Source of the DNA: Promethearchaeota archaeon
Lineage (GTDB): Archaea; Asgardarchaeota; Lokiarchaeia; Sigyniarchaeales; SOKP01
Direction: 5' to 3'
DNA: 64,000 bases
Assembly (NCBI GenBank): GCA_016930515.1
Contig: JAFGGO010000061.1
Coordinates: 1 to 64,000, forward strand
Each line of letters begins with the position of its first letter. The stretch's first letter is position 1. This document shows positions 1-64,000 of this stretch, piece after piece. The notes below the pieces were generated by a model, which saw nothing but the letters and a program-made list of their open reading frames with translations, made no database searches and was not told the DNA's origin. Made by a program: the position numbers and the translations under genes.

Positions 1-163
1 AAGACTTCCTTCGCTTTCATGAATAGTAATAAACATTTTTTATTATAAAAATCAAATGAGTCTAATGATTTTTAATAAAAAAATAGACCATATTTATTAT
101 TTATGGAGCACATGGACTGAAAATTTTTAAATGAAAAAATGGAAGGAATGAGGGCATGTATGA

Positions 164-1030
164 TTAGTACAAATACCACATCCATTCGATAGCTTCAAAA
201 AAGCTTATTTTATTGCATACATTAAATTGGAAGTAATTTTGGATTATTTTTACTAAGAATCGAAGGTATATTTCGCTAATTTTAATTTTATGTCGTTTTT
301 TAAGATAATCAATAATATAAGAAGGTAAAATTTTCTTGTTCTTCTCTTGATTCTCGATATATTCCATTATTTCACCTGACAACTTGAAAGCCTTGAAAAT
401 TTCGTTTTTTATCTTAATTAGAGCGGCTATGCGATCTTTTTCGGCGTTAAGAAACGAGTGAACGATCGCAGTTTCAACTTCAATGTTCTTAGGATTTAAA
501 AAGTTTGACTTGTCCCTGATGATGGTCTCGTTTTCCAGCACTATACAATCTTTCATTGATTTTTTCTCCTTTCCGTACTTCCACCTTTCAATTATTAATA
601 GCTCGGGTTTGAATGAATTTTTAAAAATGAATTGCACGAAATTATTCAAGTGCTTGGCAAGAATAGCATTATCGTTTAAAAAAACTACTTTTTTCTTATG
701 AAAGCAGCATTTTAAGAGGTAAGCAAGATTTATCGCAAGAAAATTGCTACTAATCAATAAAATATCCAGATCCTTTAATTCTGGCATGTCAATGTGAAGT
801 AATTCTTCGTAAGTTTTAATTTCAGGGAGTTTGAGCTTGAAATCAACTATAAAACAATCGCGAACCTCGTTATTACCGTCAATATAAGCAATAAAGGAAT
901 GATTGCAAATCACTTTTTCGTGGATATCAATTGAAGTCACTCCTTTTTCGTTTCTTGGAAGTTTATCAATTTCTAAATTAATATATCCAACTTGCTTACA
1001 AGAGGGACACCTTATTTGAATACTTGCCAC
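164..1030 (-). CDS. Lokiarchaeal-type hypothetical protein with N-terminal zinc ribbon
   Basis: 288-aa ORF; CPSC...CNHSFIAYID N-terminus; central LLKCCFHKKKVVFL segment weakly DENN-core-like. Confidence 0.6.
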   Translation of the reverse strand: MASIQIRCPSCKQVGYINLEIDKLPRNEKGVTSIDIHEKVICNHSFIAYIDGNNEVRDCFIVDFKLKLPEIKTYEELLHIDMPELKDLDILLISSNFLAINLAYLLKCCFHKKKVVFLNDNAILAKHLNNFVQFIFKNSFKPELLIIERWKYGKEKKSMKDCIVLENETIIRDKSNFLNPKNIEVETAIVHSFLNAEKDRIAALIKIKNEIFKAFKLSGEIMEYIENQEKNKKILPSYIIDYLKKRHKIKISEIYLRFLVKIIQNYFQFNVCNKISFFEAIEWMWYLY

Positions 1031-1233
1031 GAAGTGAACCTTACTATTTTTCTTTGAAGATCAAGGATTTTTCCATATTACAAGTAAATACATATCCTAA
1101 TAAATCTAGTGGATATTTAACATTTTTGTAAAAGGTGGAGCTTCTAGTAAAATTTAAAATTCAAACCTATTGTTATTATGATTTATCCATTAATGTTAAT
1201 GTTAATAGACTTAATGCTGTAAAAAATTTCTTG

Positions 1234-1632
1234 TTATTGAACTAACCATTCTTTTGCTTCTTCCATGGTGTCAAATGGCTTCGCTCCGACTTTTGAAAAC
1301 TTATTAACCACATTTAATAATATTTTTTTCACCCCTGTGATTCCCAATACGGCTGTTTTTCTAAGAATTTCTTTGGATGCTTTTCCAGCATTGTTAAACG
1401 CATTAACCGTTTCCTTGTTGGCAAAGCTATCCCTAACATCAACGATAACCAGCAAATCTTTCTTGCCTGTTTTTAAGGTCAAACTGACGATTGCATTAAT
1501 CATCGAGGGAAATACGTCTCCTTGAAGGTTCCTATAATCGTCGATGAGAATTTCTTTGCCTTTATGCGTTATCCATTTCATTCGCGACTTCGCTTCTTCT
1601 AAAATTTCGGGTACTATTTCTAAATCAGACAT
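1234..1632 (-). CDS. STAS/SpoIIAA-like (SEC14-like) domain protein
   Basis: ITHKGKEILIDDY...LVIVDV...KTAVLGITGVKKILL...FDTMEEAKEWL pattern. Confidence 0.7.
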   Translation of the reverse strand: MSDLEIVPEILEEAKSRMKWITHKGKEILIDDYRNLQGDVFPSMINAIVSLTLKTGKKDLLVIVDVRDSFANKETVNAFNNAGKASKEILRKTAVLGITGVKKILLNVVNKFSKVGAKPFDTMEEAKEWLVQ

Positions 1633-1876
1633 TCGATTATCATTGCACGCTCTTTAAATGAAAAAATAATATATTGCCCTAATTTAAATATGTGGCTTTA
1701 ATAATATAAAAACAATAGAAGCTTTCCTTCTTGCTTATATATTTACATTGAAGTGTCTGGATAAATTTTGTTCGTACTATTAGGATTACAGGTTATTTAA
1801 AAGCGAATTTTTAAAAATCCGTGTTGTGATTATTCATTTGATCCAATAAAGATTTTTTTTAATTCGAGGTGTATAA

Positions 1877-2098
1877 GAAACGACCGAGAACGAAATAATA
1901 GAGTACGCCCATTGTAAGGTTGAAAAAGAAAAGAAAGAGGACGCTAAAAAGCCTCACATTAAAATCACCTGGGACAATCAATCAAAATCTCCCCAAGTCC
2001 CTCACATTCGAGTCATGTGGGACAACGAAAATCCCGGCAAGGTAAAGATCGAAATCGATGGGGAAGAAAAGGACATAAGCGAAATTCGAAAAGCGTGA
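1877..2098 (+). pseudogene. Start-less 3' gene fragment with internal PHIxxxWDN repeat
   Basis: Frame open from TAA 1874-76 to TGA 2096-98: ETTENEIIEYAHCKVEKEKKEDAKKPHIKITWDNQSKSPQVPHIRVMWDNENPGKVKIEIDGEEKDISEIRKA*; decayed paralog at 4244-4352. Confidence 0.6.
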
Positions 2099-2326
2099 AT
2101 CTTTGCGTTCGTCTTGATTAACAAGGTTTTTTATTAGCTCGTTTCTTATTCGAATAATTAAGAATTGCACTAAAATATCAATATCCATTCTATATATTTG
2201 ATAATAAAGGTATTGCACAATTCACCCACATGCATTTATATACCTTAGTTGATAGGTTATCCTTAAACCTTTATATAAAATTCACGAAAGCAGAATCCAG
2301 AATTAATCTTACAAAAGGCGAAAAAC

Positions 2327-2833
2327 ATGATTAAAAGAAATAAAATTATTTTGGGTATTATACTCCTTTCTTCAATTCTCGTACCGAGCGTTTCATTTGG
2401 TATCTACGCATGTGGAAATACACCCGTTCATCGAATTAATAATAGAGGAATTGATCCCGTCGGAGATGTTTCAAATCCTGACATTGATATTGTAGAATAT
2501 CGTTCCCATGGATCTTCAGACGGATCAACAATGATTGTGGAAATTAATGTTCTTGGAAAAATCAATGAAAGTTATTCTTATAGGTTTACAGTAGTTGCCA
2601 AAACTCTTTCAGACACAACAGGCCACATATACAGTTTTTTATTCAATGATGGGGAATGCGATGAAGGTTTTATTACCGAAATAGAAAATTCGACCATTCG
2701 AATGATTTTTCCAATGTCTCGACTTTCCCCCACTGATTATGTGATTGGAATTGAAGTTCTTGCAACCGATATATTCGAACGAGATTTAACCCCCGAAGTG
2801 AGAAACGCTTCGATAGCCCACCTATATTGGTAA
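2327..2833 (+). CDS. Secreted/membrane-anchored hypothetical protein
   Basis: Basic N-terminus plus hydrophobic signal; DPVGDV..PDIDI beta-rich domain. Confidence 0.65.
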   Translation: MIKRNKIILGIILLSSILVPSVSFGIYACGNTPVHRINNRGIDPVGDVSNPDIDIVEYRSHGSSDGSTMIVEINVLGKINESYSYRFTVVAKTLSDTTGHIYSFLFNDGECDEGFITEIENSTIRMIFPMSRLSPTDYVIGIEVLATDIFERDLTPEVRNASIAHLYW

Positions 2834-2881
2834 GATATATTGAATGTAGGGTTCAGTATTTCTTCCGATTAATAAAAATCC

Positions 2882-4051
2882 CTATTTTTTTAACTCTAAT
2901 ATACAGTTAATTAAAAAGATTGCAATGCAGATCACGCCAAAAACGAAAAAGGGAAATACCAAAGATATTTCTGCAAATAATCCCGCTATTAGCGGAGACA
3001 ACGAGCTACCCAAACCTATGGCGCTTTCGAATAATCCTGCTTTTGCGCCTTTTGCTTCTTTTTCGCTGTGGAGGAGCAACTCTAATGCGGATTTATAAAT
3101 CAAACCAGAGAAAATCCCCAAGAAAAGAAGCATCACTAATAGGAGATAAATATTCGTAATAATAATTAAAGAGAATAAAGAGAACGCAATACCTAGATAA
3201 GATAAATTAATGCGATTGAATTTACTTTCAATAATCCTACTCGCTATGAAATATGCCGTCCTTCCAAAGCCGTAAGCAAAAAGTAAAAGACCAATAATGG
3301 GCCCAAATAGTCCTAACCCATCAGGTCTTTTTGCGTAATCTGCGTAATATATTAAAATGAGCCTACCTATCATCGCATATACGAACATTCCAAACAAAAT
3401 TCTTACTAGGAATGTATTATAATTCTTTTTTGAATCTGATTGCGGAGATAAACTCTCCTTAGACTCGAGAATGTGGTTTTCCTCGATTTTCGTGCGCTTT
3501 GAATTGATAAATAAAGCTACAAAACTAAAACCAACGATGAAAAAAAGGAATATGATAAAAAATGCTATTTTAACATCGAGTTCGGAAAATATCCCTGCTA
3601 AAAATGGACCTATCATGAACCCAATGCTCCAATATAGGCAAAAATTCGAGATTGCTTTCTGATGGTTCTTCTTTGTTGAACTCGTGTGTTCTGAAATGTG
3701 TGCTTCGATTGAAGGCCAGAAAAATCCGTTCGCACAACCCAATAAAATTTGACCGAAAATTAAATGAGCGATATTTGAGGCAATTACCAAGTAATACAGC
3801 GAAATTGCTACTTGGCACGATGTTGCAATCATTAGAGAATACTTTCGGGGTAATTTATCGCCTAACCTTCCAAATAAAGCAGCCGTGATGACATATGTAG
3901 AACCATATGCTGCCCCAATCAATCCAGTTTGCAACGGCGAGGCACCTAATATCACTCCGTATAGCACGCTTAATACTTGCAGCAAGGATAATCCGAGGTC
4001 CCCTATGAATGCAAGAGGAAATACGAATAATAACGAAGCTGATTTCTTCAT
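2882..4051 (-). CDS. MFS transporter
   Basis: About 12 hydrophobic segments; motif A GRLGDKLPRK. Confidence 0.9.
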   Translation of the reverse strand: MKKSASLLFVFPLAFIGDLGLSLLQVLSVLYGVILGASPLQTGLIGAAYGSTYVITAALFGRLGDKLPRKYSLMIATSCQVAISLYYLVIASNIAHLIFGQILLGCANGFFWPSIEAHISEHTSSTKKNHQKAISNFCLYWSIGFMIGPFLAGIFSELDVKIAFFIIFLFFIVGFSFVALFINSKRTKIEENHILESKESLSPQSDSKKNYNTFLVRILFGMFVYAMIGRLILIYYADYAKRPDGLGLFGPIIGLLLFAYGFGRTAYFIASRIIESKFNRINLSYLGIAFSLFSLIIITNIYLLLVMLLFLGIFSGLIYKSALELLLHSEKEAKGAKAGLFESAIGLGSSLSPLIAGLFAEISLVFPFFVFGVICIAIFLINCILELKK

Positions 4052-4183
4052 TTAATACCATCAAATCTCTGATAAATTGCTACGACAGAAATAAATGATA
4101 AAATCAAGCATTTGAATAATAGTTTATGACAATAAGATATTAAATAATAGACCTCCTAAAGTAATATATTTCTTTTTTAATGA

Positions 4184-4242
4184 CTATTTAGGAGGATCTC
4201 TATGTATTCGAGTTCAGACATCCACTTGATCGACGGATCGTA
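4184..4242 (-). pseudogene. Remnant 3' end of a paralog of the OB-fold gene at 5016
   Basis: Encodes YDPSIKWMSELEYI(+2 nt)DPPK* versus YDPSIKWVSEIEHIDPPKK*; many differences synonymous. Confidence 0.8.
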
Positions 4243-4243
4243 A

Positions 4244-4352
4244 TCCCCTCAAATCCCCCCATTAGAGTAGTTTGTCACAATGAGAATTCTTAAAGGGTAA
4301 AAATCGAAATCGACGAGCAAATAAAGATATCAGCGAAATTTGGAATAAATGA
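4244..4352 (+). pseudogene. Decayed paralog of 1988-2098
   Basis: SPQIP.IRVVCHNENS*RVKIEIDEQ.KDISEIWNK* aligns to SPQVPHIRVMWDNENPGKVKIEIDGEEKDISEIRKA* with two 1-nt deletions and a stop. Confidence 0.8.
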
Positions 4353-4415
4353 GTTAAAAGCCTCTCCCGGGGTTAGCTCAAGCAATTGTAATGTATAATT
4401 TTTGCCCGTACTCCT

Positions 4416-4850
4416 TTATTCTTTATTCAAAACAAAAAGACTGGTAGATCCTTTTGCAACAAGCTGTTTTTTTTCGTTTAATATTTTCCCGGACATGTAC
4501 ACTAAACTATTGCCTTTATTTACTATTTTGGCAATAAATCTTACCTTTTCACCAATAAGCGCTTTTCCAATAAAGTCAATATTCATGCTCGTTGTAATGG
4601 CTGAGACTTTATCTCCTGGATGGTTGGCTAATATACCAAGAACATCGCATAACATCGCAGCTCGAATACTACCGTGAAGAATTCCAAGTGGATCAGCCAT
4701 TTCCGGTCGGACCTCAAATTCGCATTCCATGATGTTATTATCTACGAAAATTAATTTCGGATTAAGCCATTGCGTTACTGAGTTCATGATATTGCTTTCC
4801 ACCGATGATAAATACTTGCCTTCAAGAGCTTTTAGTTCAATTATATCCAT
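4416..4850 (-). CDS. PaaI-family hotdog thioesterase
   Basis: MADPLGILHGS..AAMLCD and TTSMNIDFI motifs. Confidence 0.85.
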   Translation of the reverse strand: MDIIELKALEGKYLSSVESNIMNSVTQWLNPKLIFVDNNIMECEFEVRPEMADPLGILHGSIRAAMLCDVLGILANHPGDKVSAITTSMNIDFIGKALIGEKVRFIAKIVNKGNSLVYMSGKILNEKKQLVAKGSTSLFVLNKE

Positions 4851-5015
4851 ATTTCTCGTTATTTACATTATTTAATGCGGATGACCGCGTTTTGTGTGAT
4901 ATTTTTTTAGAGATAGTTGAGAAAATAATGTAAGTGAATAATATTTTACGACACACGGAAATAAAGACAATAGTGAATAGGCGTGTATTTATATCCTTGT
5001 ACGAAGCACTTTTAG

Positions 5016-5306
5016 TTATTTCTTAGGGGGATCTATGTGTTCGATTTCAGAGACCCACTTTATGGAGGGATCGTAAAGATCGTTTTCAGGAGGAATCAAG
5101 CGTCCTTTCACGCGAATCCATTGCCCAACTCTTGGAAGAAAGCCATACTGATTGATTTTTGAAGCATTCACTAGTACAGAATAATAATCGTTTCCAGAAA
5201 GCACGCGCAAGGATAAATAACCGTAGGTATAGCTTCGCGTCATCCTTTTTTCACCATGTCTCACTTCGACGATCTTACCTTTAATCGATATATCTCCTGG
5301 GTTTAT
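5016..5306 (-). pseudogene. OB-fold nucleic-acid-binding domain, apparently 5'-truncated
   Basis: Frame extends past the called GTG to *INPGDISIKGKIVEVR with no Met; GQWIRVKG OB-fold strand. Confidence 0.6.
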
Positions 5307-5328
5307 CTATATAGCATCTTCTTAGCAT

Positions 5329-6240
5329 TTATTGATAACTTTTTAAATCTAATAATTCTTGAAAATTAGAATAAGTCCATTTTATCTTAACTTCCTCAAA
5401 TTCACTTTCTAAAACATCGATAACACTAATATCGACCAAAAAAAGAATATTCTTTTTATTCACTATTCCAAGAATAGTAAGGATTTGTGTAAATATTTTT
5501 ATGATACCTTTTTTTCTTTGTTGACCAAAATACAATTTTATACAGGAATATGGTTTTAAATTTCCATCTTTATTGTCGTCTGAAAAGGTTAGGATCTTCA
5601 CATTATTTTTGGTTTTTATTAAATCATCATATTTTTTAAAAACAAGTCCATCTTTAGTGAGTAAACGAAAGTTAAAATATTTTTTAACAATATTTTTTAC
5701 CCGTGCATCGTCAAAGTTATTTATTCCTTTTAAAAAAGTCTCGCGAACATTTTTTACGATTTCGTTTGTTTTAACATTTTTCTCGTTTAAAAACTCAATA
5801 TAGGCATCCAAACAATTTGGTAAGTTCTGTGTAATATGTTGTCTTAAAATTTGAATTTGAGTTCTCCATTTCTCATTGAATTGAATATTGCTTCTTGAAA
5901 GATCTAAATCGATTGAATTTCTTAGAAAATTTAGGTCGTATTTTATCAAACGGTTAGAAAACTCTGAATTATCTTCCAAATAGTGTATTTGATCAGAAAC
6001 AAGTATTCCACCATAAGAGATTCTTTCACTAGGCCCTAAAGGAAATGATCTTCTTTCTCCGGGGACGATACTTACCACGCCTTCCATTCCAGCTTCCTTG
6101 ATCTCAAAGTTAGAGTAAAATTCTTCAAAAGATTCGGGAAGAACGAAAAATTTTTCCCCATTGACTTTTGAAGATCCCTTATTAGAAATAAAGGTTACAG
6201 GTATTTCAATGTGAGCGAGATATTTTCTCAGTAAATTTCC
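5329..6240 (-). pseudogene. 5'-truncated C-terminal fragment of a larger unknown protein
   Basis: Called N-terminus (6240-6450) is the antisense of the LRR ORF; junction about 6235-6250. Confidence 0.55.
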
Positions 6241-8262
6241 AAGTATAATCCATACATCAAGGACGCTGCCGTATTCGATTACTTGCGTTCGAATGATTTC
6301 TTTGGAGGATATCGCCCAATTATAAAAAATTGCCACATTTACAAAGTTAAGTTTAAACAAGCACCGAAATTGAAAGACCTGTTCTGGACCTTGGAACACC
6401 TCGAAACCCTGGATCTCGAGAACAACTCGATCGAATTCAAGGAAAACCACACTATCAAGGAATTAAACATAACTTGTACCATAACATCCAAGGATCGAGT
6501 GCGGTTAAATCTTCACGAATCCGTACACTTGCTTAAAAACTTAAAAAATCTTAGTATAAACGGTTTCCACGAAATTAACTTTCCCGAATCGCTTATAGAC
6601 CTAAAAAACCTGAAAAAGATCGTCATTTATTCGAAAGACTTGATGAACTTGCCTGAAGTCTTGTTTAAATTGACTCAATTTCATAACATAATCATTGACA
6701 GCAGAATGAGCGATGCTGAAAAAAATAAAATCGAAGAAAATTACGATTACAATAATCCACACATTATCGTAAAGTGTTCTGCTAACACGATATTAGAAGG
6801 ACTCGAACTTCCCTCGCACATCTCAAATTTCACGTTCGTTGCGAAAAACCTCCCTCAAGAAATGATCTTTCGATCTAAAGTGAAAAAATTAGTAATCATC
6901 GAAGTTAATAATGCTAGCTATTCGTTCCTAAACGGAGATCTATACACGGAAGAATTAGGTGCTGGAAACTACTTTCTAAAAAGCAACGACATGACATTTT
7001 TTCCAACCTTTACAGTCGATCCTCAAGAAATCGAGAATTTAATCATTCAAAACAGGAGGATAAATCAAATTCCAGAGTGGATATTTCAATCTCCTCACAT
7101 AAAACAATTATTAATATCCCAATACCAATTAAATTTTAATCGAGATTTCCAATCAATCGAAAAAGGCAGGTTCGAGATTTCAATCAACGATGGTTCCCGC
7201 TTGAACGCTAAAAATATTACGGCTCAAGTCGTTCAAGCAAGATTAGAATTACCTTCCATAAGAAATGTTCCCGAATTTGTGTGTCAAATCAAGAATATCC
7301 AGCATCTTATAATAACTTCAAGAAATCTCGACGATTTTGTAGGGTCATTCGGGAAAAACCACGCGAACCGCATTGAAATAAAATCCTATCACCAATTTGC
7401 ACTTACCAATGCTCTCAATTCCTATACTGAACTAACGCACTTGCAGCTTGACGGTTTAAATTTTGGATCTTTTCCTGCTGATCTCAAATTTCCAAGACTC
7501 AAGTTAGCTAGGCTCACGGAGAATTCTAATTTAAACCGACTTCCCCATTTTATCGCTCACACATCTCTAAAGATCGTTCACATCTATAAAAACATCGACC
7601 AATCTTATATTACCGACTTCTGGAACAACAATGATGATAATCGACTTGAAGTATTACCCTCTGTTCCAAGATTTTTTTTCGTTAACAACAACAATTTTAC
7701 CCACTTGATCGTATCCGGCTATAGAATGGAAATAGACACGACTGATTTCGACTTAAAATCCATAAAACACATGAGATTTGAAGATTTACCCGAATTGAAC
7801 AAGTACTTCCAATATTTCTCCAACGCAGATCTCATCGAAATTAACATCGCAAATGTAAGAAGCGTGCCCGACTGGATATTAAATTTTATAAACATTAAAA
7901 AAATCTTGTTAACCACTGAAGAAGTGCCATTTCAAGAAGAATTTTTCAACTCTGATGTAAAAAACACGCTCAAGCTTAAAATCCACAACGAATTTGATTT
8001 TGAATCCCTATCGAACTTGTCCGCTTATTCACACGCTTGTTTCGTCATTCACGACATTAATTTCTTGTCCAATAACCACATAATCTTGATAAACAATTCG
8101 AAACCAGTTCGAATTTTAAAAACGACCGATCCCGAGCGTTTCTGTAATAAATATCTTGGAATGCCCGATCCAGGCTACAGGTTGATTGTTTTCAACACTG
8201 AATGCGTATTACCTGGCGATTTTAATTCCTTTGTACGCTCAGAATCCGACACTTTCTCTTGA
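6235..8262 (+). pseudogene. Leucine-rich-repeat protein, probably 5'-truncated
   Basis: LEHLETLDLENNSI, LKNLKNLSI, IPEWIF, VPEFV, VPDWIL repeats; frame open without Met from TAA 6232-34 (ISKYNPYIKDAAVFDYLRSN...). Confidence 0.7.
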
Positions 8263-8306
8263 GCGTTTATTCCCTGACACCTGACCTCGATCCGACCTTG
8301 GTGCGC

Positions 8307-8325
8307 TTCATATCCACGACTTCGA
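8307..8325 (+). repeat. 19-bp direct repeat, copy 1 (isolated ibrB 3' end)
   Basis: ttcatatccacgacttcga identical to 9451-9469; 25/28 over 8303-8330; minus strand encodes FSKSWI*. Confidence 0.9.
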
Positions 8326-8421
8326 GAATTTTGGATTAGAAAGGATTTAACATCGAAATAATTAGGGAAATAGCGAGTTTAATGAACAAAAAAAAAGAAA
8401 TTAAGTATATTTTAAAATCCT

Positions 8422-9312
8422 TTAAACGGAACCCGCAGCAAGGGGTAAATTTGTTAAATCCACATCATTTCCATCTGGATTTATACCATCTGCTAAGATA
8501 TGAGTTTGGGTTGCTATTGGAGGTGACCAAAAAAGTACAGGACCCCATTGGCTCAACGCATATCCATGGTAATATTCAAATTTTACTTTTACATCTAAGT
8601 CCACAATGCGCTCATGGTGTACAAGAATATGACCAAATGATGGCTCTTCCCACACAATTCCATCGTTCCATTGTTTTGCAACATCGTTATGCACTTGAAA
8701 TTTTACGCAAGCCTGGAAATCATGTCCCCGGTAATGAGTGCTTTCGTAATACCCCAAATACCGATAACTATCTTGTATGGGGGGATTCACTTGAGGATGA
8801 GCACTATGCGAACATCCTTGGGTTGTAGATTGTGTACTAAAACTTAAGCCATAAAGCTGAAGCCCCACTGAATACTGCCACTCATCAGGTGTTGCTGAAC
8901 CATAATCCATGTCTCCGTTCCACGTTATCAAATCGCTTGGTGGGGCAGCCCAACGAGTTACAGTGAAGTGGTTATACGATCCCTTGATCGTTACATAATC
9001 GTAATATCTAGCAAATAGGTAGAAATATACTCTTACACCAGTAAACCAGCCATAATCCGAGAATGCTTGTTTTCCATATGTATAGACAGCATATTCTGTA
9101 AACCCTCCTTGCCCAGAATCGTCATATACCACATGTCCTGGTATTTGTACTTTAGATTTTAATTCATTTCCACCAACAACCCAGGTTCTATCTTCAACCC
9201 CACCACAAGTTATATAATCAGACGCATGGGCGTTTACAACCAAGGTAAGCAGGATAAAAACGGATGCGATGCTCCCTATAAGTAATACTTTCTTTTGAGT
9301 TTTAGATTTCAT
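8422..9312 (-). CDS. Secreted beta-rich, Tyr/Trp-rich hypothetical protein
   Basis: MKSKTQKK + hydrophobic core + AHA cleavage site; intact 296-aa ORF. Confidence 0.75.
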   Translation of the reverse strand: MKSKTQKKVLLIGSIASVFILLTLVVNAHASDYITCGGVEDRTWVVGGNELKSKVQIPGHVVYDDSGQGGFTEYAVYTYGKQAFSDYGWFTGVRVYFYLFARYYDYVTIKGSYNHFTVTRWAAPPSDLITWNGDMDYGSATPDEWQYSVGLQLYGLSFSTQSTTQGCSHSAHPQVNPPIQDSYRYLGYYESTHYRGHDFQACVKFQVHNDVAKQWNDGIVWEEPSFGHILVHHERIVDLDVKVKFEYYHGYALSQWGPVLFWSPPIATQTHILADGINPDGNDVDLTNLPLAAGSV

Positions 9313-9340
9313 AATTTATGTTCCTATTTTTATTTTTTGA

Positions 9341-9378
9341 TACCAGATAACCTGGTAAAGTCCTCAATTAACTATTGA
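9341..9378. promoter_or_regulatory. Two palindromic operator-like sites upstream of the secreted-protein gene
   Basis: TACCAG-N5-CTGGTA (9341-9357) and TCAAT-N5-ATTGA (9364-9378), next to a TTTAAA box at about 9380. Confidence 0.4.
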
Positions 9379-9450
9379 ATTTAAATATTATGAAACGATC
9401 AATCGAGGTTTGATCCAATCAATTGATTTAATCATTGATATTAAAAGCGA

Positions 9451-9469
9451 TTCATATCCACGACTTCGA
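9451..9469 (+). repeat. 19-bp direct repeat, copy 2 (stop region of intact ibrB)
   Basis: Identical to 8307-8325. Confidence 0.9.
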
Positions 9470-10087
9470 AAAGTCCCTGTTCTTGAACAGGTCTCCCAGC
9501 CCGACGAACTGCTTGAGCTTGAGCACCTCGTCCTTTTCCATGCCCAACTGCTCGGCAATCTTCTTATCGCTCACGCCCTTCAAGTATAGCTCGGCCACGA
9601 TGTCTGCCATGCCCCGAACCTCGTGCGTTCCTCGGGCGCGATTGTGCCTGATTGTCGACGCCATGCGCTCCACGATGGGCTTGTCGATGGTCACGACGGG
9701 AAGATATCCCCGAATCCGTCCCGCAACGTCCTCGTATTCCTTTCCGACCCTATTCCTGTGAAACCCGTCCACGACGACATACTTGTCGAGCTCCTTGTCG
9801 TGATAGGCCACGATGGGCTGCGTGTACCCGTCTTCCTTGATCGACAAGTGGAGCAGTCTCATTTCGGGCGGCGCCACCTTGTTAGGGTTGTAGTCGTTTC
9901 CCTCCACTTTATCGGCCGGTACCCACTGGATGAGGTCCACGGGCTCGGCGTTCAGGGGGCTCATCTCGAACAAGAGTCGCTTCATCTCGTTTGCAAGTAA
10001 GACTTTTTCAGCAAGCGGGAAATTGTTCACGTCCCGCAACAGTTTCTTAAATTCGCTCAATACCTCGTTTTTATCTCGTGCGCTCAT
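9452..10087 (-). CDS. ibrB: IbrB/YbdM-like ParB-N-domain protein
   Basis: NDYNPNKVAPPEMRLLHLSIKEDGYTQPIV, VVDGFHR, MASTIRHNRARGTH motifs. Confidence 0.9.
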   Translation of the reverse strand: MSARDKNEVLSEFKKLLRDVNNFPLAEKVLLANEMKRLLFEMSPLNAEPVDLIQWVPADKVEGNDYNPNKVAPPEMRLLHLSIKEDGYTQPIVAYHDKELDKYVVVDGFHRNRVGKEYEDVAGRIRGYLPVVTIDKPIVERMASTIRHNRARGTHEVRGMADIVAELYLKGVSDKKIAEQLGMEKDEVLKLKQFVGLGDLFKNRDFSKSWI

Positions 10088-10094
10088 CTTGCGA

Positions 10095-10860
10095 TTACTC
10101 GCCGTATTGTTCTTTTAATCTTAATAATCGAGGGTATCCCCCCACCACGCTCCCGAACGAGAGCGTCTTGCAATTGAGGTCGTTCTTGAGAACGCACTTG
10201 GCGATCCGTTCCCAGCTCGGGAGCTTCCTGCGCTTCGAGCCGTCCGGGGCGTTCCAGCGCGGGTCAGACTTATCGGGCGTGGCATCGGGCACGTCCTCCC
10301 TGCTCCACTTTTCTTCGACCTCCCACCACATCAAGAACTGTTCGATGCGTTCCTGATACACGTGTGCTTGGTATTTCGGAATCGTGTTCAGCAGGAAATT
10401 TGCGTACTCCTTCCAAGTGTATTGGTCGGGCTTTACGACCTTGCCGTTGCCAAGGATCTTGAGACCCCGATAGATGTTCCCAAAATTTGCGCCCGCAACG
10501 CGCTCGACGACCTTAAACCACGTGTCGGGCTCGATCTTCCGAAACAAGTCCAGGCCCTTGCGCTGGTCGTCGCCGTAGGGCTGGCAAATCCTCGCCTCGT
10601 GAATGGACCGTCCGGTTATGTAGATGAGGTCGTAAATCTTGTTGTACTTGAGGCCAAACTTGCCCACGGCCGTCCATATATCCTCGGTCTTCCAGTCGTA
10701 AATGGGATAGGCGTTGTACAGGTCTTTTCTCACCCGCGTGGTCCAGTTGTGCCCCTTGTAGGTGGACTCGTCGGTCTCTTTCTTAACCGCGAGGAACCGA
10801 TGCAACGACTCGTCCGAGCGAATGGCGATCAAGGCCGCCGTTTTTTCGCCCGAGAATTGG
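10095..10860 (-). pseudogene. ibrA: IbrA/YbdN-like PAPS-reductase/DUF3440 protein, N-terminal PP-loop half deleted
   Basis: AIRSDESLHR, YPIYDWKTEDIW, RICQPYGDDQRKGL, RVAGANFG, PSWERIAKCVLKND present; SGGKDS absent. Confidence 0.85.
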
Positions 10861-13284
10861 TACGAGACCTTCGTGGATGGTAGAATAGAAAGCAAGGTCG
10901 TACCACTTGATAACGAGCTGAGGCAGGTACAAGGGTGGGAAAGCGACCAGAAGGACGTGTTCTCGTTGCGATATTACACCGCCATCAGCCAGACGGTTGG
11001 ACGCCGTTACACGCTTTCGGTTCAGGATACCACGACCAACATCGTGCCGACCAAGCCATACAACCAGTACTTGCCGTGGCTCGGAGGTTTAAGAGAAGGA
11101 AAAATGACTAGACTCGAATATAGGATGCCATCTCCTCAAGAGATAATAGAGAACTATGGAGAAGAGTTTACAATTGAAAAATGTTATGAAATATTTTCAG
11201 ACATTATGCTTCCTTTTAATGAAGTTCCTTTCACAAGGAAAGTTATTCCATATATCGACCAATATTTAGACATTCTAAATGGCTTTTTTATTAGTCCAGA
11301 TTTTAATAATTTTATTTTAGGTCCAAGCCATAGCGAAATTAACAATCGAATTAGTGAATTATTTCTATCTAATGGCCTATTAGACGAAGATTCTCTTTTA
11401 AAGTTCCTTTGGATGGATTCTAATGGAGCATTCAGGAGGACTCAAATAATGGAAGGAGGAGGAGAGGAGATCTTTACCACTAAAGCCTGGTTAGAAAATA
11501 TTCGCCAAAAAATTATCGAATATCAAGGAACAGATAGATCTTTATTAAAAGCTCAGACTATAATCGAAGATAGGGCATCAAGACAAGATCACGCAGAGAG
11601 CTTAAATCTCTTAGAACGAGAAAAATTCACAGAAGAAGAAGCGAATTTAGGTGAAGCGATTCTTGAAGCCATTATGGAGGCATTCGGTCATTTTACAGTC
11701 CGTTTGACCTTCGGAAACATGCTTGATTACTACTATACTATCAATGGAATTGGAATTAAAGTAATGCAACGTCCTGCCCTCAATACTCGCGAATATGATA
11801 GGGGATCCCAAGCAGATGTTTTACCATCAATGTTAAATCATATAGGATTAATTCTTTCAACATCTAGATATGATAGTAATATTATTCGTATTAGAGACGA
11901 TCTAAAAGTGAATCATCTTTTTTCGTTCTTGTTTTTGGACAACAAAATAAATTTACCATTGATAGATTCAAGCGATATTTCAAAAGAAATATATCTAAAA
12001 ATTGGACCATTAATAGGAGTGCAATCTCAAAAATCATTAGTTAGATATATTCCTAAACGCTTATCACAAGATTTTGCCAAGAATTTTGTATATAATTTTT
12101 ACAAATTTAGTGAAAATGTTTATTCTATTGATGATAATTTCATAGAAAAAAGTTACATACAATCTCAAGATAATTTATACGATTTCTTAAAAGCTGAATT
12201 CCATAAAAAGATAATTTTGGGAAATTACTTGGGAGATATGAGGCTCGATAGAGATTTACTTGACAAGATATTAAGTAACGTGAGGATTAAATTATATAAT
12301 ACCAAATACCACACTTCATTTAAGAGTATAAGTAGGATAATCGAAGCTTCTCTATATTACGATAAAAATATTCCCTTAAATGTTCGTGCAAATACGATAG
12401 ATCTTGAAATTGACCAGGTTATCGATCCCAAGACTAATAGACCTTTCAAGTTAACTATTCAAAAGGAAGAATTACTCCAAGTCGATTTTAAATTATGGGG
12501 TAGAGGCGATATACTTAGTTCCATTAGTAAGGAGACCACCAAATCAGCATTAACGAGTACTGTTTCCAATTTAATGGATCATTTAAAAGAATTAATTATG
12601 GATGAAACCGTAGGAAATAAGAAAGTAAGAATATTCCCTCTCGTAAGGATTGTATCTGGAGGAAAAGATTATGGATATCAATATTTAGTACCCGATAGAA
12701 AAGCAGATGGAAGCATAAAGGCAAAGGCTTTAAAATATTTAACCTATTTACCAAAATCCAAACCTTATTTTGATATTGATTTGTCCAATCCTGGATCAAA
12801 ACAATTCAAGCAAAGTCTTTACCAATTAGAACACATTATATTTTCTTTACTTCCTGACATGCAAGGAGATTTAGCATTTATTGTAAAAGAACAAGATGCA
12901 ACTTATAATGATGGAAAAATGTTATTTGGTTTCAATCGAGAAGGATATTTTGATAAAGACGAGTTATTTTCTGATGGATCAGGAGGAAACGATCTCAGGA
13001 GCGCAAATAATTATATTAATTATCCCATGATAATTCAGACTGCTTTGTATAAATTCAAACAAGCAGATTGGGATAAATTCATTGGTACTAATTTTCCACT
13101 TCGAGGTGATGCAATAGGTAGTTTCTTTACAGATTATATGATATACTTGAAAACCAGTCAAGACGAAAGAGCAATTTATTTAAGAGAATCTATTTTGACT
13201 CCGTATTTGTATAGTCTCCCGAGTAATTTAAATAAGCAAAGATTTATCACGGAAGATGATTTTCCTTTTTATATTTTAACTTAA
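10860..13284 (+). CDS. C-terminal part of a large unknown protein (5'-truncated, or alternative start at ATG 11104)
   Basis: About 800 open codons; called start lies antisense inside ibrA; GC-rich to about 11095 then AT-rich. Confidence 0.6.
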
Positions 13285-14366
13285 TATCCGATCCAAGCAC
13301 ACATTCCCTTTTTTTTAAATTCTTCTTCTTTTTTTTTAATGGCGTTAAATCCAATCGAATAGTACAGGACGCCATCGCTAATTTCTACGATTTCAAGCGA
13401 ATCCATCGAAAGGAGAAAATCGGGAAACTCGCTCAATCTTATATTTTCCATGTATATCTCTTCGAGGTGAGTCAGTTCAGAGATAAATTCGGGCAATTCC
13501 CATCCAAATCGCTCTAATTCGTGATAATGATCTTGGGGATCGAATCCGTAGCCTTCTGGAAAGTAGGATAACTGTAATTTGACCACGTGCTTGTCTCTTA
13601 CCGCGTACGCGTTGTTAGCGCCGTTAATGGGGCGGTTATAGGCTCTAAACGGGTTTTGTCTCGCCTCTTCTCCGAGCTCCTCGATATTTATCGCTTGGAT
13701 GTTGGCGAGGGAAGTTAAAGGTCGTTCGGCCGATAGAAAGAGTTTGACTTTCTTTTTTGCACTTTCCAGAGATATGCCTTTTGCTTCGGCGTATTTAGGC
13801 GCGATGGTATCGTTCAAGTAATCCTGGAGCCTTCTCATAGTATCAGCATCCTCTGGCGACAGCAGAACGGACAGTAATTCGTCTTGCGATAAGTAATTAA
13901 CATATTGCTCTTCGATGAGAAAATCCACGACGGGCTGATATCCGCCGTCGATTCGTTTCGCAATTTCCTCCTTGAAGACTTTTCTGGCCAGGGGATCGCC
14001 TGCCTCGGTAAGCTCCTTGAGAAGTGGGAACGCAAGATTATTTCGTAGCAAGCGAGTATCGTAATCGTGCTCGGTCCAGGCTTGTAGGTTGCTGCAATGA
14101 CCCCAGAACTCGATTTCTGCTGGAATGACGCCCTGCTTCCTTTCTTCGGAAACGAATTCTAACGAATCGTCGAGTCGCTCTGAAGCTTGATCTATCGATT
14201 CCATCTCCTCGAATTCCTGGTCGTCGTCAGCACGAGCGCTCAATAAGAGAAAAGCGCATGTTCGAAAATACTTTCCCGATATGTATATCCTTGTTTCGCC
14301 AGATTCTAACTTTAACGATAAAAATTTGCTGACGACGAATTCGGTGGGAACGCTCATCAAGATCAT
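13281..14366 (-). CDS. Lokiarchaeal expanded-family protein (EFWGHCSNLQAW domain) with short C-terminal LRR
   Basis: EFWGHCSNLQAW.EHDYDTRLL..NLAFPLLK.L..AGD..A..VFKEEIAKR; LPEFISELTHLEEI, FPDFLLSMDSLE. Confidence 0.8.
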   Translation of the reverse strand: MILMSVPTEFVVSKFLSLKLESGETRIYISGKYFRTCAFLLLSARADDDQEFEEMESIDQASERLDDSLEFVSEERKQGVIPAEIEFWGHCSNLQAWTEHDYDTRLLRNNLAFPLLKELTEAGDPLARKVFKEEIAKRIDGGYQPVVDFLIEEQYVNYLSQDELLSVLLSPEDADTMRRLQDYLNDTIAPKYAEAKGISLESAKKKVKLFLSAERPLTSLANIQAINIEELGEEARQNPFRAYNRPINGANNAYAVRDKHVVKLQLSYFPEGYGFDPQDHYHELERFGWELPEFISELTHLEEIYMENIRLSEFPDFLLSMDSLEIVEISDGVLYYSIGFNAIKKKEEEFKKKGMCAWIGY

Positions 14367-14650
14367 AGAAGATTAGCTTTCTTTTAAATCTTGAGGGTAA
14401 GGTGGTTTCAATGTGGCCTTGATACACAATTTTCTATCAGGTTTACCCTTCAAAATAGAAATACTGCTCGTTACACCTGTTTAATCGGCGTTAAGTCACA
14501 AATTAAGGAAAACGCTTTTAAGCAAACTCATTATATGAATGGGACACCTGTTAAAAACGATTTGATAGAATATAAGAATGAAAGGTTTGAATTCCCTTTT
14601 GCTTTTACATTTATTTACTCGTTCTTCTGGTCGTTCCGAGCGAAATGGTG

Positions 14651-15127
14651 CTATAGATATCCATTATCAAGTCTTGGACTCTTGATAGGTTTCAATACGA
14701 CGCACACCCTTTCAACGCTCCTCACGTCGCTTCGGCCTCGGAATACTTCGAGTAATGCGTCAAGCTCCGTGATTTCGGGCACTTTTACCTTGATAAGGAC
14801 GCCGCATTGCCCGGCGAGAAAGTAGACTTCTTCGCATTGAGGTAGGACTTGTGCTTCACGGAGCAAGTCTTTTATTTGCGTTTCCTCGGAAGGCATGATG
14901 GTTATGAAAGCCATGATGCCCGAATCCTCTTCTCGGCAGACTTTTATCGTGAAACGCTCGATAACTTGGTCTTCTTGGAGTTTTACCACCCGTTTCCGGA
15001 CCGTGCTCTCGCTCAGCCCTATCTCGTCAGCGATCTCGCGATACGGGCGACGCGAGTCTTCGATGAGCATTTCTAATATTCGCTTGTCTTTCTCGTCCAG
15101 ATTTTTCACTGATTGCACCTTCAACAT
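14651..15127 (-). CDS. Lrp/AsnC transcriptional regulator
   Basis: LDEKDKRILEML.EDSRRPYREIA..IGLSESTVRKRV HTH. Confidence 0.92.
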   Translation of the reverse strand: MLKVQSVKNLDEKDKRILEMLIEDSRRPYREIADEIGLSESTVRKRVVKLQEDQVIERFTIKVCREEDSGIMAFITIMPSEETQIKDLLREAQVLPQCEEVYFLAGQCGVLIKVKVPEITELDALLEVFRGRSDVRSVERVCVVLKPIKSPRLDNGYL

Positions 15128-15213
15128 TATTTTTTTTGGTTGGTTTTTTTGGAAAACGGTTCTATTTGAATAATATATATAAAAAAATTACTATTTAAAG
15201 ATTTTGGTCGATT

Positions 15214-16182
15214 TTAGTAGTATTTCTTGGCGTAATCGGGATATTTGTTAAGGAGCGGGGCAAAAAGTCTTTCGTATTCGACTGCCATGCAATGGATGCC
15301 GCTTGCCTTCGAGTTTTTCTTGATCTCTTCTATGAAAGGTACGAAGAATTCCACATTTACCTTGTCGAGAGCGGCATACTTAGCCTTCTTATCCCCCTTG
15401 TTTTCCTTCTCTGCAGTCTTCAGCGCCTTGAGCAGGTCTTTTGGAACACTTACTCCAGGGATATATTGATCAAAGTACCACGCAATTCCGTAGCTTTTCA
15501 TGGGGAAAACACCCAAAAGAATTGGTACATTAAAACGCGCCAGTTCGTTGATGAATTCTTTCGCAACCTCCACATCGAAAGCCGTTTGTGTCTGTATGAA
15601 ATCTATACCTTGTTCGACTTTTCTTCCTACTTTAAGAATTTCTGGTTCCATGTACTCTCCAACGGCGTTTGGATTTGCCACGCATCCATAGTTCATTTCC
15701 ACTTTTCCCCCCGAGATTTGGTTACCCTCATAATCAGTGCCCTTATCAATGATCTTGCTTAAGAGCTCGCAGAATTGCGTGCTGTCGATGTCGTAGACGG
15801 GTCTTGCTTTTTTGTTATCACCAAGTGCTGTATGATCTCCCGTAAGCACGAGAATGTTCTTGAGTCCCATATAAGCGCCCGCAATCACGTCTCCGAATAG
15901 AGCAACGCGGTTTCGGTCCCTAACAGCTACCTGCCATACGGCCTCTATCCCGGCGTCTCGTTGTACCACGTGACTTGGTACCAACGACGACATGTAAGCG
16001 TCCCCTTGAGGACCATCAGTAACATTGGCCGCAATGATCCTTTCAGTTTTTTTCATTTCTTTTGCAGAGTGAACGATCTCGCTCATGTCCATGATCTTCT
16101 TTGGTTCCAATTCTCCCGTGAAGACGAAATGACCGTCTGCGATTGCTTTACATAGTTTACTATACGCTGGTCTCTTGGCCAT
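15214..16182 (-). CDS. metF: Methylenetetrahydrofolate reductase catalytic subunit
   Basis: ANVTD, RDRNRVAL, NILVLTGDH, FIQTQ, GIHCM; start moved to ATG 16182 (MAKRP) behind GGAGG. Confidence 0.9.
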   Translation of the reverse strand: MAKRPAYSKLCKAIADGHFVFTGELEPKKIMDMSEIVHSAKEMKKTERIIAANVTDGPQGDAYMSSLVPSHVVQRDAGIEAVWQVAVRDRNRVALFGDVIAGAYMGLKNILVLTGDHTALGDNKKARPVYDIDSTQFCELLSKIIDKGTDYEGNQISGGKVEMNYGCVANPNAVGEYMEPEILKVGRKVEQGIDFIQTQTAFDVEVAKEFINELARFNVPILLGVFPMKSYGIAWYFDQYIPGVSVPKDLLKALKTAEKENKGDKKAKYAALDKVNVEFFVPFIEEIKKNSKASGIHCMAVEYERLFAPLLNKYPDYAKKYY

Positions 16183-16183
16183 T

Positions 16184-16879
16184 CTATTTCGCCTCCTCCT
16201 TTGTCTCCTCTTCGTTAGTGTATTCCTTGAAAATTTTAATGTAACCCGGACTGGTCGACGTGCGGTAATCACGTGCGGGACGATATACATTGAATAAGTC
16301 AAGCCTTCCGACCGCTTTTAATCGCTTGTAGATTTCGATCCAAGCACAGGGAATTGTATATCCTCCCACTTCACATTTACCATCAACGGTTCCACCACAA
16401 GGACCGTTCATTAAATGCTTGGCGCAACTCGCCCGTGGACATATTCCCCCCGTTTCTCCAATTATGCAATCACCACATTCTTCGCAATATTCGATAAAGT
16501 TATTCTCACCGTTATTTTGAACCCCACCAAACATGCTGTTTTGAGCGGGAAAGGTAAGAATTTCGCTTGCAACCTTGTTCATCATGACAACGCCAAGACC
16601 GCACGCAAGCGACACGATCGCCTCATATTCTCCGATGAAAGGTCTGATAGTCGTGGCCGCAATCCTGTCGTCGCATTGACGCAACACTGTCGTTGCTTTC
16701 CATATCAGCTTTTTTCCTTCCGTTTTAGCCTTCAATTCAAGGAGTTGTCCCAAAACTTTAGCTTCGTTTATAGAACGAGGAGGTTGACAACACCCGTCGC
16801 ACCCCGCAATTAAAATCTTGGAATATTGCTTTATCATGTCGTAAATTTCGTTTATATCTTTTTGTTGTGTAATTATCAT
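16184..16879 (-). CDS. metV: MTHFR Fe-S/Zn subunit MetV
   Basis: MIITQQK, GCDGC, RQCD, LACGLGV, CEECGDC..GETGGICP...CAKHLMNGPCGG. Confidence 0.9.
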   Translation of the reverse strand: MIITQQKDINEIYDMIKQYSKILIAGCDGCCQPPRSINEAKVLGQLLELKAKTEGKKLIWKATTVLRQCDDRIAATTIRPFIGEYEAIVSLACGLGVVMMNKVASEILTFPAQNSMFGGVQNNGENNFIEYCEECGDCIIGETGGICPRASCAKHLMNGPCGGTVDGKCEVGGYTIPCAWIEIYKRLKAVGRLDLFNVYRPARDYRTSTSPGYIKIFKEYTNEEETKEEAK

Positions 16880-16962
16880 TTCATATTTTACTCCATATCT
16901 TTTGTTCTTTTTTTCTTTATTAATAGTATTTTTTATTATCGCAAAAAATTCAATTATTTAGG

Positions 16963-17847
16963 TCATATTTTCAATTTTTCCATTAGCTTGGTTGGATTGA
17001 CGCTTCTTTGGGTCAACGAAAGCTTGTTAACATCCACTCCAAGCGCAATTGCCATAATTTCGGGCAGATAAAGGATTGGGATGTCAAGCTCCCTACCTGT
17101 TTTTCTCGAAATTACCTTTTCTTTTCTATCGTACTGGGTAGTACAAGCAGGACACACGGCAACCACGGCATCAATTTCTTTCTCAAGGCTTTTCAAGTCT
17201 AATAGTTTTTCTTCTACGAGTTTGGTCCCTATCTCGTCTTGCAATCTGGCACAATAGCCGCAACATTCCAATTTCGTTGCGAAATCTACCGGACTCGCTC
17301 CTAACACCTTTAAAATTTTGTCGATGTTCTCGGGTCGTTCAGGATGGTCAAATTTCATTATTTTAGACGGTCTGATTAGATGGCACCCGTAATGCGAAGC
17401 AATATTCAAACCTTCGAGAGATTTTACAACTTTCCTCTTTATAAATTCGAGCATTCCTTCTTGGCTGAATAATTCTACGAAATGAAAGACTTTAGAGGTG
17501 CCCTTGTATTCGAATCCTATCTGTTTCAAGACAGAATTAACCCTGTCAAAAGCCTCCTTATCTTCTTCAAGAAGGACATGAACCGTCTTGAGCGTCTCGT
17601 AGCATCCTGAGCAAATTGTCATGATATCAAGTCCCATTTTTTCAGCTATGGCTAAATTTCTAGCCCCCAAGGAAAGCCAAGTGTCAATATTCAAAGATTG
17701 CGTGGCCACGGGATCTGGACAGCACCCCGCACCCTCCATTTCCTTGTATTTAATTCCCAAGACTTCCGAAAGTTCGCGGAAAGCCTTTTCAAAGTGTGGT
17801 AATTTCAAGGGAATGGTACATCCTAAAAATAACGCGTATTCCATCAT
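16963..17847 (-). CDS. hdrB: Heterodisulfide reductase subunit B
   Basis: FLGCTIP, GCCPDP, HYGCHL.RP, ECCG, VCPAC..QYD. Confidence 0.92.
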   Translation of the reverse strand: MMEYALFLGCTIPLKLPHFEKAFRELSEVLGIKYKEMEGAGCCPDPVATQSLNIDTWLSLGARNLAIAEKMGLDIMTICSGCYETLKTVHVLLEEDKEAFDRVNSVLKQIGFEYKGTSKVFHFVELFSQEGMLEFIKRKVVKSLEGLNIASHYGCHLIRPSKIMKFDHPERPENIDKILKVLGASPVDFATKLECCGYCARLQDEIGTKLVEEKLLDLKSLEKEIDAVVAVCPACTTQYDRKEKVISRKTGRELDIPILYLPEIMAIALGVDVNKLSLTQRSVNPTKLMEKLKI

Positions 17848-18389
17848 TTATTTACCTCCTTTTTCTTTTCTATTAGTTCGCTTAAGCCTGTCTTGTTGAT
17901 GATAAATTGGATCTCATCAAGGTTTGGGCCCATTAATTGAGGGAGACCCATTTTTGTCCTCCTCTTATCGATCGTGTTTTTCATATTTCCCGTGTAAGGA
18001 ACGACAAAGCCATTGTTATAGATCGTATTGATGGTGCTAGAATATTCTTTTGGCACGCTCCCTTCTTTTACGGCCAAGTTTCTGAGTAAAGCCAAGATAA
18101 AAGAGTAGTCCACATTTTTAGGACACCGTTCAGTACACCTATGGCATAAGGAACACGTCCATATGGCTTGACTGGATAACACTTCTTTTCTCAAGCCTAA
18201 TAAACACGACGCAACAACTCGATGAGGCTGCATGTCTACATACTCGGTAACAGTACAGCCAGAACTACAAACGCCACATTGTATGCATTTTAGAAGAGAC
18301 TTGGCGCCAACTTGTTCGCTAATTTCGTAACGAAAATTTAAATCCAGATCGCTCGAGTTTTTTGAAATCTTTTCTGTCATTTTAGGCAA
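17844..18389 (-). CDS. hdrC: Heterodisulfide reductase subunit C
   Basis: CIQCGVCSSGC and WTCSLCHRCTERCP. Confidence 0.92.
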   Translation of the reverse strand: MPKMTEKISKNSSDLDLNFRYEISEQVGAKSLLKCIQCGVCSSGCTVTEYVDMQPHRVVASCLLGLRKEVLSSQAIWTCSLCHRCTERCPKNVDYSFILALLRNLAVKEGSVPKEYSSTINTIYNNGFVVPYTGNMKNTIDKRRTKMGLPQLMGPNLDEIQFIINKTGLSELIEKKKEVNK

Positions 18390-21300
18390 CCTCCTTTACT
18401 TCGCTTTTTTCAATTTTATCACCCTTCGAGTCGAGCGGCCCTAATTCTTTTATTCGTTCGACGAAGGTGGTAACCACTTGTGAGAACCGTTTACCCTCGC
18501 TGGCCGAAACCCATTCAAGTTGAAACCTGTCCGGATTAATTCCTACCGATCCCAAGATGTCCTTAATCTCGTTGTATCGTTGGAGCATGTCGTAATTACC
18601 TTCTAAATAGTGGCAATCGCCAATATGACATCCACCAACTAATACTCCGTCAGCACCTTCGAGAAAGGCCCGTAAAATGAAGCTTTTTGGTATCCTGCCC
18701 GTACACATAACTCGAATTGGTCGAATATTCGTTGGATATTGGAACCTACTCACGCCACACGTGTCGGCTCCAGCATAACTGCACCAATTACACAAGAAGG
18801 CAACGATGCGCGGTCGTTCGTCCACATAAGTACCCTTGATGGCTTCAGTAATCATTGGGTAAATCTGATCGTCCGCAAAATGGCTCATGGTAATCGCTCC
18901 TGCTGGACAAGCAGCAGCACAATCGCCACATCCCTTGCATAGCAAGGGATTAGATTGTGATACTAATATCTCGTTTTCGAAATTCACGCCAATAGCACCA
19001 AAATTACACACGCGTTCGCACTCTTGACAAGCAATGCATAAGGCTGGATTTACGACCGAGACAAGCGGTTCGTTTTCCACTTCCCCTGATATAAGCGGAA
19101 TAAGAGCGTGGGCTGCAGCTCCTCTTCCTTGTGATATGGAGTCTGCAATACCCTTTGGACCGTGACAAGTTCCTGCCAGGTATATCCCGTCGGTTGCGAA
19201 ATCAACTGGTCTTAGCTTGACATGGGCTTCTAAGAAGAACCCATTTTGATCCCGAGCGCATTTTATCATTTCTCCTAATTTTTTTGTATCGTAAGATATT
19301 AAAGGGGTCGACAAGACAACCTTATCAGCATCGATTGTCAAATCTACTTGCGTTAAGATATCCGAAACTTTCACCTTCAGCTTACCGTTTTTTTGTTCAA
19401 TGAGGGGATATTCGGTGAATCGAATGTAATTGACATTTTCTCTTGCTTTCCAATAATATGGTTCCTCGTCAGTCCCTACCCTAATATCTCTATAAAGAAC
19501 ATATATATTGGATTTGGGATAGTTCTCCTTCACATAAAGCGCGTGTCGTATCGACTCGGAGCAACAGATAAGAGAACAATAAGTGAAACCATTTCCCCCT
19601 TCGGGTTGTCTCGATCCAACACAATGAATGAAAACAAGTGTTTCACCGTCTGTTAATTCTTGATTCCTGAGTTTTTCTGATAACTCTAGCTGCGTCATCA
19701 CATTTTCATTCTTACCATAATCGTACCAACCTTCAGGCTTATACTCGTAAGCACCAGTTGTTACTAAGATAGTCCCAACATTGAGTAAATTTATCTTCCC
19801 ACTGGCTTGATTTTTCACCTTTACTTTGAAATCTCCTATGGAACCCTTCACATCAATCACTTCCGAGTCAAGGAGCGTTGTAATGTTTTTTTGTGCCTCG
19901 AACTCAGCAAGTTTTTCCTCTAAGAATGCTTTCGAATCAATTCTATCGAAATTAATCTTGTAAATATAGTTTAATTGTCCTCCTAACTTGTCTGTTTTTT
20001 CAACTAAAGTGACCTTAAATCCCTTGTTAGCAATCTCCATTGCCGCGCTCATACCTGAAATACCACCACCTATTACTAAAGCCTCAGGAATAACTTGTCC
20101 TTTAATTTTAAATTCAGGTTTTTGAGCGGCAACGCGAGCGACGCCCATTCGAATTAGGTCTTTTGCTTTATCGGTTGCTCGAGCGTTATCGTTCATATGT
20201 ACCCAAGAGTCTAATTCTCTTATGCTTACGAAGTTAAAAAGATATTCGTTTAATCCCGCTTCTCTTATAGTCTTCTGAAATAGCGGTTCGTGCGTTCGAG
20301 GCGTGCAAGCAGCCACTACTACCCTATTTAAGTTTAATTCCTTGATCTTTTCTTTTATGATGTCTTGAGTGAGTTGAGAACAGCTATACTTGTTTTCCAT
20401 CGAATATACAACATTTGGTAAAGTTTTTGCGTATTCTACCAATTCGGGCACATCCATATAACCTGCGATGTTTATACCGCAGCGGCAAACAAACACACCA
20501 ATGCGAGGTTCATCCCCAGGATTAACAGGAACAAGAGGAGGTAATATGACTTTCGTTTCTTCCTTGCTTAATGGCACGGCGTATGTTGCGGCTAATGCCG
20601 CAGCGCCACCTGCTTTTGCCACCGAATTTGCAATATCGTCTGGTGATTGACAAGATCCCGTAACGAGAATACCATCTCGCGTTGATTGCAAGTCTTCCGT
20701 AGAATTATTAGTCTTATAAAATCCAAGCTCGTTCCGTTCGATTCCTAATATAGAAGCCAAATGGCCTGCATCAAGCCTTGGAATCACGGCGTTGGCCAAT
20801 ACAACGAGATCGAATTCGCTTATCTCAACATCGCCAGTATCTAGGTTTGCGTGCTTCACATAAAGATTATGATTTTCGGGATTTTCCCTCACATCTCCTG
20901 GAATACCCCTATAATAGATTAAACCATATTCATTTTTTGCTCTTTCAATGAATTCTTCTTGATTTTTACCTATTGTACGTATATCGTTAAAGAAGATAGT
21001 CACCTGGGTTCCTGGAGCGTGCTCTCTCGTAATAACCCCTTCCTTTGTTTGATACATGCAGCAAAATTTCGAGCAATAGGCACAGAGATCTTCGTTTCTT
21101 GATCCAACACAACTTACAAAAGCTATATCATGTGCATGTTTCCTGTCCGAAGGTCGAAGTAATTCTCCTTCAGTTGGTCCAGAAGCGCTTAACAATCGTT
21201 CGTATTGCATTGCGGTAATCACATTTGGATATTCACCATAGTGATATCTATCAAGGACGGAAGGATCGAGTTGATCAAAGCCCGTTGCCACGATTATGGA

Positions 21301-21864
21301 AGCTACATTATATTCCACTATCTCGTCCTTGTCGTCCCAATTTATCGCACCTGCTTCACATTCTTTTTCACACAATTTACAAGCGTTTTTCGTGAGATAA
21401 AGGCATTTTGTAGCGTCGATTACGGCTTTTCTCGGCACAGCTTGAGGAAATGGAATGTATATAGCTTGTCGATTGCCCATCCCCTCTTCAAATTCGTTTG
21501 GAATTTTCTTCATAGGGCATTTTTCACTACAAGCACCACATCCAGTACAAGCGTCCCAGTTCACATATTTGGCTTTTTTTAAAACCTTAACGCTAAAATT
21601 TCCTGCCTCCCCGCTTACTTCTTGAACTTCCGAATACGCTAAGAGCTCCACATTCTGATGTCGCGAGACCTCCACCATTTTAGGAGCTAAAATACATATT
21701 GAACAATCTAATGTAGGAAAAGTTTTATCGAGCTGGGCCATTCTCCCGCCCACGGAGGATGTTTTTTCGACGAGTATCACCTTATACCCTTGTTCTGCAA
21801 GCGTGAGGCTCGCCTCAATACCTGATATTCCTCCACCTATAACCATTATGTTACTATTTGTCAT
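18382..21864 (-). CDS. hdrA: Tandem HdrA-HdrA-MvhD fusion flavoprotein
   Basis: Two VIGGGISG FAD sites, LDKTFPTLDC, RIGVFVCRCG, AACTPRTHE, ferredoxin motifs; C-terminal FLCNWCSY / VMCTGR / GCHIGDCHY (MvhD). Confidence 0.93.
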   Translation of the reverse strand: MTNSNIMVIGGGISGIEASLTLAEQGYKVILVEKTSSVGGRMAQLDKTFPTLDCSICILAPKMVEVSRHQNVELLAYSEVQEVSGEAGNFSVKVLKKAKYVNWDACTGCGACSEKCPMKKIPNEFEEGMGNRQAIYIPFPQAVPRKAVIDATKCLYLTKNACKLCEKECEAGAINWDDKDEIVEYNVASIIVATGFDQLDPSVLDRYHYGEYPNVITAMQYERLLSASGPTEGELLRPSDRKHAHDIAFVSCVGSRNEDLCAYCSKFCCMYQTKEGVITREHAPGTQVTIFFNDIRTIGKNQEEFIERAKNEYGLIYYRGIPGDVRENPENHNLYVKHANLDTGDVEISEFDLVVLANAVIPRLDAGHLASILGIERNELGFYKTNNSTEDLQSTRDGILVTGSCQSPDDIANSVAKAGGAAALAATYAVPLSKEETKVILPPLVPVNPGDEPRIGVFVCRCGINIAGYMDVPELVEYAKTLPNVVYSMENKYSCSQLTQDIIKEKIKELNLNRVVVAACTPRTHEPLFQKTIREAGLNEYLFNFVSIRELDSWVHMNDNARATDKAKDLIRMGVARVAAQKPEFKIKGQVIPEALVIGGGISGMSAAMEIANKGFKVTLVEKTDKLGGQLNYIYKINFDRIDSKAFLEEKLAEFEAQKNITTLLDSEVIDVKGSIGDFKVKVKNQASGKINLLNVGTILVTTGAYEYKPEGWYDYGKNENVMTQLELSEKLRNQELTDGETLVFIHCVGSRQPEGGNGFTYCSLICCSESIRHALYVKENYPKSNIYVLYRDIRVGTDEEPYYWKARENVNYIRFTEYPLIEQKNGKLKVKVSDILTQVDLTIDADKVVLSTPLISYDTKKLGEMIKCARDQNGFFLEAHVKLRPVDFATDGIYLAGTCHGPKGIADSISQGRGAAAHALIPLISGEVENEPLVSVVNPALCIACQECERVCNFGAIGVNFENEILVSQSNPLLCKGCGDCAAACPAGAITMSHFADDQIYPMITEAIKGTYVDERPRIVAFLCNWCSYAGADTCGVSRFQYPTNIRPIRVMCTGRIPKSFILRAFLEGADGVLVGGCHIGDCHYLEGNYDMLQRYNEIKDILGSVGINPDRFQLEWVSASEGKRFSQVVTTFVERIKELGPLDSKGDKIEKSEVKEVA

Positions 21865-22425
21865 AATTTGTCATTTTTTTATTGGATTTATCAGTTAGTT
21901 ATTCATTTTAGAGATCGTTGTTTCTTTTTTTGATTTTTTATCGACTCTAAAACAAAAGAAAATTTTTTAGGAATTAATACGACAAAATAATATAAAAATG
22001 TTGCGGATAATGTGCATTATTCGTCATTTGTGATCAATATCTGTCTCAAAATGTTTGTTATAGATCAATTAATTGGGTAAAAATGCCCTTTCTTGCGCTT
22101 TTGAATTTGACAAAAACGGTCGTTTTTAGAGTAAGAATTATTAGAAAAATATTCGTTTTTAAATCTTTGCCTAATTTTTTAAATTAAGTCCATATGATCA
22201 GCACTAGATATATCAAAAAAATCTTTTTCTAAAATTTGATTTAATTTACCCTAAATGTGATAGCAATCAATAAAAAACACCTTCTATAAACATTTATTAG
22301 GTTAAAATTCTAATTATGAATTATTAATTGGAAATAATACCTACAAGAATATATTTAGGCAATTCTCATTCAAATTATTGAAAATTTGTTTAATTTAAAA
22401 ACAATTACTCAAATGAGCGAGTAAA

Positions 22426-23100
22426 ATGAAAATCGTAGTAATAGGATCCCTTCAAAGCGGGAAATCGAGCTATATCAAGTATCTCGACAAAAAAGCAATG
22501 AATATTGAGACTCAAGGTCGTGATAAGAAGTTCTATACAGTCGGCATGGATTTAGCATCCATTAAAATTGACGGATTTGATGTTTTCTTGTTTGGAACTC
22601 CCGGATTATTAAGAATGGAAGTAATGAGGGATGTTTTAGTAAATGGTGCTGACGCTGTAATATTTTTAATAGACTCAACAGACCCCACTCACGACGCAGA
22701 AGGGTTAAAAATATTGACATCGGTTCAAAAAATCCTGAAACCAAGTCTACCCTTAATATATTGTGCTAACAAGCAAGACGAAGAGAACTCTCGTTCTGTG
22801 AAGGAAATCGTGTCTGTTTATAACATTCCTAAAAGTTCGAAATTGTTTAAGATAAATACCCGAACGGGAACTAATGTCATGGAATCTCTAAAATACATTG
22901 TTAATACAATTTTCAACACGTATAAAGATGTGCTCAAGTTGGTACGCAAGCATCAAGACAATTTAGACGATTTGGCCAGCGTATTAAAAATGAATCCCTC
23001 AGAATTAAACGATTTTCTCTATAATCTCGAAGTAAAAAGGTTTATTGAAATCGATAGAGAAAAAAAAGTCGTGAGATTAAAACCAACAATACCCTTATAG
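22426..23100 (+). CDS. MglA/ATP_bind_1-like small GTPase with C-terminal winged helix
   Basis: GSLQSGKSS, TVGMD, FGTPGL, NKQD; helical C-terminus ending FLYNLEVKRFIEID. Confidence 0.8.
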   Translation: MKIVVIGSLQSGKSSYIKYLDKKAMNIETQGRDKKFYTVGMDLASIKIDGFDVFLFGTPGLLRMEVMRDVLVNGADAVIFLIDSTDPTHDAEGLKILTSVQKILKPSLPLIYCANKQDEENSRSVKEIVSVYNIPKSSKLFKINTRTGTNVMESLKYIVNTIFNTYKDVLKLVRKHQDNLDDLASVLKMNPSELNDFLYNLEVKRFIEIDREKKVVRLKPTIPL

Positions 23101-23154
23101 TTAAATCTATAAAGAGAGATATATTATCATAAGGTAAAAATTATTTTATTTCTA

Positions 23155-24201
23155 ATGTCGTCTAGATCCGAAGATACTCTGATATTTTACGCACTCACGC
23201 CGGGATATAGCCCTAAGCAACTCAATTTTATTTATAATGCCTTGGAGGATTTTTGTGCTAAAAAAAAGGAGCTCGATCGGAGTGATAGATTTAATGTCGT
23301 TCTCTTCCAAGAAGATGGACCAAATTATTTACAAGATTTTACATTAAATCCCGATAATGTCCTCATTGCTTTAAAGTCTTTAGAGCCCATGATCGTTAAA
23401 GCTAATGTTTCTGGAGGAATCATGGTTGCCGTGACCTTTATCATTGATGTCTACAAAAAAATTCCCGATAAATGTTTTCGAATTATCGTTCTTACCGACG
23501 ATAGTACACACGAAATCCCTGACATATATGTTCCAGTTTTGGAAAATATTATCGATAAAGTTAAGGACATGCCGTTATTTCTTGATGTAGTCCGAATTCA
23601 AAATAAAAATTCCAACAAAGATGGGAAATTATTAGATCTTGCAAGAATGACGCGAGGAACAATGCACGAGGTTAACAATTTAACTGAATTAACGAGAGTT
23701 TTTGATATACTTCACCATAAGAAATCGTTTTCGTCTTATTCCCTTATCAACGATGGATACGAGACGGAAATACCTTACGAGAATTTTGCTTTCTACAGGA
23801 ATTTGGCAGAAAATCCCATTGAATTGAGACAAAAAGAAACTTGTTCGGTTTGTTTTAAAAAAGACAAGAACCACTTGGTAAAATGTCCGAGCTGTGAAAC
23901 AATTGCTCATAAATCTTGTTGGTCTCAATGGGCTAGAACCTCCAATATTGGAATTTTTAACGTGTTTCGATGTCATAATTGCTTTTTATTGATTAAGATC
24001 GAAGAAGAATTCGTACAAATGGTCCTTTCTGGTGCCATGCCATCAATCGAAGAAGTTGAAATAGAAGTCGTTGACCTCCACGAATATGAGGAGAGTTTAG
24101 AGACCAAAGAAGGACCCAAGATCGTACAAGTAGAAGATCCCATGGCAATCTTCTATCGACACAACGACGATGACATTGTTGTGGTTAAGGACGACGATTA
24201 A
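23155..24201 (+). CDS. vWA-like domain + C4HC3 RING/PHD finger + acidic tail
   Basis: DRFNVVLF, RIIVLTD; CSVC..CPSC.4.H..C...CHNC. Confidence 0.75.
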   Translation: MSSRSEDTLIFYALTPGYSPKQLNFIYNALEDFCAKKKELDRSDRFNVVLFQEDGPNYLQDFTLNPDNVLIALKSLEPMIVKANVSGGIMVAVTFIIDVYKKIPDKCFRIIVLTDDSTHEIPDIYVPVLENIIDKVKDMPLFLDVVRIQNKNSNKDGKLLDLARMTRGTMHEVNNLTELTRVFDILHHKKSFSSYSLINDGYETEIPYENFAFYRNLAENPIELRQKETCSVCFKKDKNHLVKCPSCETIAHKSCWSQWARTSNIGIFNVFRCHNCFLLIKIEEEFVQMVLSGAMPSIEEVEIEVVDLHEYEESLETKEGPKIVQVEDPMAIFYRHNDDDIVVVKDDD

Positions 24202-24325
24202 TATCAATTTTTAACATTTATTATTTACAGCTTGTTTTTTCACTTCATTAAAAATAGGTATCATACAAAGAAGAATATAAATTACCGCAGTAGAATTATA
24301 ATCATATCTGAAAATAATTTTTTAA

Positions 24326-25528
24326 TTGATACTATTGTACTTCGATAAAGAAAAGCTAAAAGCACTCCTTCAGTGGTACAAGCAAGAAGTAGGAAAAGAT
24401 TTAATTGCCGTCTTGATCGTCGATAGGGCGGGCCTTATCGTTGATTTTTTAACGAAAATTCCTGAAAAAGCCGACGAGAAAAAGTTTATTGGGGCTTTTA
24501 GCGCGCTTGCAGACTTGATACTGAAAAAGATCACATCAGACTTCGACTTAGGTACTTTTGGTGCGGGGACTTTTGACACGGATCAATACAGATTTATTTT
24601 TTGCGAAGCGGGGGCTGAATGCATATTCGTTACTGTTTTACATGGTCTTTCTGTAATTGATCCATATTTTCCTTATGCTTTTTTAGCAGCCGAGAAAGTT
24701 GCGCGCATATTTGACGGCAGACCTGTAAGTCCAGTCATTCCCAAAATAAACACGGATTATGGTGTACAAAAAGTAGATAGAAAGGTCGATACACTTCAAA
24801 AAATGAAGTTACATTCTGATGATTATTTGTGCAAGCTCAGCTTCATAGGTGATGGTGGAGTAGGAAAAACTAGCATAGTTCAACGGTATGTGAACGATAT
24901 TTTTGAATTAGATTATCGAGCGACCATAGGAACCTACATCAGCAAAAAAATATGCAAGTTTGAAGCTTTGGGTAATGCCCAGGTTAGGTTCGTCATCTGG
25001 GATATTGCTGGACAACCACAGTTTACACGCATACGTCCTGCTTACTTGGCAGATTCTGGAGCAATCATGATCGTATTTGATGTGACGAGCAGAGAATCTT
25101 TTGATAATGTGAAGAAAATTTGGTACGAGGACGTAAAAAAAGTTGAGCTTACGGACTCGGTCATTGTACTTGTTGGAAATAAGATAGATTTGGAAGAAAG
25201 AGAAATATCGTATTCAGAAGGAGAAGCACTTGCTAAAGAATTGGGCATGGATTATATAGAAACTTCTGCCAAATCGGGGGAAAATGTGGAAGACGCCCAT
25301 CGCTTGATCGCATTAAAATTGGTTGAAAAATTCGTAGAAATGGAAGAGATTTCAAAAATTATCGTCGAAAACTCCAAATATATTGTTAAACAAGACCAAT
25401 TAAGCTATCTCATGAGTTATATCGCACGACAAAAAAACTTTATCATTACTGAAAGTGGTACGGTTGAATTCCAAAAATGTCTTGAAATATTTGATGAAAT
25501 AAGAAAAAATAAAATTGTAGAAGATTAA
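24326..25528 (+). CDS. Roadblock domain fused to Rab-like small GTPase
   Basis: AVLIVDRAGLIV roadblock; GDGGVGKT, YRATIG, WDIAGQ, GNKID, ETSAK. Confidence 0.88.
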   Translation: MILLYFDKEKLKALLQWYKQEVGKDLIAVLIVDRAGLIVDFLTKIPEKADEKKFIGAFSALADLILKKITSDFDLGTFGAGTFDTDQYRFIFCEAGAECIFVTVLHGLSVIDPYFPYAFLAAEKVARIFDGRPVSPVIPKINTDYGVQKVDRKVDTLQKMKLHSDDYLCKLSFIGDGGVGKTSIVQRYVNDIFELDYRATIGTYISKKICKFEALGNAQVRFVIWDIAGQPQFTRIRPAYLADSGAIMIVFDVTSRESFDNVKKIWYEDVKKVELTDSVIVLVGNKIDLEEREISYSEGEALAKELGMDYIETSAKSGENVEDAHRLIALKLVEKFVEMEEISKIIVENSKYIVKQDQLSYLMSYIARQKNFIITESGTVEFQKCLEIFDEIRKNKIVED

Positions 25529-27420
25529 AACTCTTCGGGATTAATAATATCTTTACCTAGGGCTTCTTTTAAATTTTTTAATTCGGTTCTTTGTTCACTT
25601 AAAATGTTCCAAAAAAATTCAGGAATGTCTTTTTCTTTTTTAAAAGAAAATTCCACGCGATCTAGCTTTTCGAGCAATTTAGAAATTCTAATTGAAAATT
25701 GCTCATTATAATTGCTTTTTTGGTAATCGAAATTGAGGCATTCCTTGAATAATTCTTTTAAATCCTCGTATTTGGGAATGTAACCAACGGGGGTTTTTAT
25801 AGCACCATAATCCTCATGAAAGCGAGATTCAGCCCACATAACCCATACTAACTTATCTAGCATCCCATTCATATATTTTCCATTCTTATTCTTGAGGAAA
25901 TAATTCGTTGCAAATACCTTTGGAGGAACTTTAAGATTATTTCCAAATTTTTGATGATTTTCAAGATATTTTCCCAGCGGCACGACAATGAAATCTAAAT
26001 TTGCCATTGGACTGGGCGTTCTTATACCTTGAGCGCCAAGAGTTTGAGCTGTAGTTTCAGATTCTATTGTTGCCCCCAAAAAGACACCACTCTCCCAGTC
26101 GAAGCTTTCTACTATGGGGGGCATTGTATCGCTGTCTCTTCCACCATAAAACACGCAACTTATTGGAACGCCATCAGGATTATGGAGGTTAGGATCCGCA
26201 TTTGATAATTCTTCGATTCGTACGGTATATCGAGCATTAGGATGAGCAAGGGGGATGTCTTTTCCATTTTGGTCTTTCTTTCCTTCAGTCCACTCCCCAG
26301 AAAAGTTGAAGCCTTTTTTTGGATATTCAGAGCCCATTCCAAGCCAATATGGTTTTCCATCATTTATCAAAACATTTGAGAAAATAGTTTCTTTTGGAGT
26401 AGTAAGCGTCTCGTAAATCACGGGATCGTCTTTAGCATTGACGTCTTTTATAATTCCAAATACACCCTGCTCGATATTAACAGCATGAGCATGGCCATCC
26501 TCCCAGATTCGAAGATAAGCAATATCATCTCCAACAATGGTTTGACCTGGAAGCATTGCTGTTGAAGTTTTGCCACATCCTGAAGGATAAGCTCCCGTAG
26601 CAAAAGAGGTTCGATTTTTTCCTTTTGGGTGGATTCCCATAATAAAGTAGTGTTCGGTAAGCCAATCTTCTTGGTTAGATTTATTAATCGCGAGACGCAG
26701 CGCGAGTTTTTTCAATCCCAGACTATTCCCTGCATATTGGTTATTGACTGTAAGGACCCTATCCTCCTTTAAGTCAACGTAAACCCTACGTTTATCAATA
26801 TTTTTAGTAATAGGAGGGTTTCCTGTGAGTTCACCTGAAGAATGAATGAATGTAAAAAAATCTTTAGATCCATTCAATTTTTTAAATTCTTCATATCCTG
26901 TCCTATAAAGTAGATCTTCTGAATGTCCTACATAGAACGAGTCGGTTAATTGTAGCGCTAATAGAGAGAATTTTGAGTTTTTTGGACCTAAACAAAAGAA
27001 TCTTACTATGCATTCATGATTTTCCATGCACCCATCCATAATTTCCATTATTTCGCTCAAGCCTTCGTCTCTATCGATTGTATTTATCCAAGGACTGGCG
27101 TACTCTCCTTTAGGTATAAGAACACGCGTGTTCTCCTTGTCTCTGGCTTGATCGTGATTTGACATTGAGAAAAAACCATCATAATGGATCGTGTGTCCTT
27201 TAAGAGAGAGTTTTTCTTCTTCTCCTAATTCAATTGCCCTGTTTCTCACATAAGCAATATCTTCTTTAGAGTCAGTAATAACTGTTAGCGTTTTTGGCTT
27301 ACAACGCTCAGTGAATTCGCATACAATGCTTAAAACATGTTCATTATTAAGATCAAGAAGTCTATCTGCATTTTCTTGATCTATCACACCTTTTTCTATT
27401 AAACTTTTTATAGTTGTCAT
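25525..27420 (-). CDS. pckG: GTP-dependent phosphoenolpyruvate carboxykinase
   Basis: YAGNSLGLKK, WLTEH, YPSGCGKTSTAM, VGDDIAY, AHPNARY, YGGRD. Confidence 0.95.
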   Translation of the reverse strand: MTTIKSLIEKGVIDQENADRLLDLNNEHVLSIVCEFTERCKPKTLTVITDSKEDIAYVRNRAIELGEEEKLSLKGHTIHYDGFFSMSNHDQARDKENTRVLIPKGEYASPWINTIDRDEGLSEIMEIMDGCMENHECIVRFFCLGPKNSKFSLLALQLTDSFYVGHSEDLLYRTGYEEFKKLNGSKDFFTFIHSSGELTGNPPITKNIDKRRVYVDLKEDRVLTVNNQYAGNSLGLKKLALRLAINKSNQEDWLTEHYFIMGIHPKGKNRTSFATGAYPSGCGKTSTAMLPGQTIVGDDIAYLRIWEDGHAHAVNIEQGVFGIIKDVNAKDDPVIYETLTTPKETIFSNVLINDGKPYWLGMGSEYPKKGFNFSGEWTEGKKDQNGKDIPLAHPNARYTVRIEELSNADPNLHNPDGVPISCVFYGGRDSDTMPPIVESFDWESGVFLGATIESETTAQTLGAQGIRTPSPMANLDFIVVPLGKYLENHQKFGNNLKVPPKVFATNYFLKNKNGKYMNGMLDKLVWVMWAESRFHEDYGAIKTPVGYIPKYEDLKELFKECLNFDYQKSNYNEQFSIRISKLLEKLDRVEFSFKKEKDIPEFFWNILSEQRTELKNLKEALGKDIINPEEF

Positions 27421-27719
27421 TTATACCACAATATATTATAATGAAAACAATTTCACATTTTTTAATTAAATTATTGAAAATTGTTAAAAAAGCTTTATGA
27501 ATTATGAACAAGTTCTCGATCATCAGAAGTTAAGTTGAACAATCCCATTCTTCAAGTATTGAACCTATTAAAATTTAATGTTTTAAATGAAAAGTTTTTA
27601 TCCCTTTTACTCTAAAGAATCAAATTATTTAGCAAAAAAAGCTTGAGAGGAAATGATTATAATTTCCATTTCATTTTAGAGATTTAATTAAGAGATTTAT
27701 TAACTTTGATAGATAATTA

Positions 27720-28589
27720 ATGAGAAGAACAATAATGAACTTTTCAAGACCAATAACAAGTTTGATTAAAGAGCGAACATCGCGTAGGACATATGATCCT
27801 TTGGTTCTTAATCCTGAAGATATAAAACTAATGAAAAAAGCGATGTTACTCGAGGATATTAAAACTCCTTTTAGTAAATATACAGGTAATTGTCGTTTCT
27901 CTCTTGTTTCAGTTCCCGAATTCGATCCTAACGAGCAAAAAAGGATTGGTACATATGGACTCATCAAGGGAGCACGACAATTCATAGTAGGAGCTGTTGA
28001 AAAATCTAACTACGACCGAGAACATTTTGGATACTTGATGGAAGTCATCCTGTTATACGCAACTGATTTGGGTTTAGGAACCTGTTGGTTAGGGGGATTT
28101 TTTAATCGAAGCTTGTTTTCTGAAAAGATAAACGCTACTCCTAACGAAATCGTTCCCGCAATAAGTCCAATAGGATATTTTCCCAAAAAAAGGCGAACAA
28201 AGGAAAAAATCATTCGGGCAGCCATTAAAGCTGATAATCGTAAACCCTGGGAGCAAATCTTTTTTAAAGATAAATTTAATAATCCCTTATCTGAACTAGA
28301 TTCCAAAGATTATTCTACATTGTTTGAAATGGTACGAATTGCGCCATCTGCAAGCAATAGGCAACCCTGGAGAATTCTCAAGGAACATAAAAATAATATT
28401 TATCATTTTTACACGGTAAAGGCTAAGGGATTCTATGAACAAATGGTCGCTTTAGATATTGGCATAGCCATTAGCCATTGGGATCTATCAGCTAAAGAAA
28501 TGGGAATTACGGGAGAATGGGACATTAAACAACTAGACCTTGATAGATCTGAAAATTTAAAATATGTAATCTCCTGGATTGGCAATTAA
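27720..28589 (+). CDS. Nitroreductase family protein (tandem domains)
   Basis: RTSRRTY, LGLGTCWLGG, APSASNRQPW, DIGIAISH. Confidence 0.88.
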   Translation: MRRTIMNFSRPITSLIKERTSRRTYDPLVLNPEDIKLMKKAMLLEDIKTPFSKYTGNCRFSLVSVPEFDPNEQKRIGTYGLIKGARQFIVGAVEKSNYDREHFGYLMEVILLYATDLGLGTCWLGGFFNRSLFSEKINATPNEIVPAISPIGYFPKKRRTKEKIIRAAIKADNRKPWEQIFFKDKFNNPLSELDSKDYSTLFEMVRIAPSASNRQPWRILKEHKNNIYHFYTVKAKGFYEQMVALDIGIAISHWDLSAKEMGITGEWDIKQLDLDRSENLKYVISWIGN

Positions 28590-29080
28590 ATACATAATAT
28601 CAATACTGTTCTCTCTCTTTGGATACCTTTTTATTTTAATAAGGCATATTTTAGATCATCCCAGAACAAAGATTCTGATGAAAATTTCGAGTTTCCTATT
28701 GATATATTTATTATTGTAATTACTACCATTGGAATAGTGATTGTCATATCTTCAGCAGGAAGTTTGGAATATATAAGTATGAAAAAAAATCGAGGATCGG
28801 CTAATAGCAAAAAATCAAATTGAGCAACACTAGGGAAAGTTATGTAGAATTGATCCCACTCCGCGACACTTTAACGAATCAAACAGAAGAAGAATTAAGA
28901 CATACAGAATCCGAACTTGACATTCAAGAACCCGAATTATTATGTGTCGTGCACAAGGGACCTATTCGTGCAGAAACATATGTATGTCCTCATTGTAAAG
29001 CCTTTTATTGCAGGAATTGTTTGGATGCTTTAAAAAATCGAGGAGAGACATGTTGGGTTTGTCATAACTCGTTCGAATAA
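28590..29080 (+). pseudogene. Remnant of a membrane-anchored protein with C-terminal zinc finger
   Basis: Start-less TM segment FPIDIFIIVITTIGIVIVISSAG..KKNRG ends at TGA 28821; frameshifted continuation CVVHKG..CPHC..FYC..C..CWVC. Confidence 0.6.
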
Positions 29081-29161
29081 ATCTTTTTTCCAAATTGATT
29101 TACTTTTTTTAATCACACTATTAATTGAAAAAATAAGGGTAAAAAATTAAATGAAAAAAAA

Positions 29162-30751
29162 TTAATACTGGAAACCGCCTTTAGCTGCATTTTTAGCGGC
29201 TATGATCCTATCAACGCGCAAGATCAAGTTTGCCAATTCCGTACCCGCTTTGATGATGTGCTTGGGCAATGCAGAGGGTTCGACGATTCCCTTTTTGAAA
29301 TTGTCTTGGATAGTGTTTTCTATCGTATCGATACCGATCCATTTATCTGCGTCTCCCTTGTGTGCGGCTCGTAAGGCAGTAATTTTTTCGATTTCGTCCA
29401 ATCCTGCGTTTCTAATTAATGTTTTTGGAATTTCTTCGAGCGCAAGCGCAAAGGCCGAGATCGCTAGCTGCTCTTTCCCACTTACCTCGTTGGCATATGT
29501 CTTTAGTCGTTTGGCTAATTCTAAGTAAATAGCACCTCCACCTCCGACAACCGCCTGAGTGTCGATGATTTTTCCAATAACCGAAAGAACGTCGTGCAAG
29601 GCAACTTCCGCCGTGTCCAAGAGCTTTTTTAGACCACCCTTTAGAACTATCGATATGGCTTTAGGATTCTTGCAGCCCTCAAATATCGTGTATTCGTCCT
29701 TATCAATCTTTTCAAATTTCACGGTTTCGGCGAATCCCAAGTCATTTTCGGTCAATCCTTTTAGGTCATTGACCAAGGTCGCGTCTATTGCCTTGAGAAT
29801 CGCTTTAATATTATCCTCGCTTAGATTTTTAATGGCAATGATCCCTTCTCTTGCTAAATACGCACCAAACTTGTCAGAAATCTCTTGGTTATTCACGATC
29901 ATGTTCACGCCTACATCCTTGAACACTTTTAAATAACCTTGGAGGATCTTTTCCTCTTGATCCTTGAATTTTTGAATGTCCTTGGGATCGAATATTTGTA
30001 TTTGAGAATCGAATTCGGTTTTAACAACTTCCAATTTCTTCCTTATCACGGCAATCTTTACATTTTTCAAGCCATTAGGCATCGTGGGATCTGCCCTTGA
30101 TTTTTCTAAATATAAACCGCGAATTACTTTCGAATCGGAGAGTGATTTCCCTGGAGCCTTTACTATCTTCACGTTACTAATTTTATCAAACGTGTTTTCG
30201 CCTGCAATTTGTCTCACGGCTTGGAGGGCTAAATCTGCGAAAAAGTTTTTCGAGGTTACGAGTTGTTTTGAGTTCATTGATGTAATAGCGGCGTTTTTAA
30301 GGACAAAATCGTCATCTTTAGAAATTTTTTCTTCTATCTGTTCAATTATTTCAAGCGCTTTATCGGCAGCCAATTTAAACCCATGAGTGAGATGTTTTGG
30401 ATGAATACCCTGTTCCGTTAGTTCTAAAGCATTTTGAAGGAGAGCAGAAGAAAATAAAACGACCGAAGTCGTGCCGTCGCCAATTTCTTCGTCGGTTGCC
30501 TTGGCAACATTTACCATCATGTTTGCTGCCACGCTTTCGATGTCTAAATTCTTTAGGATTTCGGCACCATCGTTCGTGATAGTAACCTCCCCTAAACCGT
30601 CAACGAGCATCTTGTCCATTCCTTTTGGTCCGAGGGTCGATCTGACCATTTCGGTTATTGCAAGTATTGCGTTAATGTTTTGCTTTCGCGCTTCCTTTTC
30701 TTCTTTTTCTTCCGTGCCTTCTCTCAAGATCATGATTGGTACTCTAGACAT
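29162..30751 (-). CDS. ths: Group II chaperonin (thermosome subunit)
   Basis: STLGPKGMDKML, ITNDG, GDGTTS, VGGGGA, GIVEP. Confidence 0.95.
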   Translation of the reverse strand: MSRVPIMILREGTEEKEEKEARKQNINAILAITEMVRSTLGPKGMDKMLVDGLGEVTITNDGAEILKNLDIESVAANMMVNVAKATDEEIGDGTTSVVLFSSALLQNALELTEQGIHPKHLTHGFKLAADKALEIIEQIEEKISKDDDFVLKNAAITSMNSKQLVTSKNFFADLALQAVRQIAGENTFDKISNVKIVKAPGKSLSDSKVIRGLYLEKSRADPTMPNGLKNVKIAVIRKKLEVVKTEFDSQIQIFDPKDIQKFKDQEEKILQGYLKVFKDVGVNMIVNNQEISDKFGAYLAREGIIAIKNLSEDNIKAILKAIDATLVNDLKGLTENDLGFAETVKFEKIDKDEYTIFEGCKNPKAISIVLKGGLKKLLDTAEVALHDVLSVIGKIIDTQAVVGGGGAIYLELAKRLKTYANEVSGKEQLAISAFALALEEIPKTLIRNAGLDEIEKITALRAAHKGDADKWIGIDTIENTIQDNFKKGIVEPSALPKHIIKAGTELANLILRVDRIIAAKNAAKGGFQY

Positions 30752-30863
30752 TATTCTTCACATACCTTCTTTTAAATGAATTCATTTTAATTCTATTAAA
30801 GAGTTGAAGGAAGATATTTAAAATAAATTTTTCTGATTTAGAGTTCTTTATAAATAATCCTCA

Positions 30864-31367
30864 TTATCTAAGATTATAATACAAGAAAGCAACAGTAAAT
30901 GGTAAATGATCGAATTTTTTTGTACTCTTGAAAATGAAACCTCTCTTTTTGTACCACTCAGTAAGGATGGTATCTTCGGCAATTATACCGATTTCGACTC
31001 GCTTGACACCCATCTCTCTTGCTCTTGTCAACGAACCTTCGATAAGATGGGATCCATATCCTCTTAATCTATATTGAGGAAGCACGCTCAATCGTTCGAG
31101 GTAACAAGTCTTTTTATTCGCTAATTCAAGTGCAATGCAACCAATAGAAGAATTCTCCGTTGTTAACAGGTAAAATTTAATTCCTTTATCAAAAGCGGAT
31201 AGAATCCAATCAATCGTGCAATTTGAGGGGTGAGTTGGGGCGTTTTCTAAAGTTAAGTTAAATCGTGATGCTACCGTCTGAAAAGATGTCTGGATTATAA
31301 ATGCAAGTACTTTAGCGTCATCATAGAAGGCTTGTTTAAAAATAATCGAATCATTGTTGCTCATCAC
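30864..31367 (-). CDS. GNAT acetyltransferase
   Basis: LERLSVLPQYRLRGYGSHL; WYKKRGF. Confidence 0.88.
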   Translation of the reverse strand: MMSNNDSIIFKQAFYDDAKVLAFIIQTSFQTVASRFNLTLENAPTHPSNCTIDWILSAFDKGIKFYLLTTENSSIGCIALELANKKTCYLERLSVLPQYRLRGYGSHLIEGSLTRAREMGVKRVEIGIIAEDTILTEWYKKRGFIFKSTKKFDHLPFTVAFLYYNLR

Positions 31368-31828
31368 TGAATCTCAACGAAACTGCTATTTTTATAAGTC
31401 TTTAAAACCATATCGGATATTGTTCTTGTGACATACTTTTCCTTGTTAATTTCTCTTATGAAGTTATGGACGTCTTCTGATTTTTTGAAGCGACAAATGA
31501 GAGCTGCTGATTGTTCTCCTGTAGTGTGGAAGACCGAACAAACTTCGGGCTTTTCGCAAATCTTTGTCAATAATTCTTCCGTGTGTTTTCCGTCAACTTG
31601 AATTCGAATTAAAAAGGTAAGTTCGTAACCTAATCTAGCGTTATTGAGCTTGAGCGTGTATCCTTCGATTGGCCCCCCGTTTTCTGACTTTAATTTGCTA
31701 ATTCTATTATGTATCGTGCCAATTGATATCCCTAAATCTTTTTGTATCAATCGATAAGATGTATTTGAGTTGTGTTGGAGGATCTTAAGGATGTTCACAT
31801 CCATTTCGTCAAGTTGTTCTTTTTTCAT
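31364..31828 (-). CDS. Lrp/AsnC transcriptional regulator
   Basis: LDEMDVNILKIL...GISIGTIHNRI; VFHTTGE. Confidence 0.9.
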   Translation of the reverse strand: MKKEQLDEMDVNILKILQHNSNTSYRLIQKDLGISIGTIHNRISKLKSENGGPIEGYTLKLNNARLGYELTFLIRIQVDGKHTEELLTKICEKPEVCSVFHTTGEQSAALICRFKKSEDVHNFIREINKEKYVTRTISDMVLKTYKNSSFVEIQ

Positions 31829-31947
31829 AGTAATTCACAATATTAAAAATAATAAGGGAAAGAATTCGTTCAAACAATTTTCAAAAATCAACTACTTCCC
31901 CAAGCATTTGTTCAATAATAATTGCAATATTTTAAATTTTTTTAATC

Positions 31948-32361
31948 CTATTTTTGATATACCTCATCTGGATCAAAAATTTTTTCACCTTGGATAGTAA
32001 ATCCTGCTCCAGTAAATTCCCTATAGAAGCAGGAAAAATGGCCTGTATGGCACGCGGCTACATTTTGCTTAACTTTTAACAATATCGTGTCCATATAACA
32101 ATCTACAAATACTTGTTGTATTTCCTGCACATGTCCACTTTCTTCTCCCTTTTTCCACAATTTTTTTCTTGATCTCGAATAGTAACAGGCTATACCCGTT
32201 TCGAGTGATTGTCTAACAGCGGCCTCGTTCGCAAAAGCCAGCATCAGAACCTGATTTGACAAGTAATCTTGAGCGATCATGGGCACCAATCCTCCTTCGA
32301 TTTTGGAAAAATCCAACATGCTGACGAACTTATCTATTTCTTGCTGAGAAAATTTTTTCAT
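31948..32361 (-). CDS. hisI: Phosphoribosyl-AMP cyclohydrolase
   Basis: [31 protein letters not shown]. Confidence 0.95.
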
Positions 32362-32446
32362 TATTATGAAATTTTTTTATGAATGATTAATATTAACTAA
32401 TAACATTTTAGCAAATTTAAGATTAACATGGACAAAAAATATTAAT

Positions 32447-33541
32447 ATGACAGTGGATCCGTGGAGTTCGGCAAACATTGATGATAACGAAATAGAACGC
32501 CTCATTAAAGAGTTTGGCATCGAGCGTGTTGACGATATTACCCGACAGAAAATGCTAGAAAACCGATTCATTAGGCGTAAGATCATTTTTGGGCATCGTT
32601 CCTTGGGAGATATCTTTAAGGCAATAGACTCAAGGAATTCTTGGGCCGTCATGTCCGGTATTAAACCAAGTGGCCCATTCCATTTAGGAACCCTTACAAC
32701 CGCATTAGAGATCGTAGAATTTCAGAAACTAGGCGCCCGAGCATATTACTGCATCGCAGATATTGAATCTTGGGAAGATAATGGCATTAGATACGAGGAA
32801 GCCGAAGAAACAGCAGTAGACAACCTTGCAGATATTTTAGCTCTTGGTTTAGATCCCGATCCAGAGAAGGCCTACATCTGGAGGCAATCAAAAGAGCCAA
32901 TTGTCAAGGATGTATGCTTCAAGGTAGGCCGATTAGTAACACAAAACATGGTAAACGCTATCTATGGTGAAAAACCATTTGGATTGTACCTTGCAGCACT
33001 TATACAAGTTGGAGACATCGTCCTCCCTCAATACCGAGATGGCCCCCAACCTACCATCGTACCCGTGGGAATTGACCAAGATCCCCATATTAGATTGACA
33101 AGAGACCTAACACGACGATATTTTTCCGAAGAAAAATATTTCCTTCCTGGTGCTACCTACCACAGGTTATTACCGGGTTTGGACGGATCCGACAAGATGT
33201 CGAAACGAAATCCTAACAGTTACTTTACTTTTAACGAACCTATTGATTCGATTGAAAAAAAAGTAAAAAATGCGTTAACTGGAGGGAGGCGTAACAAAAA
33301 AGAACAACAAGAATTAGGTGGAGAACCTCAAAACTGCATGATCTATAAGATTTTGATGTATCATTTTGAACCAAATGACGACAAGCTCAAGGAAAATTTC
33401 GAAAAATGCGTCACCGGGCAATTATTATGTGGCGCTTGCAAAAAGAACGCCATTGAAAAAGTTCTCGCCTTTATAAAAGATCACGAAAAAAAGAAGGCAA
33501 AATTAATAGAAAAAGCGCGAGAATTGTTAGACATTAGATAA
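32447..33541 (+). CDS. trpS: Tryptophanyl-tRNA synthetase
   Basis: VDPW, SGIKPSGPFHLG, PVGIDQDPHIRLTRD, KMSKR. Confidence 0.95.
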   Translation: MTVDPWSSANIDDNEIERLIKEFGIERVDDITRQKMLENRFIRRKIIFGHRSLGDIFKAIDSRNSWAVMSGIKPSGPFHLGTLTTALEIVEFQKLGARAYYCIADIESWEDNGIRYEEAEETAVDNLADILALGLDPDPEKAYIWRQSKEPIVKDVCFKVGRLVTQNMVNAIYGEKPFGLYLAALIQVGDIVLPQYRDGPQPTIVPVGIDQDPHIRLTRDLTRRYFSEEKYFLPGATYHRLLPGLDGSDKMSKRNPNSYFTFNEPIDSIEKKVKNALTGGRRNKKEQQELGGEPQNCMIYKILMYHFEPNDDKLKENFEKCVTGQLLCGACKKNAIEKVLAFIKDHEKKKAKLIEKARELLDIR

Positions 33542-33542
33542 A

Positions 33543-34478
33543 TTACACTAGTTGATTCATTACTTTTTCGATTTCGTCAATAAAATCAGAAAAATTTTCT
33601 AATAAAGTCTCCTTATATTCTTCCTTAATTAAAACCGATATATAAAAATTATTCTTATCAACCGTGATTTTATGTAAATATGATAAAATATTATTCTCGA
33701 TCGTGGTAAAATTATAATCGCTATCGTATTTTTCTTCTTGCATTCTTTTTAGAAGATATAAGTGTTCCTTGATTGATTCTAGCAATACGATATAGGAATC
33801 TGGATCTATTTCTTCTGAATAAAACTCACTTACGATAATACCGTTTTCGTCAAATAATATTAGCGAAGAGCATTTAAATTCTTCTAAATATGTTTCTAAC
33901 AAATGAGAAAGCTCAAAAAATTTTGGATCAAAAACCGAAAGAGCGTATGAGATTAATTGAACAATGCTTATAATATCGTATATGGATGTTTGTTGAAATA
34001 AAATTTTGACTGTGGGATATTTTCCATATATGGTTTCTCTTAACTCTACAATTCTAGCGTTAATGTCTTCTTTCCCCCTTAGTTCTGGATCAAATTTATG
34101 AAAAGATATAATTAAAGGAACATCCATTGAATTCTCGTTAAAGAATTTTAATATCATATCCAAGTATTCAAGAGAGGTTTTAAATCGTTTTTCGTCTTGA
34201 ATATCAATTATGAATAGTACTAAATTAGTATCAGAAAAATATGCGTCTTTATTTTGTTCGTAAAGCGCCCTATATTTCTCTTGGCCTCCCATATCCCAAA
34301 TATAGATGTTAAAATTAAGGAATTTTCGCTTGTTGTATTCTACTTTTATAGTAGGTTTTAGCTGCATTATGTACTTTTCAAAATCAAATTTCTTATCTAG
34401 TGCCGTGAGAATGCTTGACTTACCAGCATAATCCAATCCAGAGAGTATGATTTTTAGGGTATTATCCAAGAAGTTCAC
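33543..34478 (-). CDS. Rag/Gtr-like small GTPase with C-terminal roadblock domain
   Basis: GLDYAGKSS, PT, WDMGGQ, HKFD, TSIYD; LILFDENGIIVS. Confidence 0.85.
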   Translation of the reverse strand: MNFLDNTLKIILSGLDYAGKSSILTALDKKFDFEKYIMQLKPTIKVEYNKRKFLNFNIYIWDMGGQEKYRALYEQNKDAYFSDTNLVLFIIDIQDEKRFKTSLEYLDMILKFFNENSMDVPLIISFHKFDPELRGKEDINARIVELRETIYGKYPTVKILFQQTSIYDIISIVQLISYALSVFDPKFFELSHLLETYLEEFKCSSLILFDENGIIVSEFYSEEIDPDSYIVLLESIKEHLYLLKRMQEEKYDSDYNFTTIENNILSYLHKITVDKNNFYISVLIKEEYKETLLENFSDFIDEIEKVMNQLV

Positions 34479-34727
34479 ATCATATTTTTCGTGAGAGGTT
34501 CGATAATAATATACTTATAAACTCTACAAATTTATATTTTTATTTTAGCATATTAAATACTAAATGCATTATTAAAACTCATAATATTTAAGTTATTAGC
34601 TAAACGATTATCAACATTGTTTTCTGTTATGTATAACACATCGATAATACACTTGGCACATGACAATGATATAAGCTTTTTTTAATTCGGTTAGCGCTAC
34701 TAATCTTAACTAATAAATTACTTATAG

Positions 34728-34955
34728 TTGATTCAAATGATCGAGTTAGAAAATCATTTTTTAGAAAATTTAAGGCACCAAATAAAGCTTAAAGAATTAT
34801 CCAATTTTAAAAGGAGTCTTCCAACCTTTAGCGAGCAATTAAGCGAATGCGATAAAGCCGTTCGAGACATCAAAGAGAAATTTGATGAAATTCGAAAACG
34901 AGATGCATACAAAAGAGTTATTGGGCAAATTAACAAGGTATCTGAAGATTTCTAA
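34728..34955 (+). CDS. Small helical hypothetical protein
   Basis: 75-aa ORF, no recognised motif. Confidence 0.35.
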   Translation: MIQMIELENHFLENLRHQIKLKELSNFKRSLPTFSEQLSECDKAVRDIKEKFDEIRKRDAYKRVIGQINKVSEDF

Positions 34956-34969
34956 ATATTTTTATTTTT

Positions 34970-35395
34970 TTAATCTCCAACAATCGTAATCGTAATCTCC
35001 CTATCTCTACTTTTTTCGTCAAATTCACAAAAGATAATTTGTTCCCAAGTACCTAAAAGTAGGCTCTTATTCCTAAACGGAAAAGTTTGAGATGTCTTGA
35101 CTAGGAAACTTCGTAAATGACCCGCCCCATTATGGTCTCCCCAAGTTCTATGATGCTTGTAATTCTCTTGGTAAGGAATAATTTTTTCCAAAAATTCTTT
35201 TATATCGTTTTTCACGAGCCCAGGTTCGTATTCCGTGGTAGAAATGGCACCGGTTGATCCGTTAAGATGGATATTTACCAAACCGTTGTTAATATTTCCC
35301 TTTTCAATTGCGGATTGCACTTGATTCGTGATGTTTATCACATCACAATAAGGTTCGGTCCTTTTTACTTTAAAAGATGAAAACTCTACAACCAT
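34970..35395 (-). CDS. YjbQ/UPF0047 family protein
   Basis: GSTGAISTTEYEPGL, HH..WGDHNG.GHLRS, LGTWEQI.FCEFD. Confidence 0.92.
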   Translation of the reverse strand: MVVEFSSFKVKRTEPYCDVINITNQVQSAIEKGNINNGLVNIHLNGSTGAISTTEYEPGLVKNDIKEFLEKIIPYQENYKHHRTWGDHNGAGHLRSFLVKTSQTFPFRNKSLLLGTWEQIIFCEFDEKSRDREITITIVGD

Positions 35396-35504
35396 TGCAA
35401 TTCTTATTCTCTTAAATTATAAACAATAAGATTAATTATTCATTTTTCATTTTATTTTTTACTGAGTAATTAGGTTTTCATCCGAATAATTGTGGTAGGT
35501 TTTA

Positions 35505-35927
35505 ATGAGTGAAAAACTAAAAGAATTTTACAAGAAAATACATGATAACAAAAACAACATTCCTGAATACGCTTCCATCGTCATACGTCCTGGACAAAAA
35601 CTCGTGGATATTAAAATTAAAAAAGAAGCCTCAAACATCTTGAGGAGAATAGCGCACGATCAAAAAACTCCAGGATGGTTTTTACATTCGGTGCACATAC
35701 CCATAAAAAATTTAGGATTACCTCCCGACGCTAAGAACAAGGAGATTATTGCATATTTCGACGAACCACGCTTGATTACTCGAGATAAAGACACGAAGGA
35801 ATATGTGGAGGAATTGTTAAGGAAATATATATCAATTCTTCCTGATAAAAAGAACCATTTTTTCTCCACAAAACGTTTTAAAAAGAAAAAGGACCTCCGA
35901 ACTGGAGCAACACTAAAAGGATTTTGA
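35505..35927 (+). CDS. Hypothetical protein
   Basis: 140-aa ORF fitting gene spacing. Confidence 0.6.
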   Translation: MSEKLKEFYKKIHDNKNNIPEYASIVIRPGQKLVDIKIKKEASNILRRIAHDQKTPGWFLHSVHIPIKNLGLPPDAKNKEIIAYFDEPRLITRDKDTKEYVEELLRKYISILPDKKNHFFSTKRFKKKKDLRTGATLKGF

Positions 35928-35950
35928 TCAAATAAATTTTTATTACTATT

Positions 35951-36823
35951 TTATAGGTTTCCTTTTACAGGCATATCGCTAATGTCGATATATTCCTCTC
36001 TTTCAGGTTTTTTTTCTCGATAAGGATTATCTTCGTCGTAGACATGTCTTCCAAATGTGATATATCCCGTATGTCCAATCATCCTTACTTCAGGTCGAGT
36101 GGCGTTTTCCTTAACCTGCAAGCTTCTTTTCATAAGCTCGTATGTATTTATCTCGATAAATCCATTATCTCTTAAGGCAAAGGTCGTTTTTTTTACTTGT
36201 TCAATGGTCGGGGAAAAAGAAACCAAAACTCCGCTTAATTTCAAATATTCCTTAACTTTTTCAATTACTTCCCAAGGTTGTGGCATATCTAATACTATTG
36301 AATCAACATTTACATGATTAAGAGTGTCGTTTAATATATCGCCGTATTGCACTGTAACGATGTCTTTAAGACCAGCTTTCTCTACATTTTTTTTGGCTCT
36401 TTTTATAGATTTTTCCCTAATGTCGTAGGAAAAAACTCGTCCATTTGGACGAACGAAATTACCCAATATGCACGAAAGGGCCCCCGATCCCGCACCCGCT
36501 TCAATAACAACGCTCCCAGGTCCGATACCCGAATATATTAAAATCATTCCTGCATCCTCGGGGTAAATAATTTGAGTCTTCCGAGCCATATATACAACAT
36601 AATCAGAAGGTAATGGTTTTAAGACGTAGAATTTATGTCCTTGATGCTCGTACGGTTTGGAATAGATAACAGAACCAAATGATTTACCTATAAGATCGTC
36701 ATATTCAATTATTCCCTTATGAGTGTGAAATTGATCCCCAGATTTTACCTGAAGTAGCCACCTTCTTCGATGATCGAGAATTAAAAAGACCAAATCGTTT
36801 TCTTTTATAGTTTCAATAGTCAT
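35951..36823 (-). CDS. trmI: tRNA (adenine57/58-N1)-methyltransferase
   Basis: FHTHKG, RKTQIIYPED, EAGAGSG, LDMPQPW, HTGY. Confidence 0.95.
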   Translation of the reverse strand: MTIETIKENDLVFLILDHRRRWLLQVKSGDQFHTHKGIIEYDDLIGKSFGSVIYSKPYEHQGHKFYVLKPLPSDYVVYMARKTQIIYPEDAGMILIYSGIGPGSVVIEAGAGSGALSCILGNFVRPNGRVFSYDIREKSIKRAKKNVEKAGLKDIVTVQYGDILNDTLNHVNVDSIVLDMPQPWEVIEKVKEYLKLSGVLVSFSPTIEQVKKTTFALRDNGFIEINTYELMKRSLQVKENATRPEVRMIGHTGYITFGRHVYDEDNPYREKKPEREEYIDISDMPVKGNL

Positions 36824-37137
36824 ATTATGTTTTCAATAATGATTTCAATCATATATAGTATTTCTTATCTTGACGATGGAAACTTTAAAATTATTTAATT
36901 GAAACCAATTAAGTCATTAATTAAAAAGTTGTTTGAGTTTTAATCTCAAGATATTATAATTTGAATTCAAGTTTGAACCTATAAAAATGGTCATACAATA
37001 AAAAAGCACATGAAAACAAATATATTGGCTATGGATGCAAGCCAAGAATGAAAAAATATAAAAAAAATAATTAATTCAATAATCTAAGAACAAATTCTGA
37101 AATATTTCTTTTTATAAAATATATAAGGCACTTATTT

Positions 37138-38076
37138 ATGAGTAAGGAAGCAGCCAATAATGCCCAGCTTTCACAAACCTACAAGGAACTTCAAGGTAAA
37201 ATAGAAGATTACCGCGAAAAACGGGACGATCTCAACAAGAAAACGAAAGAATATATCACCCAACTACAAGAACTAGAAAATCAAATCGCGGAGAATTTAA
37301 AAGTAGCCAAGGACGAATACAAGAAAAAGCGGGATTTTTGGAACAATAAGGTAAAAAAGTTAAAAGATAAAAAAATAGAATATAAAGGCATTTTAGATAA
37401 TTTCATTGAAGAACGAAAAACACTTCAAAAAAAAGGCCCTGATGGAAAAGAACAAGGAAAATACGGAGATTTAAAGCAGATCACGAGGAAGATCGAAAAT
37501 TTAGAAAGAATGATCGAAACAGAAAACTTAGAAATTAACGAAGAAAACGCCATCATTGATCAAATTAAAGAACTTGCAGAAGTAAAACAAGACCTATTAG
37601 AATCGCAAAATTCAGATGAATTAGTAAAACTCGATCGAAAAATAGAAATAGTAAAGTTAAACCTCAATAAAATTTACGAGCAGTTAAGCAAATGGTCAAA
37701 TAAATCGCAAGATAATCACGCAAAAATGCTCGAAATCTACGATGTTATTGGGGATCTAAAAGAAAAAAAAAAGAAGATGGAAGAAGAACTCATCAAGAAC
37801 AAGCAAGCGGCCGACATGTACCACGAACAGTTCTTAGAATTGATGAATCAACGAAAGAAAATCTCTAAAAATTATCGCCCTTCAAGAACCACCTCAAAAT
37901 CGGAAAGGAGACCTCGAAAGATTAGGTTTAAAGACACTAAAGTTAAAGAAGCAGAGATGCTTGAACAACTCAAAAAAGAAAAACTTGCTGACGCACTTGA
38001 AAAGAAGAAAGCAGGTAAAAAACTTAACCTCTACGAAGCTCGATTGATCCTCGAAGCTCAAAATCAAGATAATTAA
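37138..38076 (+). CDS. Archaeal coiled-coil protein (COG1340-like)
   Basis: Heptad K/E-rich; REKRDDLN, ADMYHE, C-terminal KKKAGKKL. Confidence 0.75.
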   Translation: MSKEAANNAQLSQTYKELQGKIEDYREKRDDLNKKTKEYITQLQELENQIAENLKVAKDEYKKKRDFWNNKVKKLKDKKIEYKGILDNFIEERKTLQKKGPDGKEQGKYGDLKQITRKIENLERMIETENLEINEENAIIDQIKELAEVKQDLLESQNSDELVKLDRKIEIVKLNLNKIYEQLSKWSNKSQDNHAKMLEIYDVIGDLKEKKKKMEEELIKNKQAADMYHEQFLELMNQRKKISKNYRPSRTTSKSERRPRKIRFKDTKVKEAEMLEQLKKEKLADALEKKKAGKKLNLYEARLILEAQNQDN

Positions 38077-38105
38077 CTATTCTATTCCTAAATATATTTT
38101 TTCAG

Positions 38106-39236
38106 CTAGTTTATAGCATTCTTAATACTAATTTTTTCTTCAGGTGCAAGTAAAATATCAAGAGATTTCTTAATTGTCTTTGCGACTCGTTTTGCTAGTA
38201 AGGGTGGAACGGCGTTTCCTATCTGCTTGTATTTTTGATTCAGACCTCCTTTAAAAGAGTAAGTATCAGGAAAAGATTGAAGCCTTGCCGCCTCTCGAAC
38301 TGAAATTGCTCTATTCTGAGTTGGATGAATAAATCTTCCCGGTGCGCTAACACATCCACAATTTGCAGTAATAGTATCTGCTGGCCGATTTAAGTGAAGA
38401 CGACCGTATATATTAGAATAACCACTATTTAGCTTGTAATTCTTGGGCAAGTCTTGGTGATTTTCTCCGGGTTTGATGAACGAGATGCGTTCTTTGACGT
38501 TTTTCCCGTGGTTTGGAGCGTGATGATCGCGTAGTTCGACTGAATTTTTTCTTAAATACTGTTGATAAGGGGTTTGGGGCGGGCGATCGTAGTTGAAAGT
38601 TATTAAGCCGTTTGATCTTCCCGTAATCGGTTTTATTTCAAGAATGTCTGAAAGAGCATCCCTTACGGTAAAGATATTAGATCGCTCTTTTCTAAAGTAA
38701 AGAGGAATCGACATTTTTTCTTTAAAACCAATGAAAAAAACGCGCTTTCTAACTTGTGGTATTCCGTAATCTGATGCCTTTAATAACCTCATTTGACACT
38801 CGTAACCTATATCATTATATAACTGTTTTATTTTTTGAACAACTCTCCCTTTATCCATGGTTAAAATACCAGGAACATTTTCCATCACGAAAAACCAAGG
38901 TTTGATCGTCTCAACCCATTTTATAAAATAATAAACAAGCGTGTTCCGAGGATCGTTTCTATTCCTGTTTCCAACTGAAGAATAGCCTTGACAGGGTGGA
39001 CCCCCAATAATACCCGTTACTCTTGAATTTGGAAGATATTTCAAGCATGTTTGCTTCACATCGAGGTTCGTTATATCCTCATTTAAGCAGATACAATCGG
39101 GGTTATTTAAATTGTAAGTCTCGTGAAAAATCTTTTCTTTTTCTACGGATAGTAAAATTTTAAATCCTTCAAGTTTAAACCCAAGTGATAGGCCACCAGC
39201 TCCACTAAAAAGGTCTATTATTTCCACGGATGTCAT
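38106..39236 (-). CDS. dcm: DNA (cytosine-5)-methyltransferase
   Basis: DLFSGAGG, GGPPCQ, MENVPG, PQ.RKR, REAARLQSFPD, QIGNAVPP. Confidence 0.95.
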   Translation of the reverse strand: MTSVEIIDLFSGAGGLSLGFKLEGFKILLSVEKEKIFHETYNLNNPDCICLNEDITNLDVKQTCLKYLPNSRVTGIIGGPPCQGYSSVGNRNRNDPRNTLVYYFIKWVETIKPWFFVMENVPGILTMDKGRVVQKIKQLYNDIGYECQMRLLKASDYGIPQVRKRVFFIGFKEKMSIPLYFRKERSNIFTVRDALSDILEIKPITGRSNGLITFNYDRPPQTPYQQYLRKNSVELRDHHAPNHGKNVKERISFIKPGENHQDLPKNYKLNSGYSNIYGRLHLNRPADTITANCGCVSAPGRFIHPTQNRAISVREAARLQSFPDTYSFKGGLNQKYKQIGNAVPPLLAKRVAKTIKKSLDILLAPEEKISIKNAIN

Positions 39237-39328
39237 AATACTCTTAAAATAATTACTTTAATTAATGTAGGGTTCATTAAAAAATGTGTCTCGATTTTAA
39301 AACGCATTTATAGTCCAAAGCAAGAAAA

Positions 39329-39985
39329 ATGAAAAAAAGACGGCACTACGAGATCGTGAGAAATGGAATCGCTTCGTGGTACGATGTGAATAAACGCGAC
39401 TTTCCTTGGAGATCAACAACAAATTTATACAAGATCTTGGTAACGGAAATATTTTTACAAAAGACCATAGCAACAAATGTAAAAAACATATATATCGACT
39501 TTTTTAATAAGTATGATAATATGATAAAAATTTTAAACACAGAAAGGGAAGAAATCGAATCAGACATCAAATCCTTGGGATTAAGTAAGAAGCGGGCAAA
39601 AATTTTAAAAGAATTAAGCAGGATGGTGGTAGAGGAGTTCAATGGTGAGATTCCAATCCAACCTAGTGAGTTAACTAGAGTAAATGGAATTGCTGATTAT
39701 GTTAGTAGAGCTTTTTCATGTTTTGGACTAGGGAATAGGACGATATTTTTTGATGTGAATATAAAGCGAATAATTGAAAGGGTGTTTAACAATTTTAAAG
39801 ACACGATCAAAATAAAAGATCAAATCGAACAAAATCTGGATAAATTACTACCCGAATCTAATTGTAAACATTTTTATTGGGCACTTCTCGATTTTGCTGC
39901 ATTGATTTGTACGAAAAAAAATCCAAAGTGCGAATCGTGCTTGATTTCAAGTACTTGTCATTATTTCAGTTCTAAAGTTTATTAA
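39329..39985 (+). CDS. HhH-GPD [4Fe-4S] DNA glycosylase, MIG/MutY-like (probable T:G mismatch glycosylase)
   Basis: RDFPWR, TEIFLQKT, GIADY, DVNIKR, C-x6-C-x2-C-x5-C; no MutY C-terminal NUDIX domain. Confidence 0.8.
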   Translation: MKKRRHYEIVRNGIASWYDVNKRDFPWRSTTNLYKILVTEIFLQKTIATNVKNIYIDFFNKYDNMIKILNTEREEIESDIKSLGLSKKRAKILKELSRMVVEEFNGEIPIQPSELTRVNGIADYVSRAFSCFGLGNRTIFFDVNIKRIIERVFNNFKDTIKIKDQIEQNLDKLLPESNCKHFYWALLDFAALICTKKNPKCESCLISSTCHYFSSKVY

Positions 39986-40027
39986 ATTATTACAGTCAAT
40001 AATTTAAAATACAATCTAACTCATAAA

Positions 40028-40525
40028 TTGGTAATGAGGGATAATAATTTAAAATATGTTAGCGCAGTTTTTTTTGTGAAAAATATAGAAGTATCAAGGC
40101 AGTTTTATGCTAACACACTTGGACAAGAAATAACAGCGAATTTTGGAAGAAATGTGGTTTTTCAAGGCGGATTATCGATATGGGAAGAGAAATACGCTTT
40201 AAGTACCATCTATTCCTTAAGCAAAGCAAATATTAAGGTCGGAAGGAATAATAGCGAAATTTATTTTGAAACAAGAGATATTGAAAGGGCTTACAAAAAG
40301 TTCAAGAAGGATGGGATTGAGATCATTCATGAAATAATGGAACATCCTTGGGGTCAAAAAGGATTTCGATTATTCGATCCAGATAAACATGTTATTGAAA
40401 TAAGCGAACCAATGGACGAGGTAGTGTTAAGATATCATAATATTGGATATGATATGAAAGAAATATCAGAAAAAACAATGATGCCTATTAATATGGTCAA
40501 GAAAATTATCGAGACACTAAAATAA
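40028..40525 (+). CDS. VOC/glyoxalase family protein
   Basis: VKNIEVSRQFY, EIYFE, EHPWGQ..FR..DPDKH.IE. Confidence 0.88.
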   Translation: MVMRDNNLKYVSAVFFVKNIEVSRQFYANTLGQEITANFGRNVVFQGGLSIWEEKYALSTIYSLSKANIKVGRNNSEIYFETRDIERAYKKFKKDGIEIIHEIMEHPWGQKGFRLFDPDKHVIEISEPMDEVVLRYHNIGYDMKEISEKTMMPINMVKKIIETLK

Positions 40526-40635
40526 ACAGCCCAATCTATTTTTTTTAAAGTCCTTTTCAATTATTTTAATTCTTCTAATTCAAAAAATTTTAATCAAATT
40601 CTATATTATCTTTCTCAAAGTTATATAAAACTGAT

Positions 40636-41973
40636 TTGATATATTTGAAAAATAAATTAGAAGAAATTCGGTCGATTTTAATCGAGCACCATCAAGAAAT
40701 TCGCAGTGCGATCCCACTCATTGCGTCCGAAAACATCACGAGCCCCGCTGTTGATGAGGCGTGTAATTGCGATTTTAGCCATCGATACGCAGAAGGATGG
40801 GTAGGACAGCGAGTGTACGCTGGTTGTAAATACATTGACAAGATAGAAAGTCTTTGTATGGACCTCACAAAGGAATATTTCAATTGTTGTTTTGCTGATG
40901 TAAGACCAATTTCGGGCGTCATGGCAAATCTCGTCTTGTATAACGCTTTTACTTCACGAAATCATGGAAAGATGATGGCAATGCCCATACCAAAAGGAGG
41001 CCACATCAGCCACGCCCCATTTGAGACCTCTAACGGACGCAAAATTTACGGTACTGCGGGAACCGTTAGAGGATTGGATATTAAATATTTCGCCTTTGAC
41101 GAGGAAAATATGAACCTTGATGTAGATGCATCAGCCAAAATCATACGAGAATTTAAACCAGAGATGGTATTGTTCGGGGGTTCTGTGTTTCTTTTTCCAC
41201 ATCCCGTCAAGGAATTAAGTGAAGTAGCAAAAGAGATAGGTGCGCATGTTGGATATGATGGCGCTCACGTGGCTGGACTAATCGGATCGGGGTATTTTCA
41301 AGATCCCTTGCGAGAAGGCGCAGACGCAATGAGTCTCAGTTGCCACAAGACTTTACCTGGCCCCCAAACAGGCGCGGTAGTCTCAAACAGGGAGGATTTA
41401 GTAGAAGACTTGAAAAACGCTGCCTTTCCGTCATTATTTTCGAACCATCACTTGCATAATATAGCAGGATTTGCCGTAGCACTTACCGAGATGTTAGAAT
41501 TTGGGAAGAAATATCACGAAAAAGTGATTAAAAACGCTCAAGCTTTAGGTTCTGCTTTGCAAGAACGGGGATTTAAGGTGCTTTGTGAACATTTAGGATT
41601 TACTAAATCACACCAGATCGTTATCGATATTGGAAATTTTGAAAAAACTGTAGGTCTTGGAGGAACTTTAGAGGCACTCTTAGAAGAAGCAAATATAATC
41701 GTTAATAGGAACCTACTTCCTTGGGACATACGAGAAGGAAGGCACTATATGAATCCGGGAGGTCTAAGGCTCGGAACATCGGAAGTTACAAGGTTAGGAA
41801 TGAATGAAAGCGAAATGGTCGAAATAGCTGAATTTTTCAAAAAAATCATTGTTGAACAACAAGATCCAAAGAAAGTTAGGAGAGAAGTTGCTGAATTCAA
41901 GGAACAATTCCAAGAAGTTAAGTACTGCTTTCAATCACCTAATAAGGCTTATGAATACCTGAAGTTTTATTAG
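40636..41973 (+). CDS. glyA: Serine hydroxymethyltransferase
   Basis: LIASEN, RYAEG, GGHISH, YDGAH, HKTLPGPQ, GLRLGT. Confidence 0.95.
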   Translation: MIYLKNKLEEIRSILIEHHQEIRSAIPLIASENITSPAVDEACNCDFSHRYAEGWVGQRVYAGCKYIDKIESLCMDLTKEYFNCCFADVRPISGVMANLVLYNAFTSRNHGKMMAMPIPKGGHISHAPFETSNGRKIYGTAGTVRGLDIKYFAFDEENMNLDVDASAKIIREFKPEMVLFGGSVFLFPHPVKELSEVAKEIGAHVGYDGAHVAGLIGSGYFQDPLREGADAMSLSCHKTLPGPQTGAVVSNREDLVEDLKNAAFPSLFSNHHLHNIAGFAVALTEMLEFGKKYHEKVIKNAQALGSALQERGFKVLCEHLGFTKSHQIVIDIGNFEKTVGLGGTLEALLEEANIIVNRNLLPWDIREGRHYMNPGGLRLGTSEVTRLGMNESEMVEIAEFFKKIIVEQQDPKKVRREVAEFKEQFQEVKYCFQSPNKAYEYLKFY

Positions 41974-42095
41974 ATTTAGTTTTTATTTTAAAATTTTACT
42001 TTTAATTTTTTATGAATGGATTCTTTAAAAGAAAAATTTAATTTTTATGCTGCACTCTTCCTTTTAATTACGATTTATTTTTTGTGTATTAAATA

Positions 42096-42935
42096 ATGTC
42101 AAGCCTCGAAATTCTTGAACAAGACGATTACAATTTAGTATTTGTGCTTGAGGGTATTTCAATCGAGATGGTAAACGCCATTCGAAGAATAATGTTAACT
42201 GAAATTCCCGTCATGGCAATAGACGAAGTCATCATTCTAAAAAATGATAGCCCTCTTTACGACGAAATAGTTTCTCATCGTCTTGGAATGATACCCTTGA
42301 AAACCGATTTAGACGCTTATAGGCTTCCGAGCGAATGTGAGTGTGATGGATTTGGCTGTCCCCTTTGTCAAGTTTCTTTAACTTGCGAAATTCAAAACAC
42401 TTCAAACTCGCCCATCACGGTCTTTTCGGGAGATTTAAAATCAAACGATCCCGTGATCGTGCCCGTGTCCCCCGATATTCCAATTTTAAAAATTGATAAA
42501 AACAATAGCGTGATAATCGAGGCATATGCTAAATTGGGTCACGCAAGAGAGCACATGAAATGGCAGGCAGTATCGAACGTTCATTTCCGATTGTATCCAA
42601 AAGTAGATTTTGACGATTCCAAATGTGCAAAATGTCAGGATAAATGTGTTGTATCTAGACTGTGTCCTAAAAATTTATATGATTTCTCGGACAAGAAAAC
42701 ACCAAAGCTTGAAAAAGATTATTGGAAAACTTGCGATCTATGCAATGCCTGCCGGGATGCTTGCCCAGAAAAGGCCATTAAATTAGGAAAAATTAAAGAT
42801 AAGTATATTTTCGTCGTTGAAAGCGATGGAGTATTACCTTTCGATATTGTTATTAAGAAAACTTTTGAAATTTTTAACGAAAAAATTCGCGAGTTCGAAG
42901 AAAAATTGGAAGAAGTTGAAATCCAAGAACCCTAA
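42096..42935 (+). CDS. rpoD: RNA polymerase subunit D (Rpo3) with ferredoxin-like insertion
   Basis: NAIRR, NDSPLYDEI.SHRLGMIP, EHMKW, VESDG; CDLCNACRDACP. Confidence 0.95.
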   Translation: MSSLEILEQDDYNLVFVLEGISIEMVNAIRRIMLTEIPVMAIDEVIILKNDSPLYDEIVSHRLGMIPLKTDLDAYRLPSECECDGFGCPLCQVSLTCEIQNTSNSPITVFSGDLKSNDPVIVPVSPDIPILKIDKNNSVIIEAYAKLGHAREHMKWQAVSNVHFRLYPKVDFDDSKCAKCQDKCVVSRLCPKNLYDFSDKKTPKLEKDYWKTCDLCNACRDACPEKAIKLGKIKDKYIFVVESDGVLPFDIVIKKTFEIFNEKIREFEEKLEEVEIQEP

Positions 42936-43021
42936 AATTTTCTATTTGAAGCTATATCAAAAAATTATTAAAATATCACATATTATCATCATTATCAATT
43001 TAAATGTGAAGTGTATCATAA

Positions 43022-43378
43022 ATGAGTCATCGCATAACAGGTCCATCTGACTATTACAACCGAAAACTTATAAGAGACTTGTGGAAGACGAAAAGAAGGA
43101 TTTGGAGAAATATTAGTAAGAAGTTGTCCAATTCGAGACGCCTCCGAGTCGAAGCAAACCTATACCGAATAAACAATAAAACAAAAAAAGACGATGTCAT
43201 CGTAATCCCAGGAAAAGTATTGGGCAATGGTGACCTGACTCACAAGCTTACAATATCGTGTTTAGATTGTTCTGAGTCTGCAAAGAAGAAGATCGAGCAA
43301 TCCGGGAGCAAGCTTCTTTCCATTGACGAGCTCTTAGAGCAAAATCCTACGGGGAAAAATGTGAAAATATTTTATTAG
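43022..43378 (+). CDS. rpl18e: 50S ribosomal protein eL18
   Basis: IW..ISKKL, VIPGKVLGNG, EQNPTG. Confidence 0.93.
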   Translation: MSHRITGPSDYYNRKLIRDLWKTKRRIWRNISKKLSNSRRLRVEANLYRINNKTKKDDVIVIPGKVLGNGDLTHKLTISCLDCSESAKKKIEQSGSKLLSIDELLEQNPTGKNVKIFY

Positions 43379-43403
43379 AAATAAGGAACGAGAAGAACAA
43401 ATC

Positions 43404-43874
43404 ATGCAAGAACATCTATTATTAGACGCAACGAACCAAATTCTAGGGAGATTTTGCAGTCAAGTAGCCAAGAAAGTGCTTTTAGGAGAAAATGTGGTCA
43501 TAATTAATGCTAAACACGCAATAATTAGTGGAAACAAGAGAAATATTCACGAAAAATTCTTAGCACGCTTAGAAATAAGTACGGCTACTAATCCAACTCG
43601 AGGCCCTTTCTGGCCAAGACGTCCCGACACCTTAATGCGGAGCATCATTAAAAAAATGCTTCCAAGGAAAAAGAGAAGGGGAAAAGAAGCTATAAGAAGA
43701 GTCCACATATATATCACCGATATTCCAGAAAGATTTAAAAATCGATATCAAAAACTCGTACCTGGAGAAATTCCAAACGCAGACAAGAAACGACTTTCAT
43801 ATTACAACAAGTTCATCACATTGGAGAATTTATGTTCTCGTATTGGATGGAACAATCAGCAACTTGAGGTATAA
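43404..43874 (+). CDS. rpl13: 50S ribosomal protein uL13
   Basis: DATNQILGR, GPFWPRRPD, MLP. Confidence 0.93.
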   Translation: MQEHLLLDATNQILGRFCSQVAKKVLLGENVVIINAKHAIISGNKRNIHEKFLARLEISTATNPTRGPFWPRRPDTLMRSIIKKMLPRKKRRGKEAIRRVHIYITDIPERFKNRYQKLVPGEIPNADKKRLSYYNKFITLENLCSRIGWNNQQLEV

Positions 43875-43879
43875 AATAA

Positions 43880-44296
43880 ATGTCAACGAAAAGCAAGGTC
43901 ATACAAGCAAGCGGAAAGAGAAAAACAGCCGTTGCACGTGCTGTCCTGCATTATCCCGCTAAAGGCATTATTAAAATAAATAACGTCCCCTTAGACTTAT
44001 ATGAACCCGAAATCGAAAAACTCAGGATAAAAGAAGTTTTGGAAATCGTAAATCATCCAAAAATGGAAAAGGCAGATATTTCCATTAAAGTGACTGGTGG
44101 AGGACGCAAGGGACAGACTGAGGCTGTAAGAATGGCCATGGCAAAAGCGCTACACAAGCTCATAGGAACAAAAACTATCGAACGCATGTTTCGAGAATAC
44201 GATAACTCCCTTCTAAGCGGTGATTCGAGACGAACAGAACCAAAAAAGTTCGGTGGCAAGAAGGCGAGGGCAAGACGCCAAAAATCATTTAGGTAA
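43880..44296 (+). CDS. rps9: 30S ribosomal protein uS9
   Basis: GKRKTAVARA, GGG..GQ, EPKKFGG..ARARRQKSFR. Confidence 0.96.
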   Translation: MSTKSKVIQASGKRKTAVARAVLHYPAKGIIKINNVPLDLYEPEIEKLRIKEVLEIVNHPKMEKADISIKVTGGGRKGQTEAVRMAMAKALHKLIGTKTIERMFREYDNSLLSGDSRRTEPKKFGGKKARARRQKSFR

Positions 44297-44343
44297 GGCT
44301 TGTTATTTCTATTTTGTACAACTCTTTAAATAAATAAAAACAA

Positions 44344-45726
44344 TTAAATCTCATCTACATGATAGAGATTAATATTTGTACCTAAATTTTGAAAGTGTTC
44401 AATGAAATTAGGATAAGAATCTCCTACAATGTCAGCACGTTTTATTAAAGATGGAGAATCCGCATGCATTGCTGCTACGAAACACGCCATTGCAATTCTA
44501 TGGTCATCCTCGTGATCTATCTCAGAAGCTTTTAAAGTATTACAGTGATAAACAATCATTTTATTTGATTCTTCTTCAATCTTCACACCCATCTTAGTTA
44601 ATTCACGAGCCATCACGGCAACACGATCGCTTTCTTTTTTTCGTATGTGGGACAGGTTGTATAATTCGGTATTTCCTTCGGCAATAGCACCCACGACAGA
44701 AAGTATTGGGAAAAGATCGGGTGTTTCGAGGCAATCAATTTTAATTCCGTGTAGTGGATATTTATTTCGATTACCAATGACGATTACTTGCTTTTTATCG
44801 ATGTCTACTTCGATGTGCGCACCCATTTCTCGCAATAATTCAATTATTCTTTTATCACCTTGAGAACGCGCGTAATCCATATTTCTGATAACTACCAACG
44901 ATTCTTCGGTTGTTAACGCCGTTGCGGCGATCACAAATGCTGCAGACGAAAAATCTCCTGGAACTTCATACACCCGAGGTCTTATCTGTTGATTGCATGG
45001 AACGGAATAAGTTCCTATTCTTTTATCGTCTAATCGTTCGAATACGGTTATTCCAAACGACCTTAAGGCGTCTAAAGTTATTTGTATGTAAGGATAAGAA
45101 ACCAAGGGCGTGGTTATCTCAATTTCAACATATTTTTGTTCCCCACACGATAATTTCGTTGCCATTATTAGCAAGGCTGTTATGAATTGGGAGCTTATAT
45201 CTCCTTTAATCGAGATTTTATCGCACTTTGAACTCGTTCTTTGAATTTTCAAAAGATTTTCCGAAAATTCGTATTCCCCTCCTACATAATTAAGTGCATT
45301 TAACAATTCGGCAATTGGCCGCTTTCGCTTTAAAAACTCTCCCGTAAACGAAAGACCACCTTTAACCAATAAGGCAAGGGCGCTGAAAATCCGTATAGAT
45401 GTACCAGAATTCTTGCAATCAATGACTTTCTCAATCGACTTGTACGATGATTGGTCCCTTTTAATCACGACTTTGTTATCCGATAGTGGTAAAATATTAA
45501 CGCCTAAAGATTTTAAAATATCTATAGTCACGCTGACGTCTCCCGAAATCAAGGGATTTTTCACGATTGAAACGCCTTCAGCAAAACTAGCTATTATGAA
45601 CGCCCTATGAGAGTAGCTTTTTGAACCAGGTATGTATATTTCTCCGTTGAGTTTTGGCGTTGGATTAATTACAACATCCATCAAATTATTAGTAGGACAT
45701 TCTACTAAATTAATTTTAGCATTCAT
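44344..45726 (-). CDS. aroA: EPSP synthase
   Basis: PGSKSYSHR, NSGTSIR, SSQF, PGDFSSA, KESDR, DHRIAM; start may be about 45681. Confidence 0.95.
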   Translation of the reverse strand: MNAKINLVECPTNNLMDVVINPTPKLNGEIYIPGSKSYSHRAFIIASFAEGVSIVKNPLISGDVSVTIDILKSLGVNILPLSDNKVVIKRDQSSYKSIEKVIDCKNSGTSIRIFSALALLVKGGLSFTGEFLKRKRPIAELLNALNYVGGEYEFSENLLKIQRTSSKCDKISIKGDISSQFITALLIMATKLSCGEQKYVEIEITTPLVSYPYIQITLDALRSFGITVFERLDDKRIGTYSVPCNQQIRPRVYEVPGDFSSAAFVIAATALTTEESLVVIRNMDYARSQGDKRIIELLREMGAHIEVDIDKKQVIVIGNRNKYPLHGIKIDCLETPDLFPILSVVGAIAEGNTELYNLSHIRKKESDRVAVMARELTKMGVKIEEESNKMIVYHCNTLKASEIDHEDDHRIAMACFVAAMHADSPSLIKRADIVGDSYPNFIEHFQNLGTNINLYHVDEI

Positions 45727-46060
45727 TTTGATATGATTAATAATGATAATTATACTTCTTTGAATTAAATCGAATAAATCAAATTCGCGTCTTTATGTGG
45801 TAAGTGTGAATTTTCTTTCTTTTTATATTGCTTCTTTAACCTACTTAAAATAAAATTAACAAATTACTCTTAATTGGATTTATGTTAGAAATTTGATCTG
45901 TTTATATCAAAACATTTTTGAGGATTATTTTCGTGAAGCGAGCTATAAGACGAAAAAGTAATTTCAAATAAGGACCTATAATAAGAGATTCTAAGGGGAA
46001 ATTTGAATTTTAGAAAAGAATTACCAGGACATTAAATATAAATGATATGATTTTGATTTA

Positions 46061-48007
46061 CTATCTTTTTGGAATTTTAATATATTCTCTTAAGCTTTTA
46101 AAATTATTCAAATTAAAGTGAGGGAAATACATGGCCTCGGCAAACTCTCGTTGAAATTCGGCTCTCGATGCTAATTCAAGGTATTTTACTTGTTTGGAAA
46201 GATTCAAGGCTTTTTTTCTAAGATCCTTGTTAATCAATAAGTATTGCGCTCCAATACCCGCTGCGTTTCCTATTTGAAATATTTTCTCGATAGGAATGTC
46301 TGGAATCATGCCAATGAATCTTGCGTTTTCTTTACTTATATAATTTCCGAAAGCTCCGGCCAAGAAGATTTGCTCGATATTCGCTTTAGATTCTTCTAGT
46401 TGATTGAGGTAATTTAGAATGATTTTTGCTCCTGAATAGAAAGCACCTTTAGCCATCTGAATTTGCCTGACATCATCAAGCGATATAGTAATTGCTTTTT
46501 TTAAATTCGTGTGTTTTTTCTTCACAACTACGAATTCAGCCCCATTCTCGGTTTCAACAAAATGACCGGTATTCAAGAATTCCTTGTTGAAATTACCACT
46601 TCTTGTAAGGAGCTTGACCTTTAAAAGTTCCGCAATCAAATCTATCAGGCCCGAACCGCATATTCCAATGGGATTCTTGTTATAAATGGTGGTATAATCG
46701 ACTTCGTAAGTCCGGGGATCTATTTTTACCGTGTCTATTGCACCTGCCGCTGCTCTCATACCATTTTTAATGTGTGCTCCTTCTAAGGCAGATCCTGCTG
46801 CGCAAGAAGATGTTATTATATTTTTCTGGTTTCCCACAATGATCTCTCCGTTCGTTCCTATGTCTATTGCTAGAGTTAAATCTTCTTCTTGTTCGATTTC
46901 AGACGAGATCATGACACCCATGGTATCCGCACCAACGAATCCCGCTATGAGCGGTGCAATATACACATTGCCAAATGGGCAGATATTCAAGTTTATCTCT
47001 CTTGCCTTGATGTTTAGATCGCTTTTAAAGACAGGAACATAGGGACTACGACCGATGTGTATGGGATCCACTCCCAAAAAGATGTGGTGCATAACGGGAT
47101 TTCCCACGACTGATGCCTCGTAAATTTGAGAAGATAATATTCCAACAACAGAACAAGTCTCGTGAATTATGTCGTTTAAAGCCTTATCAACTGCATCTTT
47201 CATTAGGGCAAGACCTTTTTTTTTTTCAATTCCGTAGTAAATACGAGCAATCACATCTTCACCGAAGGCTGTTTGCGGATTGAGCCGGGAACCGATGGCA
47301 CGAATCTTGCCATCCTCAAGGTTAATTAAATAACCTACAATAGTTGTTGTCCCTATATCAAATGCAATGCCATAATTATCTTCTGTCGTGTTTCCACCTT
47401 CACAATCGATGATCTCGCAATCGTTCCAAATGCTCAGCGTGATTTCATGGTTATTTTTTCGCAAAATCGAAGGAATTTTCCGTAATGATGCCACATTGAT
47501 CTCTTTTAATGTTTTTAAGCTAGACTTACGAATTAATGAAGCTAAAATCCTTTCAAGATCAGGCAAGGGGGATTCCAAGGACGGCTCGTCGACTTTAATA
47601 TATATTTTTTTTATGGTTGGATTGATTTTGATCTCCCTGTTAATTCCAGATGTGAGTATATTAAAATCTTCTAAGAGTAATTCATCTGGCAAATATATTC
47701 TAACTTTTTGAGGACCTTTGATGGTATTAGCGTTGATTTCTCCATTAATAACGCATTGACAAGCTAACCTCCAACCATCTTTGAGTTCCTCAACACTAAG
47801 ATTTTTTTTTTCGGAAGCGGTAGATTGATTCGTGTATTCTAATCCTTTTTCAACCAAAACCTTGCATTTACCACAAGAACCCTTTCCACCACAGAAAGAT
47901 TTTATACTAATCCCAATCTCATGAAGTAATTCAAATGCAGTTTTCCTCCCAGAAAGAAAGACCCTACGAGATATGGGTTCGAAATCGATGATAATATTTT
48001 TATTCAT
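46061..48007 (-). CDS. RACo/AcsV-type ASKHA ATPase with N-terminal [2Fe-2S] (corrinoid reductive activator)
   Basis: CGGKGSCGKC, RLACQ, DIGTTT, DIGTNGE, GICGSG, LAGAFG. Confidence 0.92.
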   Translation of the reverse strand: MNKNIIIDFEPISRRVFLSGRKTAFELLHEIGISIKSFCGGKGSCGKCKVLVEKGLEYTNQSTASEKKNLSVEELKDGWRLACQCVINGEINANTIKGPQKVRIYLPDELLLEDFNILTSGINREIKINPTIKKIYIKVDEPSLESPLPDLERILASLIRKSSLKTLKEINVASLRKIPSILRKNNHEITLSIWNDCEIIDCEGGNTTEDNYGIAFDIGTTTIVGYLINLEDGKIRAIGSRLNPQTAFGEDVIARIYYGIEKKKGLALMKDAVDKALNDIIHETCSVVGILSSQIYEASVVGNPVMHHIFLGVDPIHIGRSPYVPVFKSDLNIKAREINLNICPFGNVYIAPLIAGFVGADTMGVMISSEIEQEEDLTLAIDIGTNGEIIVGNQKNIITSSCAAGSALEGAHIKNGMRAAAGAIDTVKIDPRTYEVDYTTIYNKNPIGICGSGLIDLIAELLKVKLLTRSGNFNKEFLNTGHFVETENGAEFVVVKKKHTNLKKAITISLDDVRQIQMAKGAFYSGAKIILNYLNQLEESKANIEQIFLAGAFGNYISKENARFIGMIPDIPIEKIFQIGNAAGIGAQYLLINKDLRKKALNLSKQVKYLELASRAEFQREFAEAMYFPHFNLNNFKSLREYIKIPKR

Positions 48008-48143
48008 CAGCTTTGGAAATGAACCTTTTGAATTTGAATTTACCTACTATAAAAACGATATTAATTACTTCGCAGGAAAGTGAAGTTTTTTTTAAATGAC
48101 ATCTATTCTTAAAATAGAATTAATAAAAATTCGAGTTTGAGCA

Positions 48144-49253
48144 ATGGGAGACAATACAATTGGGACGAGATTTAAAATCACTTCTTTTGGAGAAAGCCAC
48201 GGAAAGGTCGTTGGGATTGTGATTGACGGAACCCCTGCTGGGTTAGAGCTTGACATTAATTTCTTACTTTCTGAGCTTGAAAAAAGAAAAACAAGTCAGT
48301 CAAGTTTAACAACAAGTAGGGAAGAACCTGATATCCCCGAAATATTATCGGGAATGCTTGATGGTAAAACAACAGGAGCCCCCATATGCTTGATCATACA
48401 TAATAAAGATGTAGATTCTTCAAAATACGAGAAATATAAGGATTTTTTGAGACCGTCCCAAATTGACTATTCTTTATTAAAAAAGCAAGGGGGTTTTGGC
48501 GATTTTAGGGGATCAGGGCGATTCTCGGGAAGGTTAACGGCAGGTTTTGTCATGGCGGGGGCAATTGCAAAGCAAGTATTACAAAAATACGGCATTTCCG
48601 TCTTCTCCTACACTAAACGCATTGGAACCATTAGCGACGAAACAGTTTATGATGTAAGAAATCTTTACAACTTGTTTGAATTAAGAGAAAATTCCTTAGT
48701 GAGAGCTTTAGACCACGAATTGTCTAAAAAAATGGAGAATTCGATAAAAAAAGTTAAATTGGAAAAGGATTCACTAGGAGGAGTTATTAAATGTGTTGTT
48801 TCAGGATTGCCCGAGGGTGTTGGGGGCCCAATGTTTAACAGCATCGAATCAAACTTGGCAAAAGCCATTTTTTCGATCCCTGCGGTCAAGGGAATAGAAT
48901 TTGGGGCAGGATTTAAAGCCACTACGATGAAAGGTTCTGAACACAACGATCCCTGGGTCGTTAAGGATGGAAAAATAACAACTTTAAAAAATGATTCGGG
49001 AGGCATTATTGGAGGTATTTCTATAGGTACACCTATAGAATTTAATGTTGGTTTTAAACCCACACCAACAATTGGAAAGTTACAAAAAACAGTGAGGCTC
49101 AGCACGATGGAACCCGTTGAAATGGCATTTTCCGGTAGGCATGATCCTTGCATCGTGCCTAGAGCTGTTGTAGTTGTCGAAGCGATGACCGCAATTGTAA
49201 TTCTTGACTTCTTGTTACTTGAAGGAAAGATACCTACGGTCTTGAAACCCTAA
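48144..49253 (+). CDS. aroC: Chorismate synthase
   Basis: FGESHG, GR.SGR, IPAVKGIEFG, FKPTPTI, GRHDPCIVPRA. Confidence 0.96.
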   Translation: MGDNTIGTRFKITSFGESHGKVVGIVIDGTPAGLELDINFLLSELEKRKTSQSSLTTSREEPDIPEILSGMLDGKTTGAPICLIIHNKDVDSSKYEKYKDFLRPSQIDYSLLKKQGGFGDFRGSGRFSGRLTAGFVMAGAIAKQVLQKYGISVFSYTKRIGTISDETVYDVRNLYNLFELRENSLVRALDHELSKKMENSIKKVKLEKDSLGGVIKCVVSGLPEGVGGPMFNSIESNLAKAIFSIPAVKGIEFGAGFKATTMKGSEHNDPWVVKDGKITTLKNDSGGIIGGISIGTPIEFNVGFKPTPTIGKLQKTVRLSTMEPVEMAFSGRHDPCIVPRAVVVVEAMTAIVILDFLLLEGKIPTVLKP

Positions 49254-49618
49254 CTGTGGATAGTAATTGTTAGTAAAATGTTTTTCAAGCATAAATCATA
49301 AAAGTGGAATAAAAAAGGTTGATAATCTTGCGATAAAAGAAGTTCATAGAATAAGTCAATTGAATTATAGATGCTCGTTTGAACTATGTGTGTTTTACGA
49401 TAATGGAAGCTTGAAAACAATCGATGGTATATTGGATTTTAAATATTATCTTTATAAAAAAAGATCACTAAGGGTCTTTAATTGGGCGAAATTTACGATT
49501 ATCGAGAAAAGAAAGAAAATTCTGAAGAATAAACTCGTTAATTTATTCATAATTTTCAGATAATTTTTATACATTCAGAACCTTAATAAATATTAAAAAA
49601 AAATTGGAAATGTAAAAG

Positions 49619-49846
49619 ATGAGCAAAAAAATCGATACTAGTGGTCAATTTATTGAATTTTACAAGAAAAAAGGAGATTATCTCGTTGAACTTTCGAACA
49701 ACCATCTCATGAACAAGGAATATAAAAAATCTCTTGAATTGTTAAGTCAAGCTTTCGCAATGTACGAAAAAGGCGGAGCAAACGAATTAGCGGAACAAAC
49801 AAAAGCTAAATTTAATGAAATTAAGGCCAAATATTTTAAAAAATAA
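49619..49846 (+). CDS. Small TPR-like helical hypothetical protein
   Basis: EYKKSLELLSQAFAMYEKGG helix pair. Confidence 0.55.
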   Translation: MSKKIDTSGQFIEFYKKKGDYLVELSNNHLMNKEYKKSLELLSQAFAMYEKGGANELAEQTKAKFNEIKAKYFKK

Positions 49847-49847
49847 A

Positions 49848-50333
49848 TTAATCTTCCATATCACTCAAATGGATTTTAATTTTTTCGATATGTGAACCTT
49901 TCCAGTAGATTTTATTACAATTTGGATTTGAGCAAGTAAAAAATTCGTTGTAAGAACGATATGTCTCTGGTTTGATTATGTCTTTTATAGCATCTTTCTT
50001 TAGAATTTTTTTTAGTAAAGAATTGCAAGCTGAGCACCTAGCTTTTTCTATTGAAAAATCTAATTTCAGACCTAACATTTCTTTGAGATAAATTAGATTT
50101 TTATAAGGATCCAATTCTTCTAGGTAAATACAACTTTTACCAGCTCTTTTAAAAAAAGGAAGGTCTCGAGTAAGAATAATTCTATTAGATTTTAGCGCAA
50201 ATTCAAGAAGTTTGGAATCTGGAGCAGAAGGTTCGACCTGTTCGGCATAAATTGTATCAAATCCAAATATTCTTAACAATCGAGCGAGTTTCCCGACCAT
50301 CGCATCGCATAAAAAAGTCACTTCCTCGGTCAT
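49848..50333 (-). CDS. Mut7-C PIN-like RNase domain protein
   Basis: DAMVGKLARLLR.FGFD, ILTRD, RCSACN, C..C.KIYWKGSH. Confidence 0.92.
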   Translation of the reverse strand: MTEEVTFLCDAMVGKLARLLRIFGFDTIYAEQVEPSAPDSKLLEFALKSNRIILTRDLPFFKRAGKSCIYLEELDPYKNLIYLKEMLGLKLDFSIEKARCSACNSLLKKILKKDAIKDIIKPETYRSYNEFFTCSNPNCNKIYWKGSHIEKIKIHLSDMED

Positions 50334-50445
50334 GATAATAATACTTATTTTTCAGATTTAAGTTAAAAAATATAACTTCAAATTTAATGATAATGACGGA
50401 AATTTATGATATATCTTGATATAGGATAATTGATTTTTATTAATT

Positions 50446-50997
50446 ATGGAATTAAGGATGAATGATCTCGTTGAAAAAGCCGTCAACTTTCATGGCCATC
50501 TATGTCCTGGTCTATTAATAGGAGTTCTTGCGTCTAAATATGTGCTTGAGCACGGTAACGATTTTTCCCTGGACGAAGAACTTGCCGCGATTGTAGAAAA
50601 CGATAACTGTAGTGTTGATGCCCTTCAAGCATTACTTGGAACCACATTTGGGAAAGGAAATCTAATATTCCGCGATTATGGAAAAAATAATTATACAATT
50701 TTCAATCGAACGAATAATAAAGTAATGAAACTAAGCGTTAAAGCCAGGAATTTTGGACAAGCAACACTCACAAGGGAGGAACGACTCGAACAGCTATTAA
50801 AATCCTCACCAGAAGAGATATTTGAAATAACATATTCAGCTGAAATTCCTCCCGAGAAAGCTCATATACACGAATCCATCAAATGTGATAATTGTGGAGA
50901 GCCTACGATGAGCACTCGGATACGGGAATTGAGAGAGAAAAGAGTATGCATTCCGTGTTACGAGAAGTTGAATATGGGAGTTTTTGATATTAAATAA
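50446..50997 (+). CDS. fmdE: FmdE-family protein with C-terminal zinc finger
   Basis: FHGHLCPG, C.VDALQ, T.GKGNL, CDNCGE...CIPC. Confidence 0.9.
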   Translation: MELRMNDLVEKAVNFHGHLCPGLLIGVLASKYVLEHGNDFSLDEELAAIVENDNCSVDALQALLGTTFGKGNLIFRDYGKNNYTIFNRTNNKVMKLSVKARNFGQATLTREERLEQLLKSSPEEIFEITYSAEIPPEKAHIHESIKCDNCGEPTMSTRIRELREKRVCIPCYEKLNMGVFDIK

Positions 50998-51101
50998 TTC
51001 TAATATACATAAAAAATAGGATCCTGACTTTATGAAAGCGTTTATCCAATGTCGAAATTTTTTAAACTCTTATTTAATTACTAAAATTAATTAAGTTTTA
51101 G

Positions 51102-51572
51102 ATGACCTTTAATGGACACCTTCTCAATATGATAATTCGCGAGTTTTCCGAAAAAGATATCGATGAAATAACCGTCTTGATGAAAAAACTTTGTATGCTC
51201 AAGGGACAAGAGTTCGACGAAAGCCGGTGGAGAGATAGCGTGGAAAACAGGCTAAGAAAAGATTCGAAATTAAAGGTCGTCATCGCATTCAATAAAGACA
51301 CTGAAGAAGTCTTGGGAATGGCTCACTTTTCAGTCAGGAACACGGAAAAAGGTTTTCAAATAGGCGTTATCTCAAATCTTATCGTTATTGAAGAAAAACG
51401 ACGAGAAGGAATTGGAGAGAGTTTAATGAGAAAAGGCATAGAATATTTTAGAGAGAACCACATAAATTCCGTGAGACTTGCGCTTAAATCTACTTTAGAT
51501 AACGCAGCAAAAAAATTATTTCTTAAACTCGGTTTTGAACCGATTTTTATGATTTACGAACTAAAACTATAA
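51102..51572 (+). CDS. GNAT acetyltransferase
   Basis: RREGIGESLM, AAKKLFLKLGF. Confidence 0.88.
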   Translation: MTFNGHLLNMIIREFSEKDIDEITVLMKKLCMLKGQEFDESRWRDSVENRLRKDSKLKVVIAFNKDTEEVLGMAHFSVRNTEKGFQIGVISNLIVIEEKRREGIGESLMRKGIEYFRENHINSVRLALKSTLDNAAKKLFLKLGFEPIFMIYELKL

Positions 51573-51626
51573 TGAAAACATAATTAAATAATAATAACTT
51601 CATACTACAAATAAGAGGATACGACT

Positions 51627-52853
51627 ATGATAAAAGAAATTAAAAAAGGAAACACCTTCGTTGTTAGAGGTGCAACGCGAGTTAAGTTACTTGAAGGTGA
51701 ATTGGAAGTTCTTGGAAAAGACATATTGCCGGGTAAGGAAGACGTTCCAACGGACGAGTCTGAATCAAGCGAAGGGATAGTCATCGTTCCAAGCGCATTG
51801 TCATTTCCATTATTCGCAACAAAAAATTCAAAACTTGAAATTTTTACAAGTAGTGATGAGAATATTGAATTAGTAAGTGAAAATTCCATCCCTCTTGAAT
51901 GGAAAAAAATTAAAGATAATTTGATCGAAAAAATCAAGAATTACGAAAGTACAAAGCCTCTAAAAATAATGGTCCTGGGAATTAGTAGTGGTAAAACAAC
52001 CTTAATAAAATATCTCGCCAATAATTTCATAAGAGAGGGACTTCAAGGCGGGTATTTAGATAGCGATTTGGGGCAACAAATTTTACTCCCAACCACCCTC
52101 ATGGTGGGCTTGATAGACAAACCGTTCATAAACCTCAAGGAAATTGGCGAAGAAAAGAGATATTTTGTTGGAGCGACCTTTCCAAAAGGAAACCTCAAGT
52201 TTATCGTATCTCATTACACGAATGCCATGATTGAAGAATTCTCTAAAAATCACAAAAATCTCAAGTATATATTGATTGATACGGACGGATGGGTAAAAAC
52301 CGAAGCAGGATGTGTTTACAAAAGTTATTTCGTGAAGAAAGTCGATCCAGACATTCTAATCGTGTTTTTTGACAAGGAGATCGAAGAATACGATAAAATT
52401 CTTTCCAATGCAAAGGAAAGAAAGGATAGGAATGTCATCTTGATAAACGAGAAAAACAAGTATTTCTACGAAAAATCCAAAGAAGAACGAAGGTTTCTCC
52501 GTCAAAGTCGATTTGCTCAGGTTTTTGAAAACTTTCAGAAAATTACCATCCCTTTAAGAGATTTAATATTTATAAAACGTGATTACGATACCGAAAAAGA
52601 CGAAGTTATTGAAGTTGAGTTAGGTCTTAAGAATTTAGTGAGCCTTCCATACCATTATGTAATCGTGGGATTATTAGATGCTAATTCAAGCTTGTTAAAT
52701 GTTGCGTTGCTTTTTACCGTAAACATTGAAAAAGGATACGCTTTGATTTTTACAGATCTTTCATACAAAGAACAGAGAAAGATAAAAAAGATCTTGCTCG
52801 GAAGCTTGAGACTTTCCATAAAAGGAAACCATCAAGGATACCTTTATTTGTAG
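51627..52853 (+). CDS. Clp1/Grc3(Nol9)-like polynucleotide 5'-OH kinase
   Basis: N-terminal VRG..RV..LEG, SGKTT, DSDLGQ, IDTDGW, ERR..R lid. Confidence 0.85.
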   Translation: MIKEIKKGNTFVVRGATRVKLLEGELEVLGKDILPGKEDVPTDESESSEGIVIVPSALSFPLFATKNSKLEIFTSSDENIELVSENSIPLEWKKIKDNLIEKIKNYESTKPLKIMVLGISSGKTTLIKYLANNFIREGLQGGYLDSDLGQQILLPTTLMVGLIDKPFINLKEIGEEKRYFVGATFPKGNLKFIVSHYTNAMIEEFSKNHKNLKYILIDTDGWVKTEAGCVYKSYFVKKVDPDILIVFFDKEIEEYDKILSNAKERKDRNVILINEKNKYFYEKSKEERRFLRQSRFAQVFENFQKITIPLRDLIFIKRDYDTEKDEVIEVELGLKNLVSLPYHYVIVGLLDANSSLLNVALLFTVNIEKGYALIFTDLSYKEQRKIKKILLGSLRLSIKGNHQGYLYL

Positions 52854-52906
52854 GTATATTCTTTACTAATACAAACTGATCTTTTTGGATTGGATTTGAT
52901 GTTCTA

Positions 52907-54379
52907 ATGGACGAGAATAAGCTCTTGAAATTCGTAGAACTCATGTCAAAAAACATCTCTGATTCTGATCTCGAATTAGTTAATTTGGGATCTTCCTTAG
53001 GATTGGATTTAGTTTCGTTTCGAGAACTCAGAGAATCTCAAGAAGACGATTTCGTCGATAAAATAAGGTCTAAAGCTCTTAAAATCATGAAAAAAAACGG
53101 AGATAATCTTTTGAGCAATAAAGACTTGTTCTACGCAGGGAGCATAGATTTCATGGTTTCTGACGAACCCGGAGGAAAAAAGTTTTTCCTTCTTGAAACG
53201 AATGGTGGGAGCAATAGGGGGCTTTCGATTCTTTCAAATAAGCAACAATCCATCATGTACAACGGTTATTTTAAGGCCATTGAGCAAGCTATCGAGAGCA
53301 ATAAGAGAGGAGACGGTAGGATTTTATGTTTAGTCGGTGTTCCGATAAATGACGGATTAATTCACGAAAAAGTGATCATGCTCGATTATTTGAGAAAAAA
53401 AATCAGGGAGAAAGGAATGAGCGTGAAAATATACAATGTAAACAATTTTTCTAGCGATTTTGAAGTCGAGGTGGCTTTCTTGATTGCTGATTACAACCAA
53501 TTGTCTACCACGATCTCCTTCATAGATAATTGGGTGGTTTTTAAGGAACACGCCAGAGTTTCGGTTTTAATCGGAGATGGAATTGCTCGAAGGCTCCACG
53601 ACGAGGCTTTTTCTATGTTAATACTAGAAGATTTCAGGAAGATAAATTCAATTATCATAAATCCCGTCTTTAGGATAACCGATGATAAGTCTCTTACCTA
53701 CTTGGCCAGCCATTTTGCTAGGAATGAGTTGGAAAAATACGATCTGAAGTACCTTCATTTTACAAAAGCAAATACAGAAGAAGAATTAATAGAAAAACTC
53801 AAGCACTTGTTAAAAAAATATAATAAACCCTTTATCATCAAACCAAACGGTGGTTCTGGTGGGGCAGGAGTTGTTCCTATAGGTCCCGAACAGGATTTTA
53901 ACGAACTTCAAAACTTGATAGAAAAAAGTAAATCCGAATTTTTTTCAAAATTCATGAAGAATAGGAACCCTTACCCGTATACAATACAAGAAATGGCTCA
54001 ATTCTCTCTTATTTGCCCACCTTGGAAGATAGATAAAATGGAAAAGCACACTTTTGATGTGAGAATTTACATGTCACAAGATAAAGACGGTATCATCATC
54101 CCCATAGGGGGTCTTGCGAGAATTGCCCGCAAAACATATCACGGTACTCTTGATAAGGAAGAGTTTGTAGTAAACCTCTCTGGTTTTAACGGAGAAATCG
54201 AAGTGTTTCGCGGTAGAGGTATTTCAAAAAAGAACGCTGAAATTCTGGATTTAAATAAGAAAGACCTCGTGAAGATCTTTTCTATAGGTTGTATTCTTTT
54301 CGCAAGCATGGCAAATAACTACAAAAAAATAATATCATTTAACGATTGGGACAAGTTGATTGGTCAAGATGAATGTTAG
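52907..54379 (+). CDS. Circularly permuted ATP-grasp ligase
   Basis: D/E-x-N motif (IDFMV...FFLLETNGG) precedes DDKSL, IIKPNGGSGGAGV, IQE, FDVRIY, VVNLS. Confidence 0.8.
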   Translation: MDENKLLKFVELMSKNISDSDLELVNLGSSLGLDLVSFRELRESQEDDFVDKIRSKALKIMKKNGDNLLSNKDLFYAGSIDFMVSDEPGGKKFFLLETNGGSNRGLSILSNKQQSIMYNGYFKAIEQAIESNKRGDGRILCLVGVPINDGLIHEKVIMLDYLRKKIREKGMSVKIYNVNNFSSDFEVEVAFLIADYNQLSTTISFIDNWVVFKEHARVSVLIGDGIARRLHDEAFSMLILEDFRKINSIIINPVFRITDDKSLTYLASHFARNELEKYDLKYLHFTKANTEEELIEKLKHLLKKYNKPFIIKPNGGSGGAGVVPIGPEQDFNELQNLIEKSKSEFFSKFMKNRNPYPYTIQEMAQFSLICPPWKIDKMEKHTFDVRIYMSQDKDGIIIPIGGLARIARKTYHGTLDKEEFVVNLSGFNGEIEVFRGRGISKKNAEILDLNKKDLVKIFSIGCILFASMANNYKKIISFNDWDKLIGQDEC

Positions 54380-55523
54380 TACTCTAGAAAAATTATTAGA
54401 TACTTCAAAGCGAAAAGACCTTTTTGACGAAATTTTAAATAAGTTGCAAGATTTAGATGGAACTAACGGATTTACTTGCGAACTTCACAAAATATCTGAA
54501 GGAACGATACCTGTCGTATATTTCAACAAGCAACATAATACCAACGAGGTCCAATCGCTTAAGATCTTTATTGGTGCCCAACACAACGAATATAACGGAT
54601 TATTTGGGATCTTGAATGTTTTAGATTTATTAAAAAACGAAGAGATCTCACATAGACCAATAATTAATAAAAGGCAAATTCTTGCGTTTTTTCCTATCAT
54701 GAATCCTTATGGCTTTCTCAATCCCCGAAAAGATAACAAATCAGGATATTTTTTAAAAAACGGTTCGAATTTGAACAGGTTTTGGCGTAGAACCTTCGTT
54801 CCAGGATTTGAAGGAAACGAAGCAGATCTTATTGATCATCCAATACCAGAACACGCCATCCTTTTAAAAAAATTAATCAAACCTTATTGGGACAACGAGA
54901 AAATTGCCATTTATATTATAGATTTTCACGAGACCTCCCTCTTAGAGAGGTTTCCTAAAGAACTTAGCATGAATTTAAGCCCATATTATAAGTTCGATCA
55001 TTGGTTAAAGGAATCTATCGTTGAAAATGTGATGAGATTATACGATATTAAGAGTTTTCGAGAACCATTATTCTTCAAGTGTAATAATTCGGCAGATCAC
55101 AATCATTTGAACTTGTCGTTCAAGCAAGTGGAAAAGGTTCGCGAAAAATTATTCGAATTTATGGCTGAAAATCGTAGGAAATTACCCTTTTATCTCGTGC
55201 ACAGCAAAAAAAGCAAGGAACCATGCACACAACTAAGTATACGAGTTTTAGAAAAATTAGGAAATATCTTGTGGAAGACGGCAATTGCCGTTCACGATCA
55301 CGAGTTTCACGACCACGGTTGCTTGGTAAGAATGAACGATGTTGCGAAACGAGAAAATTTATTTTGCGTGGAATTGGAAAACCAAAAGCAATTTTTCGAC
55401 TTGTTTGAAGAAAAAATGAAATCAACGGCAGATTCGGAATATTTTCAAAATAAGTTAGAAACGGTCAACAAGACGATCGAGTTGATAAAGGAAACGATAA
55501 TCGAGACGATTAGATTGCCCTAA
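54369..55523 (+). CDS. M14/aspartoacylase-like zinc carboxypeptidase
   Basis: GAQHNE, FPIMNPYG, NGSNLNR, IIDFHE, VELE; ATG 54369 overlaps the upstream stop. Confidence 0.8.
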   Translation: MNVSTLEKLLDTSKRKDLFDEILNKLQDLDGTNGFTCELHKISEGTIPVVYFNKQHNTNEVQSLKIFIGAQHNEYNGLFGILNVLDLLKNEEISHRPIINKRQILAFFPIMNPYGFLNPRKDNKSGYFLKNGSNLNRFWRRTFVPGFEGNEADLIDHPIPEHAILLKKLIKPYWDNEKIAIYIIDFHETSLLERFPKELSMNLSPYYKFDHWLKESIVENVMRLYDIKSFREPLFFKCNNSADHNHLNLSFKQVEKVREKLFEFMAENRRKLPFYLVHSKKSKEPCTQLSIRVLEKLGNILWKTAIAVHDHEFHDHGCLVRMNDVAKRENLFCVELENQKQFFDLFEEKMKSTADSEYFQNKLETVNKTIELIKETIIETIRLP

Positions 55524-55543
55524 AAAAACGCCTAGGAGTTATC

Positions 55544-56542
55544 TCAGGCGTTTAAGAATCTAAGGGAGGCCCCAACAAGCGACACTTCGCTCTTTTTCAA
55601 TGAATGACCTCCTTTTTTAAACACAACAACCTGATCTTCGCTAAGGTCTAATGCTTTCATGTTTTCCTCTAAATTCTTAAATTTGATGACTTTATCGTTT
55701 TTAGCATGGATTAAAAGCACTTTTTTTTTAAACTCGAACCACTCTTGTTCAGAAAGACGGTTTTTTACCGATTTGAAGACCAGACAAGGCGATAATTTCT
55801 CGTTTTTTTCATTGCTGGGGTGGATGCTCACGCCTTTCAGTAAGTATCGTAGCACGACTACCAGATTGTGTTTGGCAGAGTTTTTCTTAAAATTAGAAAA
55901 AGAGGAAATCGCAATGATTTTTTCGACGTCTTTCCTGGGAAATCCCCCGCACAAGGCGGCCATAGCCCCAATACTCACGCCAGCAGCGTAGACTTTCATT
56001 CGATTTAAATCCCTGTTTTGCTTGATCCAATCCACGATTGTTCCAAAATCCTCAATTCGCTCGATAAATTGTCCCCTTCTCCCTGCTTTTTTTGACTTGC
56101 CAGAACCTCTTGCGTCGTAAGTCAAAATCGTATATCCTTGAAGGGCGAGCGGTAAGAAATAATATTGAAGCGTTTCTTTCGTATCTGAAAACCCGTGACA
56201 AACGATTAGAATCGCATCTTTTGGCTTGATAAGGTCTTGATTTTTGGGTCTTACGATATCAGCAGCTATGTATTTTCCTGGCTGAATTTCTATGTATTCC
56301 TCGCTTATATCAAGATACCGAGACTTTAATCGCTTCCACCGGTCAAACCACATGTCTCGAAAAGTCCAATATATTTCGAACGGGGTGTAAATAATTAAAA
56401 ATGTCGTGGTTGACAAGGATAAGCAAGTTTTAAAGGTGTTACCCCAACTGGCGTTCACATCCCAGATATAAGCGGAGACGATGATGGCCACGGTCGCCAC
56501 TGCAAGCCTTTTTGGTAATTTTTTCTTGAAATTTTCAAGCAT
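55544..56542 (-). CDS. Membrane-anchored alpha/beta hydrolase
   Basis: Two N-terminal TM segments; CHGF, YDARGSGKS, GVSIG, HAKND, GGH. Confidence 0.9.
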   Translation of the reverse strand: MLENFKKKLPKRLAVATVAIIVSAYIWDVNASWGNTFKTCLSLSTTTFLIIYTPFEIYWTFRDMWFDRWKRLKSRYLDISEEYIEIQPGKYIAADIVRPKNQDLIKPKDAILIVCHGFSDTKETLQYYFLPLALQGYTILTYDARGSGKSKKAGRRGQFIERIEDFGTIVDWIKQNRDLNRMKVYAAGVSIGAMAALCGGFPRKDVEKIIAISSFSNFKKNSAKHNLVVVLRYLLKGVSIHPSNEKNEKLSPCLVFKSVKNRLSEQEWFEFKKKVLLIHAKNDKVIKFKNLEENMKALDLSEDQVVVFKKGGHSLKKSEVSLVGASLRFLNA

Positions 56543-56735
56543 CTTAATTAATCTATTGATAGTGTCTTAAAAGCTAAGATGGATAAAATAAAAAAGCGAG
56601 GATTAAATTAAAACCTAAGGAATTATAAACTTTTATTCGTATTGAAATAATCATATATTAATATCGTTTAGTATCTGGATTATTTTCAGGCAAATAATCG
56701 GGTTTATAAAAAATGGAAAAATCTAAATTTCAAGC

Positions 56736-56791
56736 ACCATTTTTTCACCTAAAATACCATTTTCACCAGTATTTTACCACTTATTTATAAA
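56736..56791 (+). promoter_or_regulatory. Phased ACC/T-tract array abutting a TATA-like box
   Basis: ACC at 56736, 56747, 56756, 56765, 56776, then TTTATAAA and GGTGAG SD before ATG 56814. Confidence 0.45.
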
Positions 56792-56813
56792 CGCACGAAG
56801 GTGAGTTGATTCA

Positions 56814-57179
56814 ATGGCAAAGAAAAAGAAAGTTATGCCCGAACCCGAAGACGATGAGGTTCCTGACGGAGTTGTTGACGAGGACGGTGACGAAGTCTTA
56901 GATTTGGATGCGGAAAAGGACGATGACCTTTACGACGATATCGAATACGACCTGAGCCAGATTGAGGATGACATGTTAGCCGACGAGAATGAGGACGAGG
57001 AATTTGGCCCCGAGATTGACGATGTTATCAAAATGCTTAGAGCTGTCAAATGCGCGCCATGTCCTGGAAGCAAATCCAAGGTAGAATGTCAAATACGACA
57101 CGATTACGGCTGCCCGCCCGACAAAGCGGAAAAGTTCGTCCCGAAGACCGAGGCTGAGAGAAGAAAAAAAGTAAAATAA
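56814..57179 (+). CDS. Small hyperacidic protein with four-Cys metal site
   Basis: D/E-rich N-half; C-x2-C-x8-C-x7-C; basic termini; good SD. Confidence 0.75.
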   Translation: MAKKKKVMPEPEDDEVPDGVVDEDGDEVLDLDAEKDDDLYDDIEYDLSQIEDDMLADENEDEEFGPEIDDVIKMLRAVKCAPCPGSKSKVECQIRHDYGCPPDKAEKFVPKTEAERRKKVK

Positions 57180-57511
57180 CGATCCATCGCTACAACACCC
57201 AAGAAAAAATCGATAACTATCCTTTATTTATCTTTTTTTCACAATGATAATCATAATAAACAGATTATATAATAATATGGGATTAATATATAAAAGTATG
57301 AGGAAGAACTATCATTTCCTTTGTTAACTTTTTCTCTTTTTTGACTTGAATGTGGAGTTTTTAAAGATAATTCGAAATGAAGTTATTCTATATTATGAAC
57401 TTACTACAAAAGTCCAGAGAATTGAGAAACTCAAAAATGGAAACCGATATTAAAATTAAGAAATTGGGCTTAGAAAGCATTAATCAGACCAATTGCTCCA
57501 GATAATTAATA

Positions 57512-58516
57512 TTAGTATTCTATTAGGTTCTGAATCATCCTTGTAATGCCTATGTCAAAAAAGTTAGTAAATGCGTTAAGGTAATATTTGACAATGTTTC
57601 TAAATTGTAATTCTGGTGCAAGTTGCTCATCGTGTTCAATCGATTCAAGTTCTTGGTTTAATTCAGATAGGAACACCTGAAATTTCGAAACCGTTTCTTC
57701 GTTAATATTATCAAAATTCTTGATGAGGTTTTGCAATAGGTTTGGAATCTTGATTAGCAACGAGGAATACTTATTGACGGTTTCAGAAGGTAACTTAAGG
57801 AAGCGAAAAGCCTCATTGATGAAATCACGGATGTAGAGTAGCACGACGCGGTTTCCTAAGAATCGAATGATAGGCAAGTTCCGATATCCTTTAGAAAGGT
57901 GATATCCCGAAAGACCCGTGATCAAAATCCTCGTTCCCAAGGAATATTTGCGATCAATTTCGGCCATAATAAGTTCGTAATTCGCTATTTCTATTTTTGC
58001 ACCTTTTTTTTTCGATGATTCTATTATAGATTCAATAATTGTTTTAAACACCATAGCAAGGTCTTTCAACACATCTATTAAATCTGTTTTTGAAGTGTCT
58101 AATAGGAAAATAATGTAAAATTCGTTACTTTCGACGATGTCCTTGAAATCTATCGCAATGATTTCTTGCCTTAATTTTATGAGCAATTCGTACAATTTTT
58201 GCTTAATATTCTGGTTATATTTTATATAAATTTCGTCTACATTGAGTTTAAAAGCAGAAATAATTGCCTGGTTTAGTAATGCTAAAGTCCATTCTTTTCC
58301 CGATTTTACGGGGTTAATTCTCAAGACGCGCTTTTGTTCGTCTTCTCGAGTAGCAATGATTATATTTCTATCGTTGATAGGATACATGATAACTTCAGAT
58401 TTCTCTTTTAAATCTGCGGCTTCGGCCCATTCTTGAGGAAAAGTCACTGCCTTGGAGTTTCCAAGCTTTATTATATTTCGAACATACTTGTCTTTAAAAC
58501 CACTCATTTTATTCAC
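57512..58516 (-). CDS. AbrB-type N-terminal domain + PhoU-like regulator
   Basis: RNIIKLGNSKAVTFPQEW; helical remainder with EIDRKY. Confidence 0.75.
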   Translation of the reverse strand: MNKMSGFKDKYVRNIIKLGNSKAVTFPQEWAEAADLKEKSEVIMYPINDRNIIIATREDEQKRVLRINPVKSGKEWTLALLNQAIISAFKLNVDEIYIKYNQNIKQKLYELLIKLRQEIIAIDFKDIVESNEFYIIFLLDTSKTDLIDVLKDLAMVFKTIIESIIESSKKKGAKIEIANYELIMAEIDRKYSLGTRILITGLSGYHLSKGYRNLPIIRFLGNRVVLLYIRDFINEAFRFLKLPSETVNKYSSLLIKIPNLLQNLIKNFDNINEETVSKFQVFLSELNQELESIEHDEQLAPELQFRNIVKYYLNAFTNFFDIGITRMIQNLIEY

Positions 58517-58574
58517 TCGACTTAATTCTTGTATAAAAGTTATATTTTTATATATGATCAGAATATAGTTATAT

Positions 58575-60614
58575 TTAATAATTTTTCGCTAATAATTTCA
58601 TTTCACTTCCTATTTGTTTGGTATTCAAACAATTATAAGTCGTTCTGATTTGATCGAGAAGGTTGTATAACTTACGAGATTCAATGCTTTTAAAACAATC
58701 AAATTCAAACCTATTAACGAAAAAATTAAACTTAATATCGGGGAGAGTATTTCCAGAAGCAAAAACTCTTTTTAACTCAGTATATTCGTCGTTAAAATCT
58801 TCTTGGAAATAAAGCATGTAAACTAACGAATCGGCCAATCTCTTGAAAAATATCTTGTAATCACCTAACTTTGGTTTGAAAACATCGAGAGATAGAGAGG
58901 GAGTAGTTAACGGTTTTAAATCGTACTCTAATTGAGAAAGGAATTGAAGTATTTTCCCCAAACGAGAAAGAGAAATTGGAAAATCGAAAGGTAATGGTAA
59001 ATGTTTTATGAAACTACCGTTATAGCGCATATATCCCCCCGACATGTGTAAAGTCCCATAAAGTGCGTTATACAATTCATTCATTAGAGTAGAATTTAGT
59101 ATTGTTAATAAGCTGAATAATTGATCATTGCTTAGGCTCGGAACTAACAAGAAATATAGCCCCGTAACATTAGTGAATATTCCGGGGTCGTAAACAAAAG
59201 TCAATTCTCGGGCGATTTCCCTGAAAACGAGCTTTTTTTGTGCCATTTCTTGCCAAATATCTTCAAATTTATTCTCAAATCGGTAATAGCTCGGAATTAA
59301 TTCTTTTCGCGCTATGCGTATCTTCTTGTCAAACACGAAGTGATATTTTCCAACATTTCCTGTCCCCAACAATATCATGTCTTTTGGCGAACTCTTATTT
59401 TCAGCGATATTATCAAGATTTTTAGACCAGTTTAAGAATCCAAAAGGTCTATATATTATCTTTAAATCCGGGAAAATTTCATTCAAAGAATTATATTTCG
59501 AGAATACCTGTTCAACCATGGAAAGATTTCCAGAAATCGGAAATACCCATTTAGGTAACTTTTTAATCAAACCAATATCAACCATCTTTATATTGCTCCC
59601 ATTTTCGTGGTCAAATTGTAGTAAAGAATCATAGTTACATAATTTCACTGAGTAGTTTTGATGTGAAGCGGTGTTTTTTAAATATAATATTATTGGATAA
59701 GCGGCCTTTTTTCCAAAAACGCCCAACGAGGAGATATTAGCGATTTCTTCCACTTGAACATTTTTTAATATAAATTCTCGTATTCTAACACCATAGTCAG
59801 CAGAAAGAAACTTATTTGGTAATATATAACTAACGAATCCTTCCCTTTTTACTATCAATAATGCCTTTTCGATAAATAAGACGGATAGATCAAATAATTT
59901 ATAGGCGGAACGATAAAGCTTGCTCAATTGTTTTTTGTATTGGAAGTTCTTATTTTTTTTATTTTCGATATAGGGCGGATTGCCAATAATGATGTCAAAT
60001 TTTTTATCGTTTTTAAATTCCGTGAGAAAATCGAACTCATAAATGTTTAAGTGAATTCCGATTATTTTTAGGATTTTTTCAGCTGAAATGGTATCAGAAT
60101 TGATAAATTCAAGCTCTCGAGGGATTTCTGCACTATCAGATAAATACCAACAAATCAATCGCAATCGAGCGATACTAGCGGTTTCTTTATCAATTTCGAC
60201 TCCAAAAAGAGATTTTTCGAGGATATCTTTTTTCAATTCGGACTCTGATCGATCAGAACTTATTAATTTGAACATGATTAGTAACAAATTCGCAGTAGCG
60301 ATCAGGAATCTCCCTGTCCCGCAGGAGGGATCCAAAATCGTGATATTTTCTATTTTATTTAATAAAAATTCGTTTAGGTGGGTTTTGTTGATTATTTCTT
60401 CAAGGGGAGCAACTGAGTAAGGAATTCCTATATAGGACAATAACACTTTATTAACCATCTTTTCGACAATAATCCTTGGAGTGTAGGCTATTCCACTTTC
60501 TTGGGCTTTAATTTTGTTATGTTCGCTTAACTGACGATTTTCAAACTCTTCGATTAATCCCATAATCTTTTGTTTAAGTAGGGTTTTTTTATTGGTTGTC
60601 ATGATATCGTTCAT
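58575..60614 (-). CDS. Eco57I/TaqI-like DNA adenine methyltransferase
   Basis: G..YTP, ILDPSCGTGRFL, GVEID, IGNPPY, YG..IR, C-terminal TRD. Confidence 0.9.
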   Translation of the reverse strand: MNDIMTTNKKTLLKQKIMGLIEEFENRQLSEHNKIKAQESGIAYTPRIIVEKMVNKVLLSYIGIPYSVAPLEEIINKTHLNEFLLNKIENITILDPSCGTGRFLIATANLLLIMFKLISSDRSESELKKDILEKSLFGVEIDKETASIARLRLICWYLSDSAEIPRELEFINSDTISAEKILKIIGIHLNIYEFDFLTEFKNDKKFDIIIGNPPYIENKKNKNFQYKKQLSKLYRSAYKLFDLSVLFIEKALLIVKREGFVSYILPNKFLSADYGVRIREFILKNVQVEEIANISSLGVFGKKAAYPIILYLKNTASHQNYSVKLCNYDSLLQFDHENGSNIKMVDIGLIKKLPKWVFPISGNLSMVEQVFSKYNSLNEIFPDLKIIYRPFGFLNWSKNLDNIAENKSSPKDMILLGTGNVGKYHFVFDKKIRIARKELIPSYYRFENKFEDIWQEMAQKKLVFREIARELTFVYDPGIFTNVTGLYFLLVPSLSNDQLFSLLTILNSTLMNELYNALYGTLHMSGGYMRYNGSFIKHLPLPFDFPISLSRLGKILQFLSQLEYDLKPLTTPSLSLDVFKPKLGDYKIFFKRLADSLVYMLYFQEDFNDEYTELKRVFASGNTLPDIKFNFFVNRFEFDCFKSIESRKLYNLLDQIRTTYNCLNTKQIGSEMKLLAKNY

Positions 60615-60741
60615 CTTGCTTGGAAATGAATTCGTCCTTTACATATTATTGATATATTTAATAATACCTCGTGTAAGGGTTTAAAAGAATAACTATCATA
60701 TTTGTGCACAAGTAGAACAAACGCAATGTTATTTATAAGTC

Positions 60742-61650
60742 ATGACATTATCGAATGCTTATTTAGAGCGATTGTTAAAGGATCCGAAGACTATATCAAA
60801 AATAAGTTTTGACGAGCTTTCTGAAATTTTAAACGCAATGAAAATACTATTGGATAAGGAATTTCTATTGGTGGAACTAACACAGTCGGATCAAGAAAAA
60901 GAAGTCATCATCGTTGGAGACCTTCACGGAAATTTAGAATCCTTGCAAAAAATACTCGATCATATTAAGGATCGAAAACCCGAGTTTATTGTTTTCTTGG
61001 GTGATATCGTCGATCGTGGTCGCTTTCAATTGGAGTGCTTGGTCCTAATATGTTGCTTGAAAATAATAGATCCAAATCGGTATTATATATTGAGAGGGAA
61101 CCACGAAGAAGGTGATGTTAACAAGAGATACGGATTTTACGATGTCTTCGTAAGAAAATTTAAAGACTCTAAAAAATTCGAGGAAATAGAGAACTTATAC
61201 AACAGCCTTCCTGCGTGCCTGGTTCTTAACGATGATATATTGTGCCTTCACGGGGGAATTCCTTCAAACATTCAAGCATTAGAAAAGCTCAAGAATACAA
61301 GGTTGAGCGACCTTATCGGCAAAGAACTCATTGAGTATAACCAGATACTTTACGAAATCTTTTGGAACGATCCAAAAAATCACATTGAGGGATTTAAGCC
61401 AAGTTATCGAGGAGAAGGTATAAAATTTTTTGGAAGGGACGCGTTCGATAAATTTTTGAATTACAACCACTTGAATAGGCTTGTGAGATCTCACGAGTGC
61501 TTCACGGAAGGATATAAATGGTACTTTCACCGACGACTGTTATCCATTTTCTCTTCCTTTGATTATAGTGGCGCACAAATCCCCAATCCTGCTAGTATTG
61601 CGTGGCTCAAGGATGGAGAGCTTGGAGTGAAAATATTTTACGGATCTTAA
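60742..61650 (+). CDS. PPP-family Ser/Thr protein phosphatase
   Basis: GDLHG, GDIVDRG, LRGNHE, LHGG, WNDP, RSHE, LSIFSS.DY. Confidence 0.93.
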   Translation: MTLSNAYLERLLKDPKTISKISFDELSEILNAMKILLDKEFLLVELTQSDQEKEVIIVGDLHGNLESLQKILDHIKDRKPEFIVFLGDIVDRGRFQLECLVLICCLKIIDPNRYYILRGNHEEGDVNKRYGFYDVFVRKFKDSKKFEEIENLYNSLPACLVLNDDILCLHGGIPSNIQALEKLKNTRLSDLIGKELIEYNQILYEIFWNDPKNHIEGFKPSYRGEGIKFFGRDAFDKFLNYNHLNRLVRSHECFTEGYKWYFHRRLLSIFSSFDYSGAQIPNPASIAWLKDGELGVKIFYGS

Positions 61651-61661
61651 AAGATAGAAAA

Positions 61662-62003
61662 TTAATAAAATGCGTGAGTGCGTATTAATTCTTCAGAAGG
61701 ATAATACGCATAAGCTTTTAGTTGTTTACCAGATGTAGTAATTACATCAACAACAATTCGATAATACAACTCTCCTTCCATCGAATCAATTCGAGCTAAA
61801 ACCGATTCCGATAGATTGAAATATACTTCTCCGTTAACAGTCATTCCCTTCTTTTTTACGATGAGGGGATATTCCAAAGAGATTGGTTCTATTTTTTCAT
61901 AACCTTGAATTTGACCTCGTTCAAACGGAAGTCCTTTAAGTACACGGTTTCGGCTTTTCCCGCTTTGTAAGGTTCCATATACAAATAAATTATTCATAAA
62001 CAA
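61662..62003 (-). CDS. Gamma-glutamylcyclotransferase / AIG2-like protein
   Basis: LFVYGTL, YP.I, V.GEVY, D..EG..Y.R. Confidence 0.9.
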   Translation of the reverse strand: MFMNNLFVYGTLQSGKSRNRVLKGLPFERGQIQGYEKIEPISLEYPLIVKKKGMTVNGEVYFNLSESVLARIDSMEGELYYRIVVDVITTSGKQLKAYAYYPSEELIRTHAFY

Positions 62004-62286
62004 CCACTATATTTTTTTAATTTCGAGGATTTTTAATTTGAAGTTAAAAACGAAATAATCGTTAAACTATTTTTAGTTACAAAAAGATTAACTACTATTT
62101 AAAGTAGTAAATGTGTATGTTGAGATTTAGCAGTAATACTCATAAATACAGGAATCCTCTCCAATAATAACAAGTATATTTTTATTAGGAAAAAGGCAAG
62201 TCAAATTAGATGGCATACAACAGAACGAAATGTGAAAATGGAAATGATATATCTTAATTCAAACAAGCGCTGAAATTTACCTGCAA

Positions 62287-62547
62287 TTACATAATTTCTG
62301 ATGCATCAGGCTTGATAAACAGTAAGTTATTTCCTCGAATGAAGATTTCGTTGTATTTTGCAACGGGGGAACCGTCCATAATTTCCGTGGCGTCTTCTAA
62401 TATCATATTCATATATGCATCAATTTCCTTCAACATACCCCGATATTCCGTGCCGTCTTTTAATCGGAGTAAAATCTCAGAGTTCTGAGCGTTCTGTAAA
62501 ATGGTTAGGGGATTCTTCAATCTCGGCTGATTTTCGTTTTTAGACAA
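62287..62547 (-). CDS. Sm/Lsm protein
   Basis: Sm1 LKDG.EY.G.L...D.YMN..L and Sm2 FIRGNN. Confidence 0.93.
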   Translation of the reverse strand: MSKNENQPRLKNPLTILQNAQNSEILLRLKDGTEYRGMLKEIDAYMNMILEDATEIMDGSPVAKYNEIFIRGNNLLFIKPDASEIM

Positions 62548-62659
62548 TTTCTTTACCTTTCGAGAATAAATTTAACTTCAATAATAATGTAATAAGATAA
62601 AAATTAGTTTTTAGAATTAAAACTCTTCGGTTTAATCGGAAGGTTTAAAAAAATTTAAA

Positions 62660-63271
62660 TTGCTTTTAAGTTTTGATAGTATCGTGAGAATGGAGCTCGA
62701 CAAGAAGAAAGATATCATCGATAAGTACAACTCGACATCTTATTTTTACGACAAGAGATATTCAAACATTCAACTTGAAAAGTATAAACTCGCTTTAAAC
62801 GACCAATCGTTCTCCAACAAGGTTATATTCGACGCGGGATGCGGTACCGGACTGCTTTGGGAATTAGCACGGGTTTTAGAAGGCAAGCACCAAGATGCAA
62901 CCTATCATTTCGTTGGAAGCGACATTTCTTGGGAAATGCTTAATGTGTTTCTCTTGAAAACAAAAAACCAAGAAATCTGCATTAAGAGGGCGATTCATTT
63001 AGTTCTTTCAGATATGGAAAAACTTCCTTTTAGGGATGAATCTTTCGAAGCTTTTTTTTCCTTCACATCTCTCCAAAATTTACATGATATGAAGCAAGGC
63101 GTGAAAGAGTGCCTAAGAACTTCCGGAACGGGTACTAGAGTTATATTTTCAATATTAAAAAAGAAGAAAGGGTTTAATGATCTGCTCACCCTATTTAAGA
63201 CAAAGATGAATGATTTAGAAATCCTCGATAATCACAATTTAGAAGACGCAATCGTTAGGTTTTATTTGTAA
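62660..63271 (+). CDS. Class I SAM-dependent methyltransferase
   Basis: DAGCGTG, GSDIS..ML, D.E.LPFRDESF. Confidence 0.88.
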   Translation: MLLSFDSIVRMELDKKKDIIDKYNSTSYFYDKRYSNIQLEKYKLALNDQSFSNKVIFDAGCGTGLLWELARVLEGKHQDATYHFVGSDISWEMLNVFLLKTKNQEICIKRAIHLVLSDMEKLPFRDESFEAFFSFTSLQNLHDMKQGVKECLRTSGTGTRVIFSILKKKKGFNDLLTLFKTKMNDLEILDNHNLEDAIVRFYL

Positions 63272-64000
63272 AAAAAGATTTAACGATATCGTCAGGATTA
63301 CTAATAATCCTATACTTTTTTCTAAAAAAATTACACAAATTTTGGATATCCCTTAATAAAAGTAATCGAGCGTTAGGATGATCGCTCGGAACGGATTGTA
63401 ACCAATCAATGATCAGGATGTTCCCCTGTTGATCGAGAACGATGTTAAATTCTCCTAAATCTCCGTGAATTAGGTTTCCTTTTTGATAAATATGCTTTAT
63501 CTGGGAAATAATCTTATCAAATATATAACGAGGATCGTCAATATCGCTATAATACACTAATTCCTTACCGCGCAAATATTCCATAACAACCGCGTGCCTG
63601 TTGTATCCAATTGGTTTGGGCGTGTTAAGATTTAATTCATAAATGCTCCTAAGAGCTTCGTATTCTTTTTTTGCAGCAAGACGATTAACATAGAGCCAGG
63701 ACATGTGAGTTCTTTCTCCAATCAAATCTCGTAATTTTTTTATGTTTTTGAAACTCGTGCGCCCCATACGGTACAACTTCAAGGCAAAAATGTTTTCTTT
63801 ATCGTCCATGCAACTGAATACATCGGATTCTTTTCCCTTTCCAATGAGCGGACCTAATTGTGCGATTGTACCTTTTTCGACCAACGCGCGTAATGCAAGG
63901 AGGTCATAAGCTTTTGAATTAAGGGTATATCCGAGATCGTGTTTTGACGAATTACGTATTATAAGATCGTATTTATGTACCCTGTTTAATCGATATAATG
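63255..64000 (-). CDS. rio2: RIO2 kinase (5' end outside window)
   Basis: GKGKESDV, GRTSF, A.KEY.AL, IHGDL.EFN, IDW.Q; frame continues to the window edge (GYTLNSKAYDLLAL). Confidence 0.93.
   Translation of the reverse strand, partial: LYRLNRVHKYDLIIRNSSKHDLGYTLNSKAYDLLALRALVEKGTIAQLGPLIGKGKESDVFSCMDDKENIFALKLYRMGRTSFKNIKKLRDLIGERTHMSWLYVNRLAAKKEYEALRSIYELNLNTPKPIGYNRHAVVMEYLRGKELVYYSDIDDPRYIFDKIISQIKHIYQKGNLIHGDLGEFNIVLDQQGNILIIDWLQSVPSDHPNARLLLLRDIQNLCNFFRKKYRIISNPDDIVKSFFTNKT

Follow-up and report, generated by a model that had tools for sequence, protein, structure and literature searches.

The genome of Promethearchaeota archaeon [GenBank assembly GCA_016930515.1] contains a strain-specific stretch of ~13 kb (~1633-14650), bordered by a STAS gene on the left and an Lrp/AsnC gene on the right, in which pairs of gene ends abut head-to-head. 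These head-to-head stumps are real, and they look like recombination scars and not like a working cassette system. The stretch is probably, though with considerable room for doubt, a variable island in which foreign or allelic DNA was integrated piece after piece and joined illegitimately, and in which silent stumps with no promoter have persisted. The island would then consist of at least five unrelated DNA segments lying end to end, with approximate limits S1 to 4243, S2 4242-6276, S3 6283-8328, S4 8329-10852 and S5 10852-14650. The segments may have come in by recombination at short or diverged homologies together with illegitimate end-joining, and the joints would land inside genes. All positions are those of the window, the 64,000 nucleotides at positions 1 to 64,000 of contig JAFGGO010000061.1, and features are listed in Table 1.

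Table 1. Features of the island and its flanking genes.
Feature	Position	Strand	Basis
STAS/SpoIIAA-like gene, left flank of the island	1234..1632	-	Pfam SpoIIAA-like; synteny in G004, G005, G001
W1, small WDN gene, ~72 codons, full extent, no canonical start codon	1880..2098	+	Extent as in congeners
Cargo a: secreted 168-aa protein (+) and intact MFS transporter (-)	2327..4051	both	MFS_1 profile positions 2-312 of 347 matched
O1', OB-like remnant: last 14 codons and downstream region	4087..4243	-	Direct repeats D1, D3; local alignment
W2', decayed copy of the last ~37 W codons	4242..4340	+	72% identity to 1986-2086
Cargo b: intact 4HBT/PaaI-type thioesterase	4416..4850	-	Pfam 4HBT
O2, small OB-like gene, nearly full length, native ATG lost	5016..5297	-	G010 homologue
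5'-truncated fragment of an HD-CE + HATPase_c_3 protein, C-terminal ~300 aa only	5329..6282	-	HMMER
LRR', orphan leucine-rich-repeat frame, probably 5'-truncated	6283..8262	+	LRR hits from residue 29 on
Left piece of GC-rich block, including B1'	8263..8328	-	Repeat D5; GC 0.53
AT-rich insert between copies of the B repeat; one gene (secreted 296-aa protein)	8329..9446	-	ORF, repeats, composition
ibrB-like ParB-N gene, intact, GC3 0.76	9447..10087	-	Pfam ParB_N, below Pfam cut-off
ibrA', PAPS-reductase tail and DUF3440; ~200 N-terminal residues including PP-loop missing	10095..10853	-	Pfam, homology
Large gene, GC-rich 5' remainder, GC3 0.70	10852..11088	+	E = 3e-12 to P0003 residues 210-290
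Large gene, AT-rich body, GC3 0.25	11089..13284	+	In frame and colinear with GC-rich part
LRR protein, 361 aa, convergent partner of large gene	13281..14366	-	Pairing recurs on P0002 and P0003 contigs
Lrp/AsnC regulator, right flank of the island	14651..15127	-	Pfam; synteny in relatives

Variable islands and recombination hotspots carrying gene remnants are known from prokaryotic genomes, and the stretch resembles them in occupying a fixed chromosomal site with no counterpart in close relatives, in its mosaic, atypical composition, and in having intact accessory genes beside pseudogene fragments. The STAS and Lrp/AsnC genes are only ~170 bp apart in 3 of the 5 same-genus genomes, versus 13 kb here. 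GC3 reaches 0.70-0.77 in a GC-rich block, against a genome median of 0.34 and a 99th percentile of 0.57. The pair formed by the large gene and its LRR partner adjoins Lrp/AsnC-MTHFR in another organism too, which also favours the island reading. The preliminary description had proposed a hotspot of tandem integration with loss of parts, and this comes close to the evidence, as the 13 kb are missing in three congeners, duplicates flank cargo genes and the composition is mosaic. The island differs from typical ones in having no tRNA, island-wide flanking repeat, integrase or transposase, and in its unusual run of three head-to-head joints of 5'-truncated genes.

Five such joints had been proposed; three (J1, J2 and J3) are of the head-to-head type and those near 5301 and 8330 are not. 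Each of the three is an exact abutment with an overlap of 0-2 nt, and the truncations were recognised by comparison with full-length relatives. Such precision would also be expected if a once-intact island with divergent gene pairs had undergone three small deletions, each removing the divergent promoter region and both 5'-ends with no new DNA joined. This alternative is unlikely, if still to be taken seriously, and the individual joints bear on it differently.

At J1 (4242/4243), the last 14 codons of an OB-like gene abut the 3'-terminal ~37 codons of a small WDN gene with no intergenic DNA, as first described. The OB-like homology stops at 4243 (4175-4243 matches 5010-5076 with 78-84% nucleotide identity, and 4087-4131 matches 4909-4953), and the WDN homology, extending over 101 nt between 4242-4340 and 1986-2086, begins at 4242. 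Both remnants have decayed, O1' carrying a frameshift (2-nt indel) close to its stop and W2' a stop in frame. The supposed WDN end at 1877 (W1) is instead a whole gene, equal in extent to the stand-alone ~72-aa gene of two congeners (G002:C49, and G003:C384, which has an ATG start). O2 shares 72% aa identity with a 93-aa gene of G010 and has a stop directly upstream of the homologous N-terminus. The possible joint near 5301 is head-to-tail, with the 5'-end of O2, its start codon lost, next to the 3'-end of the HATPase fragment.

The resulting order, W1...O1'/W2'...O2, places diverged duplicates of both joined genes in an interleaved arrangement around J1, which a plain deletion does not create. 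J1 would be the novel joint formed when two diverged versions of one stretch, each with W and O facing each other across cargo genes, were joined in tandem. An unequal or illegitimate crossover would give exactly this order, and so would a fragment from a relative that had circularised and then integrated in the Campbell manner. In bacteria, recombination with incoming DNA is documented to form tandem merodiploid joints, which have the same order and a novel joint where the duplicated units meet (Johnston et al. 2013, PMC3784515). The units at J1 differ from these in being 16-28% diverged and carrying different cargo, and are therefore probably allelic or foreign versions and not copies made in place. 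W was found in just two congeners, whereas 38 of 134 genomes of the family have O and none of the five congeners does; no relative or parental version of the convergent W and O arrangement was found. The thioesterase in the second unit has a paralog on contig C115 (81% aa identity), with homology confined to the ORF ± 17 nt.

At J2 (~6270-6283), again with no intergenic DNA, a frame for just the last ~300 aa of an HD-CE/HATPase protein adjoins the orphan frame LRR'. The fragment matches only residues ~389-775 of HD-CE + HATPase_c_3 proteins of 675-811 aa, aligning downstream of both domains of these relatives; it has no Pfam hit, and no start codon occurs between 6336 and 6087. Truncation on the left side is proven by this comparison of sequences. 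The LRR' frame is open from 6235, and its truncation, also claimed in the preliminary description, is no more than suggested, by repeats that start in the first ~30 codons and by the lack of an ATG before codon 121; a search for relatives of LRR' found none. The GC3 shift from 0.29 to 0.47 across J2, and the lack of an LRR gene as neighbour in the contexts of HD-CE/HATPase relatives, argue against a simple deletion.

J3 (10850-10853) joins an ibrA gene lacking ~200 aa to a large gene from which at least 200 aa are missing, with no intergenic DNA, and the joint had been correctly recognised, as both homologies break at 10852. Residue 16 of IbrA' aligns to residue 211 of a complete IbrA (462 aa), with 78% identity over residues 211-461, and the homology of the large gene to that of a 999-aa relative (P0003) begins at that protein's residue 210. 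IbrA' retains DUF3440 (E = 6.8e-32) and a neighbouring ParB-N gene, as in IbrA/IbrB pairs, and only positions 102-164 of the 175 in the PAPS_reduct profile, so that the complete PP-loop domain of IbrA is not present. The two sides of J3 are equally GC-rich, as expected for one deletion in one piece of DNA; against this, the nearest ibrAB loci have no relative of the large gene upstream of ibrA. No duplicates flank J2 or J3, so their origin is read from composition and truncation only.

The GC-rich block (GC3 ~0.75) is split into two pieces, 8263-8328 and 9447-11088, and is, judged from its sequence, foreign DNA. GC3 is 0.76-0.77 for ibrB and ibrA'. IbrB shares 61-69% aa identity with partners encoded next to ibrA (64-69% with those on GC-rich metagenome contigs), and the nearest ibrA (78% at the aa level) sits on a metagenome contig of 58% GC. 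DNA resembling ibrAB was detected in none of 134 other genomes of the family and is present in other families at 65-73%; the donor of the block was not found. J3 would have arisen within GC-rich DNA, before or during its arrival.

Between the two pieces lies a 1.1-kb insert (8329-9446) whose sole ORF predicts the secreted protein. B1', at the end of the left piece, duplicates 26 nt of the ibrB stop region (8303-8328 versus 9447-9472; 24/26 matches with a 19-nt perfect core), and the 19-mer occurs at only two sites in the genome, B1' and B2. The possible joint proposed near 8330 is this copy, and no right-pointing gene end lies beside it. Integrated elements with att duplications of a gene 3'-end are reportedly a route of "gene capture" in archaeal chromosomes. 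The insert resembles att-flanked elements in that the B direct repeat (19 bp perfect, 26 bp imperfect) rebuilds the ibrB stop region and the displaced copy remains beside the original GC-rich flank. It differs in carrying a single gene and no integrase, and neither an empty site nor a back-joint or circular form was seen among the contigs compared, which may miss rare forms. The stretch with the secreted-protein gene may have entered the 3'-end of ibrB through att-like homology of 19-26 bp. Integrated elements that are small and can circularise have been documented for Asgard archaea (PMC11529989).

The right edge of the block lies within the large gene, where composition switches in frame from GC-rich to AT-rich at codon 110 (11088), making the gene an in-frame GC/AT chimera. 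The edge may represent a crossover at a homologous position, and such a crossover between alleles with GC3 of 0.70 and 0.25 is hard by ordinary homologous recombination. An internal ATG at 11104 is preceded by GGAGG. The product (810-aa query) has a confidently predicted fold from about residue 90; it is limited to one family, and neither a toxin domain nor any other domain was recognised in it, nor a match to a known fold.

This switch bears on two further explanations. Some or all of the joints, 11088 in particular, could be assembly chimeras between organisms of the metagenome, since an in-frame colinear switch in a homologous gene resembles what an assembly graph would yield by crossing over at a shared word, the genome is a MAG (4.0 Mb, 94% complete) with 5.3% estimated contamination, and the comparison was made with contigs and not reads. 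An artefact is nevertheless improbable. A 30.5-kb contig produced from the same run by a second assembler covers 58-16500 with zero differences. DNA of GC3 0.70 is unlikely to have a 21-31-mer in common with DNA of GC3 0.25, and an assembler would not invent the nested history of a GC-rich block split by an AT-rich insert with an imperfect 26-nt repeat. Identical short contigs also come from another study's run (2896-3087, 5397-5669 and 6300-6716), though none bridges a joint, and support for the joints comes from assembled contigs of one run and not from reads or an independent sample.

The large gene and its LRR partner could alternatively form a polymorphic module with the body exchanged near codon ~110-200, the large gene being an orphan and the other stumps unrelated debris. 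The codon-110 switch fits this, as does the convergent pairing kept in three contexts. In addition, the contigs of four relatives begin inside the gene, at query residues ~126-205, a pattern that points to repeated or strain-variable DNA. The explanation, which accounts for J3 and 11088 only, has a low probability: the genome holds no second full-length copy of the large gene, its product has no recognised toxin domain or fold match, and the partner is convergent, versus co-oriented downstream in known toxin-immunity orphans. The LRR protein has many paralogs in the genome.

Head-to-head joints are more frequent in the island than expected by chance. The genome has 490 divergent ORF pairs, and the 5'-ends overlap by ≥60 nt in 7, 2 of them in the island; the other 5 carry complete Pfam domains, and truncated head-to-head pairs are confined to the island. 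The three joints in 7 kb share a single orientation that is seen at no other place in the genome, and gene-end duplicates lie on both sides of cargo genes. Both features might be expected if an undescribed recombination system, dedicated to the task and encoded elsewhere, captured, stored or shuffled promoterless gene 3'-ends in trans, as the preliminary description had envisaged. Such a system is highly improbable. The fragments belong to five unrelated families with no expressed partner, and the remnants are decaying. The parents predicted by that idea were not found: when all proteins of the island were compared with the 4.0-Mb genome by tblastn, no remnant had a full-length partner gene, and ibrA', the large gene, LRR' and the HATPase fragment gave self hits only. 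The expected common motif is likewise lacking, the joint windows sharing nothing beyond chance 7-9-mers, and no inverted or circular variants occur among the contigs compared. The contig carries no tyrosine, serine, DDE or TnpB-type recombinase, in agreement with the first description of the window, and the only PF00589 match of the genome is an Xer-like tyrosine recombinase on contig C90.

Clustered promoterless gene 3'-fragments are known from CDI and Rhs systems, as orphan toxin-immunity modules that lack their 5' parts, and from silent cassettes such as pilS and vls. Those are co-oriented paralogs of one expressed gene with common recombination homology, whereas the island stumps belong to unrelated families in opposed orientations, with no expressed full-length paralog and no conserved border sequence. 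CDI is reviewed in PMC9086364. The island also recalls integron cassette arrays in its single-gene units between short repeats, but its genes point in both directions, no IntI-type integrase is encoded next to them or elsewhere on the contig, and no shared or attC-like repeat element was seen. Integrons are reported in Archaea.

Under serial integration and illegitimate joining, the stumps themselves would be functionless. Having lost their 5' parts they would have no promoter and make no product, and expressed truncations or fusions would be purged; head-to-head stumps may predominate because, promoterless and productless, they are tolerated. This survivorship argument rests on three joints, and six ends in this orientation have a chance of about 1/64 before allowing for their selection in the preliminary description. 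Were the bias mechanistic and not due to survivorship, the island could serve as a site of DNA capture: a process in trans would repeatedly ligate circularised or broken foreign DNA there, with joints that systematically keep inward-facing gene 3'-ends; host end-joining, a replication-restart pathway or an unrecognised recombinase would be candidate agents. We consider this very improbable, along with its narrower form in which the large gene and LRR partner are a new Asgard polymorphic module whose body is swapped at a fixed N-proximal point.

The island provides no evidence for a new molecular system. It is a base-pair-resolved case of an Asgard archaeal chromosome gaining and eroding foreign DNA at one site, which combines an insertion missing in congeners, a GC-rich ibrAB fragment of bacterial or archaeal type, an att-like insertion of a single gene and diverged alleles that were probably joined in tandem, and is useful to studies of gene flow and to MAG quality control.

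Relative to congeners, the 13 kb between the STAS-like gene and the Lrp/AsnC regulator is an insertion. In 3 of the 5 same-genus genomes (G004, G005 and G001), STAS and Lrp/AsnC-MetF are separated by only ~170 bp, as against 13 kb in the window; the contig of the nearest relative, G003, stops 51 nt beyond Lrp/AsnC. No STAS gene was found within 10 kb of Lrp/AsnC in the other genera of the family, so synteny is broken here across the family. The first alternative of the preliminary description, a hotspot of tandem integration, is broadly right, in that the 13 kb is absent from three congeners, but the claim holds for the genus only. In a more distant organism, a relative of the gene designated large (44% aa identity), a 331-aa gene and Lrp/AsnC-MTHFR-DUF5981 are found in an order identical to that of the window, indicating that the right-hand module recurs at this position.

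The genome (G000) is a 4.0-Mb MAG in 190 contigs (GC 35%, completeness 94%, estimated contamination 5.3%). Its GTDB phylum is inferred to be that of Ca. Heimdallarchaeum endolithica PR6, since ibrAB has identical coordinates in the phylum's single-contig 3.3-Mb genome G046 and in CP084167.1; the organism is accordingly an Asgard archaeon, as the preliminary description assumed. The first 102 nt of the contig share 96% identity with G000:C110:1-101, probably a repeat where the assembly broke. Searches of the entire window with Rfam models at gathering thresholds gave no matches, and PADLOC and NCBIfam gave only weak LRR, DndC and ParB hints for the island proteins. Almost none of the stretch is represented in two RNA runs from the source study, which have no bearing on expression either way.

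Genes and open frames of the island and its flanks
Feature	Position	Strand
STAS-like gene	1234-1632	-
W1, small 'WDN' ORF	1880-2098	+
Secreted protein, 168 aa	2327-2833	+
MFS transporter	2882-4051	-
4HBT thioesterase	4416-4850	-
O2, OB-like small gene	5016-5297	-
Frame of 373 codons (HATPase fragment)	5329-6450	-
LRR frame (LRR')	6283-8262	+
Secreted protein, 296 aa	8422-9312	-
ibrB-like ParB-N gene	9452-10087	-
ibrA-like frame (ibrA')	10095-10895	-
'large' frame, 840 codons	10762-13284	+
LRR protein, 361 aa	13281-14366	-
Lrp/AsnC regulator	14651-15127	-
MetF	15214 onward	-

The core of the preliminary description, that gene remnants are repeatedly joined head to head, was largely borne out at three joints, J1 (4242/4243), J2 (~6270-6283) and J3 (10850-10853), but not at 1877, 5301 or 8330. 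The supposed gene end at 1877 is W1, a complete ORF of ~72 codons that stands alone in G002 and G003 and has an ATG in G003. At 5301 the arrangement is head-to-tail, O2 having its 5′-end there and the neighbouring HATPase fragment its 3′-end. A 26-nt copy of the stop region of ibrB has its right edge at 8330, and no right-pointing gene end adjoins it.

Support for the three joints rests on assembled contigs. When what is probably the source run was assembled with a second program, it gave a 30.5-kb contig that spans 58-16500 with zero differences, and the nesting seen in the GC-rich block described below argues against an assembler artefact. No circular or inverted variants were found among the matching assembled contigs. 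The only other joint among them, 9832 to 10692, was rejected: it occurs in a single short contig, which extends just 27 nt to one side of it and probably derives from another organism's ibrAB. Identical short contigs covering 2896-3087, 5397-5669 and 6300-6716, none bridging a joint, were also present in a hot-spring metagenome run from a study other than that of the sediment source, where this strain, or the island, apparently occurs at low depth. Genome-wide, 7 of 490 adjacent divergent pairs of ORFs of 150 aa or longer overlap by at least 60 nt at their 5′-ends, and J2 and J3 are two of the seven. The other five include complete Pfam domains starting slightly inside an over-extended ORF and are therefore ordinary genes. 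All six ends at the three joints face inward, for which the chance under random orientation is ~1/64 before allowing for the reader's selection.

At J1, the remnant of an OB-like gene (O1') meets a decayed copy of W (W2'). The segment 4175-4243 shares 78-84% identity with 5010-5076, corresponding to the final 14 codons and stop of the OB-like gene, and 4087-4131 matches 4909-4953, the region downstream of that gene. On the other side, 4242-4340 shares 72% identity with 1986-2086, the final ~37 codons of W. W2' carries an in-frame stop and O1' a 2-nt indel ahead of its stop. The order is W1 - (secreted protein, MFS) - O1'|W2' - (thioesterase) - O2, and such interleaved, diverged duplicates are the signature of two versions of one stretch joined in tandem, which unequal or illegitimate crossover, or Campbell integration of a circularised fragment, would produce (compare PMC3784515). 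The copies differ in cargo and are 16-28% diverged, so one or both versions derive from a different lineage. A conserved slot with W and O pointing towards each other was sought in the relatives and none was found.

The 'WDN' ORF, with two PH[IV]+[IV].WDN repeats, is conserved across three same-genus genomes (the window; L016, 5595-5822; L128, 1414-1632). In the window it lacks an ATG, GTG or TTG start, and in G002 its one GTG is internal; GAGGTG lies immediately upstream in both. O2 is almost full length relative to a 93-aa relative and has lost its ATG. This OB-like family occurs in 38 of 134 family genomes and in none of the 5 same-genus genomes, and its nearest relatives (71-73% aa identity) belong to another genus, beside acyl-CoA metabolism genes. 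The thioesterase gene (4399-4854) has a paralog at G000:C115:904-1355 (83% nucleotide and 81% aa identity); homology is limited to the ORF ± 17 nt, and the flanking genes are unrelated.

On the left of J2, the similarity of 5332-6282 to proteins of 675-811 aa is confined to their C-terminal ~280 residues (389-667 in one of 675 aa, for instance, and 487-775 in one of 787 aa). The HD-CE and HATPase_c_3 domains of these relatives lie upstream of the matched part, and ~390-480 residues are absent. There are no start codons in this frame between 6336 and 6087. The full-length parents of the HATPase fragment were recovered by an exhaustive HMMER search alone; word-based searches, with this fragment or with LRR', found nothing beyond proteins of the window itself. 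The LRR frame stays open from 6235 on, and its LRR matches start at residue 29, well ahead of the first in-frame ATG at codon 121. Neither the genome nor a large protein database yielded a relative of this frame, so its 5′ truncation is likely, though not proven. GC3 rises from 0.29 to 0.47 at J2, which joins DNAs differing in composition.

At J3, Pfam matches in the ibrA frame are confined to positions 102-164 of 175 of PAPS_reduct, together with DUF3440. From its own residue 16, ibrA' aligns at 78% identity with a complete ibrA of 462 aa (residues 211-461) on a metagenome contig of 58% GC, so that ~200 residues, including the PP-loop, are absent. Nucleotide homology ends at 10852. On the opposite strand, homology of the large frame to its 999-aa relative P0003 begins at 10852, equivalent to P0003 residue 210 (this part by itself gives E = 3e-12), and the two homologies meet without spare bases. 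Plain deletion would account well for J3 but leaves J1 and J2 unexplained.

J3 lies inside GC-rich DNA and so predates or accompanied the arrival of that DNA. GC3 is 0.76 in ibrB, 0.77 in ibrA' and 0.70 in 10852-11088, falling to 0.24-0.26 in the remainder of the large gene; the median for long ORFs of the genome is 0.34 and the 99th percentile 0.57. The block is in two pieces, 8263-8328 and 9447-11088, separated by an AT-rich stretch that carries a secreted-protein gene and is bounded by a 26-nt repeat (8303-8328 and 9447-9472; 24 of 26 matches) whose perfect 19-nt core occurs nowhere else in the genome. The pair of ibrB repeats is consistent with a mini-element having integrated in an att-like manner, and the two-piece layout would be the expected trace of a small circle integrating at a short att-like homology in the ibrB 3′-end. 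Integrated elements that are small and can circularise have been documented in Asgard genomes (PMC11529989).

No ibrAB-like DNA was found in the 134 other family genomes, but three other Asgard families have it at 65-73% nucleotide identity. No donor of the block was found, these and matches of 78% aa identity in a metagenome and 61-66% in GTDB genomes being the best. Elsewhere in the genome, 14 of the 25 500-bp windows with GC >52% are on contig C58 (21-45.5 kb), which could represent rRNA, contamination or a further foreign island. On its right the block ends at 11088, in frame inside the large gene, which is colinear with its relatives on both sides. All of the relatives found are AT-rich, with no GC-rich one among them, and this in-frame chimera is the least well explained feature.

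The large-protein family (loci L012 and L021-L034) was found in 11 of 134 other family genomes and in none of the 265 genomes sampled elsewhere in the phylum, with open frames of 647-2283 aa in the family. The protein has no Pfam domain, and an AlphaFold model is confident from about residue 90 on (pTM 0.75). Foldseek gave no match in PDB at E ≤ 0.001, a protein atlas gave no usable match for function, and no relative was found in viral contigs. For four relatives (L022, L023, L032 and that on the contig of P0002), the contig begins partway through the gene, at query residues ~126-205, near residue 110 where the window's gene switches from GC-rich to AT-rich; the cuts hint that the N-proximal DNA is repeated or varies between strains. 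The large gene is paired convergently with an LRR protein in three contexts. Through its N-terminal ~160 residues, the 361-aa LRR protein belongs to a multi-copy family (40-54% identity) that has 17 or more paralogs in G000, on about 17 other contigs, and many in relatives.

The alternative of an undescribed system that shuffles C-terminal cassettes is unsupported. The joints share no motif, the remnants are decaying, and the genome has no full-length partner for any of the fragments. As the preliminary description had noted of the window, recombinases are missing, and none of tyrosine, serine, DDE or TnpB type is encoded anywhere on the contig; the genome's single tyrosine recombinase is on another. 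An integron was likewise rejected, there being no IntI and no co-oriented cassettes. Promoterless head-to-head stumps would be silent and may persist for that reason, while other types of joint, expressing truncated or fused products, would be lost. The whole object, unusually clear but ordinary in kind, is a variable island of mosaic make-up, heavily scarred by recombination.
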